From NCBI GenBank assembly GCA_002239105.1, contig MPNQ01000017.1, positions 378 through 64,377 of the forward strand: 64,000 nt of DNA, written 5' to 3'. This stretch comes from a marine group bacterium Sva0996 bin134. GTDB taxonomy: Bacteria > Actinomycetota > Acidimicrobiia > Acidimicrobiales > Bin134. Below, one piece after another: positions 1 through 64,000 of this stretch (the first letter of the stretch is position 1; each line of letters starts with the position of its first letter). The notes beneath the pieces are model-generated. The model had not been told where the DNA came from. It saw only the letters and a program-made list of their open reading frames with translations, and made no database searches. Position numbers and translations under genes: made by a program.

Positions 1-1
1 T

Positions 2-643
2 CCCGACGGCGCCTCGTCCACCCCGCACCGCCACTGCCTCTTCCGCGACGTCAACGGCGACGGCGACACCGACGACACCGTCGACAACGACGGGACCTGC
101 GCCCCGGGCGACAGCCACGAGAAGCTGACCTGCCCCAAAGACGTCAACGGCGACGGCGACACAGCAGACCCCGGCGAGCACACCGGCGGGACCTGCCCCG
201 CCCTGGCCTGGCACCCGACCCTGCCCGACGCCGGCGACCCCTGGTGGCGAACCGCCGCACAGGAGAACCTCATCACCACAGCGGTGGAGACCGGATTCAC
301 CACAGGCTTCGGCAGAGTTGCCGGCAGCAAGTGGGCGGCGAGGTTCCTGTCTGCCTCAGCCGCGGCCAGATACGGCAGGTTCGCCGGCGGGATGGGCGCG
401 GTAGCGGGGTTCGGGGCGGGCATGCTGTACGCGTGGTGGAGACAAGGAGACCCCAAGCCGACCATCCCCATAGCCGGAGTCAACGGCTGCTTGGACCCCG
501 ACGACACCAACTGGTCCACGAAGTGGACGGCCGACAGATGGCAGGAGAAGAACTTCACCCACACCACCACCAAGCAGGCCCACGGATACCAAACCCGATA
601 CGATCACCACATCGCCTACTGCGAGAAAAGGCAAACACCGTGA
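2..643 (+). CDS. C-terminal part of a surface/secreted protein (5' end outside window). It has Cys-flanked DVNGDGD calcium-binding-type repeats followed by a Gly-rich hydrophobic segment and an unassigned ~70-aa tail.
   Basis: Frame 2 is open from the window edge to TGA 641-643, with GC-rich third positions. DVNGDGDT is encoded twice (47-70 and 140-163), each followed by GTC(A)P, resembling thrombospondin-type-3/dockerin Ca loops. A hydrophobic stretch reads FAGGMGAVAGFGAGMLYAWW. The listed ORF 284..643 is the tail of this frame. Confidence 0.6.
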   Translation, partial: PDGASSTPHRHCLFRDVNGDGDTDDTVDNDGTCAPGDSHEKLTCPKDVNGDGDTADPGEHTGGTCPALAWHPTLPDAGDPWWRTAAQENLITTAVETGFTTGFGRVAGSKWAARFLSASAAARYGRFAGGMGAVAGFGAGMLYAWWRQGDPKPTIPIAGVNGCLDPDDTNWSTKWTADRWQEKNFTHTTTKQAHGYQTRYDHHIAYCEKRQTP

Positions 644-1029
644 GCCTCCAGCCGCCCGACGAAGTCAACGCACAACCGGCCAAGACACGCCGCCAAAAAC
701 GCCACGAAAAGCGCCAAGACTTCTTCGACGACAACATCTGGGTTTTTTTCCTGATAGTTGTGCTGACAGCGCTGCTTGGCTCTTCAGTTATTCTCGCAAC
801 TCGCCATTTCTTTGGACTAGGCGCAATGCTGGCTGTAGTGGTGCCCATGTGCGTATTCTTCTTGCTTCACAACCCGAATCGCGGTCCTTCCGCGCCTCAA
901 GACAGCACGTCCGCCCCGGGGGCCTCCGACCGCTGTCCGCTATGCGGCCGCTCCTACGATCCGGCAGACGAGCTGTGCACCGCCGGCGGCGCCCACCCGC
1001 CGTCAGGTCTCGAAACCCCACAGCCCTAG
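640..1029 (+). CDS. Small membrane protein (129 aa) with a basic N-terminus, two predicted TM helices and a C-terminal CPLCG...C motif.
   Basis: GTG at 640 overlaps the upstream TGA (641-643) as GTGA, which suggests translational coupling. It is in frame with listed ORF 244..1029. TM-like stretches are IWVFFLIVVLTALLGSSVILA and LGAMLAVVVPMCVFFLL. There is a local GC dip (about 48% over 721-840 by hand count). Confidence 0.5.
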   Translation: MSLQPPDEVNAQPAKTRRQKRHEKRQDFFDDNIWVFFLIVVLTALLGSSVILATRHFFGLGAMLAVVVPMCVFFLLHNPNRGPSAPQDSTSAPGASDRCPLCGRSYDPADELCTAGGAHPPSGLETPQP

Positions 1030-1112
1030 CCCGCCAGGCGGTCCCCTCCTGCAACAGCCACGGCGTGGTGAAGGCCAACTGGGACCCTGTGTAGGGTGCG
1101 AGTTCCTATCGG

Positions 1113-1547
1113 GTGGATTGGCGGCCCCAGCACGAGGTGGGAAGCGGCGAGATCCGTGCGACGTCCGAGGTTGACCCCAGCTGGCAGGAAGACGAGGGTG
1201 GCATCTACCAGCTCGCAGTGTCCGCCTACGCAGACTCCAGCAGCAGGTGGTCGGATTACTCGGACCCGGTCACCGTCACCTGCGGCGAGGTGGTGCTTCC
1301 GGGCTCGTGGCTGTCGCCCAACACTCCCGTTTGCGACCCCGAGGACGCACGCTCCAGCATCTACTTCAACGAGCTCATCACCCGCTTCTGCCCCGTCACC
1401 GTGACGGGGGACGCGACTGTGAGAACCTGCACCGAGGTATGGAATGAGGCAGTGCTCATCTCACTGAGTGGCCAGAGCTGGTGGAAAGACATGCCCCTGG
1501 CGAAATGGAGCAGCCTCTACGGCTCAGAACTAGCCCCGAGCAGATAG
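1113..1547 (+). CDS. Hypothetical protein (144 aa), Cys-containing, no signal peptide seen; possibly a fragment.
   Basis: This is the listed ORF. Third-position GC is consistent with coding. The N-terminal part (IYQLAVSAYADSSSRWSDYSDPVTVTC) looks like the end of an FN3/Ig-like domain. The frame is closed by TAG just upstream, so it may be a remnant. Confidence 0.35.
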   Translation: MDWRPQHEVGSGEIRATSEVDPSWQEDEGGIYQLAVSAYADSSSRWSDYSDPVTVTCGEVVLPGSWLSPNTPVCDPEDARSSIYFNELITRFCPVTVTGDATVRTCTEVWNEAVLISLSGQSWWKDMPLAKWSSLYGSELAPSR

Positions 1548-1599
1548 GCAGTTGCAGGGAGGCTCTGCCGGATTTCGGGTGGGGATCTGCTTTGCCAGG

Positions 1600-1712
1600 T
1601 GCTCTTCGGCTCGTCGGGGGTTTGGGCAAGGCACCGCGGGCCCGTTGGGGGACGGCGGTGCGGGCGGTGATGAGCCAGCGGTCGTCGCTGTAGGGCAAGC
1701 CCAAGGTCTTGG
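1600..1712 (-). pseudogene. Fragment resembling the 3' end of a SnoaL-like (NTF2-fold) gene.
   Basis: The minus-strand translation LGLPYSDDRWLITARTAVPQRARGALPKPP matches LGLHYCDD...DDSWLITSRTARPQWTRGAFPDPP of the intact gene at 2287-2775. At nucleotide level 1621-1690 vs 2341-2410 match at 57/70 positions in fixed register (offset 720 nt). There is no start codon or N-terminal domain. Confidence 0.5.
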
Positions 1713-1738
1713 AGCTGTTGCGGACGAAGTCGCGAAGG

Positions 1739-1744
1739 TATACT
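1739..1744 (+). promoter_or_regulatory. Candidate -10 box TATACT, 7 nt upstream of the antitoxin ATG (leaderless-type geometry).
   Basis: The sequence GGTATACTTCATGGTATG is conserved with the second cassette copy (GGTATACTTCCAAGTATG). Similarity between the two copies starts here. Confidence 0.35.
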
Positions 1745-1751
1745 TCATGGT

Positions 1752-1973
1752 ATGCCTGATACGACTACCATCAAGGTTTCGGTTCGGACCCGGGATGCGC
1801 TGCGTCAGCTTGCGGATCGTGAGGGGCTCACATTCGATGCGCAGCTCGAGAAGATGATCCGGCGGGAACGTCGTCGCATCATTGGGGCCCAGTTGGCAAG
1901 CGCCCCACTCGGTGTTGACGACGAGGCCGTGCTCGATGCGTCTGCGAGCGATGTCGCCGATGCGAGCGGGTGA
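1752..1973 (+). CDS. Ribbon-helix-helix type antitoxin of a MazF/PemK toxin-antitoxin pair (copy 1).
   Basis: The 73-aa ORF has an N-terminal beta-strand/helix pattern (TIKVSVRTRDALRQLADREGLT) and an acidic C-terminal tail. It overlaps the downstream toxin gene by 14 nt. Confidence 0.8.
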   Translation: MPDTTTIKVSVRTRDALRQLADREGLTFDAQLEKMIRRERRRIIGAQLASAPLGVDDEAVLDASASDVADASG

Positions 1974-2274
1974 CGTCGTCCGCTGCGACTTCGGGGCGCC
2001 GATGGGAGGTGAGCCGGGGTTCATCCGACCGGCGATCGTCATAACCTCCGACGACGTGCTCGACTTCCGGCAGCACGCGATCGCAGTCGTGCCCTGCACG
2101 ACCAAGAAGCGGGGATGGTTGAGCGAGGTTGATGTCACGGGATTCGGCGTCGCCCAAGCTCATCTCCCGACCACCATCAGCGTCGACCGCGTCGTCGAGA
2201 CGACGAACACGAACATAGGAGCCGTCGCGCTGCAACAGATCCGAGAACTCATTGCAGATCTGCTCGGGCTCTGA
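1960..2274 (+). CDS. mazF: PemK/MazF-family endoribonuclease toxin (copy 1, 104 aa).
   Basis: MRAGDVVRCDF...GFIRPAIVITSDDVL...AIAVVPCTT shows the characteristic MazF/PemK SH3-like N-terminal motifs. The ATG at 1960 was chosen inside listed ORF 1882..2274 and gives the same length as copy 2. Confidence 0.85.
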   Translation: MRAGDVVRCDFGAPMGGEPGFIRPAIVITSDDVLDFRQHAIAVVPCTTKKRGWLSEVDVTGFGVAQAHLPTTISVDRVVETTNTNIGAVALQQIRELIADLLGL

Positions 2275-2286
2275 CCCGCTGGTCGA

Positions 2287-2775
2287 TCAGACGTGGCGTA
2301 TGTCCACGTCGTGCCAGTCGCTGCGCAGTTCTTCGGGTGGGTCGGGGAAGGCGCCGCGGGTCCATTGGGGTCGGGCGGTGCGGGAGGTGATGAGCCAGCT
2401 GTCGTCGAAGCGGGCCACGTCGTCGCAGTAGTGCAGGCCCAAGATGAGGTCGTCTACGCCCGAGTCCTCAGGGCGCATGTGGTAGGCCACCGCCCAAGTC
2501 TCGATGTGGCCCTCGTCGGCGCCTTCTTCCAATTCCACGTACTGGTTGCCCATGAAGTGCAGCGTGGCCTCGAACTTGTGCAGCTCTTTCTCGGTCCAGT
2601 CCAAGTAGGGGTCGAGGGGTCCGGAGATGACCGTCCCGTAGATCTGGCAGTCGGGGTGAAAACTAGACCGCACCAGGTCGAAATCGATTAGATCGATTCC
2701 CCGGGCGTACCGCTGGGGAACCTCTTTGATCAGCTCCCGATCCTTCAGCCAGCGCACTGTGGTTTCGACGTTCAT
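2287..2775 (-). CDS. SnoaL-like / NTF2-fold domain protein (162 aa).
   Basis: ATG at 2775 is preceded by GGAGGCGAG. Sequence reads MNVETTVRWLKDRELIKEVPQRYARGIDLIDFDLVRSSFHPDC...HFMGN. The remainder of listed ORF 2287..4008 is an antisense shadow of the ligase gene. Confidence 0.7.
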   Translation of the reverse strand: MNVETTVRWLKDRELIKEVPQRYARGIDLIDFDLVRSSFHPDCQIYGTVISGPLDPYLDWTEKELHKFEATLHFMGNQYVELEEGADEGHIETWAVAYHMRPEDSGVDDLILGLHYCDDVARFDDSWLITSRTARPQWTRGAFPDPPEELRSDWHDVDIRHV

Positions 2776-2829
2776 CTCGCCTCCTTCGACCCGCTCCGGC
2801 ACACTCGGTCTCGCGCTACGGTTGCCCTC

Positions 2830-4398
2830 ATGAAAGAGCTGATCTATCACCGGCTGTTCTACCCGGCAGTGGAGCGGTACGCCAACAAAGAGGCCATCGT
2901 CGACGGTGCGTACCGGGCAGACTTTGCTGCCCACGGGGAGCGGGTCACCAAGCTGGCCAACGCCCTGGGGAGCGAGCTGGGGGTCAACAAGGGCGATCGG
3001 GTGGCCATTATGGCCCTGAACAGCGCTTCCTATCTGGAGCTCTACCACGCCTGCTATCTGGGTGCCGGTGTCATCAACCCCCTCAACCTGCGCCTGGCCG
3101 GTCCCGAACTGGACTACATCGTGCGGGACTCGGGCACCGAGGTGGCCTTCGTGGATGGCTTCTTCGCCGAGGCCTTCGTCAAGGCCATGGAGGCCGCGGG
3201 CGACAGCCCCATCCGCAAGGTGGTGCTCATCGGATCGGGCGATGTGCCCCACGATGTGGCCTACGAGGATTTGGTGGCCGCGGGCGACAACACCACGCCG
3301 CCGGAGCCCGAGGAAGAAGACCCGGTGGTGCTCATGTACACCGGGGGCACCACCGGCCTGCCCAAAGGGGTGCTGCTCCAGCAGCGGGCCGAGATGCTCA
3401 ACGTGTACCACGTGGCCATCGGGTTGGGCGGCACGAGAGACGACGATGTGTTCTTGAGCCAGACGCCGCTGTTCCACGCCGCTTCCATGGCCAGTCTGCT
3501 GGTGATTCCGGCCTCCGGTTCCAAGATGGTGACCATTCCGGCATTCGACCCTGGCGGGGTGATGAACCTCATCGAGGCCGAGGGCATCACCCAGACGGTG
3601 ATGGTGCCCACCATGATCGGCATGTGCCTCCAGCATCCCGACTACCGGCCTGAGCGGCTGGCGTCGCTGCGAGAGCTGGTCTACGGCGCGTCGCCGATGC
3701 CGGAGGCCGTCTTGGGCCATCTGCTGGAGCATTTGCCGAGCGTGAACTTGATCCAGGGCTACGGCATGACCGAGTGCTCGTCGGTGCTCACCCTTCTGTC
3801 GGCTGAAGACCATGTGGCTGGCAGTTCCCGGCTGCGGTCGGTGGGCCAACCGGTTATCGGGGTGAACCTGTGCATCCAAGACGAGGACGGCAACGTGCTG
3901 CCCACCGGCGAGATCGGCGAGGTGTGCGCCCAGGGCGGCAACTACATGCGGGAGTACTGGAACAAGCCCGAGGCCACCGCCGAGGTGTTCCAGGGCGGCT
4001 GGTACCACACCGGCGACGCCGGATACCTCGACGACGGCGGCTACCTGTTCCTGGTGGACCGGGTGAAGGACATGATCGTGTCCGGGGGTGAGAACGTGTA
4101 TTCCTCAGAGGTGGAAAGCGCCATCTCCACCCATCCGGGCGTCGCCCAGGTGGCGGTGATCGGCATCCCCGACCCGGTTTGGGGGGAAGCGGTCCATGCC
4201 GTGGTGGTCCCCGCGCCGGGCAGCGAGCTGACCGAAGAAGAGGTCTGCGAGCACGCCCGCCAGTCCATTGCCGGCTACAAGGTGCCCAAGTCGGTGGAGT
4301 TCCGGGCGGAGCCGCTGCCCCTGTCAGGGGCCATGAAGGTGCTCAAGCGGGAATTGCGGGCCCCCTACTGGGAGGGCCAGGACAAAAACGTCGGGTAA
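2830..4398 (+). CDS. AMP-dependent acyl-CoA synthetase/ligase (FadD-like).
   Basis: Carries the AMP-binding motifs LMYTGGTTGLPKGV, YGMTE and GWYHTGDAGYLDDGGYLFLVDRVKDMIVSGGENVY. Confidence 0.9.
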   Translation: MKELIYHRLFYPAVERYANKEAIVDGAYRADFAAHGERVTKLANALGSELGVNKGDRVAIMALNSASYLELYHACYLGAGVINPLNLRLAGPELDYIVRDSGTEVAFVDGFFAEAFVKAMEAAGDSPIRKVVLIGSGDVPHDVAYEDLVAAGDNTTPPEPEEEDPVVLMYTGGTTGLPKGVLLQQRAEMLNVYHVAIGLGGTRDDDVFLSQTPLFHAASMASLLVIPASGSKMVTIPAFDPGGVMNLIEAEGITQTVMVPTMIGMCLQHPDYRPERLASLRELVYGASPMPEAVLGHLLEHLPSVNLIQGYGMTECSSVLTLLSAEDHVAGSSRLRSVGQPVIGVNLCIQDEDGNVLPTGEIGEVCAQGGNYMREYWNKPEATAEVFQGGWYHTGDAGYLDDGGYLFLVDRVKDMIVSGGENVYSSEVESAISTHPGVAQVAVIGIPDPVWGEAVHAVVVPAPGSELTEEEVCEHARQSIAGYKVPKSVEFRAEPLPLSGAMKVLKRELRAPYWEGQDKNVG

Positions 4399-4461
4399 GC
4401 ACCGAGGAGATTCACCAGGCCCGCGCCTAATTCACTAGAGGCGGTCGGTAGGCTGCCGGTC

Positions 4462-5145
4462 ATGCAGGTAGATATACGTCATGCCCCCAGCTTTGCGGTC
4501 GCCCGGTGCACCCTGGGCGGGGGCGAGCAAGTCAAAGTCGAAGCCGGCGCCATGTCGGCCCATTCCACCGGGATGTCGCTGGAAGCCAAGGTGGAGGGCG
4601 GCATGCTCAAGGGCCTCAAGCGGAGCGTTCTGGGCGGCGAGTCGCTGTTCGTGTCCACCTACACCGCCCCGGCTCAGGGCGGCTGGGTAGACGTAGCCGC
4701 CAAGCTGCCCGGCGACCTTCGGGTGATCGAGTTGGACGGCTCGCAGTCTTGGATCATCGAGCGGGGCAACTGGCTGGCCTCCGACGCCTCGGTGGTGATG
4801 GACACCAAGTGGGGCGGCTTCAAGTCGTTGGTCGGCGGCGAGGGCGGGTTCATGGCCCACGCCGAGGGCACCGGCAATGTGGTGGTGGCCTCCTACGGGG
4901 CTATCGACGTGATCTCGCTGGCCGCGGGCGAGACGGTGGTGGTGGACACCAGCCACATGCTGGCCTTCCCCGACACCGTCAGCTACGAGTTGCGCCGGGC
5001 AGTGGAGGGCCGCTCGATCCAGTCGATGAAGTCGGGCGAGGGCTTCGTGTTCCACTTCGCCGGCCCGGGCGACATCTTGACCCAGACCCGCAACCAGGCA
5101 CAGCTCATAGCCTGGATCAACACCGAGATCGGATCCCGCGAGTAG
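4462..5145 (+). CDS. AIM24 / TIGR00266 (DUF124) family protein.
   Basis: The 227-aa ORF carries GGESLF, GEGGFMAHAEGTGNVVVASYGAI and GEGFVFHFAGPGDI, typical repeats of this family. Confidence 0.75.
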   Translation: MQVDIRHAPSFAVARCTLGGGEQVKVEAGAMSAHSTGMSLEAKVEGGMLKGLKRSVLGGESLFVSTYTAPAQGGWVDVAAKLPGDLRVIELDGSQSWIIERGNWLASDASVVMDTKWGGFKSLVGGEGGFMAHAEGTGNVVVASYGAIDVISLAAGETVVVDTSHMLAFPDTVSYELRRAVEGRSIQSMKSGEGFVFHFAGPGDILTQTRNQAQLIAWINTEIGSRE

Positions 5146-5163
5146 CGCTGCGGCCCAGCCCTG

Positions 5164-6144
5164 CTACCGCAGACAGCAGTAAGCGGGACAGGAAATCGGT
5201 GGGGCGGCTAGCACGAGATCGGCGATCATCTTGACGAACGAGGGGTGGGTGCCGACGGTGGGCACCCGGGTGAATCGCAGTCCCAGCATGTCGGCACGCT
5301 GGCGGGCCTCGGTGTCGAGGTCGTAGACCACCTCCATGTGGTCGGCCACAAAGCCGATGGGCACCACGGTCACTGCCTCGGCCCCATCGGCAGCCACCCG
5401 GTCCAACTCGTCGCCGATGTCGGGTTCCAGCCACGGGACGTGGGGAGGGCCGCTGCGGCTTTGATAGACCAGCGACCATTCGCCCGCTCCTGAGCTGGCA
5501 GCCACCCGGCGGCAGGCCTCGGTGAGCTGGGCGACATAGGGGGCGGTGGACGCCATGGAGTTGGGAATGCTGTGGGCGGTGAACACCACCGGGGCGGTCG
5601 GCTCAGATCGCCGGGCGACAGCCAGGTTGTCGGCCATGGCCGACAAGAAGCCCACTTGGTCCCAGAACGGGGGCAGCTTGTCGATGACGGGTGCGTCGGG
5701 GCCGACCGCGGCCCGAGCCTGTTCGATGTCCTCGGCGTACTGGCGACAGCCTGAGTAGGAGCCGAAGGCCGAGGTGGCGAACGCCCGCGCCCGGGAGATG
5801 CCGTCGTCGCGCATCTGAGCCACCGTATCGGCCAGCATGGGTGACCAATTCCGATTGCCCCAGTACACGGGGACCTCCACCCCGCGTCCAGCCAGTTCTT
5901 CGACCAGGGCGGCGATGAGGTCGCGGTTGCACTGGTTGATGGGGCTGACGCCGCCGAACAGGTGGTAGTGCTCGGCCACCGCGGCCAAGCGGTCGTCGCT
6001 GATGTTCCGGCCCCGGGTGACGTTGCGCAAAAACGGCATTACGTCGTCGGGACCCTCCGGCCCGCCGAAAGACACCACAACGATTGCGTCGACCAGAGGA
6101 GGCATTCCGGGTGGGGCAGGGTCGGTTGATGGGGCAGTGGGCAT
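5164..6144 (-). CDS. hemH: Ferrochelatase (coproporphyrin-type in Actinobacteria), with a Cys-rich C-terminus.
   Basis: VVVSFGGPEGPDDVMPFLRNVTRGRNI...LFGGVSPIN...HSIP...VVPIGFVADHMEV, and a C-terminal CPAYCC cluster. Confidence 0.9.
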   Translation of the reverse strand: MPTAPSTDPAPPGMPPLVDAIVVVSFGGPEGPDDVMPFLRNVTRGRNISDDRLAAVAEHYHLFGGVSPINQCNRDLIAALVEELAGRGVEVPVYWGNRNWSPMLADTVAQMRDDGISRARAFATSAFGSYSGCRQYAEDIEQARAAVGPDAPVIDKLPPFWDQVGFLSAMADNLAVARRSEPTAPVVFTAHSIPNSMASTAPYVAQLTEACRRVAASSGAGEWSLVYQSRSGPPHVPWLEPDIGDELDRVAADGAEAVTVVPIGFVADHMEVVYDLDTEARQRADMLGLRFTRVPTVGTHPSFVKMIADLVLAAPPISCPAYCCLR

Positions 6145-6238
6145 GGTCGGTAGGCTTTTGCGACGGGTAGGGGGTTTTGCCGCCCAAGGGAATAGTGCGG
6201 TAAACCCGTTTCGAGGGTAGCCGAACTGGGGAGAGAGT

Positions 6239-7141
6239 TTGCGGGCTCAAGAACGCAGACGCATGACGGTTCTATTCGTCGCGGTGGCCGCCACCCTGGC
6301 GGCCACCGGGGGAGTCGCGTTCGGACAGTCCGATAGCGGCGAAGAAGCCGCGCAGCCGGTCGCGGTTGAGTCGGCGGTGCCGGCGTGGCGTGATCTGGAC
6401 CGGGCCCAAAAGGACTTGGAGTTGGCCCATGCGGCCCGCGATTCGGTGCAGATGGCCATGGACCGAACGGTGGATGAGTTGCACCTCGAACTGTCCCGGC
6501 TGGACCAGTTCAACGATGTGGATATCGGAAAGCAGCTACTGATAGACGAGGCTGAGGAACTGGTGGTGCAGGAGTACATATCAGGGGGCGATGTTGAGGA
6601 TTTGGTCTTCATTCTGGGGGTCTCGGAAGCCACTGATGCCATCTGGCGGAAGGCCCTGCTGTCGGAGTTGTCCGAGGTATATGACGAGGCCTTGAAGGCC
6701 GTGGACGACGTTCCCGGAGAGCGGGAGCGGACCAAGGCCCGTATCAAGCGGCTTGACGACGCCATCCCGTATCTGAACAGCCGGCTGATCGACGCGGGGG
6801 AAGCGGTGGAAGCGGCCGAGTGGGTGGTTTATATCGCGGAGATCAACGATCTGGCCGACCGCGAGCTGGCCAAGTACGGATTTATCGAGCCCACCGAACA
6901 GCATTGGCAGAACCTTCGTTGGTGTGAGTCCCGCAACCGCTACACCATCGAGAGCGCCAACGGCCTGTTCTATGGGGCCTACCAGTTCGAGCCTCGAACG
7001 TGGAGGACCGTCGGCGGCACCGGCAACCCGGCTCACGCCCCGCCCGAAGAGCAAGATGCCCGTGCCCGACTGCTCTACTCCCGTAGGGGAGACCAGCCAT
7101 GGCCCCGGGACTACTGCGGTCGGTGGCTCCCCGCGAACTAG
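6239..7141 (+). CDS. Secreted coiled-coil protein with a C-terminal Rpf/transglycosylase-like domain.
   Basis: Signal-like MTVLFVAVAATLAATGGVAFGQ (the ATG at 6263 may be the true start; 6239 is TTG). The C-terminus reads WQNLRWCESRNRYTIESANGLFYGAYQFEPRTWRTVGG. Confidence 0.8.
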   Translation: MRAQERRRMTVLFVAVAATLAATGGVAFGQSDSGEEAAQPVAVESAVPAWRDLDRAQKDLELAHAARDSVQMAMDRTVDELHLELSRLDQFNDVDIGKQLLIDEAEELVVQEYISGGDVEDLVFILGVSEATDAIWRKALLSELSEVYDEALKAVDDVPGERERTKARIKRLDDAIPYLNSRLIDAGEAVEAAEWVVYIAEINDLADRELAKYGFIEPTEQHWQNLRWCESRNRYTIESANGLFYGAYQFEPRTWRTVGGTGNPAHAPPEEQDARARLLYSRRGDQPWPRDYCGRWLPAN

Positions 7142-7165
7142 CCCGGCCGCTAAGTTCTTGAGCCG

Positions 7166-9088
7166 ATGAAGCTATTGGTTGCGCTGCTCCTTGCCGACTG
7201 CGTGCTCATCGGCATCGGCCTCACCTACCTGACCGGGTTGAAGCTCCGCATCGAAGAGCGAGTGGCCTATGGAGCGGTGCTCGGATTCATGGCGATCACC
7301 CTGGTGGGCTATGCCGCGGGCTGGGCCGTAGGAGGGCTGAGCGGCCGAATCGTGGCTGGGGCCGCGCTGGTGGCCACTGCGATTTCGGCCACCGGCTGGT
7401 GGAGGGGGGTCGAGCTGATCGGCGCTGAGTGCCGCGATTTCCGGCGCCGCCTGATGCGGCCGATCTCCCGTCCAGAGAACCCCGCTCCCCTTCTCATACT
7501 GACCGCCCCAGCTTGGGTGATCACCGTTTGGATCTTGAACCGGGCGTATCTGCCCGACGGCTCGGGGGGTGTACTGGCGGGCCACCTTTCGTCGTGGACC
7601 GACTGGCAGGCTCACCTCACCTACGCCTCGTCATTCGCCCACGGGGAGAACTTCCCGCCGGAGCTGCCCACCGCATTCGGGGTCGACCGCCTGCCCTACC
7701 ACTTCGGAATCGACTTCTTCGCCGCCATGCTCGACCGAGCCGGGCTGAGCGCCTTCGGCGGGCTGGAGGTGTCGTCGGGCTATCTGGCGTTTGCATTCGT
7801 GCCCACTCTGTACCTGGTGGGGGTGAGGCTGTTCACTAGCCGAGCGGTGGGAGTGGTCGCGGTGCTGGTGTTCACCCTGTTCGGCGGCCTTGGGTGGCTT
7901 CGCTTCTTTGGTGATCGGGCCGATGGCGGCTGGGGAGTCATCTGGGATCTGCCCACCGACTACACCCGCCACCACGCCGGCAACATCTTGATGGAGAACG
8001 CGGTCACCGGGAACCTCTTTCCTCAGCGACCGACCCTGGCCGGCTTCTCCCTCTTGCTGATCGCGGTGGTGCTCATGTTCGAGGCCCACAAGACAGGATC
8101 GCGCCGGCTGTTCGCCGCAGCCGGCGTGCTCGTCGGGTTGATGCCGATATTCCACGTTTACTCCTTCGGTATGGCCTTGGGGTTGGGCCTGATATGGGCG
8201 GTTTTGTCCCGCCGCTGGCAGTGGCTGCTGTTCGCTCTGCCCGCGTTGGCGTTCTCGCTTCCCGCGGCCCTGTGGATCAAGCCCTTGAACACCGAGATCG
8301 TGGTGGAGAACTGGGTAAAAGGCAGCTGGATGCAGCCCCCCGGCTACTCCGTCGACCAGGACAGCCTGCTCACGTTCTGGTGGCGAAACGCCGGGGTGTT
8401 CCTGCTGCTTATGCTGGCCGCCCAGCTGTGGAGAGGCACGATGCCCCGAATTCTGCTGTGGGGGTCCATCCCGGTGTGGCTGTGGCTGATCGTGCCCAAC
8501 TTCGTGCGGGTGGCCCCGTCTCATCCGTGGAACAACACCCATTGGTTCGTCCCGGTGATCCTGCTGGGGTCGCTCCTGGTGGCCGCCGTGCTGGTGAGGC
8601 TGGCCTCAATCGGCTGGCTCGGGGTGGCGGGGGCGGCGATGCTGTTCTTCGCCCTCACTTTCGCGGGCGCGCTGGACATCTGGAAGGCGGTGGACCCCGA
8701 GGTCAACGTTTGGCCCCACCCGATCGCTTCGGGTGACGGGGTGGCCGCGGGCGAGTGGGCCCGGGATCAAACGCCCCCCGACAGCGTGTTCCTGATCGGC
8801 TTTGAGCACACCCATCCGGTGCCGGCGCTCAGTGGGCGGCAGGCGGTGGTGGGCTTCGCCGGCTGGATCAACGATCTGGGGGTCACCGACTGGCCGACGC
8901 GCCATCAGCAGGCCCGCACCATGCTGGGCGGTTTCGAGGGCACCGAGGAACTGATAGATGCTTATGGGGTGGACTATGTGGTGGTCGGGCCGATCGAGCG
9001 CCGGGCCGGAGTCAGCGAGGAGTTCTGGGCCTCTCGGGGCGCTCTGGCGTTCTCCCGAGGCGAGTATGCGATCTATGAGGTGCGCTGA
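7166..9088 (+). CDS. Polytopic membrane protein, DUF2298 / TIGR03662 (YYYxG)-like.
   Basis: 640 aa with more than 10 hydrophobic segments. The motif FPPELPTAFGVDRLPYHFG fits the FPPxDPxxxG...YYYxG signature as I recall it. It is followed directly by a TIGR03663-like gene. Confidence 0.6.
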   Translation: MKLLVALLLADCVLIGIGLTYLTGLKLRIEERVAYGAVLGFMAITLVGYAAGWAVGGLSGRIVAGAALVATAISATGWWRGVELIGAECRDFRRRLMRPISRPENPAPLLILTAPAWVITVWILNRAYLPDGSGGVLAGHLSSWTDWQAHLTYASSFAHGENFPPELPTAFGVDRLPYHFGIDFFAAMLDRAGLSAFGGLEVSSGYLAFAFVPTLYLVGVRLFTSRAVGVVAVLVFTLFGGLGWLRFFGDRADGGWGVIWDLPTDYTRHHAGNILMENAVTGNLFPQRPTLAGFSLLLIAVVLMFEAHKTGSRRLFAAAGVLVGLMPIFHVYSFGMALGLGLIWAVLSRRWQWLLFALPALAFSLPAALWIKPLNTEIVVENWVKGSWMQPPGYSVDQDSLLTFWWRNAGVFLLLMLAAQLWRGTMPRILLWGSIPVWLWLIVPNFVRVAPSHPWNNTHWFVPVILLGSLLVAAVLVRLASIGWLGVAGAAMLFFALTFAGALDIWKAVDPEVNVWPHPIASGDGVAAGEWARDQTPPDSVFLIGFEHTHPVPALSGRQAVVGFAGWINDLGVTDWPTRHQQARTMLGGFEGTEELIDAYGVDYVVVGPIERRAGVSEEFWASRGALAFSRGEYAIYEVR

Positions 9089-9100
9089 ACTTTGGGAGCG

Positions 9101-10939
9101 ATGACCCGGGAGCAAGACCAGGCGTTGGCGAGTTGGAACCCGGTGGAGTTCTGGCGCCGCCGGCCCGAGACGGCATTGGCCATCGCCGTTGGCGTGATGG
9201 CGCTGGCCGGGCTGGTATTGCGGCTCGTCGAGTTGGCCGAGCGTCCTCTTCACCACGACGAGAGCCTGGATGCCTGGTACTCGTGGAAGTTCCTGGAGGG
9301 CACCTACGAGGGGTACGACCCGGTGTACCACGGGCCGCTGCGCTTTTTCCTGACGTCAGCGTTCTTCTGGGTGTTCGGGGAGTCGCACACCACCGCTCGC
9401 ATGATTGCCGTACTGGCCGGGGTGGGGATGATCATCCTGCCGTGGTTCTTGCGCCGGTCTCTCGGTCCGGTGGTGACCCTGACCGCCTCTGCGGTGCTGG
9501 CGTTCAGCCCTATCGCCCTCTACATGACCCGGTTAGGCCGGGAAGACTCGCTGACCGCATTCATCATCCTGGCGATGATGGTGGTGATAGTTCGGTTCCT
9601 GGACCGCCCCCGGCTGCTATTGCCCTCGATTCTCGGGTTCTTGCTGGCCTCGGGTTTCGCGGTCAAGGAGGCCACGTTCATTGCCGTGTTCATCTTCGGG
9701 GGTTTCTTCTTGGCCCTGCTGGCCGAACAAGCGGCCCAACAGAAGCGGTCGGGGAACACTGAAGGTCCGCAGAGCGGGGCCGCCGGGTGGTCGTGGATGC
9801 TGCCTGCCGGGCTGGTGCCCATGGGCATCGCCTTTGGAGTCAGCGCCTACTACAACGTGGAGGTATTCCTCACCCTGGGCATTTACGGGGTGCTCATGGT
9901 GGAGGTCATCTTGTTGCTGGCCAGTCCCCGCTCGATTTGGGACCTGCCGGTGGTGCGCGCCGTCCGCAGGGTGCCCGCATGGGGATGGGTGTTGGCCGCC
10001 GCGGTCTTCCTGTTCTTCTTCGCCCTGTGGTTCACGGTTTTTTTCACCAAGGCCGAGGGCTTCATGGACGGCTTCACCGAGGGCATCACCTACTGGCGAG
10101 GTGAACAGGACACCAACCGGGGCAGCGAGCCGTGGCACTACTACCTGTACACCATCCCCCTGTACGAGTACTTGGTGTGCATCCTCGCGGCGATCGGCGC
10201 GGTCCACGTGTTCCGCAACCCCACGTTTGTGGGCAAGTTCATGCTGTGGACCGCGGTGGCCAGCTGGTTCTCGTATTCCTGGGCCAGTGAGCGGTTCCCG
10301 TGGCTGGCGCTGCACATCTTGGTGCCGATGGGCTTTCTGGCCGGCTACGGCGTACAGGTGCTGTGGCGGGCTCGAAGAAAACTGTGGATGCTCCCGGTTG
10401 GGGTGATTCTGGCCGGGCTGCTGGCCAGCACGCTGTTCGTCTCCTGGAGATCCAACTATGTGAACCAGCGCGAACCCCGGGAGCTCTTGACCCAGGTCCA
10501 CACCACTTACGAGTATGTCGACACGGTGCATCGCATCGAGGCGCTAGATGAGTACAGCAGGTCGGTGGGCGAAGGGCCGGTGACGGTGGCGGTGGACACC
10601 GCCATCTCGGTGCCCAATCTGTGGTACTTCCGGGACTACGAGGGCCTCTGGTGGGTCGACAGCGCCTCAGCGTCGTCCCTGTCGGCCGATTTCGTGCTCA
10701 CCGTTCATCCAAGCGACATCCTCGGCTTGGCTCCTGATCTGGCCAGCCACCAAACCACCCGCATGCCGCTGCGGGACTGGTGGGCACCCCAATTCGAGTC
10801 GTATCACGACGGTTGGTTCTCCGGCTGGGGCAATTGGCTGGTGGACCGGGAAGTTTGGAATCGGGACACGCTGGGCAGCACCGACTTCGATCTATCTGTC
10901 AGCCCCCGAGCGCTCGACCTAGAGGCCCGGATGGCCTAG
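9101..10939 (+). CDS. TIGR03663-family membrane protein (GT-C / PMT-like N-terminus).
   Basis: Has the DE dipeptide (HHDESLDAW) and HGP tripeptide (VYHGPLRFF) near the N-terminus. It is polytopic and carries PWHYYLYTIPLYEY. ATG 9101 was chosen within listed ORF 9092..10939. Confidence 0.7.
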   Translation: MTREQDQALASWNPVEFWRRRPETALAIAVGVMALAGLVLRLVELAERPLHHDESLDAWYSWKFLEGTYEGYDPVYHGPLRFFLTSAFFWVFGESHTTARMIAVLAGVGMIILPWFLRRSLGPVVTLTASAVLAFSPIALYMTRLGREDSLTAFIILAMMVVIVRFLDRPRLLLPSILGFLLASGFAVKEATFIAVFIFGGFFLALLAEQAAQQKRSGNTEGPQSGAAGWSWMLPAGLVPMGIAFGVSAYYNVEVFLTLGIYGVLMVEVILLLASPRSIWDLPVVRAVRRVPAWGWVLAAAVFLFFFALWFTVFFTKAEGFMDGFTEGITYWRGEQDTNRGSEPWHYYLYTIPLYEYLVCILAAIGAVHVFRNPTFVGKFMLWTAVASWFSYSWASERFPWLALHILVPMGFLAGYGVQVLWRARRKLWMLPVGVILAGLLASTLFVSWRSNYVNQREPRELLTQVHTTYEYVDTVHRIEALDEYSRSVGEGPVTVAVDTAISVPNLWYFRDYEGLWWVDSASASSLSADFVLTVHPSDILGLAPDLASHQTTRMPLRDWWAPQFESYHDGWFSGWGNWLVDREVWNRDTLGSTDFDLSVSPRALDLEARMA

Positions 10940-10941
10940 GG

Positions 10942-11301
10942 TTAGCCGCCTTCCGATGGCCGCTCGCCGCCCAGCAGGCGGTTGAGCATCCGGGCTACCG
11001 GCCCTGGTTGGGGAGGCTCGTACCCCTCAGGCACCAGCTGGGGAGCGCGGTCGGCCAAGGCGGCCATCACCTGAGCGGGGGCGGGGTTCACCATCGAGGT
11101 GTCGCCCACCACGACCGTGGGAACGGTCTCATTGCCGTTGGACACTGAGCGAACGAAGGCGGCCGCGGCCGGATCTTCCCAAATGTTGTGCATGTCCATG
11201 GGCACTTCGAGCTTGTCCAGCTCTCTGTGTAGATGGGCGCAGAACCCACAGCCGGGCCGCCAATAAAACGTGATGCCCTCGATCGGATTTTCGGCGTTCA
11301 C
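10942..11301 (-). CDS. Mycoredoxin / glutaredoxin-like protein with a C-terminal extension.
   Basis: CxxC active site in FYWRPGCGFCAHL, and TVPTVVVGD. GTG at 11301 overlaps the upstream TGA (GTGA). Confidence 0.75.
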   Translation of the reverse strand: MNAENPIEGITFYWRPGCGFCAHLHRELDKLEVPMDMHNIWEDPAAAAFVRSVSNGNETVPTVVVGDTSMVNPAPAQVMAALADRAPQLVPEGYEPPQPGPVARMLNRLLGGERPSEGG

Positions 11302-12095
11302 GAAACGTAGGGCAAGGAGGAAACCACCCGTTCGCCCAGCTCGCGGTCGCCCTCCACGGTCACCAGGCCGGCGGCCAGAGCAGCGGCGGGATCGGTGCGG
11401 CCACAGCACAGCGCGTTGTAGGTGTCAACGTCGGTGTGCACGGTGACTGTGGGGTTTTCGGCCGGGGCCGACGGCTTGGCCCGGCCGTCGGCAACCGCCA
11501 CGCCCCGGGGCCCGTCAGCGTCGCCGTCTATGGCGAACACCACGGTGCTGCCGTCGGGGGCTCCAGCTCTCTTGCCCACCACAAAGCCCATGTTGCGGGT
11601 GTGCCAGTCGAGGCAGTGCTGGACAACCGGGCCGCTCAGATGGCCGGAGATATCCAGTGCCCGGCGCATGTCCTGCTCGTGGGCCCAGCAGTCGAACACC
11701 CGGATGTGCATGAACGTGCGGTACGGGGCGTCGCCGATGGGGGTGAAGCCCACCTCGTCCCATTTCTCATCGGGTAGGCCCCGCAGTATCTCCACCCGCC
11801 GGGAGCAGATGTCGTTCATCTCGGCCAGCACCTCTGAGCCTGGGCGTGATCGGCGGGGGGCGATCTGCCCCTCGTTGAAGGCGGCGATGCCTTCGAGCCC
11901 GCCCTCGGTTGCGGGGGGCTCTGGGGCCTCTCCGGCCAGCATCCGCTCAAGGCCGATGATGTGGCTCACCTGATCTCGCACCGACCAGCCGGGGCACTCG
12001 GTGGGCGTGTCCCACTGCTCGTCACTCAAATCGGCGCCGAGGTGGGCGATCGACGCCCACACTGACTCCAGAAGTTCTACTACCGGATCGCTCAT
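11298..12095 (-). CDS. Maleylpyruvate isomerase-family mycothiol-dependent enzyme (DinB/MDMPI N-terminal domain, TIGR03083-like).
   Basis: LSDEQWDTPTECPGWSVRDQVSHIIGLERML is the typical N-terminal signature. Confidence 0.75.
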   Translation of the reverse strand: MSDPVVELLESVWASIAHLGADLSDEQWDTPTECPGWSVRDQVSHIIGLERMLAGEAPEPPATEGGLEGIAAFNEGQIAPRRSRPGSEVLAEMNDICSRRVEILRGLPDEKWDEVGFTPIGDAPYRTFMHIRVFDCWAHEQDMRRALDISGHLSGPVVQHCLDWHTRNMGFVVGKRAGAPDGSTVVFAIDGDADGPRGVAVADGRAKPSAPAENPTVTVHTDVDTYNALCCGRTDPAAALAAGLVTVEGDRELGERVVSSLPYVS

Positions 12096-12129
12096 GCTTG
12101 CAGTCCTCCTGTGTTCGACCAGTTGTCCG

Positions 12130-12846
12130 TCAACTCAACCCGACGGTGAACGACCGGGTGTCGTGGTCGAGCATCTCCCGAACCGACTCAGCCACCGGTC
12201 CCCGGATCACGCGCCGGGTGCCAGCGAAGGCCTTCAATGCCAGTCCCTCGGCCAGCCCGGCCGCTTCGGAAATCGCCGCCTCTTCGAGCTCCTCGGTCGG
12301 AACCACCCAGTCCAAATAGCCTACTTCGGCTGCTTCGGACGGGGAATAGAGCCGGGCCAAGAGCACCGAGGAATGGACATGGCGAGGCGATAGCCGATCG
12401 CGGGCCAGCGTGACCACCGACGCCGGCAGCACCATGCCAATGGCGGTCTCGTTGAGGCCGATCTTGGTGGGCTCGTCGGCGCCGATGCGCACATCGCAGC
12501 TCATAAGCCAGATGGCCCCGGCGGCAAAAGCGTGGCCGGTGCAGGCGGCCACCACTGGTATAGGGAATTCGTACAACCGCACGAACAGGTCCATGCCGGC
12601 GCGGAACAGGCCGCTGGCCGCGTCAGGGCCAGACTGCATTACCTTCAAATCGAATCCGGCGGTGAACTTGCCGGGACGACCGATCATCACCACCGCTTTG
12701 GCCTCTTGCTCGGCTCGGTCCAGACAGTCGTGCAGAGCGGCGATCACTTCGTGGGTCAAGACATTGACTTTGCCGTCATCTAGGCGGACGGCGGCGACGT
12801 CGCCGGTCATCTCGTAGCTGACCGAGGGGCACGATGCTTCGGACAT
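12130..12846 (-). CDS. Enoyl-CoA hydratase/isomerase (crotonase) family protein.
   Basis: VAAVRLDDGKVNVLTHEVI...KAVVMIGRPGKFTAGFDLKVM...ACTGHAFAAGAIWL. ATG at 12846 was chosen to avoid running into the divergent ABC gene. Confidence 0.8.
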   Translation of the reverse strand: MSEASCPSVSYEMTGDVAAVRLDDGKVNVLTHEVIAALHDCLDRAEQEAKAVVMIGRPGKFTAGFDLKVMQSGPDAASGLFRAGMDLFVRLYEFPIPVVAACTGHAFAAGAIWLMSCDVRIGADEPTKIGLNETAIGMVLPASVVTLARDRLSPRHVHSSVLLARLYSPSEAAEVGYLDWVVPTEELEEAAISEAAGLAEGLALKAFAGTRRVIRGPVAESVREMLDHDTRSFTVGLS

Positions 12847-12851
12847 GGGCG

Positions 12852-13832
12852 ATGAGAATATCGCAGCGCTCATCGGTAGCATCATTAGTCGTGTCGGCTG
12901 CCATTTCCGCTTGTGGTTTGCGCCGCACCTATGGCGAAGTAGTGGCGGTTGACTCGCTCGATCTGGAGGTAGCCGCCGGAGAGGTCTACGGATTCCTGGG
13001 GCCAAACGGCGCGGGCAAGTCCACTGTGGTGCGGATGCTGTGCACTCTTGCTTCGTTGACCGCGGGGTCGGCCTCGGTTGCGGGCTACGACGTTGGCGTC
13101 CAGGGCGACCTGGTGCGGCTCAGCATCGGTGTGGCCCTTCAAGATGCCGCCCTCGACGGCAAGCTCACCGGGCGGGAGACGCTTATGCTGCAAGGCCGCT
13201 ACTACGGTTTGGAGCGGCCAGACATCACCACCCGTATCGAAGAGTTGGCCCCCCTGCTGGAGATGGACGCCATCGACCGGCGGGTGTCCACTTACTCGGG
13301 GGGAATGAAGCGCCGCTTGGATCTGGCCGCGGCGCTGATGCACAACCCCGAGGTGCTGTTTCTGGACGAGCCCACCACCGGCCTCGACCCCATCAGCCGA
13401 GCGGTGGTGTGGGAGCAGATTCGCAGGCTGAACCGAGACCTGGGCATGACCATCTTTCTAACCACTCAGTATCTGGAGGAGGCCGATGCGCTGACCCGCC
13501 GGGTGGGCATCTTGGATCATGGCCGGCTGGTGGCCGAGGGCACGCCCGATGAGCTCAAGCGAACGGTGGGCTCCGACGTGGTGGTGGCCCGAGTGGAGGG
13601 CGACCCCGACGTGGCCGCTCAGGCCATCGGCCAAGTGCCGGGCATCAGCCATATCGAGGTGTACGGCAACGAGGTGAGCGCGGCAACCGGCGACGGGGCC
13701 TCGGTGGTCAGCCCGGTGGCAGTGGCCCTATCGGCCGCAGGTGTAGAGGTGAGTGATCTGTCTATCCACCCCACCACACTCGACGACGTGTTCTTAGAGC
13801 TCACGGGAGCCCGGATCGAGGTGGAGGAATGA
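12852..13832 (+). CDS. ABC transporter ATP-binding protein (DrrA / ABC-2 type).
   Basis: Walker A GPNGAGKST, signature YSGGMKRRL, Walker B LFLDEPTTGLD. The start is uncertain (ATG 12852 or GTG 12891). Confidence 0.9.
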   Translation: MRISQRSSVASLVVSAAISACGLRRTYGEVVAVDSLDLEVAAGEVYGFLGPNGAGKSTVVRMLCTLASLTAGSASVAGYDVGVQGDLVRLSIGVALQDAALDGKLTGRETLMLQGRYYGLERPDITTRIEELAPLLEMDAIDRRVSTYSGGMKRRLDLAAALMHNPEVLFLDEPTTGLDPISRAVVWEQIRRLNRDLGMTIFLTTQYLEEADALTRRVGILDHGRLVAEGTPDELKRTVGSDVVVARVEGDPDVAAQAIGQVPGISHIEVYGNEVSAATGDGASVVSPVAVALSAAGVEVSDLSIHPTTLDDVFLELTGARIEVEE

Positions 13833-14647
13833 GCGAGGCCGCCCCCGCCGCCCTGCCTGCCACCGACGTGGTGAGGGCCCAGCCGTCGGGGTTCTTCAGC
13901 GACATGGCCTCGGTGTCCAGCCGGGCGCTGCGGCTTTTGCCCCGCGATCTGGAGGCGATCATCCCCGCCATGCTGATCCCCCTGTTCTTCCTAATGGTCA
14001 CCATCGGGGCCATCCAGAACCTGGCCGGCGATGTGGTCTCCGATATCGACTACAAGGCCTTCCAGTTGCCGGTGGCCATCATGACCGCGGTGACCGGCAT
14101 GTCCCGGGCCAATGCCTTGGTGATCGACATCTCCGAGGGCTACTTCGACCGGCTGCTGTTGACCCCGGTGAACCGCTATGCCCTGCTGCTGGGCCTGATG
14201 GTGGCCGACTTCACATTGTTCGTGGTGATGGCGGTGCCGGTAATCGTCCTGGGCTTCGCCATCGGGGTGAGCTTCGGGGCCACCGGGGTGTTGGGTCTCT
14301 TGGTGTTCGTGCTGTTCGGGGCGCTGTGGGGGTTGGCCTTCACCGGCTTTCCCTACGCCATTGCACTGCGCACCGGGAATCCGGGAGCGGTCAACTCCAG
14401 CTTCTTGCTGTTCTTCCCCTTCATGTTTCTGACCACCGCCTGGGTGAGCCGAGACGTGATGACCGACTGGCTGGCTGCCATCACCTGGTTCAACCCCATG
14501 ACCTATGCCCTGGAGGGAATGCGCTCGCTGTTCTCGGGCTGGGACGGCTGGGCGCTGGGGCGGGCGCTGCTGGCCATCGCCGTGGTGGGACTTTTGGCCC
14601 AAACACTGGCCTTCCGGTCGTTGCGGGGCCGCATCCGCCGCGGCTGA
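13829..14647 (+). CDS. ABC-2 type transporter permease.
   Basis: ATGA overlap with the ATPase gene; six hydrophobic segments; 272 aa. Confidence 0.85.
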   Translation: MSEAAPAALPATDVVRAQPSGFFSDMASVSSRALRLLPRDLEAIIPAMLIPLFFLMVTIGAIQNLAGDVVSDIDYKAFQLPVAIMTAVTGMSRANALVIDISEGYFDRLLLTPVNRYALLLGLMVADFTLFVVMAVPVIVLGFAIGVSFGATGVLGLLVFVLFGALWGLAFTGFPYAIALRTGNPGAVNSSFLLFFPFMFLTTAWVSRDVMTDWLAAITWFNPMTYALEGMRSLFSGWDGWALGRALLAIAVVGLLAQTLAFRSLRGRIRRG

Positions 14648-14712
14648 TACCGGTCCCAAATGAGGCTTCTGGGCGATGGTGGCCGGGGTCGGGCTCGGGT
14701 AGGCTGGTGGCC

Positions 14713-15336
14713 GTGAGCGAAACCGTGGAAGCCCAAATGTTCGAGATCACCGAGGCGGCCATTGCCAAGGTGCTTGAGATCCGGTCCAACGAGGATGATC
14801 CCGAAGCCCTCGGCCTGCGCATCGAGATCACCGGGGTCAGCGGCGCTGATTACACCTACGACCTGGCGTTTGAGGAGGTGGCCGATTGCACGGAAGGTCA
14901 CCGCCACATCACTTCTGATGGTCTTACCATTATGATCCCCGAGGAATCGGTGGAGAACCTCACCGGCGGCACCCTGGATCTGCCCAACAACCCCATGCAA
15001 GGCGGGCTGGTTATCCGCAACCCCAACAAGCCCGATCTCTTGGAGGGTGCCGACCTAGAGCTCAGCGGCACAATCCCCGAGAAGCTCCAGCAGCTCCTCG
15101 ACCAGCACATCAATCCCTCGCTGGCCTCCCACGGGGGCTTCGCCAACTTGTTGGGAGTTGAGGGGCACACCGCTTACATCACCATGGGCGGCGGCTGCCA
15201 GGGATGCGCTATGAGCGCAGCCACCCTGCGGGAGGGCATCACGGTGATGATCACCGAGGCCATCCCCGAGATCACCGAAGTGGTGGACGCCACCGACCAT
15301 GAGGCAGGCGACAACCCGTATTTCGCACGCGCCTGA
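14713..15336 (+). CDS. NfuA-like Fe-S cluster carrier (HesB/IscA-like N-domain plus NifU C-terminal domain).
   Basis: FEITEAAIAKVLEI...LRIEITG at the N-terminus, and INPSLASHGGFANLLGVEGHTAYITMGGGCQGC at the C-terminus. The start is GTG 14713 or ATG 14737. The upstream part of listed ORF 14326.. overlaps the permease. Confidence 0.85.
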   Translation: MSETVEAQMFEITEAAIAKVLEIRSNEDDPEALGLRIEITGVSGADYTYDLAFEEVADCTEGHRHITSDGLTIMIPEESVENLTGGTLDLPNNPMQGGLVIRNPNKPDLLEGADLELSGTIPEKLQQLLDQHINPSLASHGGFANLLGVEGHTAYITMGGGCQGCAMSAATLREGITVMITEAIPEITEVVDATDHEAGDNPYFARA

Positions 15337-15403
15337 TCCCCTTTTCTTCATCGGAAGCACTCGTGGGGTAGGTGCTGTCATCGCGGCCTGAAAGAATGGC
15401 CCC

Positions 15404-17101
15404 ATGCTTGATCTTCTGATTCGCGGGGGCACTGTTGTCGACGGGACTGGGGCGGCGCCGACCGCGGCCGATGTGGCGGTTTCGGGCGGGCAGGTGACCG
15501 CCGTCGAGAGCCGAATCGACGCCGACGCCGCCGAGGTGATCGACGCGGCGGGCCGATATGTGACACCTGGGTTTGTCGATGTCCACACCCACTACGACGG
15601 GCAGGCCACCTGGGATCCCATCATGGCCCCCTCGGCATGGCATGGAGTGACCACGGTGGTGATGGGCAACTGTGGGGTGGGATTCGCCCCTGCCGATCCC
15701 AGCCGCCACGACTGGCTGATCGAGCTGATGGAGGGCGTGGAAGACATTCCCGGCGCAGCCCTCCATGAGGGGATCACTTGGCGATGGGAGACCTTTCCCG
15801 AGTATCTGGACGAGCTGGAGCGGATGGGCCGCACCATCGACGTGGCCGCCCAAGTGCCTCACGGCGCAGTGCGGGCTTATGTGATGGGCGACCGAGGGGC
15901 AACTACCGAGTCGGCCTCCGCGACCGAGTTGGCCGAGATGGCCCGCATCGTGGGCGAGGGAACCCAGGCCGGTGCGGTGGCGTTCTCCACCAACCGGCTG
16001 CCGATGCATACCTCGCTGTCGGGGGTGCCGGTGCCGGGGACGTTCGCCGACCACGAAGAGCTGGCCGCCATCATGAGTGCGCTCGACGGCCAGTCGCTGG
16101 TGGAGGTAGTTCCGGCCGGCTCGATGGGGGAGGATCCCGATGCTCCCATCCGCGAGGTGGAGCTCTACCGGCGCCTCAGCCTGGAGACCGGTCGGGCCAT
16201 CACCTTCACCATGGTCCAGGTCCACGTCAACCCCGGCCAGTGGCGCCAGCAGATGGACATCGTGGAGCGGGCCAACGCCGAGGGGGCCAAGCTGGTGCCC
16301 CAGGTGCAGGGACGCCCCGGCGGGCTGCTGGCCGGATGGGACCAGTTCAACCCGTTCAAGAAGCGGCCCACCTATGAGCCGCTCGACCATCTCCCGCTGG
16401 AGGAGCGGCTGGTTGAGCTGCGCCGCCCCGAGGTGCGGTCTGCCATTTTGTCTGAGAACATTCCGGGCGATCCGGCCATGGGCATCCTGCGCCACTCCCT
16501 CCATGCCACGTTCCCCTTCGACGGTGGGCCGGTGTTCGAGCCCGACCCGTCTGAGTCGCTGGCCGCTATGGCCGAAAACACCGGGGCCGATGTGATCGAG
16601 CTGGTGTACGACCTGATGTGCGAGCGGGGAATGCTCCAGGTGTTCTTCACCGGCTATCGCCACGGCGACCTGGAGGACCTGCGGGAGATGATGGTGCACC
16701 CCATGACAGTGGTTGGGCTGGCCGACGGCGGGGCCCATTGCAGTGTGATCTCCGACGCAAGCCTGCCCACCTACATGCTCCAGCACTGGGTGCGCGACCG
16801 GCAGCGGGGACCGAAGCTGTCCATCGCCGAGGCGGTGAGGATGCTCACCGCCGAGCCGGCCGAGCTGTACGGCTTCGATGATCGTGGGGTGCTGGCCGCG
16901 GGCAAGAGGGCCGACGTCAACGTGATCGACCTCGACGCCATGAGCCTCCACCTGCCCGAGGTAGTGGGCGACCTGCCCACCGGGGCCTGCCGTCTGCTGC
17001 AATCAGCAGACGGGTACGACGCCACCATCTGCGCCGGAGAGGTGACATTCCGAGAAGGCCAGCCCACCGGCGCACGCCCCGGCACACTCATCCGCAGTTA
17101 G
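15404..17101 (+). CDS. N-acyl-D-amino-acid deacylase (D-aminoacylase) family amidohydrolase.
   Basis: [16 protein letters not shown]...[14 protein letters not shown]; 565 aa. Confidence 0.85.
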
Positions 17102-17135
17102 CGCCGGCCCTCGAGCGGCGAACTCCGAGGTAGCT

Positions 17136-19880
17136 GTGAGAGGTCCGACGTGCCTGGGCCGAAGCGTCTTGGTCGGTTTGGGACAAGAGACGCCTCGGGA
17201 GTGGGGGGATTGCCGACGGCTGACGGTTCAAACCGGCACATTCAACCCCGAGGTTGGGCGGGAGTTGAGGCGAGCCTGGGTGGAGCGCACCCCCCTGGTG
17301 ATCGAACTGGATGGCGACCTTCCAGCATCTGAACCGGTGATGCACGCCCAGTGGTGGGATCTCAAACCGGGCTTCACCATGCCGGCTGAGGTGTTACGCC
17401 ATCTGCTGCTTTCGAACACTGTGGATTGTCGGGACCCCGAACACCCGCGATTCGAGCTGGGCCAACGGGCGCGGGAATTGGGGGCGCGGCTGTCGGGGAC
17501 CAACGAACCGGGCGATGTGGTTACCGAAGCCGGGCCGGTGTGGTGCGACGGCGGCCCGTTCAACGTGTTCGAGCCGGTGGATCTCGGGGCAGGGGCTGTC
17601 GGAGTGGTTCCGGCGGCGAACTTGGCGGTGGGCAGCCTGGCGCCGCTGGCTCCAGCCCCACCCCAGGCCGATCTGGCCGAAGACCAACGTGCCGCCGTTG
17701 GCCACTTGGGCGGGGCGGCCAACATCGTGGCCCCGGCCGGTTCGGGCAAGACCCGGGTGCTTACCGAGCGGGCCCGGTACCTGGTGCGCGACCTCGGCGT
17801 CGATCCCAAAGCCGTGTGCCTGGTGGCGTTCAATGTGCGGGCCCGAGCGGAGATGCAGGAGCGCACCGCTGATCTGCCCGGCCTTGAGGTGCGGACCCTG
17901 AACAGTTTGGCGCTGGCCGTCTGCAATGGCACCGGGCCGTTTGCCCGCCCCTGTGACCACGGCCGGGTGGAGGTGGTGGACGAGCGGGGCGTTCGGGATC
18001 TGCTCGACGGGATGGTGCCCCGCAAGCGGCGGGCCATGACCGACCAGCTCGCTCCCTGGATTGAAGCGCTGGGCGCGTCCCGGCTGGGTTTGCGTAACCC
18101 TGCCGAAGTGGAGCGCGACTACCACCCCGACGTACCCGATTTCTCGGTGATCGCGTCCCAATATGCCGACCTGCTCGACGACCGGGGCCTAGTGGACTTC
18201 GACCAGCAGATCATCCGGGCCATCGACATCCTGCTGAGCGACCCCGCCGCCCGCTCGGCCGCCCGGCGCACCTGTGGTGTCCTGCTGGTGGACGAATTTC
18301 AAGACCTCACCCCGGCCCACCTGTTGCTGGTGAGATTGCTCGCCGGGCCCCGATCCGACGTGTTCGGAGTAGGCGACGATGACCAGACCATCTACGGCTA
18401 CTCCGGCGCCTCCCCGGAGTGGCTCATCGACTACCACAAGCATTTCCCCGGAGCCGTGCGCCACGAACTGCACGTGAACTACCGCTGTCCAGCCGAGGTG
18501 GTGGAAGCGGCATCCAACCTGCTCACCCACAACCGCCGCCGCATCGAAAAACAGATCACCGCGGCCCCCGGCCGGGCTGGCTTTGGCGAGGGCGACTTGA
18601 GCCCTCCTATCACAGTCGAGACGGCGTCTGACGGGGCGCCGGTGCTGCGCGAAGCAATCGGTTCGCTCCTCGATGCCGGTGCCCGGCCACGAGATATCGC
18701 CGTGCTGACCAGGGTGAACAGCACGCTGCTGGTACCCCAGATCGTGCTTGGCGACATGGGAGTGCCCTCGGCTCAGCCGGTGGGACGCCTCTTTTTGGAG
18801 CGCACCGGGGTGGCCGCCGCCCTGGCCTGGCTGGACATCGCCACCGCCCCCGAGCGCGGTCTACCGGCCCGTGCGCTGTCGGACGCGGCTCGCCGCCCTC
18901 CCCGGGGCATTTCTCCCCGGGTCGTCGAGTGGATCGCTGAGCAGCAGAGCATCTCAGAGATCAAAGCGCTGGCTGGCCGGATCAAAGACGAGCGGTCGTC
19001 CCAGAAGGTGGGTGAATTCGCCGACGACGTCGAGATGCTGCGGTCGAAGATGAAAGAGGCCGGCGGCAGCGTCAGCACCCGGGCATTGCTGGAGACGGTG
19101 CGGGACGAACTGGGCCTGGGCGGCAGCCTTGACACCCGGTTGGACGCATCCCGCCGCTCAGTGGATCGATCGGCCCACGGCGACGACCTGCGAGCGCTCA
19201 TCTCGGTGGCCCACCTCCACCCCGACCCGGCCGATTTCCGCGGGTGGCTGGCCGACCGGTTGTCTGATGGCTACGAGGGTGACAGCGAACACGGTGTGCA
19301 ACTGGCCACCGTCCATCGGGTGAAGGGCCGGGAATGGCCCCACGTGATTGTGTACGAGGCGTCGAAGGGGCTGATGCCCCACCGCCTGGCTGGCGACCTT
19401 GAGGAAGAGCGGAGGGTTTTCCACGTTGCTATCACCCGGTGCTCGCAGTCGGTGACCCTCATATGCGGCGATCCGCCCACCGATTTCCGCAGCGAGCTGA
19501 CCGCCCGCTACCGGCCCCCTCCCGAGTCGCACCCGGAGGCGACTACCGGCCTGCTCACACCCCCTGTAGCGGCCGGCTCGGGCCCACCGCCGAAACCGGC
19601 CGCGGTGGCCAAACCCGCCAAACGCCCCAAACCGCAACCCCCAGCCGACCCTGTGGGCGCGGCCGCGTTCGAGGCCCTGAAGTCCTGGCGGCTGGAGCGA
19701 AGCCGGACCGACAACGTGCCCGCCTACATCGTGTTCAGCGACGCAACCCTCATCGAGCTGGCCAATCGCCGTCCTACCACCGACGCCGGTCTGCGGGCCG
19801 TGCCCGGCATCGGCCCTGCCAAATTGGCCGCCTACAGCGAGGCGGTCAAAGAAATCCTCGGCCAGTTCGTCAAGCCGTAA
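17136..19880 (+). CDS. UvrD/REP-family DNA helicase with a C-terminal HRDC domain and a ~190-aa N-terminal extension.
   Basis: Walker A APAGSGKTRV, DEFQD, YRCP, VHRVKGREW, and an HRDC-like AAFEALKSWRLERSRTDNVPAYIVFSDATLIELA. The start is uncertain. Confidence 0.85.
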   Translation: MRGPTCLGRSVLVGLGQETPREWGDCRRLTVQTGTFNPEVGRELRRAWVERTPLVIELDGDLPASEPVMHAQWWDLKPGFTMPAEVLRHLLLSNTVDCRDPEHPRFELGQRARELGARLSGTNEPGDVVTEAGPVWCDGGPFNVFEPVDLGAGAVGVVPAANLAVGSLAPLAPAPPQADLAEDQRAAVGHLGGAANIVAPAGSGKTRVLTERARYLVRDLGVDPKAVCLVAFNVRARAEMQERTADLPGLEVRTLNSLALAVCNGTGPFARPCDHGRVEVVDERGVRDLLDGMVPRKRRAMTDQLAPWIEALGASRLGLRNPAEVERDYHPDVPDFSVIASQYADLLDDRGLVDFDQQIIRAIDILLSDPAARSAARRTCGVLLVDEFQDLTPAHLLLVRLLAGPRSDVFGVGDDDQTIYGYSGASPEWLIDYHKHFPGAVRHELHVNYRCPAEVVEAASNLLTHNRRRIEKQITAAPGRAGFGEGDLSPPITVETASDGAPVLREAIGSLLDAGARPRDIAVLTRVNSTLLVPQIVLGDMGVPSAQPVGRLFLERTGVAAALAWLDIATAPERGLPARALSDAARRPPRGISPRVVEWIAEQQSISEIKALAGRIKDERSSQKVGEFADDVEMLRSKMKEAGGSVSTRALLETVRDELGLGGSLDTRLDASRRSVDRSAHGDDLRALISVAHLHPDPADFRGWLADRLSDGYEGDSEHGVQLATVHRVKGREWPHVIVYEASKGLMPHRLAGDLEEERRVFHVAITRCSQSVTLICGDPPTDFRSELTARYRPPPESHPEATTGLLTPPVAAGSGPPPKPAAVAKPAKRPKPQPPADPVGAAAFEALKSWRLERSRTDNVPAYIVFSDATLIELANRRPTTDAGLRAVPGIGPAKLAAYSEAVKEILGQFVKP

Positions 19881-21717
19881 GGGCCTCGCGGGCGGAGGCG
19901 GCGATGCCGGCGGGGTTGAGGCCGCAGTCGGCGAGGATCTGGTCGGGCACTCCCTGGGGGATGTACTCGTTGGGCACGCCCAGTACCCGTATGACCGGGG
20001 CCGGGCCGTCGCGCTCAGTGAGCAGCAGGCGCTCGGCCACGGAGCTGCCCGCACCGCCCTCTCGCCAACCGTCTTCCATGGTCACCACCACCCGATGTCC
20101 GGCAGCGTGGGTCAGCATGTCCTCGTCGAGGGGTTTGACGCAGCGGACGTCCCATACGGTGGTCGACACCCCGTCGGCCTCTAGGAGCTCAGCGGCTTGT
20201 TGAGCATTGGCCAGCATTTTGCCCACTGCCAGCAGACATACGTCGGTGCCCTCTTTGACCTTGCGGCCCTTGAGTCCGTGACCCACCTCTTCTTCGGTCA
20301 CCGAAGGCGCGGCGGTCTTGGACCACCGCAGGGACACCGGTCCGGTGGTGATCTCTAGGGCGTCGTGCAACATCTGCTGGATCTCCTGATATGACGACGG
20401 CGCCAGCACGGTCATACCGGGAATCTTGGTGAGCAGCACCATGTCGAGCACGCCGTGGTGCGAGGGACCGTCGTCGCCGGTGATGCCCGCCCGGTCGAGG
20501 CAGAACACTACGGGCTGGTTGTGCAGCCCCACATCGAGGTTCACCTGGTCGATTGCCCGGGTCAAGAATGTGGAATAGATGGCCACCACGGGGCGGAGCC
20601 CACCCATGGCCATGCCCGCGGCCGCGGTCACCGCGTGCTGTTCGGCGATGCCCACGTCGAAGCACCGGTCGGGGAATCGCTCGGCGAACGGCAACAGACC
20701 GGTGGAGTCGGGCATGGCCGCGGTGATGGCCACCATCTCTGGTCGAGCCTCGGCCTCTTTGATCATCGCCTCGGTGAACGCCTCGGTGTAGCTCCCCGGC
20801 TTGGCGTACGACATGTCGTGCATGTTCTTGACCGGGTCGTTCTCGGCCGGGGCGTGCCCCCGGCCCTTTTGAGTCAGCACATGCACAATGCAAGGACCCT
20901 CCAGATGGGAAACCCGGCTGAATACCCGCTCCAGCTTGGCCAGGTCGTGGCCGTCGAACGGGCCGAAGTAGTTGATGCCCAACTCGTCGAAGAACGTGCG
21001 GGGCTCCACCATCTCCCGGACTGCCGCCTTGGCGGCCCCCACGGTCCGGCCGGCCAGATCTCCCACCCAGGGGATGTTCTGAAGAACCTTTCGCATCTGG
21101 TTGTCGGTGCGGACATAGCGGGGGTCCATCCGAACCCGCAGCAGGCTCTCTGACAGCCGGGAGATGGTGGGAGCGTACGACCGCCCGTTGTCGTTGAGCA
21201 CCAGGGTCACGTCGCAGCCCGAGTGCCCGATGTTGTTGAGCCCCTCAAAGGCCACTCCGCCGGTGAGGGACCCATCGCCCACCACCGCGATCACTCGCCG
21301 GTGATCGCCGCCGGAGGCCTGTTGAGCCGTGGCCAGACCGTGGGCGTAGCTCAACACGGTGGAGGCGTGGCTGTTCTCGATCCAATCGTGGGGGGATTCC
21401 TCCCGGCTCGGGTAGCCCGACAGACCTCCGGGCTTGCGCAGCGTCTTGAACTGGTCCAGCCGTCCGGTGAGCATCTTGTGGACATAGGCCTGGTGGCCGG
21501 TATCCCACAAGATGATGTCCCGGGGAGAGTCGAACACCAAGTGAAGGGCCAGCGTCAGTTCCACCACGCCCAGGTTGGAGCCCAGGTGGCCGCCATGTTC
21601 CTGAACTGTCTCGATGATGAACTCGCGGATCTCCTCGGCGAGTTCGGTCAATTCATCGTCGCCCAGTCGGCGAAGATCGGCCGGGCAGGTGATCTTGCGC
21701 AGATGGTTGGTGTCCAC
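19870..21717 (-). CDS. dxs: 1-deoxy-D-xylulose-5-phosphate synthase.
   Basis: GGHLGSNLGVVELTLALH, GDGSLTGGVAFEGLNN, transketolase-like domains; 615 aa. Confidence 0.95.
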   Translation of the reverse strand: MDTNHLRKITCPADLRRLGDDELTELAEEIREFIIETVQEHGGHLGSNLGVVELTLALHLVFDSPRDIILWDTGHQAYVHKMLTGRLDQFKTLRKPGGLSGYPSREESPHDWIENSHASTVLSYAHGLATAQQASGGDHRRVIAVVGDGSLTGGVAFEGLNNIGHSGCDVTLVLNDNGRSYAPTISRLSESLLRVRMDPRYVRTDNQMRKVLQNIPWVGDLAGRTVGAAKAAVREMVEPRTFFDELGINYFGPFDGHDLAKLERVFSRVSHLEGPCIVHVLTQKGRGHAPAENDPVKNMHDMSYAKPGSYTEAFTEAMIKEAEARPEMVAITAAMPDSTGLLPFAERFPDRCFDVGIAEQHAVTAAAGMAMGGLRPVVAIYSTFLTRAIDQVNLDVGLHNQPVVFCLDRAGITGDDGPSHHGVLDMVLLTKIPGMTVLAPSSYQEIQQMLHDALEITTGPVSLRWSKTAAPSVTEEEVGHGLKGRKVKEGTDVCLLAVGKMLANAQQAAELLEADGVSTTVWDVRCVKPLDEDMLTHAAGHRVVVTMEDGWREGGAGSSVAERLLLTERDGPAPVIRVLGVPNEYIPQGVPDQILADCGLNPAGIAASAREALTA

Positions 21718-21760
21718 ATCCCTCCCATGGAGTTGGGCCCATTGAGTTGGGAGTGTCAGG

Positions 21761-22543
21761 TTACTCGCGGTTTCGCAGCTTTTGGTAGCCCCGGGCCGCA
21801 GCCCAGCCCACTCCCAGCGCGCCCAGCCCGCCCGCCGCGTCGATCCAGTAATGATTGGCCGTCACCACGATGGCGAACAGGGTCAGCCACGGGTAGGCGG
21901 CGATGGCCCATTTGGCGGCCGGGTTCACCAAGTGCTTGCGCAACGCCAGATAGCACCACATACTCCACGCGAAGTGGAGGCTGGGCATGGCGGCGTACTG
22001 GTTGGAGAGCGTCTCGGCCGCACCCGACGTGAATGACCACAGACCGCCCACGTCGGCCACCGTGTCGACATAGCCGGTGTCGGGCAGATCGCCGCCGTAA
22101 CGGCCCCCCACCGATAGCAGACGGGGGGGCATCAGCGGAAACAGCGCGAACCCGAACAGGGCCGATCCGGTGGTCAACAGCCCGGTGGTGCGCCAGAACG
22201 GGTAGTGCCGGGGGAAGCGCCAGTAGAGCCAGAGGAGGGTGAAGGCGGTGACCGCGAAGTGGAATAGCCCGTAGAAGAGGTTCCAGAACTGGATGAATGC
22301 CACCCAGCCGATGAACAGGTCTTGGAGGTCGCGCTCGAAGTACAGGCCGATGCTGCGCTCCCAGTCGATGACTAGCTCGGCGTTGGCCTGCGCCTCGGCC
22401 GGTTCCACCGCGGCCGACCCGAACTGGTTTCGCACCCAGGAGTAGATTCCGTAGAACGCGCCGATGACGGCCAGCTCCAGATACCAGCGGGGCCGGGTGC
22501 GGCTCTTGGCCTTGGTACCTGGTTTCAGGGTGGACAACTTCAT
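21761..22543 (-). CDS. PAP2-superfamily membrane protein (PAP2_3 / inositol-phosphorylceramide-synthase-like).
   Basis: Polytopic; AAMPSLHFAWSMW and TANHYWIDAAGG are PAP2 C2/C3-like motifs. Confidence 0.7.
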   Translation of the reverse strand: MKLSTLKPGTKAKSRTRPRWYLELAVIGAFYGIYSWVRNQFGSAAVEPAEAQANAELVIDWERSIGLYFERDLQDLFIGWVAFIQFWNLFYGLFHFAVTAFTLLWLYWRFPRHYPFWRTTGLLTTGSALFGFALFPLMPPRLLSVGGRYGGDLPDTGYVDTVADVGGLWSFTSGAAETLSNQYAAMPSLHFAWSMWCYLALRKHLVNPAAKWAIAAYPWLTLFAIVVTANHYWIDAAGGLGALGVGWAAARGYQKLRNRE

Positions 22544-22573
22544 GTCGGATAGGGGTCGAGATGCCAGCCGTGG

Positions 22574-23569
22574 TCAATTCCCATGTCGAGAGCGGGTGGC
22601 CCTCTGCCAGTGGCGGCCGCCGAATACCAGCGTGGGCAGCCCCACCAGGCTGCCGGCCACGGTGAGGAAGTAGATCAGCAGTCCCATGGCGATGGCCCGC
22701 TCGTCGATCACGCCCAAGTCGTGGAGGAACAGCACCAAGGCCCCCTCTCGCAGCCCGAGCCCCCCCAGGCCGATGGGAAGCACCTGGATGACGAGCACCG
22801 CGGGGATGAACACCATCAGCTCGGTGGGCCCCAGGCCGTCGATCCCCACCACCTTGGCCGCGCAACCGGCCGCGGCCAGCATCACCCCCTGGTAGGCGAA
22901 AGCGGTGATCAGCACTCGCCCGGTGTCGCGGGGCTTGGCCCGCAGTTCGTCGATGCCCATGTGTAGCCCGTTCACGAAGCGGACCCATCCGTTGCGCCTG
23001 CTGACCAAGCGGCCGAACCACTGATTGCCCACTAGCAGCAAGACCAGGCCGAGGGCCAGCAGAGTGAGACCGGCAGTGCTGGCCGCCACCCGAGCGGGCG
23101 CGCCCAGCCCCCGCAGCTCTTCGTCCAGCGCCAAGCCCACAAGCGTGAACACCGGCAGCACAATCCAGCCGCTGAGCCGCTCCAATAGCACTGAGGCGAA
23201 GCTGTGGGGGCCGTCGCCGGTGTCGTTGGAGAGGCGGGATATCCGCAGCACGTCGCCGCCCACGGTGGTGGGTACGAAGTTGGAGATGAACATGCCCGCC
23301 ATGTAGTGCGAGAACATCCGCCGAGGCTTCACCTGAAGCCCGAGAGCACTGGCCACCTCATGCCAACGGACAGTGGCCACCACATTGCCCAAGACGGTAA
23401 GTAGGAATGCGCCGATCAGCCAGAACGGGGTGGCCGAGTTGAAGTCGGGCCACAGCTCGTCGGCGTCGAACGACGGCAGCCACCAGATCAAAAGGGCGAG
23501 CAAGGCCATGCTGGCCCCCACTCTCAGGACGTAGCCGAGCGCTCGACGCTTTGTGTGCTTCTCAGTCAA
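22574..23569 (-). CDS. Flippase-like / lysylphosphatidylglycerol-synthase TM-region (UPF0104) membrane protein.
   Basis: 331 aa, polytopic. FISNFVPTTVGGDVLRISRL is typical of UPF0104. Confidence 0.7.
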   Translation of the reverse strand: MTEKHTKRRALGYVLRVGASMALLALLIWWLPSFDADELWPDFNSATPFWLIGAFLLTVLGNVVATVRWHEVASALGLQVKPRRMFSHYMAGMFISNFVPTTVGGDVLRISRLSNDTGDGPHSFASVLLERLSGWIVLPVFTLVGLALDEELRGLGAPARVAASTAGLTLLALGLVLLLVGNQWFGRLVSRRNGWVRFVNGLHMGIDELRAKPRDTGRVLITAFAYQGVMLAAAGCAAKVVGIDGLGPTELMVFIPAVLVIQVLPIGLGGLGLREGALVLFLHDLGVIDERAIAMGLLIYFLTVAGSLVGLPTLVFGGRHWQRATRSRHGN

Positions 23570-23694
23570 ACCAAGGCTCGCTGTCGCAGGGCTGAACGAC
23601 CACTTGGCACGCGCACTCAGCAGCGGCGGCCATTGGGGTCATTCCGCCAAGGCTATTGTCCCGGCGAGGTTCATTGGAGATTACGGTGAGGCGA

Positions 23695-25329
23695 ATGTCG
23701 GGGAAACAGGTGACGGGCCACGGGGGCGATCAAGTGCTGGCTGCCCTGGCCCCCTTCGGTGTTCAGGAGCTATTCACCCTGTCGGGGGGCCATATATTCC
23801 CGCTGTATGACGCCGCGGTGAAGCAAGGCGATGTGGTGCTCTACGACGTGCGCCACGAGCAGACGGCGGTATTCGCGGCCGAGGCCCTGGCCAAGCTCAC
23901 CCGTCGGCCGGGGGTGGCCGCGGTCACTGCCGGCCCCGGCGTGACCAACTCGGTGAGCGCGGTGACCACCGCCTGGCTCAACGGCGCGCCCCTGGTGGTG
24001 CTGGGCGGCCGAGCACCGGAGGCGCGCTGGGGGTCGGGCTCGCTCCAAGAGCTGGACCATGTCCCCATCTTGGCCCCGGTCACCAAGCAGTCGCTCACCG
24101 CCGGGGGCGGCGACGACCTGGCCACGGCCACTTACCGAGCGGTGCAAGGGGCCATGACCCCCCATCGGGGACCGGTGTTCGTGGACTATCCGATGGACGT
24201 GCTGTTCTCCGAGGGCACCGGAACCGTGCCCGACGAGCCCATGCCGATGGGCGCCACCCCCGATCCCGATGGGCTGGCCGCGGTGGCCGAGATGGTGGCT
24301 GCGGCCCGACGACCCGCGCTGCTGGTGGGCACTGACGTGTACTGGGACGGCGCCTGGGACGGTATGCGGGCCTGGGTGGAGGCCCAGCGGATGCCGGCTT
24401 TCGCCAATGGGCTGGGACGGGGGTGCCTGCCTGCCGACCATGAGCTGTTCTTCAGCCGCACCCGGCGGATGCTGCGCTCCGATGCCGACCTGGTGATTGT
24501 GGCCGGCACCCCGCTGGACTTCCGGCTCTCCTTCGGACGGTTCGGCGATGCCCAAGTGGTGCATCTGACCGACAGCTCGGAGTCGGTGTCGGCCCATGCC
24601 CAGCCTGCGGCGGCGGTCTCCGGAGACCTGACTCAGATGATGGCCGCACTGGCCGACGGGCCCGCGCCAACTCATCCCACTGAGCGCGGCCAATGGGTGC
24701 GACAGCTGCGGGACGCAGAGGACGCCGCCCGCGCCGAGGAGGAGGATCTCTTGACCACCGCCGCCGATCCGATTCTGCCCACCCGGGTGTACGGGGAACT
24801 GCGCCAGGTGCTCGACCGGGATGCGGTGGTAATCGGTGATGGTGGCGATTTCGTCTCCTACGCCGGGCGATTCGTGAACTCCTATCGGCCGGGTCACTGG
24901 CTCGATCCCGGCCCTTACGGCTGCCTGGGCACCGGACTGGGCTACGCGATGGCCGCCCGGGTGGTCCACCCCGACCGCCAGGTGGTGCTGCTGTTGGGCG
25001 ACGGGGCCGCCGGGTTCTCGCTGATGGACGCTGACTCGCTGGTGCGCCACAACCTTCCGGTGGCCATCGTGGTGGGCAACAACGGCTGCTGGGGGCTGGA
25101 GAAGCACCCCATGCGCCAGATGTACGGCTACGACGTAGCCGCCGACCTCCAAGAGGGGTGCCGCTACGACCAGGTGGTGGCCGCCCTCGGCGGGGCCGGG
25201 GAGACGGTGGAGCGTCCTGACGACATCGCCCCCGCCCTAAAGCGGGCGTTGGACGCCGGTGTGCCTTACGTGGTGAACATCATCTGCGATCCTGAGCACG
25301 CCTATCCTCGCCGCTCCAACTTGGGCTAG
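23695..25329 (+). CDS. Thiamine-pyrophosphate-dependent enzyme (acetolactate synthase large-subunit-like).
   Basis: Has the TPP N-, central and C-domains, with LLGDGAAGFSLMDADSLVRHNLPVAIVVGNNGCWG. ATG 23695 was chosen (listed start 23656 is TTG). Confidence 0.85.
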   Translation: MSGKQVTGHGGDQVLAALAPFGVQELFTLSGGHIFPLYDAAVKQGDVVLYDVRHEQTAVFAAEALAKLTRRPGVAAVTAGPGVTNSVSAVTTAWLNGAPLVVLGGRAPEARWGSGSLQELDHVPILAPVTKQSLTAGGGDDLATATYRAVQGAMTPHRGPVFVDYPMDVLFSEGTGTVPDEPMPMGATPDPDGLAAVAEMVAAARRPALLVGTDVYWDGAWDGMRAWVEAQRMPAFANGLGRGCLPADHELFFSRTRRMLRSDADLVIVAGTPLDFRLSFGRFGDAQVVHLTDSSESVSAHAQPAAAVSGDLTQMMAALADGPAPTHPTERGQWVRQLRDAEDAARAEEEDLLTTAADPILPTRVYGELRQVLDRDAVVIGDGGDFVSYAGRFVNSYRPGHWLDPGPYGCLGTGLGYAMAARVVHPDRQVVLLLGDGAAGFSLMDADSLVRHNLPVAIVVGNNGCWGLEKHPMRQMYGYDVAADLQEGCRYDQVVAALGGAGETVERPDDIAPALKRALDAGVPYVVNIICDPEHAYPRRSNLG

Positions 25330-25493
25330 TGGTCCGTCTGTGAATTGGCAGGGGCGGATTGCGACGGCAGCGGCGTTCCTCGCAAGGCGCACCGACGCAG
25401 CCATACCCGGAGCGTACGGCAAGGAGGAGCAACGCAGCGGGGGGCGTCGATGCCTAGCAGGACGCCCTGATCAATTTGCAGACGGACCACTAG
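25326..25493. repeat. 168-nt element bounded by a 22-nt inverted repeat (structured RNA or MITE-like element).
   Basis: CTAGTGGTCCGTCTGTGAATTG (25326-25347) pairs with CAATTTGCAGACGGACCACTAG (25472-25493) as 20 Watson-Crick plus 2 G:U pairs. There is an inner hairpin GGGCGTC(25442-48)/GACGCCC(25461-67). The TAG stop of the upstream gene (25327-29) lies in the left arm. Confidence 0.5.
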
Positions 25494-25570
25494 GACCGGG
25501 GCGAGCGGCCCCTGTTCCCGGTTGGGATGGGAGGTCGGTAGGCTGTGGCGTCGAGGCAAGGGGAGAACCT

Positions 25571-26962
25571 GTGATTGACGAGTCTGTTGTAGTCGGCACG
25601 CTGTCTGAGGCGTTGCGGACTGGGGGCGAGTTCGCCGAGGTCTTCGTCGAGGACCGGCGGTCGTCGTCGGCACTGCTGGACGACGGCAAAGTTGAAGAGC
25701 TCACCTCGGGCCGCACCCGAGGGGCCGGTATCCGGGTGGTGGTGGGCGAGACCACCGGCTTCGCCCACACCTCCGATCTGAGCGAGAACGGCTTGGCCAA
25801 AGCAGCCCGGGCCGCAGCCGCAGCCGCCCGGGGCGGTGGCGGTGGCCACCGGGTGGCGGCGCTCGACCGGGTGGACGCCCCTGCCCCCAACGAGATCGAG
25901 GTATTTCCCGAAACGGTGGCCAAGGGGACCAAGGTGGAGCTATTGGGCCGGGCCGACGAGGCGGCCCGAGCAGCCGGTTCGGCCATCTCCCAGGTGTCGG
26001 CCCGCTATGCCGACGGCCGCCGCCGCATCCTGGTGGCCAACAGCGACGGGCTGCTGGCCGGCGACGACCAGGTCCGCACCCGGTTCGCGGTCTCGTGCGT
26101 AGCCGTGGGCGACACCGGCATGCAGACCGGATTCGAGAGCGTGGGCCGTCCCATCGGCTTCGAGCTGTTTGACGAGTACGAGGTGGACGCCTTGGCCCGC
26201 ACTGCGGCCAACCGGGCGCTCACCAAGCTCGCCGCCCAGCCGGCGCCCAGCGGTTCGATGCCGGTGGTGATCGGCCCCGGCGGCGGCGGTGTGCTGTTCC
26301 ACGAGGCCTGCGGTCACGGCCTCGAGGCCGACCTGGTGGCCAAGCAGGCCTCGGTGTTCCGCAACCGGGTGGGCGAGCAGGTGGCCCACCCCGAGGTCAC
26401 CCTCATCGATGACGGGACCATGGCCCGGGAATGGGGCGCTTACGCCATTGACGACGAGGGCCGCCCCGCCCAGCGCAACGTGCTCATCGAGAAAGGCGTG
26501 CTCACCGACTACATGTGGGATCTGCTGCGAGCCCGCAAAGAGGGGCGGGAGAGTTCGGGCAACGGTCGCCGCCAGAGCTATCAGCACCTGCCCATGGTGC
26601 GGATGACCAACACCTACCTGGCCAACGGCACAGAGGATCCCCAAGACATCATCGCGGCCACCGACCGGGGGGTTTATGTGGCCCACCTGGGCGGCGGCCA
26701 GGTCAACACCGCCACCGGAGATTTCGTGTTCGGGATGAGCGAGGCCTATCTGATCGTCAACGGCGAGATCGGCCCCCCGATTCGCGAGGGCAACTTGATC
26801 GGCAACGGCCCCGACGTGCTGGCCGGCATCGAGGCGCTGGGCAACGACTTCGCCATGGGATCGCCGGGCACATGCGGCAAAGACGGCCAGGGCGTGCCGG
26901 TGGGCGACGGCACCCCCACGCTGCGGGTGGCGTCGATGACCATCGGCGGAACCGCGGCGTGA
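25571..26962 (+). CDS. tldD: Metalloprotease TldD.
   Basis: GTG at 25571 is preceded by GGGGAGAAC. FAEVFVEDRRSSS...GAGIRVV...HEACGHGLE (HExxxH-type motif). Confidence 0.9.
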   Translation: MIDESVVVGTLSEALRTGGEFAEVFVEDRRSSSALLDDGKVEELTSGRTRGAGIRVVVGETTGFAHTSDLSENGLAKAARAAAAAARGGGGGHRVAALDRVDAPAPNEIEVFPETVAKGTKVELLGRADEAARAAGSAISQVSARYADGRRRILVANSDGLLAGDDQVRTRFAVSCVAVGDTGMQTGFESVGRPIGFELFDEYEVDALARTAANRALTKLAAQPAPSGSMPVVIGPGGGGVLFHEACGHGLEADLVAKQASVFRNRVGEQVAHPEVTLIDDGTMAREWGAYAIDDEGRPAQRNVLIEKGVLTDYMWDLLRARKEGRESSGNGRRQSYQHLPMVRMTNTYLANGTEDPQDIIAATDRGVYVAHLGGGQVNTATGDFVFGMSEAYLIVNGEIGPPIREGNLIGNGPDVLAGIEALGNDFAMGSPGTCGKDGQGVPVGDGTPTLRVASMTIGGTAA

Positions 26963-27002
26963 CGCCCCGACAATCGCGGCCCAACCCCAACAGGACCGCC
27001 GC

Positions 27003-35458: not shown

Positions 35459-37858
35459 TTAGCTGGTTGGGGTGGTCTTTGGGGGGTCAATGATGCGGTA
35501 GCCGGCGCGGGGCTCGGTGATGATGTAGGCGGGGCGGCAGGCGTCGTCGCCGAGCTTTTGGCGGAGGCGCTTGATGGCGCTGCGCACTGGTCCTGTGGGG
35601 TTGTCGAGGGTCTTCTTCCAAACGCGGCGCATGAGCTGGTCGCTGCTGAGAGTGCGGCCAGGGTTGGCGGCGAGCTCGCATAGCAGCCGGTACTCGGTGC
35701 CGGTGAGGGCGACTGTACGGCCGGAAACGGTGACGGTCCGGGCTGCGTAGTCGACGGTGAGGTTGCCGAGGGAGAACGTCCGGGGCGCGGCGCTCTCGGC
35801 CAGGGCGCCCCGGTGCAGGGCGGCCCGGACCCTTGCGAGCAACTCGGTGGGCGAGAACGGCTTGGCGACATAGTCGGCCGCTCCGGCTTGCATGAGGCTC
35901 ACAACGGCCTCGTCGTGGCCGCGGTCGACAATGAAGACCACTGGCGTATCGGCTTCGGCGCCCATAGCCAGCATCAGCTGCACGCTGGCTGCGTCGGGGT
36001 GGGCGAAACCGGCCAGCACCAGGTCGGGTTCTTTGGCATCTGTGCCGACCAGCGCCTCTTGGACATCGCCCGCGAACGCGAGCTCGAAACCGGCCGGGGT
36101 CAGGGTGTCGTTGATGTAGCGCTGGGTCAGCGGGTCGACGTCGATCACAAGAATCGCGGTTTGGCGGCGGCGGGCGGGCTGGCCGTCGATGGGAGCGACA
36201 GCGGATTCGACAGGCTGGTCGAGTGGCAGCGTGAACGAGACCCGAGTCTCGCCGGCGGTGCCGCCGTCAGCCCAGATGCGTCCGCCGTGCGCCTCAACTA
36301 TCCCCTTGCAGATCGCAAGGCCCAGCGCCGACCGTCCTGCGTCGCTGGGTGCTGCGCCGTCGTGACCTGGGCCATTGCCGATCAGCCGGGTGCCGGCGTC
36401 GGACTGCCCGGCTAGCAGTGCGGCAAGCCGCAAGGCGGGCTCGGCGGGTCGGTGCGCCACCGTAACCTTCCCGAAAGAGCCGTCGGGTACCACGGCGACG
36501 CTCACTGGCACCGAGCCCTCGGAGGCCCACAAGGCGTCGGCAATTATGCTGCGCAGCACTCGGGCGATTTCGCGCCGGTCGGCGGCCACGAGCAATATGC
36601 CCGGATCGGCGTCGACGGCGACTGGCAGGCCGTCGGCGCTGCTGAGCACGGCCTCGGCCGTGTCGCGGGCTAGGCCAACCAGGTCGGTGGGCGCGGGGGT
36701 GAGGGGCAGGGTACCGGTGTGGATGCGCGCCAAGTCGCCCATCTCGGCGATCAGGCTGCGTATGCGGTCGGCTTCCTCGTCGATGACCTGGGCCAGCTGG
36801 GCGCATTCGGCGGGGTGCAGGTCGCTGTGGGAGGAGAGCAGCGTCGCCGCGGCGCCCTTGACCGACACCAGCGGCGAGCGGAGCTCGTCGCGGGCCAGAC
36901 CCAAGACGTCGGCGCGAAGCCGATCGAGCTCTTCAAGCGGGGTGAGGTCTTGCACGGTGATCACGGCCGAGGAGACATTTCCGTCGGCGTCCCGGATAGG
37001 TGTTGCGTTCACCAGCACCGCGATGGCGGGTCCGCCGGGCAGGCTCAGCACGATCCGCTCGGCCCGTATGGCCGCTCCGCCGCGCAAGAGTTCAGCGACC
37101 GGGTTGTCGGCGAGAGAGTCCTCCCGGCCATCGGCCCGGCGGACGACGAGCTCTTGGGGCAACTCCCTAGGGGGGTCGTGCTCGCCCCGCACTGCTGCGT
37201 TGATGCGCTGCAACTCTCGGTTCACCAGAATTGTGTCGCCGAGCTCGGCGTCGATCACGAGCACCCCGACCGGCGCCGTGTCGATCAGGGTCTCCAAGTC
37301 TGTCCGGGCCCGTCGCTCGTCGCGGTAGCGGCGGGCGTTAGCTATGGCCAGCGCCGCCTGGGTGGCGAACATGGCGAGCGTTTCCTCGTCCTCGCCGGTG
37401 AACAATTCCTGCGAGGCCAGTTTGGACAAATAGATGCTGCCGACAGCCTCGCCCCTGCTCAGGATGGGGGCCACCAGGGACGGCCCGGTCTCTACGGGCA
37501 GCCGGAAATCCTGCAGGCCCAGCGACGAGAAGTAGTCGCCGAGATCTCGGACCCGAAGCGGTTCTTCGAGTTGGTTGAGGTGTTCCATGTAGGCCATGCC
37601 CTGCGGCAGGTCGTATAGGCCCTGCACTTCGTCGGGCGAGAGCCCCGACGTCACGAACGCCTCCAAATCGCCGGTCTGGTCAAAGACTGTGATGGCCCCG
37701 AACCGGGCCCCGGTCAGCTCGCGGGCACTGTCGGCGACCACTTGCAGCACTTCGCCGAAATCGAGTCCCTCGGCGAGGTGCAGGCTCGCCTCGTTCAGCC
37801 TCCGCAGCCGCCTACGAAGCGCCGCCGCCTCGCCGCGCTGGGCCGTTTCAGGTGTCAT
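35459..37858 (-). CDS. Fused GAF-PAS-histidine-kinase-like-receiver-like-OmpR/PhoB winged-helix protein, with substituted phospho-acceptor residues.
   Basis: 799-aa ORF. GAF spans roughly aa 25-175 and PAS roughly aa 190-310. The H-box position reads RDELRSPL (Asp codon at 36887-36889). The ATPase-like region ends in ALGLAICKGIVEAHGGRIW. The receiver reads ILVIDVDP...PDLVLAGF (Gly codon at 36008-36010 where the acceptor Asp is expected)...YVAKPF. The wHTH reads LTGTEYRLLCELAANPGRTLSSDQLMRRVW...GYRI. Confidence 0.85.
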   Translation of the reverse strand: MTPETAQRGEAAALRRRLRRLNEASLHLAEGLDFGEVLQVVADSARELTGARFGAITVFDQTGDLEAFVTSGLSPDEVQGLYDLPQGMAYMEHLNQLEEPLRVRDLGDYFSSLGLQDFRLPVETGPSLVAPILSRGEAVGSIYLSKLASQELFTGEDEETLAMFATQAALAIANARRYRDERRARTDLETLIDTAPVGVLVIDAELGDTILVNRELQRINAAVRGEHDPPRELPQELVVRRADGREDSLADNPVAELLRGGAAIRAERIVLSLPGGPAIAVLVNATPIRDADGNVSSAVITVQDLTPLEELDRLRADVLGLARDELRSPLVSVKGAAATLLSSHSDLHPAECAQLAQVIDEEADRIRSLIAEMGDLARIHTGTLPLTPAPTDLVGLARDTAEAVLSSADGLPVAVDADPGILLVAADRREIARVLRSIIADALWASEGSVPVSVAVVPDGSFGKVTVAHRPAEPALRLAALLAGQSDAGTRLIGNGPGHDGAAPSDAGRSALGLAICKGIVEAHGGRIWADGGTAGETRVSFTLPLDQPVESAVAPIDGQPARRRQTAILVIDVDPLTQRYINDTLTPAGFELAFAGDVQEALVGTDAKEPDLVLAGFAHPDAASVQLMLAMGAEADTPVVFIVDRGHDEAVVSLMQAGAADYVAKPFSPTELLARVRAALHRGALAESAAPRTFSLGNLTVDYAARTVTVSGRTVALTGTEYRLLCELAANPGRTLSSDQLMRRVWKKTLDNPTGPVRSAIKRLRQKLGDDACRPAYIITEPRAGYRIIDPPKTTPTS

Positions 37859-37991
37859 GTGCCGTCTAGCCCCGGCCCGGCCAGTAATCGGTGGCAGCGT
37901 GGCGCTCAGTCGCCCACGTCAACTCTGCCAAGCGGACAGCCATACCGCGCCTAACCGTATCACACAACCTTCCATAACCAGCACATAGGGG

Positions 37992-38146
37992 TTGACATGT
38001 TTAGGGACCAATGAGCCGGCTATATGACATAGAATATAACAATATTAGGTTATGTCGTGACGACTAGCGCACAAGATGACATACCACTATCTAATAACGA
38101 CAATTATTGATCGCTATTTGACACTGTCATACAATGTCGAATGTCA
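37992..38146. promoter_or_regulatory. AT-rich divergent control region with an array of TGACAT/ATGTCA hexamers.
   Basis: G+C is about 33% over 38021-38120 (hand count) in a roughly two-thirds-GC window. TGACAT occurs at 37993, 38025 and 38077. ATGTCG/ATGTCA occurs at 38052, 38134 and 38141. The palindrome TGACAcTGTCA is at 38119-38129. Confidence 0.6.
38107..38135 (+). promoter_or_regulatory. Candidate sigma-70-type promoter for the PAS-LuxR gene (leaderless geometry).
   Basis: -35 TTGATC (38107-12), a 17-nt spacer containing the TGACACTGTCA palindrome, and -10 TACAAT (38130-35). The ATG at 38141 lies 6 nt downstream of the -10. Confidence 0.4.
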
Positions 38147-38806
38147 CAGCTTTCCGCTCTGCCGCGGAAGGCCGTCAACAACGTCTCCAAGCCCGGGAGG
38201 GCACCAGTGAGCGCCCCTGTGGCACACGACGACATCTTCACGCTGTTGCAGATTGCCCGCTTCGGGGCGTGTGCTACCCGAAGCGACGGCACAGTGGTCT
38301 TCTGGAACCGCCGAGCCGAGCAGATCTGCGGAGTGTCGTCCTCCGACGCCCTAGGCCGGCACTATCGGGAGCTCATTCCCCAACGCGCCCTTCGCCCGTC
38401 CGGCGCCCAGGAGGCCTTTGAGGCCGAAGAGGTTGCTGTGCAGCCCCCGGTCCTGGTCGCCCCCCAGGCTGGCGACGTACTCACCGTGTACATCTTCGAC
38501 GACCACCACTCCGGGCCCGCGCCGGGTCCCGGCCAGCCGGCGGCCCACCTGTCCGAAGCGGAATTGCCCACACACGACGGCGGACCGCCACCCCTGATCG
38601 GCCAGCCTGCCCCGCAGCTTCTCACCCGGCGCGAGGCCCAGGTTCTTGAGATGATGGCGGAGGGGACCCCCACCGACAAGATCGCCTCGGAGCTGGGCAT
38701 CAGCGTCCACACCGTCCGCAACCACGTGCGCAACCTGCGCCGCAAGCTCAATGCCAGATCCAAACCCGAAGCAGTGGCCAACGCCTTCCGCCAAGGCCTC
38801 CTCTAA
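38141..38806 (+). CDS. PAS-domain LuxR-family transcriptional regulator.
   Basis: N-terminal PAS-like GACATRSDGTVVFWNRRAEQICGVSSSDALGRHY. C-terminal LuxR HTH LTRREAQVLEMMAEGTPTDKIASELGISVHTVRNHVRNLRRKL. Confidence 0.85.
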   Translation: MSQLSALPRKAVNNVSKPGRAPVSAPVAHDDIFTLLQIARFGACATRSDGTVVFWNRRAEQICGVSSSDALGRHYRELIPQRALRPSGAQEAFEAEEVAVQPPVLVAPQAGDVLTVYIFDDHHSGPAPGPGQPAAHLSEAELPTHDGGPPPLIGQPAPQLLTRREAQVLEMMAEGTPTDKIASELGISVHTVRNHVRNLRRKLNARSKPEAVANAFRQGLL

Positions 38807-38846
38807 CCCCTGCCCGGGGCGCGCATGCGCCTAGCAGAACGCAGTA

Positions 38847-38886
38847 GGCGGCGCTCCCAAACGACTTGGACGCCGGGAGCGCCGCC
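38847..38886 (+). terminator. Stem-loop downstream of the LuxR-family gene (candidate terminator).
   Basis: Perfect 12-bp stem GGCGGCGCTCCC (38847-58) / GGGAGCGCCGCC (38875-86) with a 16-nt loop. Only a weak T-run follows (CTGTGCTATTT). Confidence 0.5.
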
Positions 38887-39090
38887 CTGTGCTATTTGGC
38901 CCGCATTTGGAGCCAACACGCAGTATAGACACAATGGTGTCACTCACTATTAGCTATATCTTCAGAACACTCTCAGGCCGGGCTCAAGAGCCGGCGTGGA
39001 CTACACCGGTTGTCGAGACCTACTGGTCAGGGGATTCGAAGGCGGTCACCAAGGGGCCATCCAACGGCTTGCCGGTAGCGTGTTGGGGCG

Positions 39091-40095
39091 ATGGACAGTG
39101 ATTTTGATTCGGCCCTGGCAGGGTTCATCCGGAGGCGTTTAGGAGAGGTAGGCGGACTTCGGGTAGAGGGCGATGCTCGGGCCACTGGGGGGCAGTCGCG
39201 GGAGAATTGGCCGTTCGACTTGTTTTGGGAAGATGGGGAGCAGTCGCATCACCGCCGCTTGTTCTTGCGGCGCGATCCGGTGGGCAGTGTGCTGGAGACC
39301 GACCGGCGGGTGGAGTACGAAGTGCTGCGGCGGCTGCACGACCAGCCGGTGCGGGCCCCCGAGGTGGTGTGGTTGGATGCCGATGGGTCGGAGCTGGGCC
39401 GTCCGGCGCTGGTCATGACCCGCTACGACGGGTTCAACGACCACTTCATTCTGCAAGGCGGCCACAGCCAGTTCGATGAGGACACCCGGGCGGGCATCGC
39501 CTCTCAGATGGTGGACTTGATGAACGAGATCCACGTCCTGGATTGGCGGGGCGCCGGGCTCCACGAAGTGCTGGTGGTGCCGGACGACCCGGCGACCGCG
39601 GCCATCGATGAATGGGCTGCGGTGATCGAACACCAGTCGCTGGAACCCCAACCGGTGCTGGCCATGATCGAGCAATGGTTGCGCCGCAACCGGCCGGCTC
39701 CCGGTGAGATCACCGTGGTTCACGGCGACATCAAGCCGGGCAATGTGCTGTTCGACGGCGACCGGGTGCACGTCTTGCTGGACTGGGAGACCGTCCACCT
39801 AGGCGATCCGACCGAAGACGTGGGGTGGGTGACCAATCCCCTACGCCGGGCAGAGCACCAGATTCCCGGGCGGTGGGAGGCAGACGACTTGGTGTCGGCC
39901 TATGAAGCCCGCACCGGGCAGACTGTGGATCGGGCCGCGCTGCGGTTCTGGCAGGTGCTGGCCAACTACAAGCTGGCGGCCATCGCCATGACCGGGGTGC
40001 GCAGCTTCTGCGACGGCCGCACCCAACGGGTGTGGTCAGGAGCCGGACTGCTGGGCAAAGTTCTGTTGGCCCAAACCGAGGGAGGGTTGCTGTGA
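39091..40095 (+). CDS. Phosphotransferase (APH/choline-kinase-like) family protein.
   Basis: VVHGDIKPGNVLFDGDRVHVLLDWETVHLGDPTEDVGW is the Brenner/APH catalytic-loop and DxD motif. Confidence 0.8.
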   Translation: MDSDFDSALAGFIRRRLGEVGGLRVEGDARATGGQSRENWPFDLFWEDGEQSHHRRLFLRRDPVGSVLETDRRVEYEVLRRLHDQPVRAPEVVWLDADGSELGRPALVMTRYDGFNDHFILQGGHSQFDEDTRAGIASQMVDLMNEIHVLDWRGAGLHEVLVVPDDPATAAIDEWAAVIEHQSLEPQPVLAMIEQWLRRNRPAPGEITVVHGDIKPGNVLFDGDRVHVLLDWETVHLGDPTEDVGWVTNPLRRAEHQIPGRWEADDLVSAYEARTGQTVDRAALRFWQVLANYKLAAIAMTGVRSFCDGRTQRVWSGAGLLGKVLLAQTEGGLL

Positions 40096-40460
40096 GACCC
40101 ACGCTGAGCGAGCAGATAGAGGGGGCCCGCAAGGTGCTGGTGGAGCTGGTGGCTCCTCAGGTGGCCGACCCTTATGCCCAAGAGCAGGTGACCTACGCGG
40201 CCGCTGCGCTGGAGCACGCCGCCGCCCGCTGGCCCCAAGTGCTGCCCGATTTGGTGGCCGACATCCGGGCATTGGAGGAGGTGCTGGGCGTCGAGGCCGC
40301 CGCGCTGGACGAAGCGGTGCCCGGGGTGCCCGACCTGGACGCCGCCGAGGATTACCACCGAGGGCTGCGAGCTCGCCTCACCGATGAGATCATGGCCGCA
40401 GCCGAGCCGTCCCCCGAGGTGCGGGCCTACCTGTCCGATTCCATTGAAAGGCTGAAGTAA
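40092..40460 (+). CDS. Hypothetical helical protein (122 aa), translationally coupled to the phosphotransferase gene.
   Basis: GTG at 40092 overlaps TGA 40093-95 (GTGA); it is in frame with listed ORF 40032..40460. Confidence 0.55.
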   Translation: MRPTLSEQIEGARKVLVELVAPQVADPYAQEQVTYAAAALEHAAARWPQVLPDLVADIRALEEVLGVEAAALDEAVPGVPDLDAAEDYHRGLRARLTDEIMAAAEPSPEVRAYLSDSIERLK

Positions 40461-40462
40461 CC

Positions 40463-41572
40463 ATGCTCGGACCCCTAGACGACACTTTGTGGCATCAGAT
40501 CGCCGAGCCGTTTGAGCACGTCGGCACCTCGGACCCTCGCTTTTTCGACCGCTACTGGTTCGCCATCTACGACCCGGCTGGTCAGGGAGCGATGCAATTC
40601 ACCATGGGGTCGTACAACAACATGAACGTGCTCGACGGGGGGGTGGTGATGGTGCGGGGCGGAACCCAGCACAATCTGCGGGCGTCTCGGGCCCTGCGCC
40701 CCCGCCTAGAGCCCGAGGTCGGACCGATGCGGGTGGAGCCGACGGTGCCGCTGGAGGAACTGCGAGTAATCCTGGCCCCCGGCGATCACTCCATCGCCTG
40801 CGATCTGGTGTGGCGGGCCGAGCTGGCTCCGGAGATCGAGAAGCCCCACGTTGAGCGGGAGCGGGGCCGGGTGGCCCAGGATTATCAGCGGTTCAACCAG
40901 GTCGGCGTGGTGGACGGCTGGATCACTGTGGGCGACGAGGGTCTGACGGTGGAGGGCTGGTGGGGCGGTCGGGACCACTCCTGGGGGGTACGTCCATCTA
41001 TGGGGATCCCTGAACCGGTCACCGGCCCACCCCGCCAGCACAGTGAGGTCGGAACGCTGTTCTACTTTCTGTTCTTCTCCACCAATCGGTGTGCCGGCCA
41101 TGTGCAGATCATGGAGCGAGGACCCGAGCGGGTGTACCTCACCGGGCTCATCCGAGATCGGGACGCCCCCGACGTCGACCGCCACGTCACCCAGGCCGAT
41201 TTGTCATTGGAGTTCTTCGACGGCACCCGGCGGTTCTCGTCAGCCGACATGGCCGTTACCCTCGACGACGGCCGCTCGCTGCGGCTGCATTCGGCTCCGC
41301 TGGGCTCGGCGGTGGCCATGGCCGGACTGGGCTACAGCGGGGGCTGGAACGACGAGCTCGGCTTAGGGGTTTACCGAGGCGAGTCGTACCTAGAGCACGA
41401 GATCTGGGACGTCAGCCACTCCGCCGACGTGGTGCCCGCATCGGGCGAGATGTTCACCCCGATGCACCGCATCGCCCCGGTCACCGTCACCACCGACGAC
41501 CGCGACGAGACCGGCACCGGCAGCCTCACCATGATCGCCAACGGCCGCCTCCCGCAGTATGGGTTGGATTGA
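40463..41572 (+). CDS. Conserved hypothetical protein (369 aa).
   Basis: The listed ORF starts 3 nt after the previous stop and has good GC3. I do not recognise a domain. Confidence 0.6.
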   Translation: MLGPLDDTLWHQIAEPFEHVGTSDPRFFDRYWFAIYDPAGQGAMQFTMGSYNNMNVLDGGVVMVRGGTQHNLRASRALRPRLEPEVGPMRVEPTVPLEELRVILAPGDHSIACDLVWRAELAPEIEKPHVERERGRVAQDYQRFNQVGVVDGWITVGDEGLTVEGWWGGRDHSWGVRPSMGIPEPVTGPPRQHSEVGTLFYFLFFSTNRCAGHVQIMERGPERVYLTGLIRDRDAPDVDRHVTQADLSLEFFDGTRRFSSADMAVTLDDGRSLRLHSAPLGSAVAMAGLGYSGGWNDELGLGVYRGESYLEHEIWDVSHSADVVPASGEMFTPMHRIAPVTVTTDDRDETGTGSLTMIANGRLPQYGLD

Positions 41573-41596
41573 GCAAACCCGGCCGAGCCGTAGCAG

Positions 41597-42427
41597 CTAG
41601 GGGGAGTCGGGGAGGTTGGTGAAGCCGCGGCCGTCGGCCCGGCGGTACCAGCCCTGGGCGGTCATGGTGCCGCCATCCACCGGGATGGTCTGGCCGGTGA
41701 TGAAGCGGGACTGGTCGGAGGCCAAGAACAGGGCCACCTCCGCGAAGTCGTCGGGGTTGCCGAAGCGGCACAGGGGGATCAATCGGCTCACTTGCTCGAG
41801 GGGGCGGCCCCGCAGCATCTGGTCGAGGGGGGTTTGCAGGGTCACGGCCATGTCCGGGGCGATGCAGTTGACCCGGATGTTCTGGTCGGCCATCTCCAGG
41901 GCGACCGATCGAGTGAAGGCGATGATGGCGGCGTTGGAGGCCGAGTACACCGCGATACGGGGCATGGCCCGCATGGCCTCCACGGTGGACACATTCACGA
42001 TTGTGCCGCCGCCTCCTTCCACCATGGTGGGCATGAACGCGTGGGTGCAGCGCAGCACATGGCGGAAGGTGATGTTGATCTGGGCATCCCAGTCGGCCTC
42101 GGTGGTGCGCATGAACTTGCCCGCGCCCGGTCGGTAGTCGCCCACGTTGTTCACCAGCACGTCCACTTGGCCGTCGCCGAACTCAACCGTGGCCCGGTGG
42201 AATTCGGCCACCACTTCGGCGTCGGTGATGTCGCCCACCACCGCGATGGCCCGTCCTCCGGCGTCGGTGATGTCGCCGACGGCGGCGTTGGCCAGGTCGG
42301 CGTCGATGTCGTTGACCACTACCGCGGCACCAGCTTCGGCGAACAAACGGGAGATTCCCCCCCCGATTCCCCCGCCCCCACCGGTAACGGCTGCGATCTT
42401 GTCTGCTAATGGCGTAGCGCTCGGCAT
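41597..42427 (-). CDS. SDR-family oxidoreductase.
   Basis: TGGGGGIGG near the N-terminus, a YSASNAA catalytic region, and the PG motif IAPD. Confidence 0.85.
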   Translation of the reverse strand: MPSATPLADKIAAVTGGGGGIGGGISRLFAEAGAAVVVNDIDADLANAAVGDITDAGGRAIAVVGDITDAEVVAEFHRATVEFGDGQVDVLVNNVGDYRPGAGKFMRTTEADWDAQINITFRHVLRCTHAFMPTMVEGGGGTIVNVSTVEAMRAMPRIAVYSASNAAIIAFTRSVALEMADQNIRVNCIAPDMAVTLQTPLDQMLRGRPLEQVSRLIPLCRFGNPDDFAEVALFLASDQSRFITGQTIPVDGGTMTAQGWYRRADGRGFTNLPDSP

Positions 42428-42529
42428 CCGAGGTTTTTAGCGCATCCCGTCTGCTTCCGCTCCTATCGAGGAGGCGATTGCCCCGGCCTGACATCGATGC
42501 CGGAGAGCGGGGTTTGCCAAGATGTCGCC

Positions 42530-43342
42530 ATGAGCATGCGCTTGGAAAGAAGGGTGGCCATCGTCACCGGCGGGGCCAACGGTCTGGGAGAGGCAATCAG
42601 CCGCAAATTCGCCGCCGAGGGGGCGGTGGTGGTGATCGCCGATGTGGATGAGGTGGCCATGGAGCACGTGGCCGACGAGCTAGGGGTGGAAGCTCAGGGT
42701 TGCGACGTGTCCGATCGGGATTCGGTGCAGGCCCTGGTGGACGGGGCCGTCGAGCGCCACGGGCGCCTGGACATCATGGTGGCCAACGCGGGCATCGCCA
42801 ATTCCCCTTCGTATCTGGATATTGACGACGAGTTTTGGGGCCGGATGCTCGAGGTGAACCTGACTGGGGTGTTTCTGTGCAACCAGATCGCGGCCCGCCA
42901 CATGGTGGCGCGAGGCGGAGGCGGTGTGCTGCTGAACACCTCCTCCATTCTTGGGGCGGAAGGCCATCCCCAGACCCCGGCCTACGCCGCATCCAAAGCC
43001 GGGGTGATCTCGCTGACCCGCAGCGGGGCAATGGCCCTGGGGCAGTTCGGCATCCGGGTGAACGCAGTGGGGCCGGGCTACATGAAGACCCGCATGACCG
43101 AGGGGTTGCGAGCAGTGCCCGAACTCGAGAAGGGGATGGCCGAGATGATTCCGCTCAACCACTTTGGCGAGCCTGGCGACATCGCCGACGCCGCGGTTTT
43201 CCTAGCTAGCGACGAGGCCTCATACATCACCGGCCACACCCTTTTTGTGGACGGTGGTTGGCTGACCCACCACCTGCCCGCCCGCACCGAGGAGCAGGAG
43301 GACATCCGAATCCGCGCCCAGGCCGAGGCTGAAGCCCGCTAA
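42530..43342 (+). CDS. SDR-family oxidoreductase.
   Basis: VAIVTGGANGLG, NAG, YAASKAGV. ATG 42530 was chosen within listed ORF 42497... Confidence 0.85.
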   Translation: MSMRLERRVAIVTGGANGLGEAISRKFAAEGAVVVIADVDEVAMEHVADELGVEAQGCDVSDRDSVQALVDGAVERHGRLDIMVANAGIANSPSYLDIDDEFWGRMLEVNLTGVFLCNQIAARHMVARGGGGVLLNTSSILGAEGHPQTPAYAASKAGVISLTRSGAMALGQFGIRVNAVGPGYMKTRMTEGLRAVPELEKGMAEMIPLNHFGEPGDIADAAVFLASDEASYITGHTLFVDGGWLTHHLPARTEEQEDIRIRAQAEAEAR

Positions 43343-43432
43343 CGCGACTCGGAGTGCCCCCGTTCCGCGACACCGGTAGTACCAACTGGGCCGCCGGTGT
43401 CCTGTCCATCTGATCGGCTGGGCCGAGGAAGG

Positions 43433-44413
43433 TTACTGGCGCCTACGGCGAGCCCGGTCTAGATCTTGGTCGGCCAGCTCTTCGGCCAGCTCCAAGTAGC
43501 GTCGCAGGCGGCCCGCATCCACGTTGCCCGCCACCGCGCAGCCGGGCTGGCCTTGGTGCCAGCAGTCCTCCGCAAAGCGGCACTCGTGGTCGAGGGCGTC
43601 GATCTCGGCGTAGGCCGCGGCCAACCCCTCCCACGCATCCCACGGCCCCACGGCTCGGATGCCGGGGGTGTCCACTATCGAACCCCCGCTAGGGAGCGCG
43701 ATGAGCCGCCGGGCGATGGTGGTGTGCCGGCCTCGGGCGTCTCCGGCCCGCACCTCCTGGGTGGCCTGGACTTCGGTCCCCATCAATGTGTTGATGAGCG
43801 TGGACTTGCCCACTCCCGACGGCCCCAACAGCGCCAGAGTGCGTCCTCCCTCTAGCAAGGCGGTCAGGTTGTCAAGCCCCTCGCCCCGCAGCGCCGCGGT
43901 GACCACCACCGTCGCCCCTGGGGCCATAATGGCGGCCTTTTCAGCATCCCGCTCAGGATGGCGGCGAAGATCGGATTTGGCCAGGATCACCGCCACCGCC
44001 GCGCCCGACTGCCAGCCCACCACGCAGAAGCGCTCTAGTTGAGCCGGGTTGATGCGCCGGTCGAGGCCGTGCACCACCCCCACCACATCGGCGTTGGCCA
44101 CCAGTGTCTGGGCCCGGGCCTGCTCAGCCGGGTCCCGCCGTACCACCAGCGTGCGTCGCTCCAGCACCTGTTCCACCGTGAGGATGTCATCGGGGCCGGG
44201 AGCGACGGTGATCCAGTCGCCGGTCACGGGGGCCACATCGCCTTGGGCTCGCTGGGAGTCAGACGTGACCCGGATCTGACCCTCGTCGGTCATCACCTCG
44301 CACTCGCCCCGGTCCACCTGCACCACCCGTCCCAAAAGTCCCGCCTGACTCTGAGCCAGCTCTCGCCAATGCTGGTTGACGCCCAAGGCCTCCAGTGGCG
44401 TCATTGGATGCAA
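43433..44413 (-). CDS. rsgA: Ribosome small-subunit-dependent GTPase A.
   Basis: LLGPSGVGKSTLINTL, DTPG, and the zinc motif CRFAEDCWHQGQPGC. Confidence 0.9.
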   Translation of the reverse strand: MHPMTPLEALGVNQHWRELAQSQAGLLGRVVQVDRGECEVMTDEGQIRVTSDSQRAQGDVAPVTGDWITVAPGPDDILTVEQVLERRTLVVRRDPAEQARAQTLVANADVVGVVHGLDRRINPAQLERFCVVGWQSGAAVAVILAKSDLRRHPERDAEKAAIMAPGATVVVTAALRGEGLDNLTALLEGGRTLALLGPSGVGKSTLINTLMGTEVQATQEVRAGDARGRHTTIARRLIALPSGGSIVDTPGIRAVGPWDAWEGLAAAYAEIDALDHECRFAEDCWHQGQPGCAVAGNVDAGRLRRYLELAEELADQDLDRARRRRQ

Positions 44414-44545
44414 GTAGGCACGAGTTCCATAGTTTGGCTCCGAGTAGCGGGTTTTAGGCCCAGACAGCCGAAATTCACAATAGCCTTAGTTACGTGCTAT
44501 CGGACAGGGCACACGGCGTGGCCCCTAACTGATCGGAAAGCAGAA

Positions 44546-46342
44546 ATGAGCGAATCCGAAGCGACCGCATCCGCCGAGCGGCGAGCGGTCATCTCACCGT
44601 TGCAAGCCATTGCCTCTGGCATTGTGGCTGCTGGGGCTGCACTGGGCTTGAGCGAGATCTTGTCGGGGTTGAGCCGCAAGATCCCATCGCTGGTGGTCTC
44701 GGTGGCTGAGGAGATTGTGGACATCACGCCGGGTTTCATTGCTCGTTGGTCCATCGACACCCTGGGTAGCGCGCAGAAGCCCGCATTGGTGTGGGGCATC
44801 GTGATCGTTTCGATCCTGCTCGGCGCGGTCTTGGGCTGGCCCTCCCGCAAGCGCTGGTGGGTGATGCCCGCTGGCTTGGTGGTGTTCGCCCTGGTCGGCG
44901 GCTGGGCTGCGGCCCGCAATCCCCTGTCCAGTGATGGGCTGGGATGGATGTCGGGGTTGTTGTCGGGAGCCTTTGGCATTGGCGTGTTCATGAGCCTGTA
45001 TGCGCTGGCCCTTTTCTCCCGTCTTCCCGTTGATGAAGATCCCTCTGATGCCGAAACCCAGAAGGTTCCGATGGTCGGTCGGGGCCGCTTCGACGACCGA
45101 CGCCGTTTCGTGGGGGCGGTGGGCATCATGGCCGGGGCCTCCCTGGCCGGTGGCCTGCTCGGGCGGTGGCTGCGACGGCGCGACACTGTAGAAGGAGCCC
45201 GCGAGGGGGTTGCCGAATCCCTCCAAGGACGCAGCATCGCCACCCCGACGGCCCGATCCACCCCGACGGCCAGCGGCCAAGACCAAGCCGGGGATGCCAT
45301 GACGGATGCCGAGGCCACCCCGACTGCTACGGCTGACGCAGCCTCGACACCTTCGGCTGATGGCAGCGCAGAGGCCACGGCCGATCCCACGGCCGAACCC
45401 TCCCCCTCGGTCACGGCCGAGCCGGTTCGGGAGCCCAACTTCGACTACATCGCCGGGATTGCGCCCCTGGTCACCCCCAACGAGGACTTCTACCTGATCG
45501 ACACCGCACTGTCGTACCCCCAAGTCGACCCCGAAGACTGGTCGCTGCGGATCCACGGCATGGTGGACCGAGAGGTGGAGATCAGCTTCGACGAGTTGCT
45601 CGACCTGGGCCTGGTTCGAGAGCAAGTGACCCTGTCGTGCGTGTCCAACCGCGTGGGCGGCCGTTTGGTGGGCAACGCCGAATGGGTGGGAGTGCCGCTG
45701 GCCACTGTGTTGGACCAGGCCGGGGTGCAGCCCAGGGCCACCCAGATCGTGGGCCGCTCGGTTGATCGGTGGACCGCGGGCTTCCCCACCGAGGTAGCCC
45801 TCGACGGACGGATCGCCATGGTGGCCGTGCAGATGAACGGCGAGCCGCTGCCCATCTCCCACGGCTTCCCGGCCCGTCTGGTGGTGGCCGGGCTGTACGG
45901 CTACGTGTCGGCCACCAAGTGGCTGTCAGAAATCGAGCTCACCACCTGGGAGGCCTTCGACGGCTACTGGATCCCCCGCGGCTGGTCGAAGGAGGGGCCG
46001 ATCAAGACCCAGTCCCGCATCGACGTGCCCCGCCGGGATTCCACCATCGATCCGGGCCCCACGGCGATTGCCGGGGTGGCCTGGGCCCCCAGCCGCTCCA
46101 TCGACAAGGTGGAGGTGCAGGTGAACGACGAGCCGTGGGTGGAGGCCGAACTCAGCCGCGAGACCACCATCAACTCCTGGCGGCAATGGATGGTGACCTG
46201 GAACGCCACCCCCGGCGAGCACCTGGTTCGGGTGCGGGCCACCGACGGTACTGGTACCACCCAGACTTCGGAGATCAGCGACCCGGCCCCCGACGGAGCC
46301 ACCGGCTGGCACACCATCCAAGTGAGGGCCGACGAGGCCTAG
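44546..46342 (+). CDS. Molybdopterin-dependent oxidoreductase (sulfite-oxidase family) with an N-terminal membrane domain and a low-complexity linker.
   Basis: ATG 44546. It has TM segments, then a T/A/D/P-rich linker, then LSCVSNRVGG...HGFPARLVVAGLYGYVSATKWLSEIEL. The upstream part of listed ORF 44039.. is antisense to rsgA. Confidence 0.85.
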   Translation: MSESEATASAERRAVISPLQAIASGIVAAGAALGLSEILSGLSRKIPSLVVSVAEEIVDITPGFIARWSIDTLGSAQKPALVWGIVIVSILLGAVLGWPSRKRWWVMPAGLVVFALVGGWAAARNPLSSDGLGWMSGLLSGAFGIGVFMSLYALALFSRLPVDEDPSDAETQKVPMVGRGRFDDRRRFVGAVGIMAGASLAGGLLGRWLRRRDTVEGAREGVAESLQGRSIATPTARSTPTASGQDQAGDAMTDAEATPTATADAASTPSADGSAEATADPTAEPSPSVTAEPVREPNFDYIAGIAPLVTPNEDFYLIDTALSYPQVDPEDWSLRIHGMVDREVEISFDELLDLGLVREQVTLSCVSNRVGGRLVGNAEWVGVPLATVLDQAGVQPRATQIVGRSVDRWTAGFPTEVALDGRIAMVAVQMNGEPLPISHGFPARLVVAGLYGYVSATKWLSEIELTTWEAFDGYWIPRGWSKEGPIKTQSRIDVPRRDSTIDPGPTAIAGVAWAPSRSIDKVEVQVNDEPWVEAELSRETTINSWRQWMVTWNATPGEHLVRVRATDGTGTTQTSEISDPAPDGATGWHTIQVRADEA

Positions 46343-46456
46343 TGCTCTTAGTGGATCGCGGGCACTGACTCGCCTGCCCGAACAGTGGGCACCGATGGAA
46401 TTTGACCTGAATGGCGGGTCGTCCGATTGGTTTACCCGCCGGTAGATTTCCGGCAG

Positions 46457-47647
46457 ATGGATTTCGACCTCAGCCCTGGCGAAAAGGACTTCCGCGACGA
46501 GGTGCGGACATGGCTGGAAGAGCACTTGGTGGGGGAGTTCGCCGGATTACGGGGCCGGGGCGGTATGGGCCAAGAAGACATCCCGGCCGAACAGCAGATC
46601 GCCTGGGAGCGCGAGCTGGCTGGCGGAGGCTGGCTGGGCATCGACTTTCCCGCCCACTTGGGCGGTCGGGAGTGCAGCCTGTCGGAGCAGGTGCTGTTCC
46701 ACCAGACCTATGTGGAGGCCAGGGGGCCGGGACGGCTGCCCAACATGGGGGTCACCCTGCTGGGGCCGACCCTGGTGGCCTACGGCACTCCCGAACAGCA
46801 GGAGCGGTTTGTGCCCTCGATCCTGTCGGGCGATGAGTTCTGGTGTCAGGGGTATTCCGAGCCCAACGCCGGCTCCGATTTGGCCAACGTGGGCACAAAG
46901 GCGGTGCTCGATGGCGACCGCTGGGTGGTCAACGGCCAGAAAATCTGGACCTCGCTGGCCCAGTACTCCGACTGGTGTTTCGTAGTGTGCCGCACCGACC
47001 CGGATTCCGCCCGCCACGCCGGGCTCTCCTACCTGCTGGTGCCCATGGACCAGCCCGGCATTGAGATCCGCCCCATCGTGCAGGTCACCGGGGGAACCGA
47101 GTTCAACGAGGTCTTCTTCGACGACGCGGTGACCGACGGCGATCTTGTGGTGGGCCAGCCCGGGCGGGGCTGGGAGGTGGCCATGGGCACGCTGGCCTTC
47201 GAGCGGGGGGCGTCCACATTGGGCCAGCAGACCTATTTCCGCCAGGAGCTGGATGCGCTGCTGGCCGAGGCCCGGGCCAACGGCACTGCCGATGATCTGG
47301 TAGTCCGTCAGGATCTGGCCCAGGCTTACGCCACATTGGAGATCATGCGGTACAACAACCTGCGGATGCTCACGGTGGTGGACGCCGGCGGCGTGCCGGG
47401 GCCGGAGATGTCCATCGGCAAGCTGGTGTGGTCCAACTGGCACCGCTCGCTGGGGGAGTTGATGGTGGGGGTGCGGGGGGCCGACGCGCTGGCGGTGGCC
47501 GCCGACGACGGCGAGGAGTACACGCTGGACTCCTGGCAGCGCACGTTTCTGTACAGCCGAGCCCACACCATCTATGCCGGATCGAACGAGATTCAGCGAA
47601 ACATCATCGGCGAGCGGGTTTTGGGCTTGCCCCGGGAGCCGCGATGA
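46457..47647 (+). CDS. Acyl-CoA dehydrogenase.
   Basis: MDFDLSPGEKDFRDEVRTWL...CQGYSEPNAGSDLA...NGQKIWTS...IYAGSNEIQRNII. Confidence 0.9.
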   Translation: MDFDLSPGEKDFRDEVRTWLEEHLVGEFAGLRGRGGMGQEDIPAEQQIAWERELAGGGWLGIDFPAHLGGRECSLSEQVLFHQTYVEARGPGRLPNMGVTLLGPTLVAYGTPEQQERFVPSILSGDEFWCQGYSEPNAGSDLANVGTKAVLDGDRWVVNGQKIWTSLAQYSDWCFVVCRTDPDSARHAGLSYLLVPMDQPGIEIRPIVQVTGGTEFNEVFFDDAVTDGDLVVGQPGRGWEVAMGTLAFERGASTLGQQTYFRQELDALLAEARANGTADDLVVRQDLAQAYATLEIMRYNNLRMLTVVDAGGVPGPEMSIGKLVWSNWHRSLGELMVGVRGADALAVAADDGEEYTLDSWQRTFLYSRAHTIYAGSNEIQRNIIGERVLGLPREPR

Positions 47648-47674
47648 TTTCTAAACCGACAAATAGGAGCAGCC

Positions 47675-48832
47675 ATGGCTGAGGCATACATCATCGACGC
47701 GGTCCGCACCCCGGTGGGGCGGCGGGGCGGCAGCCTGTCGCAGGTCCACCCGGCCGATCTGGGGGCCCATCCCATTCTCGGTCTCCTCGACCGGACCGGC
47801 GTCGACCCGGCCGCGGTCGACGATGTGATGTATGGCTGCGTGGACGCCCTCGGCCCCCAAGCTGGCGACATCGCCCGCACCGCATGGCTGGCCGCCGGGC
47901 TGCCCGAGCACGTGCCCGGCACCACTATCGACCGCCAGTGCGGGTCGGCCCAGCAGGCCGTCCACTTCGCGGCCCAGGCGGTGATGGCCGGAGTGAACGA
48001 CATGGTGGTTGCCGGCGGCGTCCAGAACATGAGCATGATCCCCATCGGCGCGGCCATGACCGTAGCCGAGCATGTGGGGGTGACCGATCCCGATCCCTTC
48101 ACCGGCTCCGACGGCTGGGTCGACCGCTACGGAACCCAGGAGGTTTCGCAGTTCCGGGGTGCGGAGATGATCGCCGAGCACTGGGATATCAGCCGGGAGC
48201 AGATGGAGGAGTTCGCCCTGGCCAGCCACGAGCGGGCCGCTACCGCCACCGACGAGGGACGGTTTGAAAACGAGATTTTGCCCTTGGGCGGCTTGGAGGT
48301 TGACGAGGGCATCCGCCGGGGGACCACCATGGAGAAGATGGCCGGCCTGTCCGTGTTGGTGGAAGGCGGGCGGCTGACTGCCGCGGTTTCCAGCCAGATA
48401 TCCGACGCGGCCTGCGCCATGCTGATCTGCGGGGAGCAGGCGGTGGCCGACCACGGCCTCAAGCCCCGGGCTCGCTTCCATCACATGTCGGTGCGGGGCG
48501 CGGATCCCATCTACATGCTCACCGGCCCCATCCCCGCCACCGAGTACGCACTGGCCCGCACCGGGATGGCCATCGACGACATCGACTTGTTCGAGTGCAA
48601 CGAGGCCTTCGCCTCAGTTGTGCTGGCCTGGATGGGCGAGCACGACGTGCCCCACGAGAAGGTAAACGTGAACGGCGGCGCCATCGCCCTGGGCCACCCG
48701 CTGGGCGCCACCGGAGCCCGGCTGATGACCACCCTGTTGAACGAGCTAGAGCGCACCGGCGGCCGCTACGGCCTGCAAACCATGTGCGAGGGCGGCGGCC
48801 AAGCCAACGTCACCATCATCGAGCGCTTGTAG
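47675..48832 (+). CDS. Acetyl-CoA C-acetyltransferase (thiolase).
   Basis: IDRQCGSAQQAV, NEAFASV, NVNGGAIALGHPLGATGARL, CEGGGQANV. Confidence 0.9.
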   Translation: MAEAYIIDAVRTPVGRRGGSLSQVHPADLGAHPILGLLDRTGVDPAAVDDVMYGCVDALGPQAGDIARTAWLAAGLPEHVPGTTIDRQCGSAQQAVHFAAQAVMAGVNDMVVAGGVQNMSMIPIGAAMTVAEHVGVTDPDPFTGSDGWVDRYGTQEVSQFRGAEMIAEHWDISREQMEEFALASHERAATATDEGRFENEILPLGGLEVDEGIRRGTTMEKMAGLSVLVEGGRLTAAVSSQISDAACAMLICGEQAVADHGLKPRARFHHMSVRGADPIYMLTGPIPATEYALARTGMAIDDIDLFECNEAFASVVLAWMGEHDVPHEKVNVNGGAIALGHPLGATGARLMTTLLNELERTGGRYGLQTMCEGGGQANVTIIERL

Positions 48833-48839
48833 CGAGTCC

Positions 48840-49577
48840 ATGGCCCAATTCGCCGACCGGGTGGTGCTGGTCACCGGTGCAGCCCGGGGTATCGGCCGAT
48901 CCACTGCGGCCCAGTTCGCCGACGCCGGGGCGGTGGTAGCTGGGGCCGACTTAGATGTCGAGACCCTGGAGGCCGTGGAGGAGCTGTCGCTGCGTCTGGG
49001 TGGCGACGTGGGTGACCCCGACGACGCCCACCGGATAATCGACGACACAGTGGCCGCCTTCGGCCGTCTCGACGTGCTGGTGAACAACGCTGGAGCGTGG
49101 CTGCTCAAGCCCACCGCGGAGATCAGCCCCGAGGAGTGGGACGACCAGCTCTCCACCAACCTGCGGTCGTTCTTCCTTCTCACCCGCCGGGCCTATCCCG
49201 CGCTGGCTGAGACCGGAGGCAACGTGGTGAACGTGGCCTCCATCGCCGCTTTGCGGTTCACCACTCTCCATGTGGCCTACGCCTCGGCCAAGGCCGGAGT
49301 GATCGCCATGACCAGGGACTTGGCCGCTGAGTACGCCCCAGATGTGAGAGTGAATGCAGTGGCCCCCGGCCCGATCGACACCATGCACCTCACCGCGTCG
49401 ATGACCCTCGAGGAGAAAGCCGACTTCGGCCGCCGCTACCCGCTGGGCCGCATGGGCGAGCCCGACGATGTGGCCCACGCCATCGTCTTTTTGGCCTCAC
49501 CCAAGGCGGCCTACATCACCGGCGCCACCCTTCCCGTCACCGGAGGAACCGAACTCGGAGTCCCCAGCCTGTTCTAG
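48840..49577 (+). CDS. SDR-family oxidoreductase.
   Basis: VVLVTGAARGIG, NNAG, YASAKAGV. Confidence 0.85.
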   Translation: MAQFADRVVLVTGAARGIGRSTAAQFADAGAVVAGADLDVETLEAVEELSLRLGGDVGDPDDAHRIIDDTVAAFGRLDVLVNNAGAWLLKPTAEISPEEWDDQLSTNLRSFFLLTRRAYPALAETGGNVVNVASIAALRFTTLHVAYASAKAGVIAMTRDLAAEYAPDVRVNAVAPGPIDTMHLTASMTLEEKADFGRRYPLGRMGEPDDVAHAIVFLASPKAAYITGATLPVTGGTELGVPSLF

Positions 49578-50632
49578 CGTTCGATACGGTCGATGAGTCC
49601 CCAGGACAAGGCACAGGCGGAGTCGATTTCGGTGTTGGTGAGGGCGAAGTAGCAGAGGCGCTGGCGGCCGATGCGGCGGGCGATGCTGACGGTGCCGCCG
49701 GCACCGGGAACCAGGCCCATGGCCACTTCGGGGAGGCGGAAGGTGGTGTCGGGGTGAGCGGCCACGTCATGGGCGTAGGCGGGCAGCTCCACGCCCGCCC
49801 CCACGCAGGTGCCATGGACCATGACCCGGGTCTTGGCCGCCAGTCGGTCGATCCAGAACGCGGCGCTGCGCACCGAGCGAACGCGATGGGCAGTACCGGG
49901 GTCGGGGGTGGTGCCGAACTCGGCCAGGTCGCCGCCGGAGCAGAAGGTGGCCCCGGCGCCGTCGAGCACGATGCCGTCCAGGCTGGGATCGATCGACGCG
50001 GCCCGGAGCTGCTCGACTAGTCCGTCGCGCATCTCGGCGCTGAAGGCGTTGTGGCGTTCGGGCCGGTTGAGGGTGAGTCGCAGGGTGGAGCCCACCCGCT
50101 CGGCCCTCACCGCGGGTTCGGGATTCACCCTCACCAACCGGGTCGGCTGGGTGGCCAGCCAGGCCTGGAATTGGGGTCCGGACTGGAGGGTGGAATAGGC
50201 CAGCGACTCGGCCACCAGACCGTCGGCGGTGGAGCAGCTCTCGCTCAGTCGGAGAAGCTGCACCAAAGCCACCGCCGCGGCCGGCGACGCCATGGCAGCC
50301 GCGGAGATCTGGTCCAGCTCGCCGGGGGGCACGGCCAGAGGGGCCGGTACATCGTCGGGAGCCAGCACGATGTCGAAGAGTTCGCAGAGGTCGGCCAATT
50401 TGTCGGCGTCGACGCCGACAAAGCCTTCGGGCACGACCACCGCGGTCACCGCAGGAGTGCTCTTGACCAGCATGGCCATTTCATCGGAAGGCCGCGCCGA
50501 CAGGTCGGCGGCGGTCAGCTCGACGAGGATCACCGGGCAATCGGCCAGCCCCAAGTCCTCACCGGCATAGGGGTGGGACAAGAGCGCGTGGGCCTCAGCC
50601 AGGCCCGAGGTTTGGATTGGCGCAGCCATCAC
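49574..50632 (-). CDS. Enoyl-CoA hydratase/isomerase family protein with a ~150-aa N-terminal extension.
   Basis: The C-terminal half reads LTLNRPERHNAFSAEMRDGL...GAGATFCSGGDLAEF...GTCVGAGVEL (crotonase oxyanion motifs). Confidence 0.75.
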   Translation of the reverse strand: MMAAPIQTSGLAEAHALLSHPYAGEDLGLADCPVILVELTAADLSARPSDEMAMLVKSTPAVTAVVVPEGFVGVDADKLADLCELFDIVLAPDDVPAPLAVPPGELDQISAAAMASPAAAVALVQLLRLSESCSTADGLVAESLAYSTLQSGPQFQAWLATQPTRLVRVNPEPAVRAERVGSTLRLTLNRPERHNAFSAEMRDGLVEQLRAASIDPSLDGIVLDGAGATFCSGGDLAEFGTTPDPGTAHRVRSVRSAAFWIDRLAAKTRVMVHGTCVGAGVELPAYAHDVAAHPDTTFRLPEVAMGLVPGAGGTVSIARRIGRQRLCYFALTNTEIDSACALSWGLIDRIER

Positions 50633-50662
50633 TGAGTGATCGCAGGTTAGCCCAGGCGGGAA

Positions 50663-52162
50663 TCAGCGGCTTTCGGCGAGCTCATCGCGCAGGATTCGGC
50701 GCAAGAGTTTGCCGGTCTCGTTGTAGGGCAGCTCGTCGCGCACTTCGATGCGGTCGGGGGTGCGCGACGACCGCATTTGGGCTTTCACGAACTCCTGGAG
50801 CTCGGCAATGTCCAGCGTCTGGCCCTTGGCCGGCACCACCACCGCGGCCACCGCCTCGCCCCATTGCTCGTCGGGCACGCCGATAGCGGCCGCATCGGCA
50901 ATGGATTGGTGGCTCAGCAGCACGTCCTCGATCTCGCCGGGGGAGATGTTCTCGCCTCCCCGCACGATGATGTCGTCGATGCGGCCCTCCACAAACAGGT
51001 AGCCGTCGGGGTCCAGCGAGCCGCCGTCGTTGGTGGGGAACCAGCCGTCGGGCGTGACCCGGGAGTTCCGCCCCAGGTACTCGCCCGAGACCTGCTCGCC
51101 CCGCACCCAGATTTCACCAGAGCTGCCGGTAGGCACCGGCGTTCCCTCCTCGTCGCGGATGTCCACCTCGATGGTGGGTAGCGGCCGGCCGGCCGAGCCC
51201 AGCCGGGCCCGCACGGCGGGATCGTCAGAGCGATGGGCCTCCCGGTGCTCGTCGGGTCCGAGCACCGCCACCGTGGAGCTGGTTTCGGTGAGGCCGTAGG
51301 CGTTCACGAAGTTGGTCTCGGGCAGCACTTCCAGTGCCCGGGCGATTACCGGAGCGGGCATCTTGCCCCCTCCGTACGACAGTGCCCGCAGCGAGGGGAG
51401 ACCGCCCCCTACGTCCTCCAGATGGTCCACGATTCGGGCCAGCATGGTGGGCACCACCATGGCGTGGGTCACGCCCTCGGCCCGGACCAAGCCCACCCAG
51501 TCGGCGGCGTCGAAGTTGGGGAGCTGCACGATGCGGCGCCCGGCGTACACCGAACTCAAGATCGCGGCCATCCCGGCCACGTGGTAGGGGGGCACCGACA
51601 CCAGGGTGGCTTCGTCCTCGGCCGCACCCATGAACTCCACCGAGCCGATGATGTATGACACCAAGTGCTTATGGCGCAGCACGGCGGCCTTGGGAGCGCC
51701 AGTGGTGCCGCTGGTGTAGAGCAGGATGGCGATTTCATCAGGATCGACGTTCCAGTCGCTGTCGGGAGTGCCTCCCTCGGCCCACTGGGTCAAGAAATCC
51801 GGCCTGACAACGGCCCGCACACCGTCGAGGTCGCCGATGGCGCCCAGAGCGTCGTCGTTGCACACTGTGACCGAGGGGGCCACCTCGGCGGCCAAGTGCC
51901 GCAGTTCAGGCACCGTCAGCCGGTAGTTGAGAGGGACGAATGGCACTCCGGCCCAGGCCGAGCCGAACAGGGCGATGGGGAGGGCCTCGCTGCTGGTGTC
52001 CACCATGCTGACCCTGTCGATTCCCGCCTCGCGGAAGCGCACGGCGGCGGCCCCGGCCCGCTGGAACAGCTGCTCGTAGGTGAGTCCCTGCCCCTGGGTT
52101 CCGACGGCGGTGCGATCGCCAAAACCGCTGGACGCCATTTCCAGCAGCATCATCAGGTTCAT
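50663..52162 (-). CDS. AMP-dependent acyl-CoA synthetase/ligase.
   Basis: LLYTSGTTGAPKA, YGLTE, GWFPTNDGGSLDPDGYLFVEGRIDDIIVRGGENI. Confidence 0.9.
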   Translation of the reverse strand: MNLMMLLEMASSGFGDRTAVGTQGQGLTYEQLFQRAGAAAVRFREAGIDRVSMVDTSSEALPIALFGSAWAGVPFVPLNYRLTVPELRHLAAEVAPSVTVCNDDALGAIGDLDGVRAVVRPDFLTQWAEGGTPDSDWNVDPDEIAILLYTSGTTGAPKAAVLRHKHLVSYIIGSVEFMGAAEDEATLVSVPPYHVAGMAAILSSVYAGRRIVQLPNFDAADWVGLVRAEGVTHAMVVPTMLARIVDHLEDVGGGLPSLRALSYGGGKMPAPVIARALEVLPETNFVNAYGLTETSSTVAVLGPDEHREAHRSDDPAVRARLGSAGRPLPTIEVDIRDEEGTPVPTGSSGEIWVRGEQVSGEYLGRNSRVTPDGWFPTNDGGSLDPDGYLFVEGRIDDIIVRGGENISPGEIEDVLLSHQSIADAAAIGVPDEQWGEAVAAVVVPAKGQTLDIAELQEFVKAQMRSSRTPDRIEVRDELPYNETGKLLRRILRDELAESR

Positions 52163-52199
52163 GGGCTCATCCGGTGGGGCGCTTCTCCCGTTGGCTCAG

Positions 52200-52505
52200 C
52201 TAGTCGGAGGCCGGGAGGGGCTTGGCTTCTTTCAGCCCGAGGGGCGTGCCGCCCACCGCCAAAGAGCCGTCGCCGGGCTTGGTGCACAGAACCTCGAGAG
52301 ACTCGTCCTCGTTTACGTACCGCTTGCCCAAAGCGGTGCCTTCGGCGGCATCGGCGGATACCTCGCCGTTGCGCTCGGCCTCGGCCGGATCGGCCATGGG
52401 CGCGCCGCCACATGAGATGTCCACGTTGCCGCTTGGTGCTTTGACCACGATGAGCTCGGTATCGCATACCGAGCTCTTGAGGCGGCTACCCGGTTTCAGG
52501 TCCAT
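52200..52505 (-). CDS. Small hypothetical protein (101 aa).
   Basis: ATG 52505 is preceded by CAGGAGGTAGGA. The remaining listed ORF 52200..53186 is P/R-rich antisense to the CoA-transferase. Confidence 0.6.
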   Translation of the reverse strand: MDLKPGSRLKSSVCDTELIVVKAPSGNVDISCGGAPMADPAEAERNGEVSADAAEGTALGKRYVNEDESLEVLCTKPGDGSLAVGGTPLGLKEAKPLPASD

Positions 52506-52567
52506 TCCTACCTCCTGAAAGATGTCCTTCAATCTTTTCCCGTCAGCCTCAACAGGTACAAACTGCA

Positions 52568-53755
52568 GTGATGGACTCCACCCACTGCGGCCGTCATCCG
52601 GCGCTGGTTTGGGCCGAGTCGGGGTTGATGGGACTGAGCGGGCTGGAGCACGGACCCCCGGCGGTGGCCTCGGGGCGCTGGGTTGAGCGGCTTGAAGGCG
52701 TGGTGGACGACATTGCTGAGCTGAGGGGCGAGCCCCTGAGGACTGATGCCGCTGGTTTTCTGGGGGAACGGTCGGCGTTGGTGGGGCGTATCCGGCGAGG
52801 GCCGGTCTCGGTGGGGGGTGCGTGTCGCATGGTGGCCGCAGCCGACGGTGTGTTGGCGGTGTCGTTGGCCCGCACCAGCGACACCGAAGCGGTTCCGGCC
52901 TGGTTGGAGATCGATCGCCTGCTTGGAGGCGACGTGTGGTCCCAGGTGGCTGCGGGGGCGCGGGATAGGCCGGTGGCCGAGTTGATCGAGCGGGCCGACT
53001 GGCTGGGACTGGCGGTGGGGGAGGCGGTCCGCCCGTCGCCGCCGTCGGAGCCCTGCTCGCTCGCCGATGCCGGACCGGCAGAAATTGGCCGGAGTCTGGT
53101 GCTGGATGTGAGCTCGCTGTGGGCTGGCCCGCTGTGCGCCTCGCTGTTAGGTGACTTCGGATTCGAAGTGGTGAAGGTGGAGTCACCAGGCCGACCCGAC
53201 GGCGCTCGATATGGCTCGCCTGCGTTCTACGAGCGGTTGAACCAGGGCAAGAAAGACACGGTCATCGACCTGAGGTCCGACGACGGCCGCCGCCGTTTCC
53301 TGGATCTGTGCCGGCAGGCGGCCGTGGTGGTCGACGGGTTGCGACCCCGGGTGTGGGCCAACTGGGGTGTCGACCGTCTGGATGTGGCCGAGACCTGCGG
53401 GCTGGTGTGGGTGTCGATCACCGGCCATGGCGACGACCGGGCCGCCTTCGGCGACGACGCCGCGGTGAGCGGGGGCCTGTGGCTGCAAGACCCGGACGGA
53501 GGACTGCCGTGGTTCGTGGCTGATGCCGCAGCCGATCCGGTGGCCGGGTTGGTGGCGTGTCGCGCTGCGGCCGAGGCCGTAGCCGCCGGTCGTGCCGGGT
53601 TGGTCGACGTTTCCATGAGCCAGGCGGTGAGTTGGGTCCGAGCAGGTGATGATCTGAGCGCTCCCGGGGCCAAAGTCCTCCGCCGAGGCCACAACTGGGT
53701 GGTACGGGCCGGCGAAGACGAACAGGTGGTGATGGCTCCCCGTGGGCGAATGTGA
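52568..53755 (+). CDS. CoA-transferase family III (CaiB/BaiF-like).
   Basis: VLDVSSLWAGPLCASLLGDFGFEVVKVESPGRPDGAR. Confidence 0.75.
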   Translation: MMDSTHCGRHPALVWAESGLMGLSGLEHGPPAVASGRWVERLEGVVDDIAELRGEPLRTDAAGFLGERSALVGRIRRGPVSVGGACRMVAAADGVLAVSLARTSDTEAVPAWLEIDRLLGGDVWSQVAAGARDRPVAELIERADWLGLAVGEAVRPSPPSEPCSLADAGPAEIGRSLVLDVSSLWAGPLCASLLGDFGFEVVKVESPGRPDGARYGSPAFYERLNQGKKDTVIDLRSDDGRRRFLDLCRQAAVVVDGLRPRVWANWGVDRLDVAETCGLVWVSITGHGDDRAAFGDDAAVSGGLWLQDPDGGLPWFVADAAADPVAGLVACRAAAEAVAAGRAGLVDVSMSQAVSWVRAGDDLSAPGAKVLRRGHNWVVRAGEDEQVVMAPRGRM

Positions 53756-53802
53756 CCTAGTTCTTCCGCCCCAGTACGGCGGAGGGGCGGTAGGTTGAGA
53801 CG

Positions 53803-54528
53803 GTGTTCGCACGAAAGAGCAGCGGCTCGGGGCATCTCGGCGAGGGGCACCACCGCAATGTGACCCGGGGCGGGTATCGGGCCGCGGTGTTCGGAGTGAG
53901 CGACGGCTTGGTGTCCAATGTGGCTCTCATCTTGGGGGTGGCCGGGGCCAGTTCAGGACAGGAGCTGGTGCGAATCGCCGGTTTGGCCGGGCTCATCGCC
54001 GGGGCGGTGTCGATGGCCGCTGGCGAGTACATCTCCATGCAGGCCCAGCGAGAGCTGCTCGAGCGTGAGCTGGAGATGGAGCGACGAGAGCACGTCCGCA
54101 ACCCGGAGCACGAGGTGGAGGAGCTGGCTGAGATCTACGAGTCCAGAGGCGTCGACCCGGACATGGCTCGGGAGATGGCCACCAACCTCATGGACGACCC
54201 CGAGAAGGCCCTCGAAGTGCATGCTCGAGAAGAGATGGGCATCGATCCCAACGAGCTGGGAAATCCGGTGTTTGCTGCAACAACATCGTTCTTCTCCTTC
54301 GCCCTCGGCGCGGTGCTTCCGCTGCTGCCCTGGTTCTTCGGCGGAGGCAACGGTGCCATCGTGGCGTCGATTCTCCTCGGGGCGGTGGGCGCGGTGCTGG
54401 TGGGAAGTGCGCTGGCGCTGGCCACCGATCGGTCGATCGTGCGGGGGTCGCTCCGCCAGCTTGTGATTGCCGCCGCCGCAGCCGCTATTACGTTCGGGAT
54501 CGGTTCCGCAGTGGGGGTAGGAGTATGA
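53803..54528 (+). CDS. VIT1/CCC1-family iron/manganese transporter.
   Basis: RAAVFGVSDGLVSNVALILGVAGA, SMAAGEYIS, an acidic helical centre and C-terminal TM helices. Confidence 0.8.
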   Translation: MFARKSSGSGHLGEGHHRNVTRGGYRAAVFGVSDGLVSNVALILGVAGASSGQELVRIAGLAGLIAGAVSMAAGEYISMQAQRELLERELEMERREHVRNPEHEVEELAEIYESRGVDPDMAREMATNLMDDPEKALEVHAREEMGIDPNELGNPVFAATTSFFSFALGAVLPLLPWFFGGGNGAIVASILLGAVGAVLVGSALALATDRSIVRGSLRQLVIAAAAAAITFGIGSAVGVGV

Positions 54529-55394
54529 CTGATTGGGAGTGGACTCTGGGCGGGCTCAAGAGCCCGGTGGATCCCATCTGGAGCGATGAAAACGTCTTGG
54601 AGCCGTCCAGCGTGCTGCTCACCGACAAGGTGGCCATCGTCACCGGCGGAGCTCGGGGAATCGGGGCGGCCACTGCGGTGGCCCTGGCCCGCTTCGGCGC
54701 CGATCTGGCCATCTGCGATCGGGAAGCCGACGACATGGCCCGCACTGCCGCCGCGGTGGAGGCGCTTGGCCGACGGTGTTTGACCGGGCTGTTCGACGTC
54801 CGCCACCCCGAGCCCCGCGATGCCTGGCTGGCCGAAGTGGGCGAGAACTATGGGCGGGTGGATGTGCTGGTGAACAACGCCGGAGGCACATTCAACTCCC
54901 CGTTTGCCGACATCAATCCCAAGGGCGAGGCCGCGCTGATCGCCGAGAACTTCACCCAGGTCACCGGTTTCATCCGAGGCTGTCTTCCGCTGATGGGAGA
55001 AGGCGGTTCGATCATCAACGTCACCTCCATCGAGGCCCATCGGGCCGGGCCCGGTTTCTCGATCTACTCGGCCATGAAAGCGGCTCAGGCCAACCTCACC
55101 ATGAGCCTGTCGCTAGAGCTGTCCTCGACGAAAGTAAGGGTCAACTGCATCGCCCCCGATGTGATCCCCACCGAGGGCGAGAGAATGCTCGGCGACGAGA
55201 GCACCGACGATCGCACCGGCCTGGCCCCCCAGCCGTGGTTGGAGGGCGGTTCGGTTCATGACTGCGCCGCCGCCGCGGTGTATCTGGCCGGCGACATGTC
55301 TCGCTTCGTGACCGGCACCACCATCCACGTTGACGGCGGCAACATCGCCGCCGCCGGATGGAAGCGCCGCACTTCGGGCCGGTTCACCGCGTAG
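54525..55394 (+). CDS. SDR-family oxidoreductase.
   Basis: ATGA overlap with the VIT gene. VAIVTGGARGIG, NNAGG, YSAMKAA. Confidence 0.85.
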   Translation: MTDWEWTLGGLKSPVDPIWSDENVLEPSSVLLTDKVAIVTGGARGIGAATAVALARFGADLAICDREADDMARTAAAVEALGRRCLTGLFDVRHPEPRDAWLAEVGENYGRVDVLVNNAGGTFNSPFADINPKGEAALIAENFTQVTGFIRGCLPLMGEGGSIINVTSIEAHRAGPGFSIYSAMKAAQANLTMSLSLELSSTKVRVNCIAPDVIPTEGERMLGDESTDDRTGLAPQPWLEGGSVHDCAAAAVYLAGDMSRFVTGTTIHVDGGNIAAAGWKRRTSGRFTA

Positions 55395-55441
55395 ACACCC
55401 CGCTAGGGTTCCAGCCGGCACGCAACTGCGAAGGATCTGAC

Positions 55442-56509
55442 ATGGACATCGACGTTGATCGGATAACCGAGTTGGCCGGCGAGGTCGCCACCCACATGGC
55501 CGGGGCCACCACCATGGCCATGGTCCACATCGGCGACGAGCTGGGCCTGTATCAGGCCATGGCCGGAGCAGGACCGATGACCGCCGACGCGCTGGCCGCC
55601 TCGGCCGGCTGCAATCCCCGACTGGTCACCGAGTGGCTGCGCCAGCAGGCCGCCGTTGGCCTCGTCGAACTCGACGGCGACGGCGACGACAATGCCACCT
55701 TCCAACTGACCGACGAGGCCGCCGCAGTGCTGGCCTGGGAGGTGAGCCCCGCGTTCTTGGCCGGCGGCATCGGCATGTTCCGGGCGATGTTCGCCGACAT
55801 GGACGACATCCTCGAAGCCTTCCGGGGCGACGGCGGGCTGGCATGGGGCGATCACCACCCCTGCCTGTTTTCCTCCACCGCCCGGTTCTTTCGGCCCCAG
55901 TACGAGATGTACCTGGCCAACGAGTGGATCCCGGCCGCCGATGGGATTGACGAGCTTCTCAACGCCGGGGCAACCGCCGCCGACGTGGGTTGCGGCTGCG
56001 GCGACTCGGTGCAGATCCTGGCCTCGGCCTATCCCGAGTCGCACTTCACCGGGATCGACTTCCACGGCCCGTCCATCGATCAGGCCATCGAGGTAGCCGC
56101 TGAGGCCGGGCTGAGCAACGCCTCATTCGAGGTGGCCGACTCCAAGGGCTACCAGGGCAACTACGACGTGATCTTCTTCCTTGACTGTCTGCACGACATG
56201 GGCGACCCGGTAGGCATTGCCGCCCACGCCCGCAGCCAGCTGGCCGAGGGCGGTTCGGTGCTCATGGTGGAGCCCTTCGCCCTCGATGGCCATGTCCACA
56301 ACTTGGCCGAGAATCCCATGGCAGCCACCGCCTACGGCGCCTCTGCGGTGTTCTGCACCCCGTGCTCTCTGGCCCAACCCGTCGGCTTGGGCATGGGCGC
56401 CCAGTCGGGCGAAGCCGCCATGCGAGAAGTTTTCACTCAGGCCGGATTCTCCAACTTCGAGCGCGTCACCGAGACCAACGCCAACATCATCTACCAAGCC
56501 CGCCCCTGA
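55442..56509 (+). CDS. Class I SAM-dependent methyltransferase with an N-terminal winged-helix-like domain.
   Basis: ATG 55442. AADVGCGCGDSVQILA (motif I), DVIFFLDCLHDMGDP. Confidence 0.8.
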   Translation: MDIDVDRITELAGEVATHMAGATTMAMVHIGDELGLYQAMAGAGPMTADALAASAGCNPRLVTEWLRQQAAVGLVELDGDGDDNATFQLTDEAAAVLAWEVSPAFLAGGIGMFRAMFADMDDILEAFRGDGGLAWGDHHPCLFSSTARFFRPQYEMYLANEWIPAADGIDELLNAGATAADVGCGCGDSVQILASAYPESHFTGIDFHGPSIDQAIEVAAEAGLSNASFEVADSKGYQGNYDVIFFLDCLHDMGDPVGIAAHARSQLAEGGSVLMVEPFALDGHVHNLAENPMAATAYGASAVFCTPCSLAQPVGLGMGAQSGEAAMREVFTQAGFSNFERVTETNANIIYQARP

Positions 56510-56558
56510 TGGAGTAGCCCATGAATTGTGCCCCGTGCAGAGGCTGCTGAGCTGACCC

Positions 56559-57341
56559 TTAAGCTGGCGGTATTCCGGTCAGGTTGCACTCGGAGATGAG
56601 GCCGCCGTCGATGACGATGGCTTGGCCGGTGATGGCCGAAGACTCGTCGGAGGCCAAGAACAGCACCAGGTTGGCGATCTCATCGGGATGAATGGTCCTG
56701 CCCAGGGCGTGCATATCGGAGATCTCCTCATGGGTCTTGAGGCCAATCCCGAGCACCGAGTCGTACATGGGCGTCTCCACCACACCGGGGCAAATGGCGT
56801 TGACCCGGACATTCTTGCGCCCCCATTCCACCGCCGCGGTGCGGGTCAGGTTGATGAGGCCCGCCTTGGCCGTGCAGTAGGGGGCGTTTCCCGGAGAGGC
56901 CACCACGCCGTAGATCGATGAGGTGCTGATGATGGAGCCTCCTCCTTGGTCGGCCATGTGGGGGATGGCCGCCTTCATGCCGTACATGGCCGCGGTGAGC
57001 ATCACCCGCAGGCTGGCGTCCCAGCCCTCGGGGTCGAGCTCGGGGATATAGCCCCCGGTACTGGTGGCCGCGTTATTGAACAGCACGTCGATGCGGCCGA
57101 ACTCCGACACCGCCCGCTCCACCGCGGCGGTCACGTCCTCCAGAGAACCCACGTCGCAGTGCTGGTACACCGCCCGAGCCCCTCCCTCGGTCAGCTCGGC
57201 CACCAGCTTCTCGCCTGCCTCGTCCGCCAAGTCGACGCCCACCACTGCGGCGCCCTCTTCGGCCAACCGGCGCAGCGCGGCCATGCCGATCCCACCGCTC
57301 GCCCCAGTAACCAGCGCGACTTTTCCGTCCAAACGACCCAT
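56559..57341 (-). CDS. SDR-family oxidoreductase.
   Basis: VALVTGASGGIG, NNAA, YCTAKAGL. Confidence 0.85.
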   Translation of the reverse strand: MGRLDGKVALVTGASGGIGMAALRRLAEEGAAVVGVDLADEAGEKLVAELTEGGARAVYQHCDVGSLEDVTAAVERAVSEFGRIDVLFNNAATSTGGYIPELDPEGWDASLRVMLTAAMYGMKAAIPHMADQGGGSIISTSSIYGVVASPGNAPYCTAKAGLINLTRTAAVEWGRKNVRVNAICPGVVETPMYDSVLGIGLKTHEEISDMHALGRTIHPDEIANLVLFLASDESSAITGQAIVIDGGLISECNLTGIPPA

Positions 57342-57394
57342 GGGTTGCTCCGTTTCTCGTGTACTTGCCTCGAGTCTGCGTCAGTCTGGCACGC

Positions 57395-58171
57395 TCAACC
57401 GGGGTGAGGCGCAGGCGTGCCCGCGCCTAGACCGCCGTCGGCGGAATAGTCGCCCCCGGTGCAGTAGGAGGCCTGATCGGATGCCAGCCACACCACCAGA
57501 TTGGCCACCTCTCCCAACTCGGCCATGCGCCGAAGCGGCACGGTTGTGCCGTAGTGGCGCTCGTAGTCCTCGTCTTCCCATCCCGGTCGACGGGTCATGG
57601 CGGTGCGCAGCGGGCCCGGCACCACCGAGTTCACCCGAATGCCGGAGTCGGCCAGCTCCAAAGCCGCGGTGCGGGTCAGGCCTCGGATCCCCCACTTAGA
57701 CGTGGAATAGGCCGACATCCCCACCGTGCCCTCGAATGCGCTCGGCGAGCTCAAATTGACGACGGAGCCACCCCCGCACGAGGCCATGACCGGGGCGGCA
57801 GCCTGGATGCCCAAAAGGGTGCCCACCACGTTGGTGTCGATCACCTTGCGGAATTCGGCGGGGTCGCAGTCCAAGATCGGAATCACCCTGGTGATCGCCG
57901 CGTTGTTGACCAAGATGTCGAGTCGCCCGCCGCCAGCGTCAGCGGCTGACGCAACCGCGTTTGCCCACTGCTCGGCATCAGTTACATCAAGCTCGACGAA
58001 TTCGGCTCCGGCCTCAGCAGCGGCCGCGGCCCCGACGTCCACTCTCTTGTCGGCCGCGGTCACCTGGGCTCTGGCCGCCACCATGCGCTGCACGATTTCA
58101 GCGCCCAGCCCCCGAGCCGCCCCGGTTACCAGCGCCACCTTGCCATCCAACTCCTTTGACATCTTCGCCAT
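57395..58171 (-). CDS. SDR-family oxidoreductase.
   Basis: VALVTGAARGLG, NNAA, YSTSKWGI. Confidence 0.85.
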   Translation of the reverse strand: MAKMSKELDGKVALVTGAARGLGAEIVQRMVAARAQVTAADKRVDVGAAAAAEAGAEFVELDVTDAEQWANAVASAADAGGGRLDILVNNAAITRVIPILDCDPAEFRKVIDTNVVGTLLGIQAAAPVMASCGGGSVVNLSSPSAFEGTVGMSAYSTSKWGIRGLTRTAALELADSGIRVNSVVPGPLRTAMTRRPGWEDEDYERHYGTTVPLRRMAELGEVANLVVWLASDQASYCTGGDYSADGGLGAGTPAPHPG

Positions 58172-58210
58172 AAGAGGGACAGGCTACGCCGTTATGAGAA
58201 GTCGGCTGGT

Positions 58211-59446
58211 GTGACCACTAACGCATCCACACACACTGGCCGCAAATTGGGCGAACGGGAGTTCATCCTCTTCATCGCCATGGTCAGCGCCGTATCGGCT
58301 TTGGCCATCGACACCCTGCTCCCGGCGTTCTCCGCCATGCGGGAGGCGTTCAACCTCCCAGAGGACTCCACCGGCCTGTCGTTGACCATCACTCTGTTCT
58401 TTGTGGGGTCGGGCATCGGCAATCTTGTCTATGGCCCAATGGCCGACTCCCTCGGCCGCAAGAGAGTGCTCGTCGGAAGCCTGGTGCTCTACGCCCTGGC
58501 TTCGCTCATGGCCACTTTTTCGGTGACGCTGGGCATGCTCTACGTCAGCCGATTCATCTGGGGATTCGCCGCCGCCGGCCCCCGGACCGCCTCCCAGGCC
58601 ATCGTGCGGGACTACTACTCCGGCGATGCCATGGCCCGGGTGATGACCCTGGTCATGACGGTGTTCTTCTGGGCCCCGGTCGCCGGGCCGCCTCTGGGAA
58701 AGGGCCTGGTGGCGCTGGGGTCGTGGCGTTATGTGATGGCCTTCAGCGTGTTCACCGCGCTGGCCATCGTTCTGTGGTCGCTGCGACTGGAGGAGACACT
58801 GAAACCGGAGCACCGTCGGGCTTTGACCTTCAGGACCACGTTCGACGGATTCCGCTCGGTGACCTCCCACCCGGTGACGCTGGGCTACACCCTGGCCACC
58901 ACGTTCTCGGCGGGCGCCTTCTTCTCGTTCCTGGGCAGCTCCGAGTTGATCTTCGACGATGTGTTCGATCAAGAGCAATGGTTCGTCCCCTACTTCTCGA
59001 TCATGGCTGCCGGGATGGGCCTGGTGGCGCTGCTCAACCACCGCGCCCTGCACCGGTTCCGGGCCCGCAACCTGGCGCTGGGCGCGGGTCTGCTTCAGAT
59101 GGCAGGGGCCAGCACCATGCTGAGTCTCGCAATGGTCAACGGGGGAACGCCGCCGTTTGTTCTGTGGATCACCATTTTCAGCCTGACCAATGCCTGCTTG
59201 GTGGCGTTCTTTCCTTTGGGTCAGAGCTTGGCGTTGGAGCCCATGGGCGAGATGGCCGGCACCGCCTCCGCCGTCCTCGGCTTCACCATGGCCCTGTTCG
59301 GTGCCGGCCTAGCCGCCCTCATCGACCGAGCAGTCAGCGGCACCGTCACCCCAGTAGGAGTCGGCTACCTCGCCTACGGCACCGCCGCAATAGCCTGCCA
59401 GCTGTTCGCGGTGCGTCATCAACATCGAAGAACACCTGCTGTCTGA
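58211..59446 (+). CDS. MFS transporter (Bcr/CflA-like drug-resistance type).
   Basis: 12 hydrophobic segments; GPMADSLGRKRVL (MFS motif A); GTG start. Confidence 0.85.
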   Translation: MTTNASTHTGRKLGEREFILFIAMVSAVSALAIDTLLPAFSAMREAFNLPEDSTGLSLTITLFFVGSGIGNLVYGPMADSLGRKRVLVGSLVLYALASLMATFSVTLGMLYVSRFIWGFAAAGPRTASQAIVRDYYSGDAMARVMTLVMTVFFWAPVAGPPLGKGLVALGSWRYVMAFSVFTALAIVLWSLRLEETLKPEHRRALTFRTTFDGFRSVTSHPVTLGYTLATTFSAGAFFSFLGSSELIFDDVFDQEQWFVPYFSIMAAGMGLVALLNHRALHRFRARNLALGAGLLQMAGASTMLSLAMVNGGTPPFVLWITIFSLTNACLVAFFPLGQSLALEPMGEMAGTASAVLGFTMALFGAGLAALIDRAVSGTVTPVGVGYLAYGTAAIACQLFAVRHQHRRTPAV

Positions 59447-59456
59447 AGCGGCATGG

Positions 59457-59771
59457 TCAGATTCCGAGAAGATCGGCGATGAGCTCTCGGATCTGTTGAA
59501 GCGCGACAGACCCGACATTGGTGCCCGTCGTCTCGACGACGCGGTCGACGCTAATGGTCGTCGGCAGGTGCGCTTGGGCGACACCGAACCCGGAGACGTC
59601 AACCTCGCTCAACCATCCCCGCTTCGTGGTCGTACAGGGCACGACCACGATCGCGTGTTGCCGAAACTCCAGCACATCATCAGATGTAATGACGATTGCC
59701 GGTCGGACGAACCCCGCCTCGCCCCGCGCCGGCGTCCCAAAGTCGCAACGGACGACGTCACCCGCTTGCAT
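59457..59771 (-). CDS. mazF: PemK/MazF-family toxin (copy 2, 104 aa).
   Basis: MQAGDVVRCDF...GFVRPAIVITSDDVL...VVVPCTT. It is 90/104 identical to copy 1 by hand alignment and has the same length. Confidence 0.85.
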   Translation of the reverse strand: MQAGDVVRCDFGTPARGEAGFVRPAIVITSDDVLEFRQHAIVVVPCTTTKRGWLSEVDVSGFGVAQAHLPTTISVDRVVETTGTNVGSVALQQIRELIADLLGI

Positions 59772-59979
59772 CAGCAACATCGCTCGCCGACGCATCGAGG
59801 ACAGCCTCGTCGTTAGCATCAAGTGGGGCGCTTGCCAGCTGTGCCCCGATGATGCGACGGCGCTCCCGTCGGATCATCATCTCTAGTTGCGCGTCAAATG
59901 TGAGTCCTTCACGATCGGCGAGTTGACGCAAGGCATCCCGTGTCCGCAATGAGACCTTGATGGTAGTCGAATCAGGCAT
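59758..59979 (-). CDS. Ribbon-helix-helix antitoxin (copy 2, 73 aa).
   Basis: 67/73 identical to copy 1, with the same 14-nt overlap with the toxin gene. Confidence 0.8.
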   Translation of the reverse strand: MPDSTTIKVSLRTRDALRQLADREGLTFDAQLEMMIRRERRRIIGAQLASAPLDANDEAVLDASASDVADASG

Positions 59980-59986
59980 ACTTGGA

Positions 59987-59992
59987 AGTATA
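59987..59992 (-). promoter_or_regulatory. Candidate -10 box TATACT, 7 nt upstream of the copy-2 antitoxin ATG.
   Basis: The minus-strand sequence GGTATACTTCCAAGTATG has the same geometry as copy 1. Confidence 0.35.
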
Positions 59993-60151
59993 CCTATGCG
60001 GCCTTATCCGTAGTGCTGGCACCCCGTACGGCATTCTAAGCCTCTGCAAATCCCCAGGTAGAGCCGCTGTAGATGGCCGTCTGGCTGGTTTGTCCCCCAA
60101 TCTGTCCCACACATGGGGTGTGGGCTTCCCCCTGTTGGCTGGACACTTGGT

Positions 60152-60515
60152 TTATGCGGCTTGGTTTAGTCGTTGCCGATGGTGCGCCTCCCATTCTGTG
60201 GGGGTCTGGTAGTTGAGGGTGGAGTGGATTCACCCTATGTTGTATCGGCCGATCCAGGCGAAGATGTCGCGGCGTGCCTGTTCTCGGGTCGCGAATCGGG
60301 TCTGTGTGACGAGCTCTCTTTTCAGGGATGAGAAGAACGACTCGACGACGCTGTTGTCCCAGCATTATCCGGCCAATCGTGGCCTGGGGCCGGTAAGGGC
60401 CGCGGAAGGTATGGGCGATGGGGCAGCGGTCGAGTCTGGCGGCAAATCTCTACGAACTGAAATTCGATCCGTTATCGCTGATTGCCTCGTCATTGGGACG
60501 ATGCCGGTAAGCGCT
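60152..60515 (-). pseudogene. Decayed 3' fragment of an IS3-family transposase (OrfB/rve C-terminus).
   Basis: The minus strand reads ...EAISDNGSNFSS* then, after frame breaks, [69 protein letters not shown]. There is an in-frame TGA at 60230-60232. No OrfA and no N-terminal catalytic region are present. Confidence 0.75.
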
Positions 60516-60519
60516 GCTT

Positions 60520-60540
60520 GGTTGCAGCCCGCGTGCAACC
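60520..60540 (-). terminator. Short hairpin 10 nt downstream of the abiEii stop.
   Basis: GGTTGCA-N7-TGCAACC; no U-tract. Confidence 0.3.
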
Positions 60541-60550
60541 GTCGGCAAGA

Positions 60551-61594
60551 TCAGAGGTCGAGACCCGGTGCTTGCCGGGTCGTCGGGTCCGGCAGGCGGG
60601 ACTCCAGATCTGAGGAGAGAGGGCCTAGAGCGAGAGGGTCGGCGGTTTGGATGTTGTGGGCGTCTTGGAGCGCTTCGATGCGTTGGGTGGCTTTCCAGGC
60701 GAGTCTGCCGGTGTCGAGCGCTAGTTCTTGGAGCGGACTGTCGGCGATGTGGCGGTCGATGGTTGAGGTGGCGGTTGCTGCGATCTCGAGGTCGGCTTGG
60801 ATCTTGTGGAGTTTTTCGGCTCTGGTGTGGATTGTGGGGTGGACGAGGTCGTCGAGCGCGAAATGGCTGGGTTTCGTGGCGGCTGTGGTCTCTGCGAGGG
60901 GCATTGCGGCTTGGGGTGGTCTGCGGGATGGAAGCATGGCAGACCAGTTGCGGTGGGATTTCAGGACGTATAGCTCTGCGACCAGTTCGGTGTCGTCGAT
61001 GAGGCGCCAGGCGGCGGCGATGTCGTGGAGGTCGCGTACCAGGCGCCGCGTCTGCCAGCGGCTCAGTTTCTCCGCGATGTTCTCTTCGAGCTTCATGGTC
61101 GGGACCGCGGCTTGCAGGTCCCAGATGGCTGTGGGCAGCGCCGGGGAGGCCACAGGACGCAGGTGGTCGGGGCCCAGCCAATGTCCGCGGTGGGAGAAGT
61201 CCAGCTTTACGTCGTATGCGCCGTCGGGCAGAAGGCCCGACGCTATTCGCAAGTGCCGGTGGCCGCGTCTTTCGGCGACCTCGAAGAAGAAGCCTGCCGA
61301 GGCGAACCCATCGACCTCTTCGGCAATGATCTCCTCGCTGCCGGGCTCGACGTCGAAGTCCAAGTCGAAAGAGAACCTGCCCTTGTGGCCAAATCGGAGC
61401 TTGCGCAGCGCGGTGCCCCCTTTGAACACCACGCTGAACTCCTCGAACAGTCCTTGTGTGTGCATCTCCCGCAAAAGCACATCGAACGCCGCGTCCAGCA
61501 CCGCCGCCTCCAAGACGTCCTTTGAACGGGCCGCAACGGGAAACGCCCTCAAGATGTCGTCGCGCCTGATTTGTTCGCCGGGCATCGTGCTCAT
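60551..61594 (-). CDS. abiEii: AbiEii/AbiGii-family nucleotidyltransferase toxin (type IV TA / abortive infection).
   Basis: FKGGTALRKLRFGHKGRFSFDLDFDV is the family hallmark; 347 aa. Confidence 0.85.
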   Translation of the reverse strand: MSTMPGEQIRRDDILRAFPVAARSKDVLEAAVLDAAFDVLLREMHTQGLFEEFSVVFKGGTALRKLRFGHKGRFSFDLDFDVEPGSEEIIAEEVDGFASAGFFFEVAERRGHRHLRIASGLLPDGAYDVKLDFSHRGHWLGPDHLRPVASPALPTAIWDLQAAVPTMKLEENIAEKLSRWQTRRLVRDLHDIAAAWRLIDDTELVAELYVLKSHRNWSAMLPSRRPPQAAMPLAETTAATKPSHFALDDLVHPTIHTRAEKLHKIQADLEIAATATSTIDRHIADSPLQELALDTGRLAWKATQRIEALQDAHNIQTADPLALGPLSSDLESRLPDPTTRQAPGLDL

Positions 61595-62436
61595 GTGTCC
61601 CAGTCGTAGGACCAGTTGCGCTCTAAGGCGTAGTCCACGACGCAGTACTCAGAAGACCACACAGGCAGCCAGGGCATCGCGTCGTCCAGGCCAGCGACGG
61701 CCCGCCCGAAGTAGAAGGGGCCGCCATCCAATCGCGGACCCCGGGCCCTGAGGGCCGCCGCTGTGTCGTGCTGGCCGCCGCGATGCAACAGGTAGGCGGT
61801 GCGAGCCCAAGCCGCTGCCGGCCGGCCAATCAACTCATCTGCGACCAGTTCAGGGTCGACATCCGAGCAGGCCTCGGGGAGCCACTCGGCGATGTCTGTC
61901 CATGGGAATCGGCCCGGACGAGTGCCCATGTACGCCAGCAGGGTTTCGGGCTTCCACACCGGCAGCCCGTGCAGCACATCCATCGGGACGCGCGGCGACC
62001 ACCGACACACCGCATAGGCGGCCAGACACCAGGGCACACGCTCGTTCGCGGGAAAGCCGATCGCGGCAGAAGTCGGGCGACGCAACCAGCCCCGCACCTC
62101 AGCAGCCGACCTCCCGCCCACACACGCCTCCGTGCCCGGACTCACCGAAAGCCGCGCCCGCAACACGACAAATGCCCCCATGTGCGGAGCAGAAAAACCC
62201 GTGGCCACCCCCCAAGCACCCTTCACCGGCAACGGGAAAAGCCATCCTCGCTCGCGCAATGCGCGCGCGGCCTGTTGGGGAGTGCGCCTGCCGCTGAACG
62301 AACTCAAATCCTCAAGCGTCACCACCTCGGCGTTCTCCTCAAACAACATGTTCACCCCAGCAGCCAAGTCCGCCGGGGGCACGCGAGTCCCAGGAATGTC
62401 ATGCAGCCCTTCCACAAGCACCGTGTTGGCTCCCAT
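61591..62436 (-). CDS. abiEi: AbiEi-family antitoxin/transcriptional regulator.
   Basis: ATGA overlap with abiEii. The 281-aa size and position are typical. The N-terminal region VVTLEDLSSFSGRRTPQQAARALRERGWLFPLPVKGAWGV fits the AbiEi wHTH pattern. Confidence 0.7.
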   Translation of the reverse strand: MGANTVLVEGLHDIPGTRVPPADLAAGVNMLFEENAEVVTLEDLSSFSGRRTPQQAARALRERGWLFPLPVKGAWGVATGFSAPHMGAFVVLRARLSVSPGTEACVGGRSAAEVRGWLRRPTSAAIGFPANERVPWCLAAYAVCRWSPRVPMDVLHGLPVWKPETLLAYMGTRPGRFPWTDIAEWLPEACSDVDPELVADELIGRPAAAWARTAYLLHRGGQHDTAAALRARGPRLDGGPFYFGRAVAGLDDAMPWLPVWSSEYCVVDYALERNWSYDWDT

Positions 62437-62660
62437 GCCACCACCCTACCACTGCCACTGTCAAAAGAACCCCGGTTGGAACCAAATGACGGAAGTCGGG
62501 CACTGCAGTTTCCGCCGACCGACGGCTGCTAGACCACAGCGGCGACCGAGGGCTCATGTGCCGATGACGAAACAACGACAAAATCGAGCACAACGCCAAA
62601 CGACCCAGAACACACGATATGCGTCTGCAGAAACCACAACAGGCATCCTGGCGCAGCAGA

Positions 62661-62680
62661 CCGGTCGCAACCGGTCGCAA
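62661..62680. repeat. Perfect tandem 10-mer CCGGTCGCAA x2.
   Basis: Read directly. The same 10-mer occurs twice in inverted orientation at 63597-63606 and 63629-63638. Confidence 0.8.
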
Positions 62681-62777
62681 ACCAAAAATGGCCGGCCGCA
62701 CGCCAAGATCTCGCATCTGAAACTGCAACCGCCAGACCCGCTGTCTACCGATACGCTCGCTTTGGCGAATGCCCGGG

Positions 62778-63191
62778 CTACGCGGGCGGGGGTTCCGTCG
62801 GGAGTTCCTGAGAGCCGATCCTCAGTACAGTGGAAGGCGCCATCCGAGCGATCTCAGCCACCGTGCGGAGGCTGTAATCAGCAGCAAGGGCCGACTGGAC
62901 GGCCTTGGCTCGCACCCACTTGGCACGGTCTAGCCAGGCTTGGGCCTCGCGCACCATGTCGGCGCTCTCGTCCAAAGCGGCCATGACCGGAACTGTCGCC
63001 ACCAATTCAGCCATCTCCTCGGCCTTGCGCCGAACAGCGGCCCTCCGGGACAACTCATCGAGAACCTGGAGCTGACGGGCTAAAGACAGGCTCTCGTCGT
63101 TCAGCAGCCCCTTCAACCCTTCGTCGGTCAAACCAGCCAGTCCCGATGCGTTCTTCACCGCGCAGACGATAGCCGTTCGACTTCTGAACAC
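62778..63191 (-). CDS. Hypothetical protein (137 aa) with a C-terminal helix-turn-helix-like segment.
   Basis: Listed ORF with GTG start. It has a coiled/helical body. YSLRTVAEIARMAPSTVLRI looks like an HTH. No family was recognised. Confidence 0.5.
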   Translation of the reverse strand: MFRSRTAIVCAVKNASGLAGLTDEGLKGLLNDESLSLARQLQVLDELSRRAAVRRKAEEMAELVATVPVMAALDESADMVREAQAWLDRAKWVRAKAVQSALAADYSLRTVAEIARMAPSTVLRIGSQELPTEPPPA

Positions 63192-63284
63192 ACTTGTGTT
63201 CGATCATTGAACAGTGACTGTGTTCGGGGACAGCACTTCCAGTGCAAACGTGTGGATGTGTTTCGGCTCATTGTTCTCTGTGGG

Positions 63285-63440
63285 TTGCGGGCTTGGGTGG
63301 TCGCTGGTGGCTGGGTTCTGGGGGTTCTGGTCTGGTCTTCGGTGATTGTTGGCGTTGGATGTCTTGCTGGCTGTTTGTTGCTATAGGTCTGGTCGTTGTT
63401 GGCTGATGGCTGGGTCTGGTGGGTTCCTGGATGGATGATG
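63285..63440. repeat. Strongly G+T-skewed low-complexity tract.
   Basis: The plus strand is almost devoid of A and poor in C. GGGTTCTGG is repeated in tandem (63313-63330). A mirror A+C-rich tract lies at about 62560-62660. Confidence 0.7.
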
Positions 63441-63596
63441 TTGCAAGCCCGAGCTCTTGTGCGGTAGTCGTCGGGTCGCCTTCTTGTGCTCGTGGGCGTC
63501 GGCGGCGGCTCGGGCCGCGTGCTTTGGGAGCTGCAGATGCGGAGGGATCTGCGGAGGTGCACTGGGCCTAAGCAGCCTGTTGGCGGGCTTTTCGGT

Positions 63597-63642
63597 TTGC
63601 GACCGGTCGGAGCGGGCTGGTGGGGGGCTTGCGACCGGTCGC
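63597..63642. repeat. Two copies of TTGCGACCGGTCG, including the perfect 12-bp palindrome GCGACCGGTCGC.
   Basis: The copies are at 63597-63609 and 63629-63642. The flanking TTTTCGGTT also matches the reverse complement of 62681-62689. Confidence 0.8.
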
Positions 63643-63791
63643 GGCCGGCGGAGTGCTGCATGATGACGGGCATGAGAGCGGCTTTCAGCCTTCAACGCGC
63701 GGCGGGGTGTGGCCGTGCTGGTGTTGGCGGGGCCGGGGTGCGGGCCGCGTTGGATGGTTGTTTCTCACATCGGCTCTGGCATATTTCTCGT

Positions 63792-64000
63792 ATGGGCTCT
63801 GTAGAGGTTCTGGGCGGTCTGGGACCGGTGTTCTCGACGAGGGAGTTCGAGCAGGCGGCTGGGGTGCGCCCGTCTTCGGCGTCGCGGGCTTTGGGGGAGT
63901 TGGCGGTCGGGGGCAGGGTGGAGAGGATCCGCCGGGGGACGTGGCGCAACTTCAGTGTGGCGTGGCCCTCGGCGTCGGATCTGTTGGTCGGTTCGGGCCC
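63792..64000 (+). CDS. Second AbiEi-like antitoxin, N-terminal part (runs off the window).
   Basis: ATG 63792. GPVFSTREFEQAAGVRPSSASRALGELAVGGRVERIRRGTW fits the AbiEi N-terminal wHTH pattern (..F....L.......S..L..L...G.L.R..RG.Y). It is not in the ORF track because no stop is reached. Confidence 0.55.
   Translation, partial: MGSVEVLGGLGPVFSTREFEQAAGVRPSSASRALGELAVGGRVERIRRGTWRNFSVAWPSASDLLVGSG

Follow-up and report, generated by a model that had tools for sequence, protein, structure and literature searches.

The locus raises the question of what a protein could do that carries an entire two-component system on one chain and has lost the phospho-acceptor residues of both its halves. Pseudo-kinases and pseudo-receivers are each already known, how either is switched is largely open, and the activation of bacterial pseudo-receivers has been called "a mystery" (PMC12632262). 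Here both apparently dead halves are joined on one chain whose sensors and DNA-binding output are intact, and live relatives at about 47% identity, together with several partly dead lineages, allow comparison. Such a protein offers a compact system in which sensor-DHp coupling, DHp-receiver coupling and the effect on DNA binding could be measured without phosphorylation chemistry.

Gene, fold and catalytic residues

The gene spans 35459..37858 on the minus strand of the window (the whole 64-kb stretch of DNA that was analysed) as an uninterrupted ORF with an ATG start, whose translation and Pfam domains describe a GAF-PAS-DHp-CA-REC-wHTH protein of 799 aa. An earlier note on this DNA had read the domain order as GAF, PAS, HisKA, HATPase, receiver and winged helix, and all six domains score above their Pfam gathering cut-offs in that order, each on the minus strand: a GAF sensor domain (residues 34-173; 37340..37759; GAF residues 34-172, 51 bits, GAF_2 45 bits), a PAS sensor domain (residues 187-308; 36935..37300; PAS residues 187-304, 25.7 bits, PAS_4 24.7 bits), the DHp (HisKA) two-helix domain (36704..36925; HisKA residues 319-382, 32.5 bits against a cut-off of 26.9), the CA (HATPase_c) domain (36215..36691; HATPase_c residues 427-547, 31.7 bits against 26.4), the predicted pseudo-receiver (35819..36160; Response_reg residues 569-678, 52.4 bits) and an OmpR/PhoB-type winged-helix DNA-binding domain (35489..35776; Trans_reg_C residues 713-789, 67 bits). 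The frame had also been described as intact and well biased, in agreement with a GC3 of 0.81-0.90 in every domain, similar to that of neighbouring genes. Because the exact protein is present on 6 contigs from several public sources, the sequence is not a one-off assembly error. The protein is taken to be soluble, since no transmembrane segment was found along its length (maximum 19-aa hydropathy 1.46). All six folds are formed in its AF2 model (mean pLDDT 75), where long helices run without a break through 155-193 and 306-342; the output gives no inter-domain contacts (pTM 0.50). Foldseek matches include dimeric sensor kinases, the regulators KdpE, PrrA and MtrA, plant phytochromes and the ShkA structure 6qrj.

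The kinase part matches HK853 at E 2.6e-14 (phmmer vs PDB), and Pfam, this match and the AF2 secondary structure agree on the presence of DHp and HATPase_c folds. In the same alignment "SHELRTPL" of HK853 pairs with "RDELRSPL", placing D324 in the phospho-His column, as the earlier note had it; the residue was read directly from the GAC codon at 36887-36889 (complement), and E325 beside it is kept. The column holds H in 106/106 canonical homologues and D/E in 15/15 rows of the clade described below, and the further clade member P0281 has Arg there, not an acidic residue. The N-box Asn binds Mg/ATP and the G1 Asp binds adenine in active kinases. Both boxes had been reported as lost, which comparison with the 106 canonical homologues bears out: "NLLNNG" of HK853 pairs with "SIIADA", giving N437S and N441D (codon 36536-36538), and the G1 DxGxG is lost through D469H (codon 36452-36454), G471P and G472A. 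The claim that a G2-like motif is retained survives in part, in that G513 and "LGLA" are kept and G509R and G511A are not ("RSALGLA" vs canonical "GSGLGLA"). H324, N437, N441, D469, G471/G472 and G509/G511/G513 are all invariant or nearly so in the canonical homologues. The ATP lid (470-510) is the least conserved part of the protein within the clade (column identity 0.38) and includes a stretch, 485-509, modelled at pLDDT <50; "IVEAHG" at 520-525 of the CA domain is still conserved.

A genuine acceptor elsewhere in the DHp domain, such as a His of SSHSDLH, had been named as one finding that would overturn this account. Within the clade the residue at H344 varies and 13/14 sequences have Asp in place of H348, and the clade alignment contains no alternative conserved His in the DHp domain. 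A pseudo-histidine kinase is a HisKA/HATPase_c match that lacks one or more kinase functions, a definition of Collins and Childers as cited in PMC12632262. Judged by its residues, the ATP site of the CA domain is destroyed, and the 799-aa protein, with its HisKA/HATPase_c match and neither the His nor the ATP-binding residues, is a pseudo-histidine kinase.

The regulator part tells a similar story. KdpE and MtrA match it throughout (E 1e-30 to 5e-29), and "DLIILDLGLPD" of KdpE pairs with "DLVLAGFAHPD" (phmmer vs PDB), so that G617, read directly from the GGT codon at 36008-36010 (complement), occupies the phospho-Asp column, again as first noted. KdpE E8/D9 pair with D573/V574; D573 is kept and the metal-binding Asp has become V574 (36137-36139). 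The substitution of the receiver Ser/Thr position (V644, 35927-35929) and the retention of the conserved Lys (K666, 35861-35863) had likewise been recognised and hold in the KdpE alignment; Y663, an aromatic switch residue, is also kept, and K666 and Y663 are invariant. D574, D617 and S644 are invariant or nearly so in the 106 canonical homologues and are V, G and V here. In the AF2 model beta3 ends at G617 and beta5 at K666. A match to PF00072 without the phosphotransfer residues defines a pseudo-receiver, or aspartate-less receiver (PMC12632262, PMC4395418), and on its predicted residues this domain is one. Among NCBIfam models MtrA, KdpE and PhoB fit best, but all far below the equivalog cut-offs, so that the protein is not an orthologue of any named regulator.

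A clade of catalytic losses within a canonical family

The earlier note had left to a search for orthologues whether the substitutions are conserved. The 14 nearest homologue clusters (49-99% identity) have the same catalytic losses and group together as a single clade (NJ bootstrap 100/100), to which L091 (65% identity, E/G at the His/Asp columns), P0277 and P0281 also belong; the acceptor losses are thus clade-wide, and the exact residues vary (D/E at the former His, G/S/E/K/C at the former Asp). Because position 617 varies so freely, its residue has no specific new role. Full-length intact ORFs occur in at least 17 distinct clade sequences (49-65% identity), and about 130 columns are invariant among 14 sequences.

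Conservation in the clade is strongly patterned. Pairwise identity by domain is 0.67 for DHp, 0.66 for the winged helix, 0.57 for GAF, 0.56 for PAS and 0.46 for CA, and by column identity the most conserved segments are 168-181, the exit helix of the GAF domain, 308-318, the PAS-to-DHp helix (0.87), 520-525, 662-677 and 760-770. In two-component proteins receiver alpha1 is the kinase-docking helix, and beta5-alpha5 forms part of the OmpR/PhoB dimerisation face. Column identity reaches 0.83 in DHp alpha1, 0.81 in receiver alpha1, 0.86-0.95 in beta5-alpha5, where the stretch "DYVAKPFSPTELLARV" of the dimer face stands at 0.88 (dimerisation itself being only predicted), 0.89 in the recognition helix (755-769) and 0.85 in the wing; receiver divergence is greatest in alpha2/alpha3. 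Clade members have thus diverged least in the DHp helices, receiver alpha1, beta5-alpha5 and the recognition helix. On these alignments, the catalytic losses define a monophyletic clade under purifying selection, a lineage of apparently sponge-associated bacteria that keep the gene intact.

The clade belongs to a parent family of GAF-PAS-HisKA-HATPase_c-REC-Trans_reg_C proteins of about 800 aa, whose canonical members occur in Dehalococcoidia, Acidimicrobiia, Caldilineaceae, Latescibacterota, Acidobacteriota, Gemmatimonadota and Proteobacteria MAGs. They resemble the 799-aa protein in length and domain order, with 45-48% identity over 98% of the length, and share with the clade the linker helices, "CKGIVEAHGGRIW", "DYVVKPFSPTEL" and the recognition-helix motifs. 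Unlike the clade, they retain the full catalytic set in the 106 sequences compared, (nearly) without exception: H, N, D-x-G-x-G, G-x-G-x-G, DD, D and S/T. None of the canonical family matches carried a name, and NCBI calls the clade member P0013 only a "winged helix-turn-helix domain-containing protein". That the family occurs in MAGs of many phyla, apparently all from sponge-associated bacteria, suggests that the regulator has been exchanged horizontally in that habitat.

The parent family has lost the His and/or the Asp repeatedly. Among 101 family representatives, 7 have lost the His and kept the ATP site and the Asp, 22 have lost the His and the ATP site and kept the Asp, and 10 have lost both His and Asp, with the ATP site also gone in 9 of these. 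In all, 39% lack the His and 20% the Asp, figures that are provisional because the 101 were ranked by the dead-clade profile; across receivers and HisKA domains in general the Asp is absent from 2.0% and the His from 0.9% (PMC12632262). Provisionally, phosphotransfer would thus be lost far more readily when the two components are fused than when they are separate proteins.

Partner gene and divergent intergenic region

The large canonical family, the loss across the whole clade and its recurrence elsewhere in that family, and a co-travelling PAS-LuxR gene with a TGTCA-rich region all go beyond what the earlier note had described. The partner, a PAS + GerE/LuxR-type HTH regulator gene, lies at 38141..38806 on the plus strand (GerE 68.6 bits; PAS 33.6 bits, the latter an N-terminal half only, at residues 34-81), and its true start is likely the GTG at 38207, with GGGAGG just before it. 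A PAS-LuxR homologue adjoins the hybrid gene in 9/9 clade loci examined and at 0/82 canonical family loci, which also lack an upstream TGTCA array.

The divergent intergenic, or regulatory, region between the two genes (37859..38206, assigned to no strand) has 50% GC vs 66% in the window. It contains five TGTCA/TGACA pentamers (37993-37997, 38025-38029, 38077-38081, 38119-38123 and 38125-38129), candidate operators or -35-like elements, and a ATGACATA direct repeat with 52-nt spacing. ATGTCA occurs 3 times here, leaving aside a copy that overlaps the 38141 ATG, and 11 times in the other 63.7 kb of the window. Six clade intergenic regions together hold 27 TGTCA/TGACA copies vs 5.0 +/- 2.1 expected from dinucleotide shuffles, 0/2000 of which reach that number; two later clade loci, outside the six-region statistic, have 3-5 copies each. 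Densities per 300 nt are 0.2-0.6 in the background and 0.65 upstream of canonical genes. Measured from the luxR coding start, the pentamers occupy conserved positions across clade loci. Promoter-like matches in the region number 3 vs 0.4 expected, and the TGTCA motifs could belong to promoters, as -35-like elements (ATGACA), or be bound by the LuxR-type partner, instead of serving the 799-aa protein.

Modes of action and known parallels

No donor His, acceptor Asp, N-box Asn, G1 Asp or receiver metal-binding Asp remains, and because of this the proposal that His-Asp phosphotransfer has been abandoned is as well supported as sequence allows. We consider it probable that the 799-aa protein is a phosphorylation-independent allosteric transcription factor, soluble and likely dimeric, derived from a single-polypeptide two-component system. 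We infer, as did the earlier note, that it signals by conformational change driven from GAF/PAS, a notion that fits the conservation of the inter-domain helices, DHp, receiver alpha1 and beta5-alpha5. A ligand or redox input at GAF/PAS would pass along coiled-coil helices to DHp, the route that active kinases use; without any phosphoryl group, the state of DHp/CA would then bear directly on the pseudo-receiver tethered to it, which would dock or be released at alpha1; and the docking state would set receiver pairing through alpha4-beta5-alpha5, and so place two winged helices on DNA. Likely targets would be the TGTCA-type repeats of the shared intergenic region, with the regulator's own gene and the divergent PAS-LuxR gene under control. 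The acidic D/E at the old His site of the core clade may stabilise one DHp state. Several of these steps have precedents: DesK activates DesR without phosphorylation (PMC4251995), OmpR/PhoB regulators dimerise via alpha4-beta5-alpha5 and many pseudo-receivers are dimeric without phosphorylation (PMC12632262), and the same source describes the pseudo-receiver of ShkA as docking onto its own HisKA domain.

A bolder extension, which we put forward only tentatively, is that the clade may be a natural end-point in the passage from a two-component system to a one-component allosteric factor, in which the interface of DHp helix 1 with receiver alpha1 would carry the signal, an obligatory acid at the His site would fix DHp or engage the receiver Lys, and the wider family would keep intermediate stages. 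If this is true, the order of losses and kinase-regulator coupling free of phosphorylation become directly testable.

It seems unlikely that the protein is no autonomous transcription factor and acts instead as a modulator that, in the manner of DivL or RetS, binds, titrates or scaffolds a canonical paralogue or the PAS-LuxR protein via DHp/CA or PAS. DHp is the best-conserved domain in the clade, many genomes carry several copies of the family, paralogues that are partly degenerate (without the His but with the Asp, or without the Asp but with the kinase) are common, the PAS-containing partner is strictly co-located, and pseudo-kinases that work by protein-protein contact are documented (PMC12632262, PMC4211667). 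The winged helix, however, is as conserved as DHp and the recognition helix is among the best-kept elements, which would be unexpected of a pure protein-binding modulator, and the 64-kb window holds no further kinase, receiver or winged-helix gene.

The same conservation bears on a constitutive, signal-independent DNA binder, with the dead kinase core as a permanent dimerisation platform and GAF/PAS as structural remnants, an alternative that strikes us as quite improbable. A dimeric DHp tether alone would promote dimerisation of the DNA-binding domain, by the argument in PMC11253607; the atypical OmpR-family members ChxR, HP1043 and GlnR are constitutive dimers (PMC3960148, PMC12632262); and the plant phytochromes among the Foldseek matches offer an analogue of a kinase-related domain used for dimerisation. 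Yet GAF and PAS are full length and of average conservation, the helices that link GAF/PAS to DHp are among the top-conserved segments, which would be costly for dimerisation alone, and receiver alpha1, unneeded for dimerisation, is conserved at 0.81.

It is very improbable that the protein is still regulated by phosphorylation along a non-canonical path, whether another His or Asp served as acceptor, a Hanks-type or APH-like kinase modified Ser/Thr, or a histidine kinase acted in trans. Ser stands at the Asp column in 6/15 clade rows and Thr at the Ser/Thr column in 6/15, D575, D612 and D662 never vary in the clade, and an APH-family phosphotransferase gene (39091-40095) lies 1.2 kb away. Against this, residues 617 and 644 of the 799-aa protein itself are Gly and Val, neither His of SSHSDLH is conserved, and the loss of Mg-binding D574 leaves Asp phosphorylation chemistry unsupported; D662 and D575 are also kept in canonical receivers, where they serve the structure or the acidic pocket, D612, located where beta3 begins, is invariant in the clade only, is mostly His in canonical receivers and is not a known phospho-site, and the APH gene is not kept beside other clade members. 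That the gene is a decaying, functionless relic, either a recent pseudogene or the product of neutral drift after duplication, is hardly credible even though its catalytic motifs are gone and its ATP lid is poorly conserved and modelled as disordered, and is effectively refuted by the clade's intact full-length ORFs and invariant columns, its monophyly with a conserved partner gene, and the uniform GC3 across domains; the earlier note, from the intact frame and its codon bias, had likewise judged the gene no pseudogene.

The allosteric transcription factor that we favour has partial parallels. The hybrid two-component systems (HTCS) of Bacteroides, for example the regulators of polysaccharide utilisation in B. 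thetaiotaomicron (PMC11253607), likewise put sensor, kinase core, receiver and DNA-binding output on one chain and face the same problem, since a DNA-binding domain tethered to a dimeric kinase is favoured to bind DNA and a control mechanism is needed (PMC11253607). HTCS are membrane proteins with periplasmic sensors, AraC-type output and His-Asp phosphotransfer, whereas the 799-aa protein is predicted to be soluble, with GAF-PAS sensors, an OmpR/PhoB winged helix and no phosphotransfer residues; hence it is analogous to HTCS in layout and not a member of that group. ChxR, HP1043/HsrA and actinomycete GlnR also join a catalytically void receiver to a winged helix (PMC3960148, PMC5253667, PMC4395418, PMC12632262) and are active without phosphorylation, as the 799-aa protein would be. 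Pseudo-receivers in general (PMC12632262) share with the clade a retained beta5-alpha5 face and the greatest divergence in alpha2/alpha3. Those regulators stand alone at about 230 aa, and here the pseudo-receiver is fused to a complete dead sensor kinase, the presumed source of regulation.

DivL of Caulobacter and plant phytochromes have a HisKA/HATPase-like fold without the phospho-His, repurposed for conformational signalling or dimerisation (PMC4211667, PMC12632262). In DivL, whose response regulator is a separate protein that it senses, a Tyr occupies the His site, and neither DivL nor the phytochromes have a receiver and DNA-binding domain of their own; here the acceptor is fused, and also appears dead. 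In Caulobacter ShkA the pseudo-receiver locks the HisKA domain and c-di-GMP releases it (10.1101/675454, PMC12632262), an intramolecular pseudo-receiver-DHp contact that is a precedent for the docking and release proposed here; unlike the 799-aa protein, ShkA has kinase activity, carries a true receiver besides the pseudo-receiver and lacks a DNA-binding output.

Domain organization and catalytic columns of the hybrid protein

The minus-strand ORF at 35459-37858 runs uninterrupted for 799 residues and carries six Pfam domain calls, all scoring above the gathering cut-off: GAF (residues 34-172), PAS (187-304), HisKA (319-382; the DHp helices), HATPase_c (427-547; CA), Response_reg (569-678; the receiver) and Trans_reg_C (713-789; the winged helix). 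The top NCBIfam matches to its C-terminal 230 residues (MtrA, KdpE, CseB and PhoB) all lie far under the equivalog cut-offs, so the output is of generic OmpR/PhoB type and is the orthologue of no named regulator. A hydrophobic segment is absent (hydropathy maximum over 19 residues, 1.46), so the protein is cytoplasmic. All six folds are formed in the AlphaFold model (mean pLDDT 75, pTM 0.50), in which long unbroken helices join the sensors to the DHp and low confidence is confined to the lid (485-509) and linkers. Foldseek matches comprised dimeric sensor kinases (WalK, bacteriophytochromes, YF1), plant phytochromes, KdpE, PrrA and MtrA, and nothing more specific than these expected kinase and regulator types.

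The claim of the earlier note that both phospho-acceptor residues are substituted is borne out by the codons (GAC at 36887-36889 for D324; GGT at 36008-36010 for G617) and by alignment with proteins of known structure. Among solved structures searched with phmmer, HK853 matched the kinase core at E 2.6e-14, placing 'RDELRSPL' of the window protein opposite 'SHELRTPL', with the HK853 His over D324, and 'SIIADA' opposite the N-box 'NLLNNG'. KdpE and MtrA matched the receiver (E 1e-30 to 5e-29), with PDLVLAGFAHPD of the window protein opposite PDLIILDLGLPD in the phospho-Asp stretch, their Asp over G617; 'IDVD' is found opposite 'VEDE' in the acidic-pair stretch, 'FIVDRG' opposite 'VLSARS' in the Ser/Thr stretch, and 'YVAKPF' opposite 'YLSKPF' in the Lys stretch. 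In the AlphaFold model G617 and K666 occupy the ends of beta3 and beta5, respectively.

The same columns were compared in a MAFFT alignment of the window protein with its 120 best homologues, of which the 106 more distant, taken as canonical, are invariant or nearly so at each catalytic position. The phospho-His H324 is replaced by D324; N437 and N441 of the N-box by S437 and D441; D469, G471 and G472 of the G1 box by H469, P471 and A472; and G509, G511 and G513 of the G2 box correspond to R509, A511 and G513. In the receiver, the metal-binding D574 is V574, the phospho-Asp D617 is G617, and S644 is V644. Outside these columns, the retained residues are E325, Y663 and K666 only. An escape that the earlier note had allowed, through the His of SSHSDLH, fails, since H344 varies among the close relatives, 13 of 14 of which carry Asp in place of H348; among all candidate substitute acceptors checked (H344, H348, H380 and every receiver Asp), none is conserved at a catalytic position. 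As read from its sequence, the phosphotransfer chemistry is gone from this protein, which is almost certainly incapable of His-Asp phosphotransfer, and its halves fit published definitions of a pseudo-histidine kinase and a pseudo-receiver.

Conservation of the substituted form and losses in the wider family

A search for orthologues, proposed earlier as a check on the D/G substitutions, found that none of the 14 closest clusters of homologues (P0001-P0014; 49-99% identity) has either acceptor residue. Their His column is occupied by D or E, and their Asp column by G, S, E or K; all more distant matches among the 120 best homologues carry both acceptors. The substituted sequences form a single clade of 15 in 100/100 neighbour-joining bootstraps. 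An added member, L091 (802 aa, 65% identity), reads 'REEMSSLL' and 'LVLTGF', and two deeper branches have E and C (P0277) or R and S (P0281) at the His and Asp sites, respectively.

Some 130 columns are invariant among 14 clade sequences. Within-clade mean pairwise identity is highest in the DHp (0.67) and winged helix (0.66), intermediate in GAF (0.57), PAS (0.56) and receiver (0.56), and lowest in CA (0.46). By column identity, the top-conserved linkers are the GAF-to-PAS helix (168-181) and the PAS-to-DHp helix (308-318), and other top-conserved stretches are 'IVEAHG' (520-525), DYVAKPFSPTELLARV (beta5-alpha5, 662-677) and the recognition helix (760-770). Mean column identity in the receiver reaches 0.81 in alpha1 and 0.86-0.95 in beta5-alpha5, and is about 0.5 in alpha2 and alpha3; in the ATP-lid region it is 0.38. 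The best-kept surfaces are thus those which in live systems serve signal relay (coiled-coil linkers and DHp), docking of kinase and regulator (receiver alpha1), dimerisation of the regulator (beta5-alpha5) and DNA recognition. The earlier view that the gene is not a pseudogene stands, since the frame is intact, GC3 is 0.81-0.90 across all six domains (similar to adjacent genes), and both the loss and the conservation are clade-wide. On the strength of this conservation, and of the presence of the window protein on 6 contigs, a pseudogene and an assembly artefact were both rejected. In the P0013 cluster, two such proteins grouped at 90% identity (WP_419923443.1 and WP_419923435.1) are encoded on the same 3.06-Mb contig of Ca. 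Poriferisodalis sp., which points to a recent duplication.

The canonical version, of the same length and domain order, gave more than 1,600 matches at E <1e-10 among the candidates scored. It occurs in at least eight phyla (MAG loci L009-L088), with a cross-phylum identity of 45-72%. The matches listed are canonical relatives at no more than 45% identity; their hosts include Dehalococcoidia, Caldilineaceae, Acidimicrobiia, Latescibacterota, Acidobacteriota, Gemmatimonadota, Binatia, Paracoccaceae and Gammaproteobacteria, and among them a single genome often holds two or three copies (for example on CBDBDT010000002.1 and OZ242009.1). Host names in the family include Ca. Poriferisodalis and Ca. 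Spongiisociaceae, and many names or isolate labels are sponge-related, the labels being what we take to be those of sponge-microbiome studies. These names and labels suggest a sponge-symbiont habitat, and the canonical family appears to have spread horizontally within one habitat. The window comes from an Acidimicrobiia bacterium near Ca. Poriferisocius, to judge by the 90%-identity cluster mates of genes adjacent to the hybrid.

Members of this family have very frequently, and independently, undergone partial loss, whether of the phospho-His, of the ATP site or of the phospho-Asp. Paralogues at the fetched genome loci show D to N alone (L043, L060), H to R, S or Q (L058, L061, L069), or loss of both G1 and the Asp (L063). 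Among 101 near-full-length 50%-identity representatives, chosen as best-scoring against a profile of the dead clade (a ranking that may inflate the percentages somewhat), 47 are fully canonical, 39 have no His, 20 no Asp, and 10 neither; the degenerate forms, which occur within P0277-P0424, are dispersed across the tree. For comparison, the His is missing from 0.9% of HisKA domains and the Asp from 2.0% of receivers (PMC12632262).

A divergent partner gene and proposed signaling without phosphorylation

The hybrid gene is divergent from an ORF of 221 codons at 38141-38806(+) encoding a GerE/LuxR helix-turn-helix, preceded by a PAS match limited to the N-terminal half of PAS models (residues 34-81) and a variable, Pro/Ala-rich middle region. 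Translation of this ORF probably begins at GTG 38207 rather than ATG 38141, on the evidence of partner-protein alignment and of GGGAGG at 38195-38201, six bases upstream. A homologue of this PAS-LuxR partner lies divergently, 253-349 bp upstream of the hybrid gene, at each of the other clade loci retrieved (L001/L002, L003, L004, L005, L008, L089 and L091), and downstream, tail-to-tail, at the deep-branching L092; none was found within 4-6 kb of canonical family members at 82 loci.

The region between the two genes is AT-rich (50% GC vs 66%) and in the window contains five TGTCA/TGACA pentamers (37993-37997, 38025-38029, 38077-38081, 38119-38123 and 38125-38129), with three to six copies in each of the remaining divergent regions. 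The 27 copies in six regions compare with 5.0 +/- 2.1 in dinucleotide-preserving shuffles, none of 2000 reaching that number, with a background of 0.2-0.6 per 300 nt at the same loci, and with 0.65 upstream of canonical members. Two sites keep a conserved spacing, about 85 and 127 nt from the partner coding start. The motif is similar to the CTGTCAT half-site of Pho boxes, to which PhoB-type winged helices bind, and is likewise similar to a -35 hexamer; where 0.4 promoter-like sites were expected, a simple promoter scan found three, of which two use ATGACA.

An allosteric, phosphorylation-free mechanism appears, on balance, the most plausible account of these features. GAF/PAS input would shift the conformation of DHp and CA as in an active kinase, and the tethered pseudo-receiver would read that state directly, by docking or release. 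This in turn would determine whether receivers pair and two winged helices bind the intergenic direct repeats, thereby regulating the hybrid gene itself and the PAS-LuxR partner. Where the phospho-His used to be, an acidic residue is found throughout the core clade and in L091 and P0277, though not in P0281; it may, speculatively, stabilise one DHp state. Several precedents exist: DesR is activated by DesK without phosphorylation (PMC4251995), the HisKA domain of ShkA is locked by a pseudo-receiver until release (PMC12632262; 10.1101/675454), and a DNA-binding domain binds more readily when tethered to a dimeric kinase, so that an inhibitory contact between domains is called for (PMC11253607).

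Other roles can be envisaged. A modulator that acts by protein binding, as DivL or RetS does, is an unlikely one, since the recognition helix is so highly conserved. Constitutive DNA binding as a dimer is slightly less likely again, in view of the sensors, linkers and receiver alpha1 that the protein has kept. Phosphorylation by a non-canonical route is improbable, as the positions that are Ser and Thr in the other branch of the clade are Gly and Val in the window protein. That the hybrid gene is a relic is scarcely credible; the protein has been kept by selection.

Nearest in layout to the window protein are the hybrid two-component systems of Bacteroides, which are defined by a membrane sensor, an AraC output and active phosphotransfer; it has none of the three. 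In the literature searched, we came across no account of a fused sensor-kinase-regulator with both halves dead and conserved, nor any paper on this hybrid-protein family or on Ca. Poriferisodalis. A dead hybrid overturns nothing, yet as a natural system in which kinase is coupled to regulator free of phosphorylation it would be unusually clean, and its family permits the stepwise loss of phosphotransfer to be traced.

Genomic surroundings of the two-gene module

Outside the hybrid and partner pair, clade neighbourhoods are wholly different. Phage-type integrase, transposases, toxin-antitoxin genes and McrBC adjoin the module in other genomes (L004 3550-4686; L091 162-656 and 5897-7267; L089 6085-6685 and 8565-10675), indicating that it often resides in variable or mobile regions. 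Partner homologues number about 38 full-length clusters; the weakest examined (P0154, 37% identity) has no PAS match and no hybrid gene alongside (L090).

In the window, the module is flanked on one side by moaA (radical SAM and Mob_synth_C) and moaC (33014-34550, +) and a tRNA, and on the other by an APH-family phosphotransferase gene (39091-40095, +); neither the moa genes nor the APH-family gene are conserved beside other clade members. The Rfam-confirmed tRNA-Ala(CGC) (35356-35430, +) is convergent with the hybrid gene, 28 bp past its stop codon. A permuted 'tmRNA' called by ARAGORN at 35337-35774, overlapping this tRNA and the hybrid 3' end, matches no Rfam tmRNA model and is probably a false positive. 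Per-domain phmmer searches, with the limited sensitivity of single sequences, detected no further ORF in the window with a GAF, PAS, kinase, receiver or winged-helix domain. Three genes from the hybrid gene, 40463-41572(+) encodes a 369-aa protein with no Pfam match; this is a conserved gene, its 90%-identity cluster having 149 members in Acidimicrobiia and Ca. Poriferisocius MAGs.
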